Part shown: in pieces, positions 1-24,435 of the stretch
Layout: each line of letters starts with the position of its first letter
How positions within the stretch are numbered: the first letter of the stretch is position 1
Assembly: GCA_905250105.1 (NCBI GenBank)
Contig: CAJNOC010000253.1
Coordinates: 23,720-48,154 of the forward strand
Reading direction: 5' to 3'
Length of the DNA stretch: 24,435 nucleotides
Source of the DNA: Brachionus calyciflorus
Taxonomy: Eukaryota
Translations under genes and position numbers: made by a program
Notes under the pieces: model-generated
Told to the model about the DNA's origin: nothing
The model's input: only the letters and a program-made list of their open reading frames with translations
Databases searched by the model: none

Positions 1-385
1 TTTTTATTTTTTTAAAAAATTTAAATTATGATTTGTATTTTAGCCTGAAGAAGCCCTATAGAGGGACGAAACCGGTGGTGCTACTTTTATTAAAAATTTT
101 TTAAAAAATAGTTTATTTTTGTTTTAAATAAAGTTTTTGAAATTGATTTTTGTTTTTCTTATTATTTTTTTTATTATTAAAAAAATGGGTTCGATCGGCT
201 CTATTGATTATAAAACAAATTATTTTTATTTAAAATAAAACTTTATTTTATAAAATAATATTTATTCAATTAAATCTAAATATAAGAGCTGACCGGTTTC
301 GGCTAAAAGCCTTTGTCAAAGCCTTCTTTTATAAGTTTAAAACTTGTTAATTGGCAGAAGCCTGTTGATAGAACTGATAAAAAAG

Positions 386-470
386 AGGATGAAGCATAAT
401 TCGAAATGTGATTGTAACAATCTTAATTTTGTACCTTTTTTGAATATAATTTCTCGATGTTTTTCGAAAT
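386..470. repeat. Short repeat family member, related to 1297..1400 (shared 'gatgaagcataattcgaaat...gattgtaacaatctta..tttgtaccttttttgaa.ataatttctcgatgttttt' with a 21-bp indel)
   Basis: Two diverged copies about 900 bp apart. The minus-strand ORFs 347..556 and 1209..1427 are read across these repeats in different frames, so they are probably not genuine genes. Confidence 0.6.
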
Positions 471-1017
471 ATTGGGTAATCGAATTTTGGAGAAAAAAAT
501 TTCTTCCAGGTAAAAAATGTTGAAATAAAAATTAACTTGTATTGACAAATTATCATTAATTTTTGTTAACATGATGATTAATAATTTTGATAATCGAAAT
601 TTGAAGTATCATGAAAAGGAAAAGAAATGGTTTTTTTGTTTATAAAACTTAAAAATATTTGAAATATTTCGTTTGAAATTAGCCCAAATACTGTAATTAG
701 ATTAGTATAAAAGCATGTAAATATTTAATGTAAGAAATCATCATTTTAATTTCAAATTTTTTACAAAATTCAAAAGTCAAATAATTCAAAAATGGTATAC
801 GCTTATGGTTTAGTCGCTCCAGTTTTCGCCGTTACTCCAGTCGTACCAGTTGTACCAGTAGTTAGACCGGTTGCAGTAGCAGTCCCATATGTTGCACCAA
901 GATGGGTATGGTATTAAAAAGAGTCCTTTCTAGGCTTATTCTAAATTAGCTCCTTATGTTTATAGTTTTCCTTTATAAATATTTTTTTAGTAAATAAATT
1001 TTAGCTAGAAAATATTA
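465..1017. repeat. Copy A of a ~553-bp segmental duplication (partner at 6856..7407; offset 6391 bp, near-identical)
   Basis: Direct comparison: 465..1017 matches 6856..7407 base-for-base apart from a few substitutions (e.g. 'catgtaaatatttaatg' vs 'catgtcaaaatttaatg'). Identity ends at 'gctagaaaatatt'. Confidence 0.9.
792..917 (+). CDS. Small ORF, 41 aa, Val/Pro/Tyr-rich hydrophobic peptide (MVYAYGLVAPVFAVTPVVPVVPVVRPVAVAVPYVAPRWVWY), copy A
   Basis: ATG at 792, TAA at 915-917. TATAAAAG box at 706-713, about 80 nt upstream; 'aataaa' downstream. Identical ORF in duplicate copy B. Below the ORF-track length cutoff. No recognisable homologue; low-complexity, signal-peptide-like N-terminus. Confidence 0.45.
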   Translation: MVYAYGLVAPVFAVTPVVPVVPVVRPVAVAVPYVAPRWVWY

Positions 1018-1296
1018 TCTAATATTTATTTTGTTAAAATTAATTAATATGATTTAGTCAATTAATATTCTTCGAAAAAAAAACTCTTTCTAATCTAATA
1101 AAAATTAATTTCAATTCATTCAACTCAACCGAATTGACTAGTGTCAGGCCCAAAAGAGGGTCGATTGAGTCCATTTATTTCAAAAAGAAAAAATAATAGT
1201 TATAAAAATCAATCAAGATTTTTATTGGGTCTGCCTCTACCCCTTATTTGCGGGATATTTACTATTTCAATAACATGTGGATCAACTGCCAAACTA

Positions 1297-1400
1297 GAAG
1301 ATGAAGCATAATTCGAAATTCTTTGATTTTCCTCTAATGAGATTGTAACAATCTTAAACTTTGTACCTTTTTTGAAAATAATTTCTCGATGTTTTTTAAA
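1297..1400. repeat. Second member of the same short repeat family as 386..470
   Basis: See 386..470. Contains a 21-bp insertion relative to copy 1. Confidence 0.6.
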
Positions 1401-2126
1401 GTAAATATATCTCAAATATTTCCTCATCTATTATTTGAGCCAAAATGTCGGGTTAAAAGAGACAAAAACTTTCTAATGACACTAAGTTGTCAATTATGAA
1501 TTTAAAAGAAACAATTGGCGATCTGGTGTGGATATTGCGATAGAATTCGGGCTTGATCGTTCAACAGAGTGATGTTAATTTATTTGCAATACTTTACTAT
1601 GTAAAAATTAAAATTAAAATAGCCCAATTTAAATAAAAAAAGTTTAAATTGAAAAAAAAACTTGCCATTCTTTATTTCGATAAAAGAAGGTGAAAATTGT
1701 CAGCAAGTGCATTTCTTTTTTTGAGCAATTTAATTGCGTTGACTCTAGTCGAATAAAGCAGGGAATTTGTTTAAAATTGTGTCAAACTCAAAGTTTAACA
1801 AATTTAAAACAATCGAAAATCTCTAATTATTTTAAAAATTGTTAGTTAATTTTTTCTTCCGTTTTCTATCTTTTATAAAAGAGTAAATAACTAAATCTCT
1901 CTAGAAAATAAATTTAAAAAAAAATTAGTTTTTATAATGTCTCATTTTGATTATATTCCCTTTTTCAGGATCCGTGGGATGACATTATCGCGAGATGACT
2001 GTCCTGAAGTTAAATTACTTCTAAATTGATGAGACCTATAAAAAATTTTTCTGATATTGTCTATTATAGTGTTGATTGTACTTAATCCGAAGTACTTAAG
2101 TCAACTAAATCTAAACATTTTTTTTC

Positions 2127-2820
2127 TTATTTATGCAATTGGTTGACTTTGATCGTAAAAAAATCTGCTAAGTCTCCATCTTCCATTTCCTCTAATTTTT
2201 CGTATTGAATAACTCTATCATAAAATTCATCATCCAAATCCTCAAAATTAAAAGCTTCTAGATCGTTTGTTAAATCATTTAAATTGCTAATCGAAAAAAG
2301 TCTAAAAAAATTATTATTTTTAGCAATAGCTTGCAAAATTGCTTCAAAAGTACCATCGCCTATAAATAAATTCATCAAGATATGATTGCAAAAATTTTCT
2401 ATTAACTCCTCTCTTTTCTTTAAATGTCCTTTCGCTTTAAATGTCCGTTCATAAAGACCAAATACCCAAATACGCTCGCTTTTTAAATCTTTTCCTCTAT
2501 TGTGCTTGACGCCAAAAAACATCGATTCATCAATCTCCATTCCTTGATTTGTACCACCAAGAAATATTCTTTTAGAAATATTCTATTTATTTATTTAGCT
2601 CTTGTAGGCAAATTGATCTTAGCATCTTAAAAATTGCCGATTACTTGAGTTGATGTCATTTTGACAAAGGGCACGAAAACTATTTTTTCAAATAGATATA
2701 TGAGTTGTTACATCTCCATGAAAATTGATCCGAAACATTACTTCTTTTAGACTAATTTGTTATTTTATTACACTTTGGACAAATAGCTGGATCAGATTTA
2801 ATAATATTTTTATTACTCAT
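2127..2820 (-). pseudogene. ISXO2-like (IS1595-family DDE) transposase relic with internal stops and frameshifts
   Basis: Minus-strand translation gives an N-terminal zinc-ribbon-like 'MSNKNIIKSDPAICPKCNKITN*' and 'FSWRCNN' (around 2700-2820). It then gives 'MEIDESMFFGVKHNRGKDLKSERIWVFGLYERTFKAKGHL...' (2127..2540), matching the '(E/I)DESYFGG..KRGRG...VFG(I/L)ERGG' core of ISXO2-like transposases. The reading frame is broken between the pieces. Confidence 0.6.
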
Positions 2821-2999
2821 TTATATTTCTTTATTCTATCGAAAGACTTTTTAAAGCTTGACTGATCATGACATGGTAAGGGACTAATCGTTTTTATTAA
2901 AAAAAGTATTGTTTGTACAAAATCAATCAATACTTATAGAAGATATCGAGCTTATTTATTATTAATTTTAAATAAAATCTCATAAATTTAGTTTTTTCT

Positions 3000-4500
3000 A
3001 TTGTTATAAAGCACATAACATTAAAGAACAGAAATTTCTAGATAAATTAGAAGAATTTATCGATTCCCTAAATTTAGATGAACCATTGTTTATCATTGGG
3101 GATTTAAACTTAGATTACAGCTCGAATGTTAATTCGAATATTAGGAATTTACTGATAACAATGATATTTTGAAATTCGTTGAAAAACCGACATGAATTTT
3201 CGAAAAGTTTTAAAAAAAAAAGAATACAGCATAGTGTTCATCAACACTAATTGATTTACTCCTCCAAATTTGTGATCTAGTCTATGAAACGATAATGATT
3301 TACTGAGACTCAAACATCAAAGTTAAGAAATTTATGATAATATATCCTTCAGCTTATGAAAATGATGAACTTTTAAATATAATAATTTCTTAAAGTTGAC
3401 CTGGAATCAGTGAAATACCAACAATAATATTTAAATAATAATCTATTAAACTCAGAACAACTTTTGCCCCCTTTTTAACTATGCAGTTTTATCTTATAAT
3501 ATACCAAATGAACTGTAATAAAACTATTGTTTAAGAAAAAAGGCTTAAGTGAACATTTAAATAATTATCGTGGAATTTCAATCCTCTGTAATTGACAAGC
3601 GTACTATAAATAAATAAATCGAGATATAGAAATAGTTTTTTTAGATAAATTTATTGGGTAGAGTTGAAATTAATTCAGCACAACGTTTTATATGATGACA
3701 GGAAATCGCTCTTTTACACCTCACTTCAGTTGCCAAACTATTTGAAAAACTGATTTATAAGCAAATACTCGAATATCTTAATACCAATAATTTCATTTCG
3801 GGTGACCAGCATGGGTTTAAGGCTAATTTCAGTATTAAATCTGCGCTACATGAAATAATAACAGAAATCAACTAGATTAGGGGTAAACGCTTGATTGGTT
3901 TACTTCTTTTTATCGATTTCCGAAAAGCTTTTGATACAAAAGATTATTCAAGTTTCAAGGTTAATTAACAGGCTAGTGCCCATATCTATTTGTAGACTGA
4001 TTAAAACTTCGTTTATTCATTAAAATAAAAATAAAAGAAATAAACATATTTAAACATTAATTTTTTTTTTCATAAAAAAAAATTAAATTTTACTTAATTT
4101 CAAAAAAAAAAACATTTTATTTTCAAATTTAATTTATCAAAAATCTTAATTTATTTTTTATAAATCTAGTTGATATTGTTAAACATTGACAATTTAAATG
4201 TACTAAACTTAAGTACCAATTTATCAACAACGAATTTATTCGATAATCTTGAAAAAATATATTTAAATGTTTTTCTGCACTTTTTGTTCTTGATCCACAT
4301 TCAATAATTTGATCTTTATTTCTTAAATCATATCGGTCTTCAGTTCAGGCCTTAAATTAATTAAAACTTATTTTGATAATCGTCTTCAATTTGTGAAAAT
4401 TGACGATATTATTTCCGATCAATTAGAGTTAAAACTTGGTGCTTCACAAGGCATTGTTTTTGGGGGCTTAACTTTCGTCGAAGAGTAAATATAATTTGGA
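3000..4500 (+). mobile_element. Degraded non-LTR retrotransposon (LINE) fragment: APE-type endonuclease remnant followed by reverse transcriptase, multiple stops and frameshifts
   Basis: Translations: 'EFIDSLNLDEPLFIIGDLNLDYSSNV' (about 3040-3130) and 'STLIDLLLQICD' (about 3240), endonuclease-like. 'LTSVAKLFEKLIYKQILEYLNTNNFISGDQHGFKANFSIKSALHEII...LLLFIDFRKAFDT' (3700-3960), RT motifs. 'LIKTYFDNRLQFVKIDDIISDQLELKLGASQGIVFGGLTF' (4350-4480; RT 'GVPQGSVLGPLLF' region). Confidence 0.7.
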
Positions 4501-5110
4501 ATGTTATCAGCATTGGCTTATAAAGAAAATTTGCCGTTTTCTTTTTAAATTTTAAATGATAACAATTCACCAGTTTCAGATTCAGAGCCAATTAAATCTT
4601 GAAAACCAAAACTAAATTAGAGCCAAAACTGATCAATATTTTTAACAATCAACGGAAAAAAACTTTAAAAATTTTAACCTCGTTTACAAATATTTAACAT
4701 CGGGAAAATTTTACTTAATATAACCATGTTATAAAAAAAGGTAATTTTATATAATTTTTTATTAATAACAATTTACTAGTTAGATTAAAAATGTCACTGA
4801 CAAAAAATGATGAAAACAAAACAATTTTGTATAATCTTAAGAATAATGATTAGTTTTTTATTCCATCTTATGGCAAATACAATGACAATATGAAATGGAC
4901 TTATGCCTCCTTCTTCATAAAGTTTTTGAATTCTTGATAAAAGACCTTAAGCTGAATTACGATCATTTTTGTAAGAGAAAAGAAAATAATATTAATTTGT
5001 TTTTTCCAAAGTTTTGTGAACTTTATGTAAAATCTGATTTAAATTTTAAATTACCTTACTGGAAATATGTTAATGGTAGAACTCATATAAAATTCTGCAA
5101 GATTAATACA

Positions 5111-5390
5111 TATAACACTTGCAACACTTATTATGTTTTAGGAATAGTGACATTTAAATTATAATAATAACACTTAGTAACACTTAATTTTATTTCTTAA
5201 TAACACTTTATTTCTGATATAAAATATGTATCGATTTCAAAGGGCGATCAAAATATAGATCTTTCTTAATAAATTTCATTACAAGCTTAAAGAATGTTTT
5301 ATGTTAATACATTATTTATTCTTATTTTCAATCATAATTTAGGTCTTACTATTCGTAAAACATAATAAGTGTTGCAAGTGTTATAAGTGT
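5111..5390. repeat. Hairpin/MITE-like element bounded by a perfect 29-bp inverted repeat ('ataacacttgcaacacttattatgtttta')
   Basis: 5111..5139 is the exact reverse complement of about 5362..5390. The interior is AT-rich with reiterated 'taacactt' motifs. Track ORF 4895..5164 runs into it and is not credible. Confidence 0.7.
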
Positions 5391-5935
5391 TTGTATTGCA
5401 GAACTTTATATGAGTAATGGTAGATTGGTTGTTTTTAATGTATTTAATTAGTCAAATTCACTATTTTAGAAACGAATAGCTAAGACTAGAGTCAATTTCA
5501 AGAAACTTGACTGCTACTGAAGTAAATAAATTAAGAGCATTTAACTCTTGAGCTGCAATAAATCAGCTTGGGTTACTTTTGTAACGTTACAAAATTCCTT
5601 TTTGAGTATATAGAATTTTACTAAGAAAAAAAAGTAAAAAAATATAAATTTTCTTAGAAAATTAAATTAAATAATTAATTCTTCATTTGAATACCTGTAT
5701 CTGATTCTGACTCAAAATTGTCATTAAGTAAAAAACGAATGTTCGAATTCCATATTTTACGAAAGTATCAACAGATATTTCTTTATCCCTTAGAACCGCA
5801 ATATTTGGTTGCAATATTGGATCGTTAATAGTTTCTAATTTATTTCTTAGTGGAGGCTTTTTATGTTAAGACAAACATATAGTTATTAAAAAAAATATTA
5901 GATTTGACTACACTCAAATGCAAATTTAATTTTAA

Positions 5936-5990
5936 ATAGCATCAAAAGTTTCAATAGCATCAAAAGTTTCAATAGCATCAAAATGCTTCC
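5936..5990. repeat. Tandem repeat, about 2.7 copies of a 20-bp unit 'atagcatcaaaagtttca'
   Basis: Read directly from the sequence. Confidence 0.85.
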
Positions 5991-5998
5991 ACATTATA

Positions 5999-6340
5999 TT
6001 AAAATGTGTGGAAAAAATAAGTCATTGAGTCATCTCCTTTAGGTAAATTAAACATAGTTTTAAAAATTAATTGTAACGTTATCATATCAAAGCGTTTGAG
6101 TGAATAAAATATGTCAGTAGTTTTGTAAAATCCATTTTCAAAAAAAATAAAATTATTGTTACTAAAGTCAACGGTTGCTTCAATAATTATACTCTGTTGT
6201 CCATCTGATGAAAGATCTGATACAAAATCTTGACTTGGAGAGCTTGAAGCATTATCCGAATTATTTGAAATAAGCTCATAATCTTCCATAAACTTTTGGT
6301 TTGAACAAAAATCTTCTAAACTTAAGCTATTGGAATCCAT
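5999..6340 (-). CDS. Hypothetical ORF (113 aa), Ser/Asp/Asn-rich, no recognisable domain
   Basis: ATG-initiated ORF from the track. Composition is plausible for a disordered protein, but it has no homology or splice support. Confidence 0.15.
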   Translation of the reverse strand: MDSNSLSLEDFCSNQKFMEDYELISNNSDNASSSPSQDFVSDLSSDGQQSIIIEATVDFSNNNFIFFENGFYKTTDIFYSLKRFDMITLQLIFKTMFNLPKGDDSMTYFFHTF

Positions 6341-6399
6341 TTTAATTTAAATTATTAAAGAAAAAGCTATACTAAGTTAGTAAATTTATAGCTTTTAAA

Positions 6400-6640
6400 T
6401 TACTAAGTCCAAAGTGTAAAAAAGTTTTTTTTGTTGAGAATTAAGACTGCTAAAATTAAGACTGTTGTAATTTAAACTGTTGAATTTTAGGACTGTTTAA
6501 AATTTGGACTTGAAAAAAGTCTTAATTCTGAACAAATTAATTTGTTTAAAATTAAGACTGTTAAGAATTCGGATTTTTAAATTTAGGAGTTAAAAATTAG
6601 GATGTTTGATTTTAGGAAAGAGCTGTTACAAAAGTACTTT
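6400..6640. repeat. Degenerate minisatellite, roughly 15-16-bp units of the 'ttaagactgtt / tttaggactgtt / attaggagtt' type
   Basis: Reiterated 'taagactg', 'taggactg' and 'ttaggag' motifs through the interval. Confidence 0.7.
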
Positions 6641-6855
6641 TTGAAACTTAAGTTTTTTTTTTTTAAATATAACGCGCTACATTTTTCCTTTTTTGAAAAC
6701 GTTACAAAAGTAGGGTTAAAAAAACAATCACGACCAATAAGTCAATAATCATAAACAATTTTTTTAATTTTTACCAAACTTCTTTTGTTTTGACTTAAAA
6801 GACAATTTCAACATGATATAAAAAATTATTATCATTTTTGTAAATAAAAACAATG

Positions 6856-7407
6856 CGAAAAATTAGGTAATCGAATTTTGGAGAAAAAAATTTCTTCCAG
6901 GTAAAAAATGTTGAAATAAAAATTAATTTGTATTGACAAATTATCATTAATTTTTGTTAACATGATGATTAATAATTTTGATAATCGAAATTTGAAGTAT
7001 CATGAAAAGGAAAAGAAATGGTTTTTTTGTTTATAAAACTTAAAAATATTTGAAATATTTCGTTTGAAATTAGCCCAAATACTGTAATTAGATTAGTATA
7101 AAAGCATGTCAAAATTTAATGTAAGAAATCATCATTTTAATTTCAAATTTTTTACAAAATTCAAAAGTCAAATAATTCAAAAATGGTATACGCTTATGGT
7201 TTAGTCGCTCCAGTTTTCGCCGTTACTCCAGTCGTACCAGTTGTACCAGTAGTTAGACCGGTTGCAGTAGCAGTCCCATATGTTGCACCAAGATGGGTAT
7301 GGTATTAAAAAGAGTCCTTTCTAGGCTTATTCTAAATTAGCTCCTTATGTTTATAGTTTTCCTTTATAAATATTTTTTTAGTAAATAAATTTTAGCTAGA
7401 AAATATT
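6856..7407. repeat. Copy B of the ~553-bp segmental duplication (partner 465..1017)
   Basis: See copy A. Confidence 0.9.
7183..7308 (+). CDS. Small 41-aa Val/Pro/Tyr-rich ORF, copy B (identical peptide to 792..917)
   Basis: ATG 7183, TAA 7306-7308. Same TATA box and flanks as copy A. Confidence 0.45.
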   Translation: MVYAYGLVAPVFAVTPVVPVVPVVRPVAVAVPYVAPRWVWY

Positions 7408-7463
7408 TTTTATTAAATTATTTTAAAAAGAAATTAGCTTAGAAAAGTTAATTAAAAATGTAA

Positions 7464-8117
7464 TTAGCATTTAACTTCACAAATCACATGAAGATATGCA
7501 TATGGTTCTCGATTATTCACACCCTGATATTCACGTTTTTCTATGATATATTTATCATACAAAGCATAATTACTACACTCATCTGAACATTCAATATTTA
7601 TTAAATTGTTATAACCATCTACCCATTTCCATTTCTTTTTATCTATTGAATAATAAGCTCCTAACCAATAACCATTATCACTTGAATTCGAATTAGGTAT
7701 TATATTAGGCTGTAGAATTCTTTCACCAATTAATGCTTTACCCAAAAAATTAAAATTAAATTTTTAAAATTATTTTTTTAAAAAATTAAACTGACATCTT
7801 AGAAAATCAAGATCCTCTGAAATATGAATTACGGGTAAATGTCCACCAAACGATAAGCAATAATCCTCGGCAAATAACCATGGCATTTGTAAATCGGCTA
7901 TTGAATACAAATAATTTGTTGATGGTCGTTGAATAAAACCAAAGTTCTGCGGATACAAACAAACTTCATATTTGTTCAAAACAGCTTTGGAAAAAAGAGT
8001 TTTAAAACCATTATTGGAAAATTCACGACCAAAGTTTGGTGATTCAATGACAGGTAAGCTAAAGAAATTTTCAATTAGAAAAAATAGTATGAAAAAATAT
8101 CTTTTGAAATTTTTCAT
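7464..8117 (-). CDS. Secreted C-type lectin domain protein, two exons: 8117..7796 and 7735..7464 (60-nt intron 7795..7736, donor GTCAGT, acceptor AAG)
   Basis: ATG at 8117. Signal peptide 'MKNFKRYFFILFFLIENFFS'. Exon 1 encodes the N-terminal half of the C-type lectin domain ('WLFAEDYCLSFGGHLPVIHISEDLDFL'). Exon 2 encodes 'GYWLGAYYSIDKKKWKWVDGYNN...ECSNYALYD...YAYLHVICEVKC' (WIGL / W.W.DG / C...C C-terminal motifs). The two track ORFs (7770..8117; 7464..7745, TTG-started) share a frame and are separated by stops that a 60-nt phase-1 intron removes. The exact splice sites are inferred. Confidence 0.7.
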
Positions 8118-8196
8118 TTTTAATGATAATCATTTAAAAAAATTTAATTGAAAAAATTTATTTTAATTAAAAAAAATTTAAATTTTAAATTTTTTT

Positions 8197-8493
8197 TTAT
8201 TTGAATTTACAAGTTTTAATTTTTTCATCAAAAACTAAGCCAATGGGACAATTCATAATAAATAATTTTCCATTAGAACAAATTCTAAATTTATTTAAAT
8301 AATTTTTGATTTCACTCAAATGTACGAATTTATTACATTTTATTTCATCCTTTGACAATTTATTATCTTTTTCGATCTGAGCCAAACCTAGTTCCAGGTC
8401 AATAAATTCAGCCGGAACATACTTTTGAATATACGGATAAGATTCCACGTTTATTAGAAAAATTAAGACTAAAACAATAGATTTTAAATTCAT
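8197..8493 (-). CDS. Small secreted protein (98 aa) with a peritrophin-A / CBM14-like chitin-binding core
   Basis: ATG 8493. Signal peptide 'MNLKSIVLVLIFLINVES'. 'CNKF...FRICSNGKLFIMNCPIGLVFDEKIKTCKF' matches the 'C.NG....CP.GL.FD.....C' core. Only 4 Cys instead of 6, hence moderate confidence. Confidence 0.45.
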   Translation of the reverse strand: MNLKSIVLVLIFLINVESYPYIQKYVPAEFIDLELGLAQIEKDNKLSKDEIKCNKFVHLSEIKNYLNKFRICSNGKLFIMNCPIGLVFDEKIKTCKFK

Positions 8494-9687
8494 TTTTTAT
8501 TTAAATAAAAATTAAAAAATGACAAAATTTCCTCATAAAAATTATCTACTTTAGACCAATTATTTATAATTGAGCCGAAAATGTAAACAAAAAAATCATT
8601 AAAAGTCTTGATAACTTAATTAAGCAGAAGATGAAAATTTATTTCATAATAAGGAGTTACACCAGTTGCAGTTGCTTTACTTTTTTATACCAAATTATTC
8701 AGCTTGGCTTTCGTCATCGAAGCAAAATGCAAATCTAACTCAAAGAATTAGAAAATAATAAAAATAATAAAAAATTAAAATTTCGATTTGTTTTTTTTTA
8801 ATTTAAAAATATTTTAAAATTTTTATTTTTTCTAATTTTTTGTCTTAAATCACATATTTAGCGCCGCATTAAACCTCAAAAAAACGTCGATATCAGCTAG
8901 AAACACTAGCATGCGCAAGATGGAGATTAGCGCATGAGAGATAAGGTAGAAAAAAACATATAAAATGTGAATAAAACATAAATAATGAGAACTAAACATA
9001 AATATCTCTGATTATTTCTCCCAAAAATTACAATTTTAGAAATGTGAATAAAACATAAAGTATCTTTAATCCTGAAAATTCGACGAAAAATTTAAATTTT
9101 TGTTTAATTTTTAAGAAATAATATAAATATATAATATTAAAAACCAAATTTATTTTTCAACTTTTAAAAAGATGTATTTTTAGTTAAAAAATTAAAATTT
9201 TTGTTTTTGTTATCAAATTATTTTGCGAAAATATCGATGATTTTGGAATTAGTCGACCTGAAAAATTTATTATTTAACTTAGAATATTTTTTTCTCAAAT
9301 TTTGATGAGTGCCCTATCGTCGAAAAATATCGAGAATAAACTTGCGCAGTTGCCCCTGCTGTGTGATGATGCATTTCGAGTATAGTCACACGACTCGAAC
9401 AAGCCACTACTTACGTAGGTGATAGCTCATAGCTCCTGGCAAATACGAGTATAAATAACCCAAACCAAACCAAACAAAAGACATGTCATTAATTGAATTT
9501 TTCTATTTTAAATAGAATTTTTTTCGGATAGGTTAGAATATAATTTAGGACCTTAAATTCTAAAATTTAAATATTCTAATAAAAAAATTGACATTTAAAA
9601 TAAATTTTATTTATTTACTTTTGACAAAATATTTACAGCTTAAAAGATGGTTAGCCAAAAAAATAAAAACTAACAAAAATAGTTAAT

Positions 9688-11024
9688 TTAATCAGGCACA
9701 TCCAAAACAATAATAACATTATTAGGCTTTAAACTCGAATTATCAATTTGCTTATTATTATTACTTTTTAAAATAAACTCATTTTTAAATTTATTATTGT
9801 TATTTTTAAGCTTGAAAAAAAATGCCAATTTTGATTCTTTACGCTCAGATTTATCCATATCATTCTCATCCGTACTACTCGTATTACCAAATGTAATCAA
9901 TGACGAATTATCCGGTTCAGTATTCAATTCTCTATTGCTTTTCTTATTTGTATATTTAACATTTCCATACAATTTAAGCCATGGCACCCAATTAATCAAA
10001 TACTCACATAAATCTTTTTGTATGCCAAACCACCAAACATTACCCGTACGATTACTAAACGACAATAGTAAAAGACAAACATGAGATACTAATAATGGAA
10101 TAGTACATGAAAAATATGAGATAAAATCTTTTTGTTTTTTTACAATCTTATTTTGATAGTAATAATTTATAAAAATATCGTCTATGTTATAATTATTAGT
10201 AGTGGTCTCGAGTTGTTGGTCGAGTTTACTTATTAATAAAATAAGAAATGTTAAAAAACTAAAATATAAAATTGTCTTGAGCAAAAGACTGAGGAATTTT
10301 TGTGTAAAATTAGTCTGATATATGACATGTGTATCTTGTAGGCTTGATAATTCTCTACCATTTGAATTTCGCTGGGTTAAACGCGACGAAATTATGGTCA
10401 ATATAAACAAGTATAAAAGAATTATTAACCCGATTGACATACACAACCACATAGGTATCATTACTAACTTAAATTAGACTTAAATTTAGAATTAAAAAAT
10501 AAATAATTTTTTTTTTGTTACTTACTATCCATGACCATTGTATAGTTTGGTCTAATCTAAGAGCTATGAAAATAAATTGTAGAATGTTTAGAGAGCAAAA
10601 TATTTCAATTTCGTATGAACGATCATAACGTATTGACCATATTGTTAAAGCTAAAGATAATATGGATAGTATGTACAATGGTATGAAGCATATAGTCCAT
10701 GTTATGTAAATTAAATGATTATTTAATTTGTAACAAATAATAAGCTCGAATAATAAGAGTAATAAATTTGTTAAAAATGCGAATAACATTGATTTAAATT
10801 GGACAAATGTATTGCGATCAAATGGTACTGAATTGTTTTGGCTATTGTTTTTACGAGTCATACGAAACCATACACAACTACCTACAATCATACCGATAAA
10901 AGCTGTTAATTTCCATAGCCATAATGGTGTAAATACAATCCAATATGAAATTTGAATTGTTTGATCGAGACGTAATGAGAATAGTGTAAAGAAAATACTT
11001 GTACAAATTAGAACAAAAAATCGC
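9688..11024 (-). CDS. TMEM185: TMEM185 (FAM11) family multi-pass membrane protein; exons 11024..10526 and 10467..9688 (58-nt intron 10525..10468, GTAAGT...AAG); 5' coding exon not located
   Basis: Translation '[39 protein letters not shown]...[31 protein letters not shown]...NVWWFGIQKDLCEYLINWVPWLKLYGN...VLDVPD*' aligns to vertebrate TMEM185A ('[31 protein letters not shown]', '[26 protein letters not shown]', C-terminal 'MPD'). Upstream acceptor 'tttttaaag|G' at 11025/11024 in phase 2 means the first coding exon (about 13 aa) lies further 5'. Poly(A) signal 'aataaataaaa' just 3' of the stop on the minus strand. Confidence 0.8.
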
Positions 11025-11703
11025 CTTTAAAAATATATTCAAATAAAAAAATTAATTAATCGAAATTGTTTACTAGATAGAAACCTTTTGAACTTTTAAA
11101 AAAAAAACAAAAACTTTAAAGATTTAAAAAATTGAAATCAAATTATTTCGTTGTAATATGAAGTTAGAAATGAAAAGACCAATTCATGACTCAATTCAAA
11201 AACAAATAATACTGAACTTTTACTTAATAAAAGCCAAGATTTGTAAATGTGATTAAAACTCAACTAAAGCTAAAACTCTTAAGAAAATAAAAAGAATTTT
11301 TATCAGAGAACTGAAATGATAGTCTAGCAAGCTTAGAAGATTTTCAATATTATCAACCCACAAAAAGCAAATCTTGATTACTTAACAAACAATTACGAAA
11401 ACGAAAGTGATGAAATATTGACAGATGTCAATCAAATGAATGACTGAGATTTATTTTTGATACAGTTCTTTTGTTTTTCTAGGATATAAATACTCGTAGT
11501 TTTTCTTATTTTGTGCTTAACTTTTTTAGTAGTTAGTAGCAGCGAAGCCTATTTCTCAATACTTTTAAATACAGAAAACGGATTTTCTTAGATTTTTTTA
11601 TTTAATGAAAAATCGAGTAATCGGTTTATTACTATGGTAATTTTTTCTATTACTAACAAGTGCGTGTAATATCGTCCCAAAAATACTTATGCCTAGTAGT
11701 ACA

Positions 11704-11891
11704 ACAATTCATTTTTGAGTGGATAACCTCAAAATAAAAAACCTAAACAATTCTCAACATTAGAAAATGTTCCATTTTCTGAATATTTTGTTCACCAGAT
11801 TTTTATGACATGTCGGGGGATATTCGGTTTTTATATTATACAGTGTAAAATGTTACGATTTTTTTAAGTTGTCCACTCAAAAATGAACTTT
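11704..11891. repeat. Inverted-repeat (MITE/hairpin-like) element: 'acaattcatttttgagtggataac' vs 'ttgtccactcaaaaatgaa' (21/22 match) about 140 bp apart
   Basis: Direct comparison of the two arms. Lies in the TMEM185-PARP4 intergenic region. Confidence 0.55.
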
Positions 11892-12258
11892 TGAAATGTT
11901 CGACTGCTGAACTGCTAGAAACTTCATGTCACTCAACTCAATAATAGAATTATGTCACAGAGTTCTTAAATTCAGAAGAATATTACCAAAATTGAATAAA
12001 ATATAGTTCAACAAAGTTATGCCTAAATTTAAAAAATATTTTTTTAAATCAACTTAAAATTCTTACGTGTGATAAAAATGATCAAATAAACTGGTCAAAT
12101 CAATTTCCATTCTGAAACCATGTCAAACTGTCATTTCAACAATAAAAAAAAACAACAAAAAATCATTAAAAAAATTTTTTTTTTTGCTTTAATTTAATTT
12201 TTTATTATAAATTTTCTTTAAATATTTAATTTATAATTATTTAATAAAAAAAAACCTT

Positions 12259-12283
12259 TTCTCTCTCTCTCTCTCTTTCTCTA
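12259..12283. repeat. (CT)n microsatellite
   Basis: 'ctctctctctctctctttctct'. Confidence 0.9.
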
Positions 12284-12449
12284 CTATGTATTTATTTCAA
12301 CAAATATTTTAAAGCTTTCAAAATTATGTTGTTTTAATTTCAACAAGCAAAAAATATAAAAAAAAAAAAACAGAAGAGTATTATATGCATATTGCAAATT
12401 TTTTCGATTGAAAATGAGTAAGACAAAATTTCACAATAATTTACCTGTC

Positions 12450-12457
12450 TATAAAAA
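12450..12457 (+). promoter_or_regulatory. TATAAAAA box about 55 nt upstream of the PARP4-like ATG
   Basis: 'gtctataaaaagagac' with ATG at 12511. Motif-level evidence only. Confidence 0.3.
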
Positions 12458-12510
12458 GAGACATTGAGGTAAAATTATAACATTATTATTAAACTCTTTA
12501 AAAAACCAAA

Positions 12511-15500
12511 ATGAAATTTGAAAATAATGAAATTATCTGCTTGGATATAAGCAGTAGTACACCGTATAAAAAGAAAAAATCAATTATTGATTTACTTACT
12601 TTAACAGGTGCCAAAGTATCGGGTATTCTTAATCGCAAGTCGAAATTATTAATCGTTGATCAACGACAAAATTTAGACTCGTATAAATTTCGAACGGCTT
12701 TTAAGCTCAATATACCAGTTGTTCATGTCGATTATTTTTTCAAGTTATTACTTGATAATGATTCAAGTGTTGATATTAAAGCCTATGTGATTAGAGATAA
12801 TACTAATGATAAAAAATTCGAAAAAGGAATTATTTCTGCAGGTTTTTTATTAATTTAAAAAATTTTTTTAAATTTAAATTTTTTATTTTTATTTATTAAG
12901 TATGTGAAAAGAAAGAATTTGATCTTGGTAAAATTAAGTGTTATTCGCCTGAAAATGATCCCTATTTGAATGAATTCGAATCGAGTGATTATCAAGTTAT
13001 AAAATGGATTGTTTTTCATGTAAGTAAAACATATGTATTGAAAAATTTTTTTTTTCTCTTGATAATTTTTCAATTAGTTAATCTTAATTTTCTTATTTAT
13101 TTATTTACAAAATAAATTAGCAATATTTATAATAAATACAGTCAGGTCGCGCTTTTATCACCCCATTTGTCCAGCTGAAAATGTGTGATAAAAGTGGATT
13201 GTGATAAAATTAAAAAATATAAAAAATTAATTTATTAGACCGAAAAAATAACAAAACAAATTTTTAAAAAACATATTATATTATAGTATATTTGCTGATT
13301 TAGCAGCTAAATACCATCTGTATAGAGCTTCTTCTACTAATGAAAATTAGCCGAGTTGAATTCCTGATTATTTACTAGTAGTTTCTTCATCGGCCAAATT
13401 TAAATACTTGTCTTTTACTTTAGAAAAATTTGGTAACTGTGGAACGCTCGACATTGAACTCTTCGGCTATTTTTGCATCAGTCTTATCTTTCGTCAATTA
13501 TAACTTTTTTTTATCGAATTAAGAATTTTTTGTCGTTTTTGGACCATTTTTATTTTTTTAATGAAAGAAACAAAGTAAAAAAATGAGGTGATAAAAGTAT
13601 ATAACATTTATTATGCATTGTATTAATAAAAATAAACATATTTCAGTGATTAAAAAGAAAATGGTGACTAAAATGGTGGTCTAACTAAATATTTTTTCTA
13701 TTGAAAAGTATTCAAGGCGATTTGTTCCTCAATTTTTTAGTGATAAAACCTAAATGTGACTAAAGTATGTGGTGATAAAACCGTGACCTGACTGTATGTA
13801 GTTTTACGTCAATATTCTTTCTAAAACTTTAATATTGAAATTTAAATAGACCATATTTTTCTAAAAAATAACTAAAGTGGTTTATTTAAAATTTAATTTT
13901 AACTAATTTCTAAATAATAAATTTCAGCAGACTTGTTATTTCACATCAATAAATTAATTTTATTAACATACAAAGGGCTAAAAAGGGCACAACAAAAAAA
14001 AAGATTTTTGATTTCGAAAAAACTAAAACCCACAATTTGTTCAGAATTTTTTCTTGTTTCAGAAATTGTATTTTTCAATACGGACAAGATTAGGCATTTT
14101 TTTGCTTTTTTTAAAGAATTTTTTCCGCTTTTTTCCGCATACTTTTTAAAATTTCAGAAATTAAACTTTTCTAAAAATTTTGCTTTCCTAGATTTTCATT
14201 TGAGGTAAAAAACTATATCTGAAGATAGTGTGGAAGTTTTGCATTTCCGGAACCTTATCTCAGAAACTAGAAGCTTTGATATGCTAGCATGTCCTTGACA
14301 GTATAAATAAGGATTCTATTCTTTATAACTTCAGATCGATCCAACTTTATATCTTATGTACTTATTAAATAAACTAGTTAAACAATATATTTTTGAACAT
14401 TTTCATTATTATTTTAAAGGAGCACAATGGAAACCGTGAGATTGTATTTGAGATAAATTCAAATTCAACTAAATACCGTCTAAGATGGGAAACAATTAAA
14501 CAAAAAGTTGAAATAAAAACCTATTATTCAGATGACTCATACGAAATATACGAATTATTTCGTCACTTAACAAAGTCATTTATGAACCAAAAAATTTACA
14601 AATATGACAAAATTCTAATGAACTCAAAATCGGGATCCACAAGGCTACAAAATGAATACGTTAAATCTCTCGTTGAAAATTCATCATTAATGTCAGAAGA
14701 TCTAGTGAATTTTTTAAATTACATATGGAGTGAATCGATTGGAAATTTAAACAAAATATTTCAAACAAATAGAAAATTCTATGGACTTTCAAATGAGAAA
14801 TTAGACAAAGCTGAATTAATTCTATACAAACAAAAAGAAGAATTTAAAAAAATTCCCTCGGAAAGAATTGATTTATCAAAAGAATTCTATTCACTTTTAC
14901 CATTTAGACCAAGTTATTTTAAACCGATTATAATTCGTAAGAATTTAAACGATCAATTCGAATTAATTCAAGTCTTACGTGACATGATGAACATAGGCGA
15001 AGAGACAAATTGGAATTTAAGATCTTCTGTTAATTCCATATATCGTTCAATCGGTTGTTTCATAAATCCGACAACAAATAATGACATTAAAGAAAAAATT
15101 CTACAAAATCTAGACAATAATTTAGAATTATTAAACGTGTATGAAATAAGTCGACCTGGTGAAATTTTAAACTTTAATAGACAAAATTTAAATAACATTC
15201 AATTATTATATCATGGTAGTAAAGCGTCGAATTTAGTTGGTATTTTATCACGTGGTTTATTGACACCGAAAAAAATTCTATCATCAGAAGGATCAGATAT
15301 TTTAGAAATGCTCGGACACGGTATTTATTTTTCCGATAGTCTATCAACTAGTTTAAAATACGCATGGCCAAGTGAGTGTAAAAATACACAATTAATTCTA
15401 GTGTGTGAAGTGGCTTTGGGAAAATGTAAAGATCTATTTGATTTTGAGTTTGATTTAACACAAGCACCCGAGGGTTATAATAGTGTTCATGGCGTTAAAG

Positions 15501-18500
15501 CAACACCGGATACTCAATCAAAATTTGAAGATAGTGAATATTGTGTTTATAACACTGAACAATGTAGAATTAAATATTTATTAGAGGTCAAGGCTAAGGA
15601 TAGCAAGTTGAAAAAGTATGGTAATTTATTACAAAATGAACAGGAAAATGTTTCAAATTGTATTCTAAATGAAAATATTGATTTAAATTTAATTAAAAAA
15701 AAACAAGCTAATTCAGAACTTAAGACTTTGAATGGTAAAAATTTACCATTAAAATCAGTACATGTAAGAGCTGAAATAATAGACATGGTTAGCAAGGTTG
15801 TTATTTTTCAAGAATATGAAAATAACGAGGATGAATCAATTGAGGCAGAATACTTATTTCCATTAAACGATACGGCAACTGTGTGTAATTTCGAAGCGTT
15901 TATTAATGATAAGCACATAGTTGGTGTTTGTAAAGAAAAAGAAATAGCTCGTAAAGAGTATAAAGAGGCTATTCAACAAGGTAAAGGTGCTTATTTAATA
16001 GACCAAGAGACTAGTGAAATATTCAAAGTTAACGTTGGTAATTTACCAGCAAAAGCTAAATGTGTTATCAAAATAACTTACATTTCCGAGCTGGAAATTA
16101 ATAATGAACAAATTATATTTCGCTTACCGAGTAATGTATGCCAATGGAAATTATTAGAAGAGAGAGTAAAATTACAAGAAAGTGTTGTGTCAAAATTTAT
16201 AAACAGAATGGGATTTATTAAAAAATCTTCATTTAAAGCTAATATTATAATGCCATTTGAAATAAGAGCTATTAAATGTTATACTCATGAATTGAGTATT
16301 AAAAAAACATCATGTCAAGCTGTTTTAGAAATGGGTGAAAAGATAAGTTCATTAGAAAATGATGATACTTTAATAATAGCTATTGAAATAGCGACTATAC
16401 ACATGCCTAGAATGTTTGTTGAAGATTATATAGATGAGGATAAAAATGAGAGTAGAGCTTGTATGGTTTCGTTTTATCCTGAATTCGATATGGGTGATAG
16501 ATTAAAACAAGAAATACCAATAGTCAATTTTGTTATTGATTGTTCGAATTCTTTAAATGAGAATAATTTGATAATACAATCGAAAAAACTCGCTTTAATC
16601 ATGTTAAATTTATTGCCCAAAAATGCTTTATTTAACATGATTATTTTCGGTTCCGATTACCAAGAATTATTTCCATATCCTCTAGCAGTAACTAATGAAA
16701 ACATTGAAAAATGCAAGGAATTTATTTTCAAAAGCATAACAGCTAATAAAGGAAATACAGATTTGTTAAGATATTTACAAAAAGAGAATCTTTTAGATTT
16801 TCAAAGAAATTATATTTTAATATCAGATGGTCATATGACAAGATCAAACGATTTAATTCGTTATTTGTCAACAGAGCAAAAAAATCGAATTTTTTCATGT
16901 AGTATTGGTAATTTAAGTAATAATAATTATTTACTTAAATTGATAGCCAATTTGACTAAATCAAATTATGCATTTTTTGACATGAGTGCTCAGAGTAAAT
17001 GGCGCGAGAAAATACACGATTTAATGGATAAAATTCAACAACCACCAGCTATTAGTAATATTAAAATTGAATGGCAAAATTATCGTGATCAACATGACTC
17101 GGACTCTTTTGACTATTGTTATGCTCCGAATAAAATTAATTGTTTATTTAATGGTAGACGAGTAGTCGCCTATGGTTTCATACCAAATTGTCAACAAGCT
17201 ATTTTAAAAGCAACTATAAATGGATTTGAATATGAAACCATGGTCACGTGTCCAGAATTAATGATAACACGTGGTGATCTAATACATAAATTAACAGCTA
17301 AAAGTCTAATTGACGATTGGCAAAATGGGATTTTATGTCATGATGATAAAATTCAAAACGATTTGATCAAACAAAAACTCAAGCATAAAATTATAAATTT
17401 AAGTAAAAAGTTTAGTATTACGAGTGAATATACGAGTTTTATAGCCATTGAGGATAGGGAACCCAATGAAATTTGTGCGAATCAAATTCAAGTTAGGGAT
17501 TTATTAGATAAAGAAGATTTAAAAATTGATATACTACCTTATATGGGCTATGAAAAAAATTCTCTTACTGAAAAAAATAATGAAATTCACTTTGAGTCTC
17601 TAAGTTTTTATGATAAAAATTATTTATTTGATTTTTATTCAAAAAATGAGGATCTTATTATGTCAAATAGAGAACGATTATTTTTAGCTGACGAATATAA
17701 GAACAGATGTATGATTAAAAAAGCCATTGAGATCTTAAGCTTATGCGAAAAGAATCAAGATATTGACGATTTAGTTGAGTCTTACTCGAAACTTAAACCA
17801 AAATTGGTTATAAAAATGTTAACTGGTAAGACAATTTCTTGTGAAGTAGGTGACTTGAATACAGTTGATGATTTAAAAAAGTTAATACAAGATAAAGAAT
17901 GGATACCGATTGATCAGCAAAGACTTATTTTTAATGCTAAACAATTAGAAGATTCGACATGTTTAAGTGAATATAATTTAGAAGATGGTTCAAGTATTTT
18001 TTTAGTTTTAAAATTACGTGGTGGGCCTGAAATCCGTACGAAAAAGATTTTTAACTTTTCTAAACCAACTTTAAGTCAACCCAGAGAGTTTATTGAATCA
18101 GAATCATTAGAAGATGAAGATAAACATTTTAGCTGTGATGAAGACTTAGAGATAGGAGAATTTGAAGAAGAAGATAAACATTTTAGCTGTGATGAAGACT
18201 TAGAGATAGGAGAATTTGAAGAAGAAGATAATCAAGTTAAAGAAATTGAAAAAAATTTAGAACGATTAGAAAAAGATTTAGAAATTAATAAAACTAGTGA
18301 AATAAAAAAGGAGGAAATCAAAATGAACAATTTAAACAATCAGAATAATACGAATTTAAAAAGTAAAGAGAAATGTTTAAATAATCAAGTTTTAAAAGAA
18401 TGTGAAAAAACGCTACTTCCTCCTCCTCCTCCTCCCCCTAAAGCTATTCCGTCTATATTTGGAGCCAGTCAACAGCTAGCATTTCCAGCTCAACAACAAC

Positions 18501-19522
18501 AATTGAAAAGAAATAAAGGTTTTTCTCAAAATCAAGTTTTAGAAAACTTAGCAATGCCATCTCCTTCTTCTTCACCATTTCCACCTGCTTCATTTTGTTT
18601 TGGAACTAGTAAAATACAACAACAAAATTTCAAGCAGTTTCAACAAATGGGTTACTCTTCAATGCCTTCTGCTAGTCAGCTCAGTTCAAGCATTTTTTTA
18701 AATGCCTCTTTTATAGAGCCACAGTCTTTAATTTCACGAATAACTAGGGATAATCTGAGTAATAAACAACAGTCACAATGTGATTCAGGAAAATCAAATG
18801 AAAGTTTATTTAGCAACAATTCAGAAAAAGGAATGATATTAGAAGAAAGTTTATCAAGTTCTAAATTTATTTCTAATGCTTTTTGTACAGATGAACCTGA
18901 AAAAACAATACGATTTAGAAGAACTACAAAAAAACTTTCAATTAGTCGATCAAGGATGGAAAGAGAAATATCCAATGAAAATGATTCAAATCAGAATAGT
19001 TTATTGTTGAATCAGTCGAAAAATATTAAAATAATAAATACCAAAACCCTAAATGAATATTTAAATGAAAATTTATCAATCAAAGCAAGATTTTTATCTT
19101 TAGAAGATATAGACGCAGTCGATTTGGATCAATTTGCGAGACTTGATTTAAAATTTCGAATAAAGAATAGTGAATTTGATTTGAACGGTGTATTGGAGTT
19201 TTTAAATTTGATGGGCTTGAGATCATTTGGTGAAGAAATGGCCAAGCAAATTAAAGAAATGATTTACAAGTTGATAATTTTGGTCTTGTTTAGCAAAATT
19301 TTATTGGGTGAGTCAGATGTTAAATTAGAAAATTTAGATCAAATGAAAACAAGCTTGTTTGAATGTTGTAATTTACGTTTTTCCTTTAGACCGGAGATCG
19401 AAAAATTCATCAGATCAAGCATTGAATATGTTGAGAAAATTCAAATTAAATATCCAAATGTTTGTGATAGTTTAGAATTAGGAAGAAATTGGAATAAAGT
19501 ATTAAGCAGTTGGTTTTTTTGA
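12511..19522 (+). CDS. PARP4: Vault poly(ADP-ribose) polymerase (PARP4) orthologue, about 1850 aa; exons 12511..12841, 12901..13019, 14420..19522. Domains: BRCT, PARP catalytic, VIT, vWA, embedded ubiquitin-like domain, C-terminal domain similar to the vertebrate PARP4 C-terminus
   Basis: Exon 1 is a BRCT domain ('[43 protein letters not shown]...') with the same BRCT-first architecture as vertebrate PARP4. Intron 1 is 59 nt (12842..12900). Exon 2 ends in phase 0 at a perfect GTAAGT (13020). Intron 2 is 1400 nt and contains a MITE. Acceptor 'ttattattttaaag|GAG' at 14419/14420 is phase 0; the track ORF start at 14393 is TTG, not a real start. Exon 3, PARP catalytic: 'LLYHGS' (His), '[15 protein letters not shown]' (Tyr), 'SEYCVYN' (Glu), '[15 protein letters not shown]', '[11 protein letters not shown]', all near-identical to human PARP4. 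VIT: '[23 protein letters not shown]...[25 protein letters not shown]...[21 protein letters not shown]'. vWA: '[13 protein letters not shown]...IISDGH'. C-terminus: '[14 protein letters not shown]', compare human 'LELGNDWDSATKQLLG'. Confidence 0.85.
13149..13794. mobile_element. Tc1/mariner-like non-autonomous element (MITE), 646 bp, 24-bp terminal inverted repeats, TA target-site duplication, inside PARP4 intron 2
   Basis: Left TIR 'cagtcaggtcgcgcttttatcacc' (13149..13172). Right TIR reverse complement 'cagtcaggtcacggttttatcacc' (13771..13794), 22/24 match. Flanking 'ta' at 13147-13148 and 13795-13796. Sub-terminal 'gtgataaaa' reiterations. No transposase ORF. Confidence 0.8.
17801..18025 (+). 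other. Ubiquitin-like domain embedded in the PARP4-like CDS (aa 1137-1211 of the exon-3 ORF), ending LRGG followed by Pro
   Basis: '[75 protein letters not shown]' compared with ubiquitin '[76 protein letters not shown]'. In frame with both flanks ('...SKLKP|KLVIK' and 'LRGG|PEIRTKK'). Confidence 0.85.
18116..18235 (+). repeat. In-frame 54-bp tandem duplication (about 2.2 copies) inside the PARP4-like CDS, encoding '[18 protein letters not shown]' twice
   Basis: 'gaagataaacattttagctgtgatgaagacttagagataggagaatttgaagaa' is repeated at period 54 (18116 and 18170). Confidence 0.9.
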
Positions 19523-21194
19523 AAATAATTTTCTAAATTTTTAATTTTGAAAATTTATAGCATTCAAATTCTTTATGTTTTGTTGCTTTTTTAGTTTATC
19601 AAATAAAATTTTTAAAAAATATCTTTGTTTCAATTTTTTAATTTCCACAAACGAATATAATTCTAAATAATTATCGGCTGCTTTTGCACCTGGAATTCAA
19701 GAGCCCGAAAGTCTTGAAGAGCGTCTCAAGTTAAAAAGAATAAATTTTTTTATTTTGAGAGGGGTCGCTGAATATCTCAAAAAATGTAAAAATATTATTT
19801 TAATTAACGGTGCCGGTCTTAGTACATGTATGACTGTTTTTTAGATTCAAAAATATTTCAATCAATAAATTATTTTAATTTTATTCTAAATTTTAAGTCG
19901 CAGGTTTACCTGAAGCTTTAGAAGTCCTATGCTCATATGGATGTGCTTTGACTTAACGTTAGGGCAAAGGGCATATTTAGACTTTATTCTAAAGGACCCT
20001 CGACCATTTAATGAAATAGTTTTTTCAACAAGCTAAAAATCCTTCTCTATCACATTATATCCAAAGTATCTCGGTACAAAAAGACAAAGTCAAAAGAGTT
20101 TATACTCCAAATATAGACTGCTTGGAAACTAAAAAAATTTAAAACGGGCCGAGGGTTTTTTAAACCCGTCATTAAAAAGTGCAACTGCGACTCCTTGCAC
20201 CCCTCCCGCCGTTAGGAAGAGAATAAACAGTCCACCCAATTCTTCAACGCCGCCTTCTTCAAAAAAATCAGCCAATAAGAAAAAGTGTCAAATTCAAAGA
20301 TGTAATCAAAATAAATCCAACTTTACTTGTAATGGCTGCTAAAAGCTTCTTGTGGGCCATGTCTGCATGAAATGGTTTTAAAAGCATTGTGTCTAAGTTG
20401 ACGATTAGAACACTTGGTATTCCCAAGCGACCACTTTCTCGTCAAAGTAATAACCGGGCTCAATTTTGCTTAACTTCGGTGATCGACCGAGAATCGGTGC
20501 ATTACAAGTGATCACTCATTTATTCTCCTATTTAAATTTTTAGAGAAAATTAAAAAAAATTTTTAAAATTGAAATAAATCTTTATTTTGCCGAATTTTGT
20601 TTACCTTTTTCAGAATTTTCGACTATAAAATAAAAAAATGAAAAATTAAATAAATTCGCAATTACTAAAAAGGGAGTTTTTAAGAAATATCCTTGGTTTT
20701 CAAATTTTAATTTTTTAAAAATTTTTTTTTTATTTGGGTGAAACTTTTTTGTGTCAGGAGTGGGGACTTGAACCCGGACCTTTGAATCAACTAGGGTCGC
20801 TAATTAATTCAAAATCCCAGGTCCCCCATCCAACGACTCGAACCATTGGGCCATCACCGGCCTTAATTTTTTTAAAACTCTTTCAAAAATGTAGAAATGT
20901 AAAACATTTACAATAAATTACATTTTGCCAAAAATGCCTGAAGTGAATTTCTGAATTGTATTAATTTGTTAGTTGAATTAACTATTAATTATTTAAATAC
21001 TAATTAATTTTTAATTCAATAATATTTGAAAGGGCTCACGGCTTTCAACACTTTATTCACACCTGTCAGGTTTTCAACATTTTTTTTTCTTTCTTTAGCC
21101 GCTTTAAAAAAAGGTCCAAAAATAATCGAGAAAAAGTGTAAAAAAATTGTTGAAAGATTGGTAATTATAATAATAATTATAAAAAATTTAAATA

Positions 21195-23418
21195 TTGCAA
21201 ACCAAAGAATTGAATAATTTTTTGATTCAATTTCAAAAAATAATTATGCAAACAAATTACACAATTATACCAACATCAAGAAGTGGACACTACTTATTTT
21301 ACCAAAAACATCTCTTTTATAAAGTAAAACCAAAAAATCCTGTGACAGGAATAACGACTTGGCGATGTCGCCGTTATCATAATGAAAATGTAAAATGTAA
21401 AGCTTTTTTAAAAGCAAACGATGAAATTGTTTTAAGTTTGACAAATGAACATGAAAAACATGATGAAGTAGGTCAATTTGAAACAGTTATGCTTTCAGCA
21501 AAACAAGAAATTAAGGAAAAAATAAGTACGGTGAGAGTCCCAGTTAAAATGTTATTTTAAGAAACTATTTGTAAAACAATTGAGAAAAATAATTTTACGT
21601 GAAGTGAAGCTGCAAAATTCGTACCAAAATTTAAAAATATAGAAAAAAATTTATACAAACAAAAGCATTTAAATGAAATAAAAAAAAATAAATTGCCAAA
21701 AAATTTGTACGAAATAACCTGCGAAGACGAATACGAAATATATAAATTAACCACCGATAAGAAACGTTTTTTGCTATTTGATTTAAAAGATCAGTCAAAT
21801 GACGATCGAATCTTATGTTTTTCATCAGATGCCAACTCCAAATTTTGAGTAAATGTCAAAGATGGCATGTTGATGGGACTTTCAAAGCTGCTCCAATTTT
21901 GTTCTATCAACTTTACTTAATTCATGGATGGTACAAAGATGAAATGCATTCATGCTGTTATATTTTTTTGTCCAATAAACAACAAAAAACATATGAGAAA
22001 ATGATTTTTAAATTTTAAAAAAGTGCAAAAGATCAAGGATTTGACTTAAAACCTCTGATGATTATAAGCGATTTTGAAATAGCTGCTATAAATGCTTTTG
22101 AATCAGGATTCAATAATGTAATAATGAAAGGGTGTCATTTTAATTTTACCCAATCTATATGGAAAAATATTCAAAAAATGGTATAAGTGATGAATATAGT
22201 CGAGTTGACGCAGTTTACGAGTGGCTAAATATGTTTAAATCATTGGCATTTATCAAACCAGAATATATAGAAAGTGCTTGGCATTTAATTGGACGATTTA
22301 TTCCATCGTATAATCAAAAATTTCAAGATTTACTTATTTTTAGAGATACATGGTATGGTAATGAGAGAGGAAAGTTTTCACATTCTTTGTGGAATCATTT
22401 TTACACTGAAGGGCCACGTACTAATAACCATGTGGAAGGGTATAATCATAAAATAAACAACTATATAGATTATACCCATCCACACATATATTCAGCAATT
22501 AATACTTTAAAAGTTCTTGAAACTTCGACTGGTTTGAATTATTATCAGCGCGAGTTAGGTGGCTTAAGTCAATTTCCAAGGAGACCAAAAGACATTCAGC
22601 CAGATGTAATGATAAACTATTTAAAAAATAAATTAGAAGTTGGCGATTTAGGAATTTTACAATTTTTAACGCGTATGGGTAACCTTTTTCGGTTTGTTAA
22701 ATCCTTTAAAAAAACAAGATTTACTTTCACTGAAAATTTAATCTCAAATGAGTCTTTTAAGGCTGTAGTTTCAATTTTTAAAATATCTAATCAATCTTTT
22801 AATTTTATTCCTTGTTATATAAAAAATAATCGGGATTTTATGGTCATCATGGTAAAAAATTTTCGAACTAATAATGGTATTTGCTTTTATAATTCAAATT
22901 ATTACGATTTAAACCATGATTGTGTCCTTAAAAAATGGGATTGTTATTATGGAATTTGTTTACAGACAACTGGTGACGGAAATTGTTTATATAATGCTAT
23001 ATCCTTAGCACTTTTCGGGAATGAATCCAGTTCAAATAAAATAAGGTTATGTATGGTATTTATTATTCTAGAATATGAAGATTATTTTCGTAATTTAGTC
23101 AAAAGTTTTCAATAAACTGATAGTTTTGAAAAAACATTAATAGATTCTGCTGCTCTTGGTATTTTTGGTAATGATTTTAATATGGTAGCATCAAGTCTTT
23201 TGTTTCTCAGGCCTATAAAATGCTATTCAATTGGTAATATTGCGTTCGATGTTGATACAGCTAAAAAAAATCTAATGCCAATTTACTTATCACTAAAAGA
23301 TGTTCATTTTACACCTATTGTATCTATCAACAATTTTTTTTCAATAGCTCCTACAACTGGTGATCACTTGTGTTTTATTAAATATGGTTTTGGTGACTTA
23401 AAACTTTATCAATTTTGA
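21195..23418 (+). mobile_element. Decayed Mutator-like (MULE) DNA transposon coding region: FLYWCH zinc finger (ATG 21246..21560), MULE DDE transposase core (about 21830..22640), C-terminal OTU-like cysteine protease domain (about 22900..23400); at least one in-frame stop and two frameshifts
   Basis: FLYWCH: 'SRSGHYLFYQKHLFYKVK...WRCRRYHNENVKCKAFLKANDEIVLSLTNEHEKHD'. MULE: 'WHVDGTFKAAPILFYQLYLIHGWYKDEM..CYIFLSNKQ' then (after TAA 22016-22018) 'KDQGFDLKPLMIISDFEIAAINAFESGFNNVIMKGCHFNFTQSIWKNIQK' then (frame change about 22160-22180) 'YTEGPRTNNHVEGYNHKINN'. OTU: 'TTGDGNCLYNAISLALFGNE' (catalytic Cys) and, after another frame change (23115/23182), 'KDVHFTPIVS' (His motif). Element termini not resolved. 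Confidence 0.75.
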
Positions 23419-24435
23419 ACTTAAAATTGCATTAAAATTGTATATTCTTTATTATTTGCAATATTCATAATTAAAAAGATATAATTTTATTGGTATTTTA
23501 TTTTAACGTATTAAAAGATTATTCATAAATTAAAATATAATATAAGCTTCCTGTGTTAATTTTTTTATCACTTTTCATTTCATTTTCACCGAGCGCTTTG
23601 TATAAAGTAAAGTGTTGAAAAACAGTAGAACCATTTGAAAACCATAATACAATAAATTCTCTTGTATTGAATTATTGTTTTCCTTTTCCTGTTTTATTTT
23701 TTTTCGCTTTTTATAAAAAATATATATAAAACAAGGATTGGGTTCCCCTCCTTAACTCCCCTTTCTATTCTAATATGCTAATATAAACTTAAAATTTTAA
23801 AACTCGTATCTGTACTCTAATTATCTAAACTGTAAATATATAGAGTAGTTAGGAATCTGTTACCGCATCTGCCCGATATTGTAACTTGACTCTAGAGGTC
23901 AATGGGAATAATATAGATTCCCTTACGCATAGACTATGCGTAATACATAAATAATTTTTTTAAAATTTTTTAAAAATAAATCACAGCTAACGGGTATCGA
24001 TCCCGGACTCTCGCATCTCGTTGACGAGTGACTCACCAACTAAGCCACAAGAACTCTTAGAAAATGTTAAATAAAAATTAATATTAAATACGATAAATTT
24101 GAACTTAGTAAAATTTTACTCTGGGTCTTTTTTTTTAAATAAAAAAACCCACTTTAAATTTAATTTTTAAAAAAAGTTAATTATTTTTAATGATAAATTT
24201 TCAAACCTAAAAAAAATTAAAAAAGAGAAAGAGAAATTTTTTCTCTATCTAAAAGCGTGTTTATTTTTTTTTTATATTTTTATTTTTTTTGCGCAACCCC
24301 TAAAAGTTCGGTCTGGTGTTTACGTAACTTGCCACTTCAATGATCGGACGAGAACCAGTTTATTCAACGTAATAGAGTCCTAAACATTTATTGACTTTGG
24401 GGCTGTGAATTTCATGTCAATTCGCTCATTTCAAT

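What the first reader, a model, noticed from the sequence alone, without database searches (positions are those of the whole stretch)
17801..18040. Complete ubiquitin domain fused inside a vault-PARP (PARP4) orthologue, ending LRGG-Pro
A 75-aa segment with very high similarity to ubiquitin itself sits in frame between the vWA region and the C-terminal domain of the PARP4-like protein. Conserved stretches include LTGKTI, IQDKE-IP-DQQRLIF, KQLED and the terminal LRGG. Known PARP4 architecture (BRCT-PARP-VIT-vWA-C-terminal domain) has no ubiquitin domain. The residue after GG is proline; ubiquitin-Pro junctions are a classic deubiquitinase-resistant linkage. So this looks like a non-cleavable, built-in ubiquitin moiety (UFD-like degron or ubiquitin-receptor handle) rather than a cleavable ubiquitin-fusion precursor. 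The catalytic H-Y-E triad is intact, suggesting an active ADP-ribosyltransferase carrying its own ubiquitin tag. An assembly or chimeric artefact is unlikely because both junctions are in frame within a single 5.1-kb ORF, with the repeat and low-complexity insert immediately downstream.
Basis: partly seen in the sequence, partly recalled or inferred. Interest (0 to 1): 0.8.

Follow-up and report, generated by a model that had tools for sequence, protein, structure and literature searches.

The report
Built-in uncleavable ubiquitin in rotifer PARP4
A rotifer version of the vault enzyme PARP4 carries a complete ubiquitin copy welded into its flexible middle by a conserved cleavage-blocking proline, an old feature shared with molluscs and a sponge whose PARP4 proteins also carry pieces of other core cell proteins, so the region may act as a set of molecular baits.

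Summary
Window 17798-18025 encodes a full ubiquitin fold (Pfam PF00240, E=1.4e-21; 55% identical to ubiquitin; AlphaFold pLDDT 93-97). It ends in LRGG followed by Pro and lies inside one 5.1-kb exon of the Brachionus calyciflorus PARP4 orthologue. That protein has BRCT, an ART domain with an intact H-Y-E triad, VIT, vWA and an MVP-interaction-like C-terminus.

It is not a Brachionus oddity. The same module sits at the same position in PARP4 of other rotifer-like organisms, bivalves, gastropods and a sponge, and these copies share substitutions not found in ubiquitin. Of 27 distinct intact GG tails, 23 are followed by Pro. The LRGG tail and the L8/I44/V70 patch are among the best-kept positions, whereas K29 and K63 are lost. 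This supports a deliberately uncleavable, displayed ubiquitin, but not a classical UFD degron.

In relatives the same linker also holds fragments of 14-3-3, actin, histone H3 tail, ribosomal P-stalk tail, Pol II CTD, VAMP, HSP70 and calmodulin, sometimes within single ORFs. In mammals this linker is the rapidly evolving disordered region. My best reading is that the ubiquitin is one element of a bait or pseudo-substrate array. I found no publication describing this. Function is inferred, not shown.

The parts
12511..12840 (+). Exon 1 of the PARP4-like gene. It encodes aa 1-110, including the BRCT domain.
   Evidence: tblastn of the identical public protein P0001 on the window. Pfam BRCT matches aa 9-79 at E=3.3e-6.
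12900..13019 (+). Exon 2, encoding aa 111-150.
   Evidence: tblastn, 100% identity.
14420..19507 (+). Exon 3, a single 5.1-kb coding exon. It holds the ART, VIT, vWA, linker, ubiquitin, low-complexity and MVPID-like regions.
   Evidence: An uninterrupted ORF spans 14393..19522. tblastn places P0001 aa 147-1846 here.
15116..15592 (+). ADP-ribosyltransferase (PARP) catalytic domain with H, Y and E of the triad present.
   Evidence: Pfam PF00644 at E=3.8e-36. The alignment to human PARP4 8sx1 (E=1.2e-47) shows LYHGS, GIYFSDS and FEDSEYCVY opposite the human triad residues.
15749..16081 (+). VIT domain.
   Evidence: Pfam PF08487 at E=1.6e-37.
16526..16993 (+). von Willebrand A domain.
   Evidence: Pfam PF13768 at E=1.5e-9 and PF00092 at E=1.1e-5.
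17666..17788 (+). Two predicted helices directly before the ubiquitin. This is the position where relatives carry a 14-3-3-like C-terminal module; in Brachionus that similarity is not detectable.
   Evidence: The AF2 model shows helices at residues 2-30 and 34-42 with pLDDT 73-81. An HMM built from the 14-3-3-like modules scores 1.7 bits here, the same as shuffled sequence.
17798..18025 (+). Complete ubiquitin module, positions 1-76. L8, I44, V70, R42, K48, R74, G75 and G76 are kept. K29 is Leu, K63 is Asp, R72 is Lys and H68 is Phe.
   Evidence: Pfam PF00240 at E=1.4e-21. PDB phmmer. Alignment to ubiquitin and to 26 homologous modules. AF2 and Foldseek.
18014..18028 (+). The L73-R74-G75-G76-Pro junction. 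The would-be deubiquitinase scissile bond is followed by proline.
   Evidence: Read directly from the sequence. Pro at +1 in 23 of 27 intact homologous tails.
18026..18105 (+). Flexible segment after the junction ([25 protein letters not shown]...).
   Evidence: AF2 pLDDT 60-67 with no secondary structure.
18106..18231 (+). Tandem repeat with a 54-bp period, 2.3 copies and 97% match. It encodes an acidic 18-aa unit ([18 protein letters not shown]).
   Evidence: Tandem Repeats Finder. It does not score as a P-stalk-like motif.
18416..18484 (+). Poly-proline followed by an FG-like motif ([23 protein letters not shown]) inside the low-complexity region.
   Evidence: Translation. Collinear with the rotifer-like homologue P0016. 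Similar FG- and Pro-rich stretches were seen by eye in homologues.
19175..19504 (+). C-terminal helical domain homologous to the MVP-interaction domain (MINT/MVPID) of human PARP4.
   Evidence: phmmer against the PDB aligns it to human PARP4 residues 1598-1700 (9bw6/9bw7) at E=3.9e-4. The motif YP..C..LELG..W is conserved across homologues.
19897..19953 (+). Exon 4, encoding the last 19 aa of the public gene model.
   Evidence: tblastn.

Best explanation
The segment is a genuine, ancient, selectively maintained copy of ubiquitin itself, not a loose ubiquitin-like domain. It is built into the flexible linker that joins the enzymatic and ITIH-like body of PARP4 to its C-terminal anchoring domain.

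The module keeps ubiquitin's recognition surfaces, namely the L8/I44/V70 patch, R42 and the LRGG tail. A conserved proline directly after GG protects it from general deubiquitinases. PARP4 therefore permanently displays one ubiquitin in cis.

The most likely role is as a docking site or pseudo-substrate. Proteins that read or process ubiquitin, such as deubiquitinases, ubiquitin-binding proteins and ubiquitin-modifying enzymes of host or pathogen origin, would be held next to an active ADP-ribosyltransferase. If the anchor domain works as it does in mammals, they would be held at or inside the vault. In relatives the ubiquitin is one unit of a longer array of fragments of conserved cell proteins occupying the same linker.

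Shown here: the domain's identity, fold, position, conservation pattern and the Pro rule. Inferred: resistance to cleavage in vivo, binding partners, and the bait function.
For: - Identity and fold: Pfam E=1.4e-21, PDB phmmer about 1e-22, AF2 pLDDT 93-97, and Foldseek top hits that are all ubiquitin with TM about 0.9.
- Position: the same place, after the ITIH-like region, in 30 of the 120 best homologues. These come from rotifer-like organisms, bivalves, gastropods and the sponge Dysidea.
- Shared derived states point to one old acquisition. N25 is never kept (0/27), V26 is Leu in 21/27, and E24 is Ala in 11/27.
- Conservation of recognition features: G10 and K27 27/27, G47 26/27, L73 25/27, L8, V70 and G75 24/27, R74 and G76 23/27, R42 22/27.
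- Pro follows GG in 23/27 intact tails, against 1-7/27 at positions +2 to +10. Ub-Pro fusions are not cleaved by general deubiquitinases (PMC9703124).
- At long range the ubiquitin is better conserved than the enzyme core: Brachionus vs Mercenaria 55% against 38%, and Mercenaria vs sponge 68% against 55%.
- The tail after GG is predicted to be flexible.
- Array context: Pfam-significant actin, synaptobrevin and HSP70 fragments in homologues, and a systematic scan in which motifs occur far above shuffled controls. In the metagenomic contig L001, one uninterrupted ORF holds PARP-VIT-vWA-Ub-actin fragment and another holds P-stalk motif-HSP70 SBD-start of MVPID.
- The equivalent mammalian linker is a disordered region of more than 300 aa under recurrent positive selection, proposed as a host-pathogen interface (PMC4038475; PMC10450202).
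Against: - There is no experimental evidence on cleavage, binding or ADP-ribosylation.
- In Brachionus itself only the ubiquitin module is detectable. P-stalk-like and 14-3-3-like models do not score above shuffled sequence, so the array argument rests on relatives.
- Heterobranch gastropods have GG-Gly and Dreissena has GG-His, so the Pro rule is not absolute.
- Between close relatives the module evolves faster than the core: Dysidea paralogues show 58% against 96%. Some copies are degenerate (P0029, P0087).
- Vault anchoring is uncertain. The human MVP-contact residues K1618 and R1689 are Glu and Ser here, and MVP residues that bind PARP4 are reported as conserved only in vertebrates (PMC12280208).
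Confidence: 0.5

Rival explanations
1. Regulated processing site or 'tripwire'. The GG-Pro bond is cleaved, but only by a specialised protease. That could be a host deubiquitinase able to cut Ub-Pro, or a pathogen LXGG-specific protease. Cleavage would sever the catalytic and ITIH-like body from the C-terminal anchor and so release or activate it.
For: The LRGG tail is among the best conserved features although it is internal, which suggests recognition by tail-binding proteases. The junction lies in a flexible region between the enzyme body and the anchor domain. Suskiewicz et al. suggested proteolysis of this linker by viruses for human PARP4 (PMC10450202). From my own knowledge, USP4/Unp was reported to cleave Ub-Pro efficiently (Gilchrist, Gray and Baker 1997). 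Heterobranchs carry GG-Gly, which should be cleavable.
Against: Pro at P1' is the one residue that blocks general deubiquitinases (PMC9703124) and is poor for most cysteine proteases. Selection for Pro therefore argues for protection rather than cutting. There is no evidence for two protein products.
Confidence: 0.2
2. UFD-like degron. The uncleavable ubiquitin is extended into K29/K48 chains by a TRIP12/Ufd4-type ligase and sets a short half-life for PARP4.
For: An uncleavable Ub-Pro junction is the classical UFD signal (PMC9703124). K48 is present in Brachionus and in 17/27 homologues, with Arg in a further 5. The I44 patch is kept.
Against: K29, the lysine the UFD pathway depends on most, is Leu in Brachionus and is kept in only 3/27. 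The module is internal, about 1,280 residues from the N-terminus, not N-terminal as in UFD substrates. A constitutive degron does not explain conservation of the LRGG tail, or the neighbouring fragments of other proteins in relatives.
Confidence: 0.13
3. Functionless passenger. A retro-copied piece of an abundant mRNA (ubiquitin) landed in a large, insertion-tolerant disordered exon and simply persists.
For: All the fragment sources seen in homologues (ubiquitin, actin, HSP70, 14-3-3, histone H3, calmodulin, P-protein) are very highly expressed genes, which are the typical sources of retrocopies (own knowledge). The set of modules varies between lineages, and some ubiquitin copies are degenerate.
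Against: The module is shared by sponge, molluscs and rotifers with common derived residues. It stays in frame and is better conserved than the catalytic core at long range. Pro at +1 is conserved in a position-specific way. Neutral sequence would not survive that time span.
Confidence: 0.05
4. Assembly, annotation or chimera artefact.
For: None found.
Against: The module sits in a single uninterrupted 5.1-kb ORF. Its base composition matches the rest of the gene. An independent public protein is identical. The same architecture occurs in many species and in single ORFs of unrelated metagenomic contigs.
Confidence: 0.01

Closest known systems
Vertebrate PARP4 / vPARP (vault poly(ADP-ribose) polymerase)
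   Same: The order BRCT - ART (H-Y-E) - VIT - vWA - long linker - C-terminal MVP-interaction-type helical domain is the same. The catalytic domain aligns to human PARP4 at E=1e-47 and the C-terminus to the human MINT domain at E=4e-4.
   Different: Vertebrate PARP4 has no ubiquitin. Its linker is a rapidly evolving disordered region (PMC4038475, PMC10450202). The human MVP-contact residues K1618 and R1689 are not conserved in Brachionus. Vault association outside vertebrates is untested.
[quoted passage not shown]
   Same: A complete ubiquitin joined by a peptide bond that general deubiquitinases do not cut. Pro directly after G76 is exactly the classical case (PMC9703124).
   Different: Those are artificial N-terminal fusions whose degradation depends on K29 and K48. 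Here the ubiquitin is natural, internal and lacks K29, so degron function is doubtful.
Natural ubiquitin precursors (polyubiquitin, Ub-eL40, Ub-eS31)
   Same: A ubiquitin sequence ending in LRGG and followed by more polypeptide.
   Different: Precursors are cleaved co-translationally, and to my knowledge their +1 residue is never Pro. Precursor ubiquitin is invariant, whereas this module is 55% identical and sits in the middle of a 1,865-aa enzyme.
Integral ubiquitin-like (UBL) domains such as those of Rad23, parkin and ubiquilin
   Same: A beta-grasp domain that stays part of its protein and is read by ubiquitin receptors.
   Different: From my own knowledge, those UBLs are typically only about 20-35% identical to ubiquitin and lack the LRGG tail. 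This module is 55-75% identical across homologues and keeps the tail.
Integrated decoy domains of plant NLR immune receptors, the bait region of alpha-2-macroglobulin and the NLRP1/CARD8 'tripwires'
   Same: Copies or mimics of host proteins targeted by pathogens are built into a defence protein. Here ubiquitin, and in relatives actin, VAMP, 14-3-3, P-stalk tail, H3 tail, HSP70 and calmodulin fragments, sit in one linker of a protein suspected of immune function (PMC4246468 for the decoy concept, listed).
   Different: This is an analogy of logic only. There is no sequence relationship, no evidence that any pathogen factor binds, and the output domain is an ADP-ribosyltransferase rather than an NLR or a protease trap.

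Membership tests
PARP4 / vPARP | N-terminal BRCT domain | tested here: met
   Pfam PF00533 at E=3.3e-6 on aa 9-79 of the full gene model. Exon 1 lies at 12511-12840.
PARP4 / vPARP | Central ART domain with the H-Y-E triad, most similar to PARP4 among the PARPs | tested here: met
   Best PDB match is human PARP4 8sx1 at E=1.2e-47, against PARP2 at 5e-24 and PARP1 at 3e-19. H, Y and E all align.
PARP4 / vPARP | ITIH-like region (VIT + vWA) after the catalytic domain | tested here: met
   PF08487 at E=1.6e-37 and PF13768 at E=1.5e-9.
PARP4 / vPARP | C-terminal MVP-interaction domain (MINT/MVPID) | tested here: met
   Aligns to human PARP4 residues 1598-1700 at E=3.9e-4. The motif YP..C..LELG..W is shared with vertebrates.
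PARP4 / vPARP | Residues that contact MVP in the human complex (S1614, K1618, R1689) | tested here: not met
   S1614 is kept, K1618 is Glu and R1689 is Ser in the alignment. The contact residues are taken from PMC12280208.
PARP4 / vPARP | Physical association with vault particles | not testable with these tools
   This requires biochemistry. I did not check whether Brachionus encodes MVP.
Ubiquitin family (PF00240, beta-grasp) | Profile match above the curated threshold | tested here: met
   76.5 bits against a cut-off of 25.4.
Ubiquitin family (PF00240, beta-grasp) | Beta-grasp fold | tested here: met
   AF2 pLDDT 93-97. Foldseek top 50 PDB hits are all ubiquitin or ubiquitin variants, with rmsd mostly 1.4-2.6 A (one hit 4.0 A).
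Ubiquitin proper (as opposed to a UBL) | LRLRGG tail plus the L8/I44/V70 patch | tested here: met
   The tail reads KLRGG, and L8, I44 and V70 are present. R72 is Lys and H68 is Phe.
Ubiquitin proper (as opposed to a UBL) | All seven lysines, allowing every chain type | tested here: not met
   K6, K11, K27, K33 and K48 are kept. K29 is Leu and K63 is Asp.
Ubiquitin proper (as opposed to a UBL) | Released with a free G76 carboxylate so that it can be conjugated | tested here: inconclusive
   G76 is followed by Pro, which predicts no release by general deubiquitinases (PMC9703124). Actual processing was not tested.
UFD-pathway substrate | Non-removable ubiquitin at the N-terminus | tested here: not met
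   The junction type fits (Pro), but the module is at about aa 1277-1352 of 1865.
UFD-pathway substrate | K29 (and K48) of the fused ubiquitin as chain acceptor sites | tested here: not met
   K29 is Leu and is conserved in only 3/27 homologues. K48 is present. The requirement is taken from PMC9703124.
Integrated decoy / bait array (functional class, not a sequence family) | Module closely mimics a host protein that pathogens target | tested here: met
   The module is 55% identical to ubiquitin, and 75% in Mercenaria, with recognition surfaces kept. Homologues carry actin, VAMP, HSP70, 14-3-3, H3 and P-stalk fragments.
Integrated decoy / bait array (functional class, not a sequence family) | Several such modules in this particular protein | tested here: not met
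   In Brachionus only ubiquitin is detectable. P-stalk and 14-3-3 HMMs score the same as shuffled sequence, and the VAMP-like similarity is weak.
Integrated decoy / bait array (functional class, not a sequence family) | A pathogen or host factor binds the module and this triggers a response | not testable with these tools
   This requires binding and infection experiments.

The most novel reading that the evidence does not exclude
The linker of ancestral animal PARP4 is an integrated array of baits. Short copies of the cell's most conserved hub proteins (ubiquitin, actin N-terminus and D-loop, 14-3-3 C-terminus, histone H3 tail, ribosomal P-stalk tail, Pol II CTD, VAMP SNARE motif, HSP70 substrate-binding domain, calmodulin, FG repeats) are strung between an ADP-ribosyltransferase and a vault-anchoring domain. 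Toxins, proteases and effectors that attack these hubs would be captured, ADP-ribosylated or caged, or would cut the tether. On this reading the uncleavable ubiquitin of this window is the bait for deubiquitinases and ubiquitin-modifying effectors, and the fast-evolving disordered exon of mammalian PARP4 is the degenerate descendant of this array. That would give PARP4 and vaults a concrete innate-immune mechanism and an animal counterpart of plant NLR integrated decoys.
Probability: 0.3. Interest if true: 0.92.

Novelty: new variant of a known kind. Interest (0 to 1): 0.72.

Why it matters
The function of PARP4 and of the vault particle has been an open question for decades. The only evolutionary clue so far is that the disordered linker of mammalian PARP4 evolves very fast, as if it were facing pathogens.

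This window, together with its relatives, shows what that linker looks like in invertebrates. It contains a nearly authentic ubiquitin held in place by a conserved cleavage-blocking proline. In other lineages it also contains recognisable pieces of further core proteins.

That turns a vague 'specificity interface' into named modules with testable partners, such as deubiquitinases, ribosome-inactivating toxins, SNARE-cutting proteases and actin toxins. It is also a rare natural example of a conserved Ub-Pro junction, a configuration otherwise known mainly from engineered reporter proteins. None of the 8 full-text searches run, nor the papers read, described either feature.

Tried and rejected
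1. I tested whether the acidic tandem repeat just after the ubiquitin (18106-18231) is a diverged ribosomal P-stalk tail (DDDMGFGLFD-like). An HMM built from 13 homologue motifs scores 10-15 bits in Mercenaria, Nucella, Dysidea and Elysia. Nothing in Brachionus scores above shuffled controls. Rejected.

2. I tested whether the helices before the ubiquitin are a 14-3-3-like module as in relatives. The HMM places its best Brachionus hit at the right spot, but at 1.7 bits, equal to shuffles. Not detectable.

3. VAMP-like similarity of '[18 protein letters not shown]': this region is collinear with P0016, whose own VAMP similarity is weak. Inconclusive.

4. NEDD8, ISG15, FUBI or SUMO identity instead of ubiquitin: ubiquitin is clearly the closest. 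Rejected.

5. Chimera or foreign insertion: composition is normal and the ORF is continuous. Rejected.

6. A profile search (A2) intended as a census of Ub-bearing PARP4 across phyla returned mostly fragments and polyubiquitins. It added 7 tails but little taxonomic breadth.

7. DNA for P0002 could not be fetched because the sample file is too large.

8. Cluster look-ups gave no organism names for the rotifer-like metagenomic proteins.

9. Eight literature searches found no description of a ubiquitin module or a protein-fragment mosaic in PARP4. The library lacks most subscription journals, so this absence is not proof.
Full report
**What is in the window**

The window is AT-rich (GC about 26%). 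It contains one very long ORF on the + strand, 14393..19522. Pfam finds in it:
- a PARP catalytic domain (E=3.8e-36);
- a VIT domain (E=1.6e-37);
- a vWA domain (E=1.5e-9);
- further on, a ubiquitin-family domain (PF00240, E=1.4e-19 in context; E=1.4e-21 and 76.5 bits alone, cut-off 25.4).

A public protein from the rotifer Brachionus calyciflorus (P0001, 1865 aa, 'unnamed protein product') is identical over the 1700 aa queried (exon 3) and adds a BRCT domain. Mapping it back to the window gives four exons: 12511-12840, 12900-13019, about 14420-19507 and 19897-19953. The ubiquitin lies deep inside the 5.1-kb third exon.

**Check of the observation**

Window 17801 is a codon start. Ubiquitin positions 1-76 correspond to 17798-18025, G75-G76 to 18020-18025, and the next codon (18026-18028) is Pro.

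Identity to ubiquitin is 42/76.

An AlphaFold2 model built on 22 homologous segments gives pLDDT 93-97 over the module. It shows two helices before the module and an unstructured tail after GG with pLDDT 60-67. The 50 best Foldseek matches in the PDB are all ubiquitin, with target TM-score about 0.9 and rmsd 1.5-2 A.

GC3 of the segment (0.145) is within the gene's own spread of 0.195 +/- 0.052. H, Y and E of the catalytic triad align with human PARP4. The last 110 or so residues of exon 3 align with the MVP-interaction (MINT/MVPID) domain of human PARP4 at E=3.9e-4. A 54-bp tandem repeat follows at 18106-18231.

**It is not peculiar to Brachionus**

Among the 120 best homologues of the ORF, 30 have a ubiquitin domain at the equivalent place, after the end of the ITIH-like region. 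They include:
- several rotifer-like proteins from metagenomes;
- bivalves (Mercenaria, Ruditapes, Mytilus, Dreissena, Crassostrea, Saccostrea, Potamilus, Sinanodonta);
- gastropods (Nucella, Littorina, Physella, Lymnaea, Aplysia, Elysia, Plakobranchus and others);
- the sponge Dysidea avara.

Vertebrate, echinoderm, cnidarian, amphioxus and bdelloid-rotifer PARP4 proteins in the list lack it.

The modules share states that ubiquitin does not have. N25 is never kept, V26 is Leu in 21/27, E24 is Ala in 11/27, and I3 is Leu in 15/27. This points to one old acquisition followed by losses, not repeated captures.

The published accounts I could read give PARP4 no ubiquitin domain: Citarelli 2010 (PMC2964712), Suskiewicz 2023 (PMC10450202) and Lodwick 2025 (PMC12280208). 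Eight full-text searches found no description of one. Public databases, however, already list PF00240 for these proteins.

**What the conservation pattern says**

The best-kept positions are:
- the fold-defining glycines and K27;
- the L8/I44/V70 surface (24, 26 counting I, V and L together, and 24 of 27);
- R42 (22/27);
- the tail L73 (25), R74 (23), G75 (24) and G76 (23).

K48 is kept in 17, with Arg in 5 more. K29 is kept in only 3 and K63 in only 2.

Pooling all distinct PARP4-type tails, 27 of 32 end in GG, and 23 of those 27 are followed by Pro. Pro occurs in only 1-7 of 27 at each of the next nine positions. The exceptions are Gly in heterobranch gastropods, which also changed L71 to Gln, and His in Dreissena.

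Ub-Pro is the one junction that general deubiquitinases do not cut, and engineered Ub-Pro fusions are degraded through K29 and K48 of the ubiquitin (PMC9703124). The data therefore support selection for an uncleaved junction. They argue against a classical UFD degron, because the module is internal and lacks K29.

At long evolutionary range the ubiquitin is the best conserved part of the protein: Brachionus vs Mercenaria 55% against 38% for the core, and Mercenaria vs sponge 68% against 55%. Between close relatives it changes faster than the core, as in the Dysidea paralogues at 58% against 96%. That pattern is what one expects of a sequence held close to a fixed model, real ubiquitin, rather than to its own past.

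**The context that changes the reading**

In homologues, the linker holding the ubiquitin also contains recognisable pieces of other extremely conserved proteins. Pfam, above its own thresholds, finds:
- an actin fragment (profile positions 7-66) and a synaptobrevin SNARE motif in the sponge protein;
- an actin fragment and an HSP70 substrate-binding fragment in Dreissena;
- synaptobrevin in Ruditapes.

A scan of all 120 proteins with reference sequences and motif patterns found the following (the 14-3-3 alignment is):

| Module | Where found |
|---|---|
| C-terminal third of 14-3-3, directly before the ubiquitin position | 17 proteins, nearly identical to real 14-3-3 in amphioxus |
| Actin N-terminus | 11 proteins, including crinoids, a hemichordate and Nematostella |
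| Histone H3 tail motifs | 11 hits vs 0 in shuffles |
| Ribosomal P-stalk tail (DDDMGFGLFD-like) | 13 hits vs 0 in shuffles |
| Pol II CTD heptads | 33 hits vs 0.05 in shuffles |
| HSP70 substrate-binding domain | 6 proteins |
| Calmodulin | 2 proteins |

The same sub-region of each source protein recurs across phyla, and the order along the linker is roughly constant.

These are not gene-model fusions. In the metagenomic contig L001, one uninterrupted ORF encodes PARP-VIT-vWA-ubiquitin-actin fragment. Another encodes P-stalk motif-HSP70 fragment-start of the MVP-interaction domain.

In Brachionus itself only the ubiquitin is still detectable. P-stalk and 14-3-3 models do not beat shuffled sequence, and a VAMP-like similarity is weak.

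**Link to what is known of this linker**

In mammals the segment between the ITIH-like region and the MVP-interaction domain is a disordered stretch of more than 300 aa encoded by the largest exon. [quoted passage not shown] Proteolysis or modification of it by viruses has been suggested (PMC10450202). The invertebrate ubiquitin and the other fragments sit in exactly this position.

**Most likely mechanism**

*Shown:* a true ubiquitin fold with preserved recognition surfaces and tail, flanked by flexible sequence, joined through a conserved Pro, in an enzyme with an intact catalytic triad and an anchor-type C-terminus.

*Inferred:* the Pro keeps host deubiquitinases from cutting PARP4 in two. 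The displayed ubiquitin recruits proteins that read or process ubiquitin to the ADP-ribosyltransferase and possibly to the vault. It is one unit of a bait or pseudo-substrate array. I put this at about 0.5.

*Rivals:*
- a selectively cleavable tripwire (0.2), given that the tail is so well kept and that, to my knowledge, USP4-type enzymes can cut Ub-Pro;
- a degron (0.13);
- a functionless retrocopy remnant (0.05), which the conservation makes unlikely;
- an artefact (0.01).

**Caveats**

Vault anchoring in rotifers is uncertain. Of the human MVP-contact residues, S1614 is kept, but K1618 is Glu and R1689 is Ser. MVP's PARP4-binding residues are reported as conserved only in vertebrates. The taxonomic census rests on the top 120 hits of one search. 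A second, profile-based search added only fragments. Nothing here tests cleavage, binding or activity.

**Verdict**

The module is an ancient, widely shared part of invertebrate PARP4 rather than a one-off, and the degron variant is unlikely. The more interesting lead is the mosaic of host-protein fragments around it in relatives, which I could not find described in the literature.

Noticed in passing
Homologues P0003, P0019-P0023, P0027, P0031-P0036, P0041, P0048, P0050, P0052, P0055, P0083, P0087, P0120; locus L001 6001-9702 and 10997-11896: The PARP4 linker of many invertebrates is a mosaic of fragments of conserved host proteins: 14-3-3 C-terminus, ubiquitin, actin N-terminus and C-terminal peptide, histone H3 tail, P-stalk tail, Pol II CTD heptads, VAMP SNARE motif, HSP70 substrate-binding domain and calmodulin. 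The order is roughly conserved. In L001 the fragments are encoded within single ORFs, so they are not gene-model fusions.
   Followed up: partly
window 18106-18231: A near-perfect tandem duplication (54-bp period, 2.3 copies, 97% match) encodes an acidic 18-aa unit right after the ubiquitin. It is recent, in frame, and not detectably related to the P-stalk motif found at a similar position in relatives.
   Followed up: yes
window 21195-21560 and 22159-23115 (+ strand): Downstream of the PARP4 gene lie a FLYWCH zinc-finger ORF (Pfam E=1.8e-7) and a 318-aa ORF. The second ORF ends with the start of an OTU-type cysteine-protease motif (GDGNCLYNAISLALFG; 18 bits, below Pfam's 23-bit cut-off). It may be part of a transposon-like element. 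A deubiquitinase-type motif next to a ubiquitin-bearing gene may be coincidence.
   Followed up: partly
window 19175-19504: In the MVP-interaction-like domain, two residues that contact MVP in the human cryo-EM structure are changed (K1618 to Glu, R1689 to Ser). S1614 and the LELG..W motif are kept. Across homologues, Arg at the 1689 position is present in sponge, amphioxus and echinoderms but not in most molluscs.
   Followed up: partly
window 18416-18484 and homologues P0002, P0006, P0020, P0023, P0024, P0062, P0087: Poly-proline tracts and FG, GLFG or FSFG-type repeats resembling nucleoporin FG repeats recur in the low-complexity region downstream of the ubiquitin. In Brachionus only two weak FG-like motifs remain ([11 protein letters not shown]). 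This was seen by eye and not tested statistically.
   Followed up: no
Homologues P0022, P0024, P0044, P0062 (heterobranch gastropods): Where the residue after GG is Gly instead of Pro, ubiquitin position 71 is also changed from Leu to Gln (LVQRLRGGG). This is a lineage-specific pair of changes at the deubiquitinase-binding tail.
   Followed up: no
window 13020-14419: The intron between exons 2 and 3 of the public gene model is about 1.4 kb, much longer than the 59-bp intron 1. I did not check it for missed exons.
   Followed up: no
window 7464-8493 and 9688-10891 (- strand): Neighbouring genes upstream include ORFs with C-type lectin (weak) and chitin-binding peritrophin-A (E=7.6e-8) matches, and a TMEM185A-like membrane protein (E=6.4e-16).
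   Followed up: partly

Follow-up and report, generated by a model that had tools for sequence, protein, structure and literature searches.

Positioned 1.7 kb downstream of a PARP4-like gene of the rotifer Brachionus calyciflorus is a transposase-like sequence with segments resembling a FLYWCH zinc finger, a MULE DDE core, and an OTU cysteine protease. The locus raises the questions of whether these three segments are parts of one transposable element and whether that element can still make its transposase. Throughout, we refer to the 24,435-nucleotide stretch of DNA that was analyzed as the window. An earlier annotation made from the letters alone (the sequence-only reading) had proposed a decayed MULE whose transposase has an N-terminal FLYWCH domain and a C-terminal OTU domain, and this is supported by HMM searches, profile comparisons, fold prediction, and comparison with relatives. 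We assign a probability of about 0.9 to the reading that the transposase gene (Table 1) is a pseudogenized copy of an autonomous, intronless, single-ORF MULE in B. calyciflorus, encoding a protein proposed to act in three steps.

The stitched transposase is about 724 codons long after repair, is spread over three reading frames, and has the same start methionine as the aligned B. calyciflorus relatives P0001 to P0003. Motif mapping within the window places the FLYWCH, MULE core, and OTU segments in this order and all on the + strand, as had been read from the sequence. In a Pfam search of the stitched 724-aa protein, the check that the sequence-only reading had recommended, FLYWCH (E = 1.9e-6, 28.4 bits versus a cutoff of 23.6) and MULE (E = 6.9e-10, 39.7 bits versus 27.6) score above their cutoffs; OTU, also scored on the C-terminal 230 aa, is borderline (21.8 bits for the full protein and 23.6 bits for the C-terminal part, cutoff 23.3). 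The zinc-finger residues of FLYWCH are the cysteines at WRC and VKC and the histidine at HEKH. The D, D, and E codons of the window copy are present and aligned with those of relatives; these and the CxxH motif are assigned by correspondence with MULE transposases in general. The OTU module combines a helical lead-in of about 65 residues (SIFKISNQSF...) with an OTU cysteine-protease core.

Table 1. Features of the transposase locus (window positions)
Feature	Position	Strand	Evidence or detail
Decayed single-ORF transposase gene, FLYWCH - MULE DDE - OTU	21246..23418	+	Three-frame translation; tblastn of stitched protein to window
Reading frames of the gene	a 21246-21833; b 21833-22177; c 22177-23418	+	
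Terminal TGA	23416-23418	+	
FLYWCH-type (WRKY-GCM1 superfamily) zinc finger	21267..21461	+	Pfam PF04500, residues 8-69
FLYWCH motifs	21354-21377; 21390-21407; 21444-21461	+	TTWRCRRY; VKCKAF; NEHEKH
MULE DDE catalytic core	21863..22446	+	Pfam PF10551; alignment to relatives
MULE core motifs	21863-21886; 22061-22078; 22411-22446	+	WHVDGTFK; IISDFE; GPRTNNHVEGYN
Catalytic codons D1, D2, E	21872-21874; 22070-22072; 22435-22437	+	In WHVDGTFK; IISDFE; TNNHVEGYN
CxxH motif	22133-22144	+	CHFN in window copy, CHFH in relatives
OTU module, C-terminal	22771..23415	+	Pfam PF02338; family profile; homologue's AlphaFold model
OTU motifs	22972-23004; 23296-23322	+	GDGNCLYNAIS; KDVHFTPIV
OTU catalytic Cys, His	22984-22986; 23305-23307	+	In DGNCLY; VHFTPIV
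In-frame TAA	21558..21560	+	Relatives: E/D at column
In-frame TGA	21600..21602	+	Relatives: L/I at column
1-nt deletion, frameshift	21831..21835 (~21833)	+	Relatives read SD(V/I)QL(E/Q)IL
In-frame TAA	22016..22018	+	Relatives: K/I at column
1-nt deletion, frameshift after A-run	22175..22180 (~22177)	+	Relatives read WKNIQK(V/L)GL
In-frame TAA inside OTU domain	23113..23115	+	Relatives: Y at column
Two direct copies of GGYTTTCAACAYTTT	21040-21057; 21069-21086	+	Upstream of ATG; repeat search, motif counts
Further GGTTTTCAA copy	20695-20703	+	Motif counts
Two inverted motif copies	23606..23643	-	TTTCAACACTTT 23609-23620, GGTTTTCAA 23635-23643; downstream of stop codon
Best full-element candidate, 3,082 bp	21002..24083	+	TIR+TSD scan; candidate

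The window copy is dead and inert. Its ORF is interrupted by four in-frame stops (three TAA and one TGA) and two frameshifts, and these lesions, together with the change of CxxH to CxxN, mean that it cannot make transposase; the degenerate CHFN is itself consistent with decay. At the first frameshift, position 21833 closes FSSDA in one frame and opens QLQILSK in the next, and at the second WKNIQK is followed by 2 nt and then GISDEY. The sequence-only reading had recognized the copy as decayed and was correct about the TAA at 22016 and the frame change near 22170, which is the deletion at ~22177, but it overlooked the first two stops and the deletion at ~21833. The further frame change that it reported near 23150 does not exist: the last frame is continuous and is broken solely by the TAA within the OTU domain.

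Could the locus nonetheless be a functional or domesticated host gene, its stops and frameshifts being introns, assembly errors, or recoding? In favor of this, none of the catalytic codons (D, D, E, Cys, and His) has been lost, and the frameshift at ~22177 comes directly after an A6 run, where sequencing errors are typical. However, the four stops sit in conserved blocks where relatives have ordinary residues, the stop and frameshift points lack extra sequence that could be an intron, and the relatives are intronless single ORFs. None of the recovered B. calyciflorus protein models comes from the transposase locus, the best match being 58% identical. The neighboring PARP4-like ORF (14396-19519) matches an annotated B. 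calyciflorus protein at 100% identity across 100% of the ORF, which marks this rotifer as the host. The 1,709 codons of the ORF are uninterrupted, showing that the host uses the standard code. We consider a functional host gene very unlikely. An alternative code or readthrough (TAA as Gln, TGA as Trp) is likewise rejected, given the frameshifts and the standard-code neighbor. A RIP-like C-to-T origin of the stops is also rejected, since the residues that relatives point to as ancestral (E/D, L/I, K/I, and Y) leave no consistent transition signature.

By comparison with relatives, the three domains belong together in one element family. A MULE core followed by the OTU module is present in 12 other proteins besides the window copy, with the junction kept down to 31% identity, and the FLYWCH-MULE-OTU order recurs in B. 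calyciflorus proteins P0001 and P0002 and in an ENA contig (L001), where PDGNCLFN comes next in the same frame. The same domain order is found in P0094, an uninterrupted 745-aa ORF on two JGI metagenome contigs, which has Pfam FLYWCH and MULE matches and an OTU module at residues 554 to 726, and for which hhalign gives a probability of 100% over 654 aligned columns. Farther relatives (in the spider Stegodyphus, the bdelloid Rotaria, and metagenomes) are FLYWCH+MULE proteins; those of Stegodyphus and Rotaria are the closest ones recovered from outside Brachionus. Metagenome scans with the family alignment or with a degenerate GPRTNNHVEGYN DNA pattern, and one viral-contig scan, returned nothing or two short distant contigs only.

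This bears on the possibility that the segments are unrelated insertions, which the sequence-only reading had itself named as what would overturn it, and in particular on chance juxtaposition or nesting of a FLYWCH-MULE pseudogene beside an unrelated OTU fragment, for example one derived from a Helentron. Helentrons commonly carry OTU, and relatives of the OTU module occur in Helentron-like P0122 (PIF1 + AP endonuclease + OTU) and P0171 (Helitron_like_N + PIF1 + OTU), as well as in a different transposase-like family (P0059/P0067/P0124). Against this, the OTU module lies in the same (last) reading frame as the C-terminal part of the MULE region, with unbroken similarity to relatives, the conserved junction in the 12 other proteins (the 745-aa ORF among them) speaks for one unit, and no helicase, Rep, or endonuclease remnants are present near the window element. 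In a rough 92-tip neighbor-joining tree of OTU modules, built without support values, the MULE-linked modules all fall in one 28-tip clade that includes no OTUs from Helentrons or other transposases. Chance juxtaposition is thus largely refuted already, and we give it even less weight than a functional host gene.

Assignment of the C-terminal domain as an OTU cysteine protease is indicated by family, fold, and catalytic motifs, with deubiquitinase activity predicted; the profile and fold evidence supplement the borderline Pfam score and settle the call. The OTU family profile matches human OTUD5 in the PDB (3pfy, E = 4.7e-7) from the Cys motif through the His motif, and Pfam OTU is matched at E <= 1e-3 by 88 of the 119 module relatives (best E, 2.6e-29). 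A homologue rather than the window sequence was modeled with AlphaFold: P0014, which is 49% identical to the window OTU stretch and alignable end to end, gave a pLDDT of 86.8 and a pTM of 0.80 with the 119-sequence alignment. The best 50 Foldseek matches of this model in the PDB are all OTU deubiquitinases (TM of 0.82 for OTUD3, 0.77 for OTUD1, and 0.74 for DUBA). GDGNCLY and DVHFTPIV are conserved in P0001, P0002, P0004, and P0094. That the domain is instead an unrelated Cys/His-containing look-alike is the least probable alternative of all, because the threshold-level Pfam score of the window copy and the pLDDT of 34 obtained with a 5-sequence alignment are outweighed by a profile match to solved structures over the whole catalytic core, by the scores of relatives, by a confident homologue model resembling OTU folds only, and by DGNC and HF motifs kept family-wide.

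Intact family members would make one polypeptide of about 720 to 745 aa acting in three steps. The N-terminal FLYWCH (WRKY-GCM1-type) zinc finger would presumably bind the element ends or subterminal repeats in a sequence-specific manner, as PMC1702500 describes FLYWCH as a DNA-binding domain of the WRKY-GCM1 type in MULE transposases. The RNase-H-like DDE core would then excise and reinsert the element by cut-and-paste, normally with an 8- to 10-bp target-site duplication. The OTU papain-like cysteine protease, most likely a deubiquitinase, may act on the transposase or on host factors present where transposition takes place; alternatively, it may self-process a polyprotein.

The element ends are less clear. 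An inverted match, described previously as 12 bp and as possibly marking termini at 21044 and 23619, does exist and spans 13 nt (21043-21055 versus 23608-23620). However, the best local alignment of the two flanks scores 34 versus 30.4 +/- 3.4 in shuffles, so as a TIR the match does not exceed chance, and those termini are statistically unsupported and are without a target-site duplication. Short motifs are enriched and correctly oriented (inverted) around the transposase ORF: GGYTTTCAA has five matches versus 0.84 expected (20695+, 21040+, 21069+, 23635-, and an unrelated 4599-), and TTTCAACAYTTT has 11 versus 3.65 expected. It is possible that the GGYTTTCAACAYTTT-type copies are subterminal transposase-binding repeats. 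An exhaustive TIR+TSD scan gave 13 matches versus 0 to 2 in shuffles, mostly A/T runs, with TTAAATAC[T/G] as the sole non-trivial TSD candidate. This 9-bp direct repeat (TTAAATACT at 20993-21001 and TTAAATACG at 24084-24092) flanks the best full-element candidate, the ends of which, AATTAATTTTTA and TATTAATTTTTA (reverse complement), match at 11 of 12 positions; 23 of 500 shuffles align at least as well as these ends, which is within the chance range. Neither the flank alignment nor the exhaustive scan establishes TIRs or a TSD from this one copy, and the boundaries and the mobility of the element as a unit thus stay candidates.

A related intact element (L003/L004) has inverted TAGTCACTCGTCGA ends. 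The 11-mer core of the L003 terminal repeat, AGTCACTCGTC, occurs once in the window (24023-24033) on the expected side and strand, but as a right terminus it is probably a coincidence, with no left partner and a BLAST E of ~0.4 to 0.75. A tRNA-derived origin of the flanks (20745-20862 and 23985-24055) was rejected, as neither ARAGORN nor Rfam (even at E <= 10) detected a tRNA; individual reading frames of the left flank had no Pfam match.

How unusual is this architecture? The sequence-only reading had called the combination with FLYWCH uncommon, but PMC6446971 lists this domain for animal Phantom elements and for several further MULE groups; among Phantom-type MULEs of animals FLYWCH+MULE is the usual arrangement, and it is OTU that is the less common part. 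Phantom (Marquez & Pritham 2010; group 20 in PMC6446971) resembles the window element in its animal host, its single ORF, and FLYWCH preceding the MULE DDE core, a trait that the rotifer element shares by the Pfam match given above. It differs in that PMC6446971 lists no OTU for it. A Mutator transposase with an OTU-type papain-like protease is known from the Hydra MULE MuDR-6_HM (group 14), for which PMC6446971 gives an 'Ovarian Tumour Gene' motif, and from Medicago, where MULE transposases have a fused OTU-superfamily protease (PMC1702500). MuDR-6_HM has no listed zinc finger, and these elements come from a cnidarian and a plant; the comparison with the rotifer family is one of descriptions. 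KI-MULEs/Kaonashi and other ULP1-bearing MULEs (cited in PMC2836005) also have a papain-fold protease of ubiquitin-like modifiers as an accessory domain, but theirs is ULP1 (a SUMO protease, clan CE) and is often a separate ORF in plants.

Outside MULEs, animal Helentrons and Ginger1 carry an OTU module of the same kind (PMC2836005, PMC6431247, PMC4067079), and the window family's OTU profile directly recovered the Helentron-like P0122 and P0171. Their machinery is unlike that of MULEs, with Rep/helicase with or without AP endonuclease in Helentrons and a Gypsy-like integrase in Ginger1, and Helentron-like OTUs lie outside the MULE-linked clade in the rough tree. The cellular OTUD5/DUBA, OTUD3, OTUD1, and A20 share the fold and the catalytic Cys and His motifs with the window family at 14 to 20% identity, but are host regulatory enzymes and not transposase parts.

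Somewhat short of even odds, in our estimation, is the proposal that the window copy belongs to a distinct FLYWCH-MULE-OTU lineage, seen so far in monogonont rotifers and freshwater-type metagenome contigs, in which a transposon-type OTU module with its conserved ~65-residue lead-in was acquired once. Such a lineage may be unnamed, as the literature searched gave no name for it. The same kind of module is present in Helentrons and at least one other uncharacterized transposase family, and a distinct lineage, if true, would argue that DNA transposition mechanisms with no relation to one another repeatedly come under selection for ubiquitin removal, rather than this being the accident of a single element. 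The family would add one more transposon superfamily lineage with a predicted OTU deubiquitinase fused to the transposase. Its catalytic residues are conserved down to ~30% identity, and it lends modest support to an idea already put forward (PMC2836005), in which the removal of ubiquitin or SUMO helps transposition.

For annotation, the layout is assembled from combinations already described, and ordinary transposon annotation is thus appropriate: the 21.0- to 24.1-kb region of this B. calyciflorus contig is flagged as a dead DNA transposon and not a gene. This also explains several B. calyciflorus gene models named 'OTU / FLYWCH / MULE domain-containing protein' as transposon fragments.

The element in the window belongs, as a decayed copy, to a rotifer (and metagenome) lineage of Phantom-like MULEs equipped with an OTU deubiquitinase module. 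The observation of FLYWCH, MULE, and OTU domains in this DNA, whose G+C content ranges from 24% to 32% across the whole window, is real, and the motifs quoted in the sequence-only reading all lie where it placed them; the OTU assignment alone required extra evidence.

Features of the transposase gene and neighboring genes in the window
Feature	Position	Strand	Details
Stitched transposase reading frames	ATG 21246 to TGA 23416-23418	+	Three frames joined, ~724 residues
FLYWCH zinc finger (PF04500)	Window-protein residues 8-69		Pfam E 1.9e-6, 28.4 bits (cutoff 23.6)
MULE transposase (PF10551)	Window-protein residues 207-303		Pfam E 6.9e-10, 39.7 bits (cutoff 27.6)
OTU-like cysteine protease (PF02338)			21.8 bits with whole window protein, 23.6 bits with C-terminal 230 residues (cutoff 23.3)
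OTU catalytic Cys	22984-22986	+	DGNCLY; conserved family-wide
OTU His	23305-23307	+	VHFTPIV; conserved family-wide
In-frame stop TAA	21558-21560	+	
In-frame stop TGA	21600-21602	+	
In-frame stop TAA	22016-22018	+	
In-frame stop TAA	23113-23115	+	
1-nt deletions	~21833 and ~22177	+	
PARP4-like (vault PARP-like) gene	12511-19522	+	1,709-codon ORF (14393-19522) and BRCT exon-like ORF
BRCT-encoding exon-like ORF	12511-12858	+	Pfam BRCT E 2e-8
54-nt unit repeated 2.3 times	18106-18231		Inside PARP4-like ORF
Host genes	7464-8493 and 9688-10891	-	Peritrophin-A exon, weak C-type lectin match, TMEM185-like protein

The OTU identity of the C-terminal module is secured by profile, Pfam-of-relatives, fold, and catalytic-residue evidence. 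A profile of four module sequences (the window copy, P0001, P0002, and P0004) picks up the solved human OTUD5/DUBA structure at E 4.7e-7, with the alignment starting at the catalytic Cys motif and ending at the His motif, and the remaining matches to E = 1 are exclusively OTU-type deubiquitinase proteins, among them OTUD7B, OTUD1, A20, VCPIP1, viral OTUs, and Legionella LotA. Exhaustive HMMER searching with this profile retrieves 977 representatives at E <= 1e-3 (212 at E <= 1e-10), and Pfam OTU is matched in 88 of the 119 module relatives scanned, with a best E value of 2.6e-29. AlphaFold fails on a five-row alignment (pLDDT 34) and reaches a pLDDT of 86.8 and pTM of 0.80 with 119 rows for P0014, the latter being a model of a homologue rather than of the window sequence; P0014 is alignable end to end with the C-terminal 269 residues of the window copy at 49% identity. 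Foldseek comparison of the P0014 model with the PDB gives only OTU domains among its top 50 matches, including OTUD3 (TM 0.82), OTUD1 (TM 0.77, rmsd 2.8 Å), and DUBA (TM 0.74), as well as A20, Cezanne, and nairovirus OTUs.

Comparison with relatives indicates that the three domains are parts of one element, as the sequence-only reading had proposed. The best database relatives are three B. calyciflorus gene models that align colinearly with the window protein: P0001 (58% identity; FLYWCH and OTU, gapped internally), P0002 (45%; MULE and OTU), and P0003 (62%; FLYWCH plus the beginning of the MULE core, gapped). An ENA metagenome contig, L001, codes for FLYWCH-MULE, one stop codon, and then PDGNCLFN in the same frame, and two JGI metagenome contigs, L003 and L004, carry P0094, an uninterrupted 745-aa ORF with FLYWCH and MULE by Pfam and the OTU module at residues 554-726, which hhalign aligns with the window family (probability 100%, 654 columns, 31% identity). 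Beyond the window protein, family-derived local HMMs detect a MULE core with the OTU module after it in 12 others; more distant FLYWCH-MULE relatives in a spider and the bdelloid rotifer Rotaria are without the module. Its relatives are also present in Helentron-like proteins (P0122, with PIF1, AP endonuclease, and OTU; P0171, with Helitron_like_N, PIF1, and OTU) and in a different, uncharacterized transposase-like family (P0059, P0067, and P0124). Every MULE-linked module falls inside a single 28-tip clade in a neighbor-joining tree of 92 OTU modules, with neither OTUs of the other transposase family nor the long B. calyciflorus OTUs among its members; this tree has no bootstrap and lacks the Helentron-like proteins, which failed the coverage filter, and is indicative only. 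The pattern fits a single OTU acquisition and subsequent co-inheritance, rather than a chance juxtaposition at the window locus. Some wider interest attaches only to the family-level picture, in which the OTU module is conserved, seems to have been acquired once, and is of a kind that Helentrons and another transposase family also carry.

We note that C-terminal OTU modules of the window-family kind are seen in seven long proteins, four from B. calyciflorus (P0068, P0074, P0127, and P0147; 1,009 to 1,526 aa) and three from metagenomes (P0059, P0067, and P0124; 617 to 815 aa). Pfam identifies no family in their N-terminal parts except for a C2HC finger in P0127. The three metagenome proteins contain transposase-like motifs (D..SWALIN, C..HF, and TNN..EN.F) and do not align with the MULE profile beyond the OTU part. 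The long proteins may represent further OTU-bearing mobile-element families.

The window copy is dead, with four in-frame stops, two 1-nt deletions, and a degenerate CxxH in the DDE core, located between its second Asp and its Glu (CHFN, versus CHFH in relatives). Relatives have E/D, L/I, K/I, and Y at the stop columns, and alignment to them leaves no intron space at these positions. An alternative genetic code is excluded because the frameshifts would persist and the adjoining 1,709-codon ORF reads in the standard code. The earlier inventory of lesions captured the 22016 stop and the shift near 22170 and overlooked three others, whereas its frame change near 23150 is absent, 22177 to 23418 being one frame broken solely by the stop at 23113.

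The intact relative on L003 and L004 displays the form of complete ends in the window family. These contigs are identical within and divergent outside GGCTATGTAGTCACTCGTCGAG...ATCGACGAGTGACTAAAACCCG, TAGTCACTCGTCGA is present twice per end in inverted orientation, and the element is ~4.1 kb. No second copy of the window subfamily is present within the window. The inverted match suggested earlier as degraded termini does exist (13 nt, 21043-21055 and 23608-23620); the best flank-to-flank alignment does not exceed shuffles, and the match has no adjacent target-site duplication. An exhaustive TIR-plus-TSD scan yields one non-trivial candidate, with ends at 21002 and 24083 (11/12 match) bordered by the 9-bp direct repeat TTAAATAC[T/G]; the alignment of these ends is equalled by 23 of 500 shuffles, and they are suggestive, not decisive. 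Similarly suggestive and not decisive are short motifs enriched around the ORF, GGYTTTCAA (5 matches versus 0.84 expected; at 20695+, 21040+, 21069+, and 23635-) and TTTCAACAYTTT (11 versus 3.65 expected), which are arranged as expected for candidate subterminal binding sites.

The 11-mer AGTCACTCGTC, which forms the core of the L003/L004 relative's terminal repeat, occurs once in the window, at 24023-24033 (-). It lies 605 nt past the transposase stop, is oriented like the relative's right end, and has no left partner. This match is probably chance; its position would be consistent with an element ending near 24040-24083. L003 also has a second called ORF (2981-3262, -; 93 aa, no Pfam match) on the strand opposite the transposase, past the transposase stop and ahead of the right end, and the matching window region has no ORF of at least 40 aa. 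Two stretches of higher G+C content, 20745-20862 and 23985-24055, appear tRNA-like by eye (T-arm-like GGTTCAAGTCC and GGGATCGATACCC), and neither ARAGORN nor Rfam reports a tRNA; 20772-20821 forms a hairpin, and the two stretches may be what is left of a short interspersed repeat.

The combination with FLYWCH, called uncommon in the sequence-only reading, is not unusual for MULEs, being recorded for the animal Phantom family and several other MULE groups (PMC6446971). MULE plus OTU is recorded for Hydra MuDR-6_HM (PMC6446971) and Medicago MULEs (PMC1702500). The finding is substantively correct and of an ordinary kind. MULEs with ULP1 are well known (PMC2836005), and animal Helentrons and Ginger1 elements carry OTU domains as a standard accessory (PMC2836005, PMC6431247). 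No description of the three-domain FLYWCH-MULE-OTU layout, or of MULEs in Brachionus, was found in the literature searched, the coverage of which was incomplete and excluded Repbase.

By analogy with characterized MULEs, the FLYWCH finger would recognize the terminal or subterminal repeats of the element (WRKY-GCM1 analysis, PMC1702500) and the DDE core would perform cut-and-paste transposition. OTU-type proteases have been proposed to process transposon polyproteins (PMC1702500) or to remove ubiquitin or ubiquitin-like modifiers, aiding transposition or subsequent repair (PMC2836005). We favor a deubiquitinase role for the OTU domain, because its catalytic residues are kept down to ~30% identity and its fold is nearest to bona fide deubiquitinases.

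The transposase start codon is ~1.7 kb downstream of the stop codon of the PARP4-like gene, whose long ORF (14396-19519) shows 100% identity along its entire length with B. calyciflorus P0182, a PARP4-like protein of 1,865 aa with PARP, VIT, vWA, BRCT, and ubiquitin-like domains. This match identifies the monogonont rotifer B. calyciflorus as the source of the window. Between this gene and the MULE is a 32% G+C block (19690-20500, +) with sirtuin-like peptide pieces in several frames (GAGLST, FRSP, DPRPF, and YTPNIDCLE). Single-frame Pfam searches of the block give no match, and a hand-stitched translation matches SIR2 under the cutoff of 24 (E 3.2e-4, 21.1 bits); a sirtuin pseudogene, or else a gene with several exons, is the probable reading. 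Elsewhere, the host genes include a chitin-binding peritrophin-A exon (CBM_14, E 7.6e-8), a weak C-type lectin match (E 0.006), and a TMEM185-like membrane protein split across two ORFs (Tmemb_185A, E 6.4e-16 and 3.5e-4). Pfam matches nothing in an ORF at 2127-2540 (-) that looks by eye like a fragment of an ISXO2-like transposase. An inverted repeat (5081-5165 and 5331-5415; 85 nt, 86% complementary, arms 165 nt apart) has the geometry of a MITE-like element or a long hairpin. A direct repeat with ~98% identity over at least 335 bp (465-800+ and 6856-7191+, 6.4 kb apart), in which identity begins near 465/6856 and is still continuing at 800/7191, may represent LTR-like sequence, a segmental duplication, or a pair of short-repeat copies, and contains TTTCAACATTTT, which is present beside the MULE ORF too.
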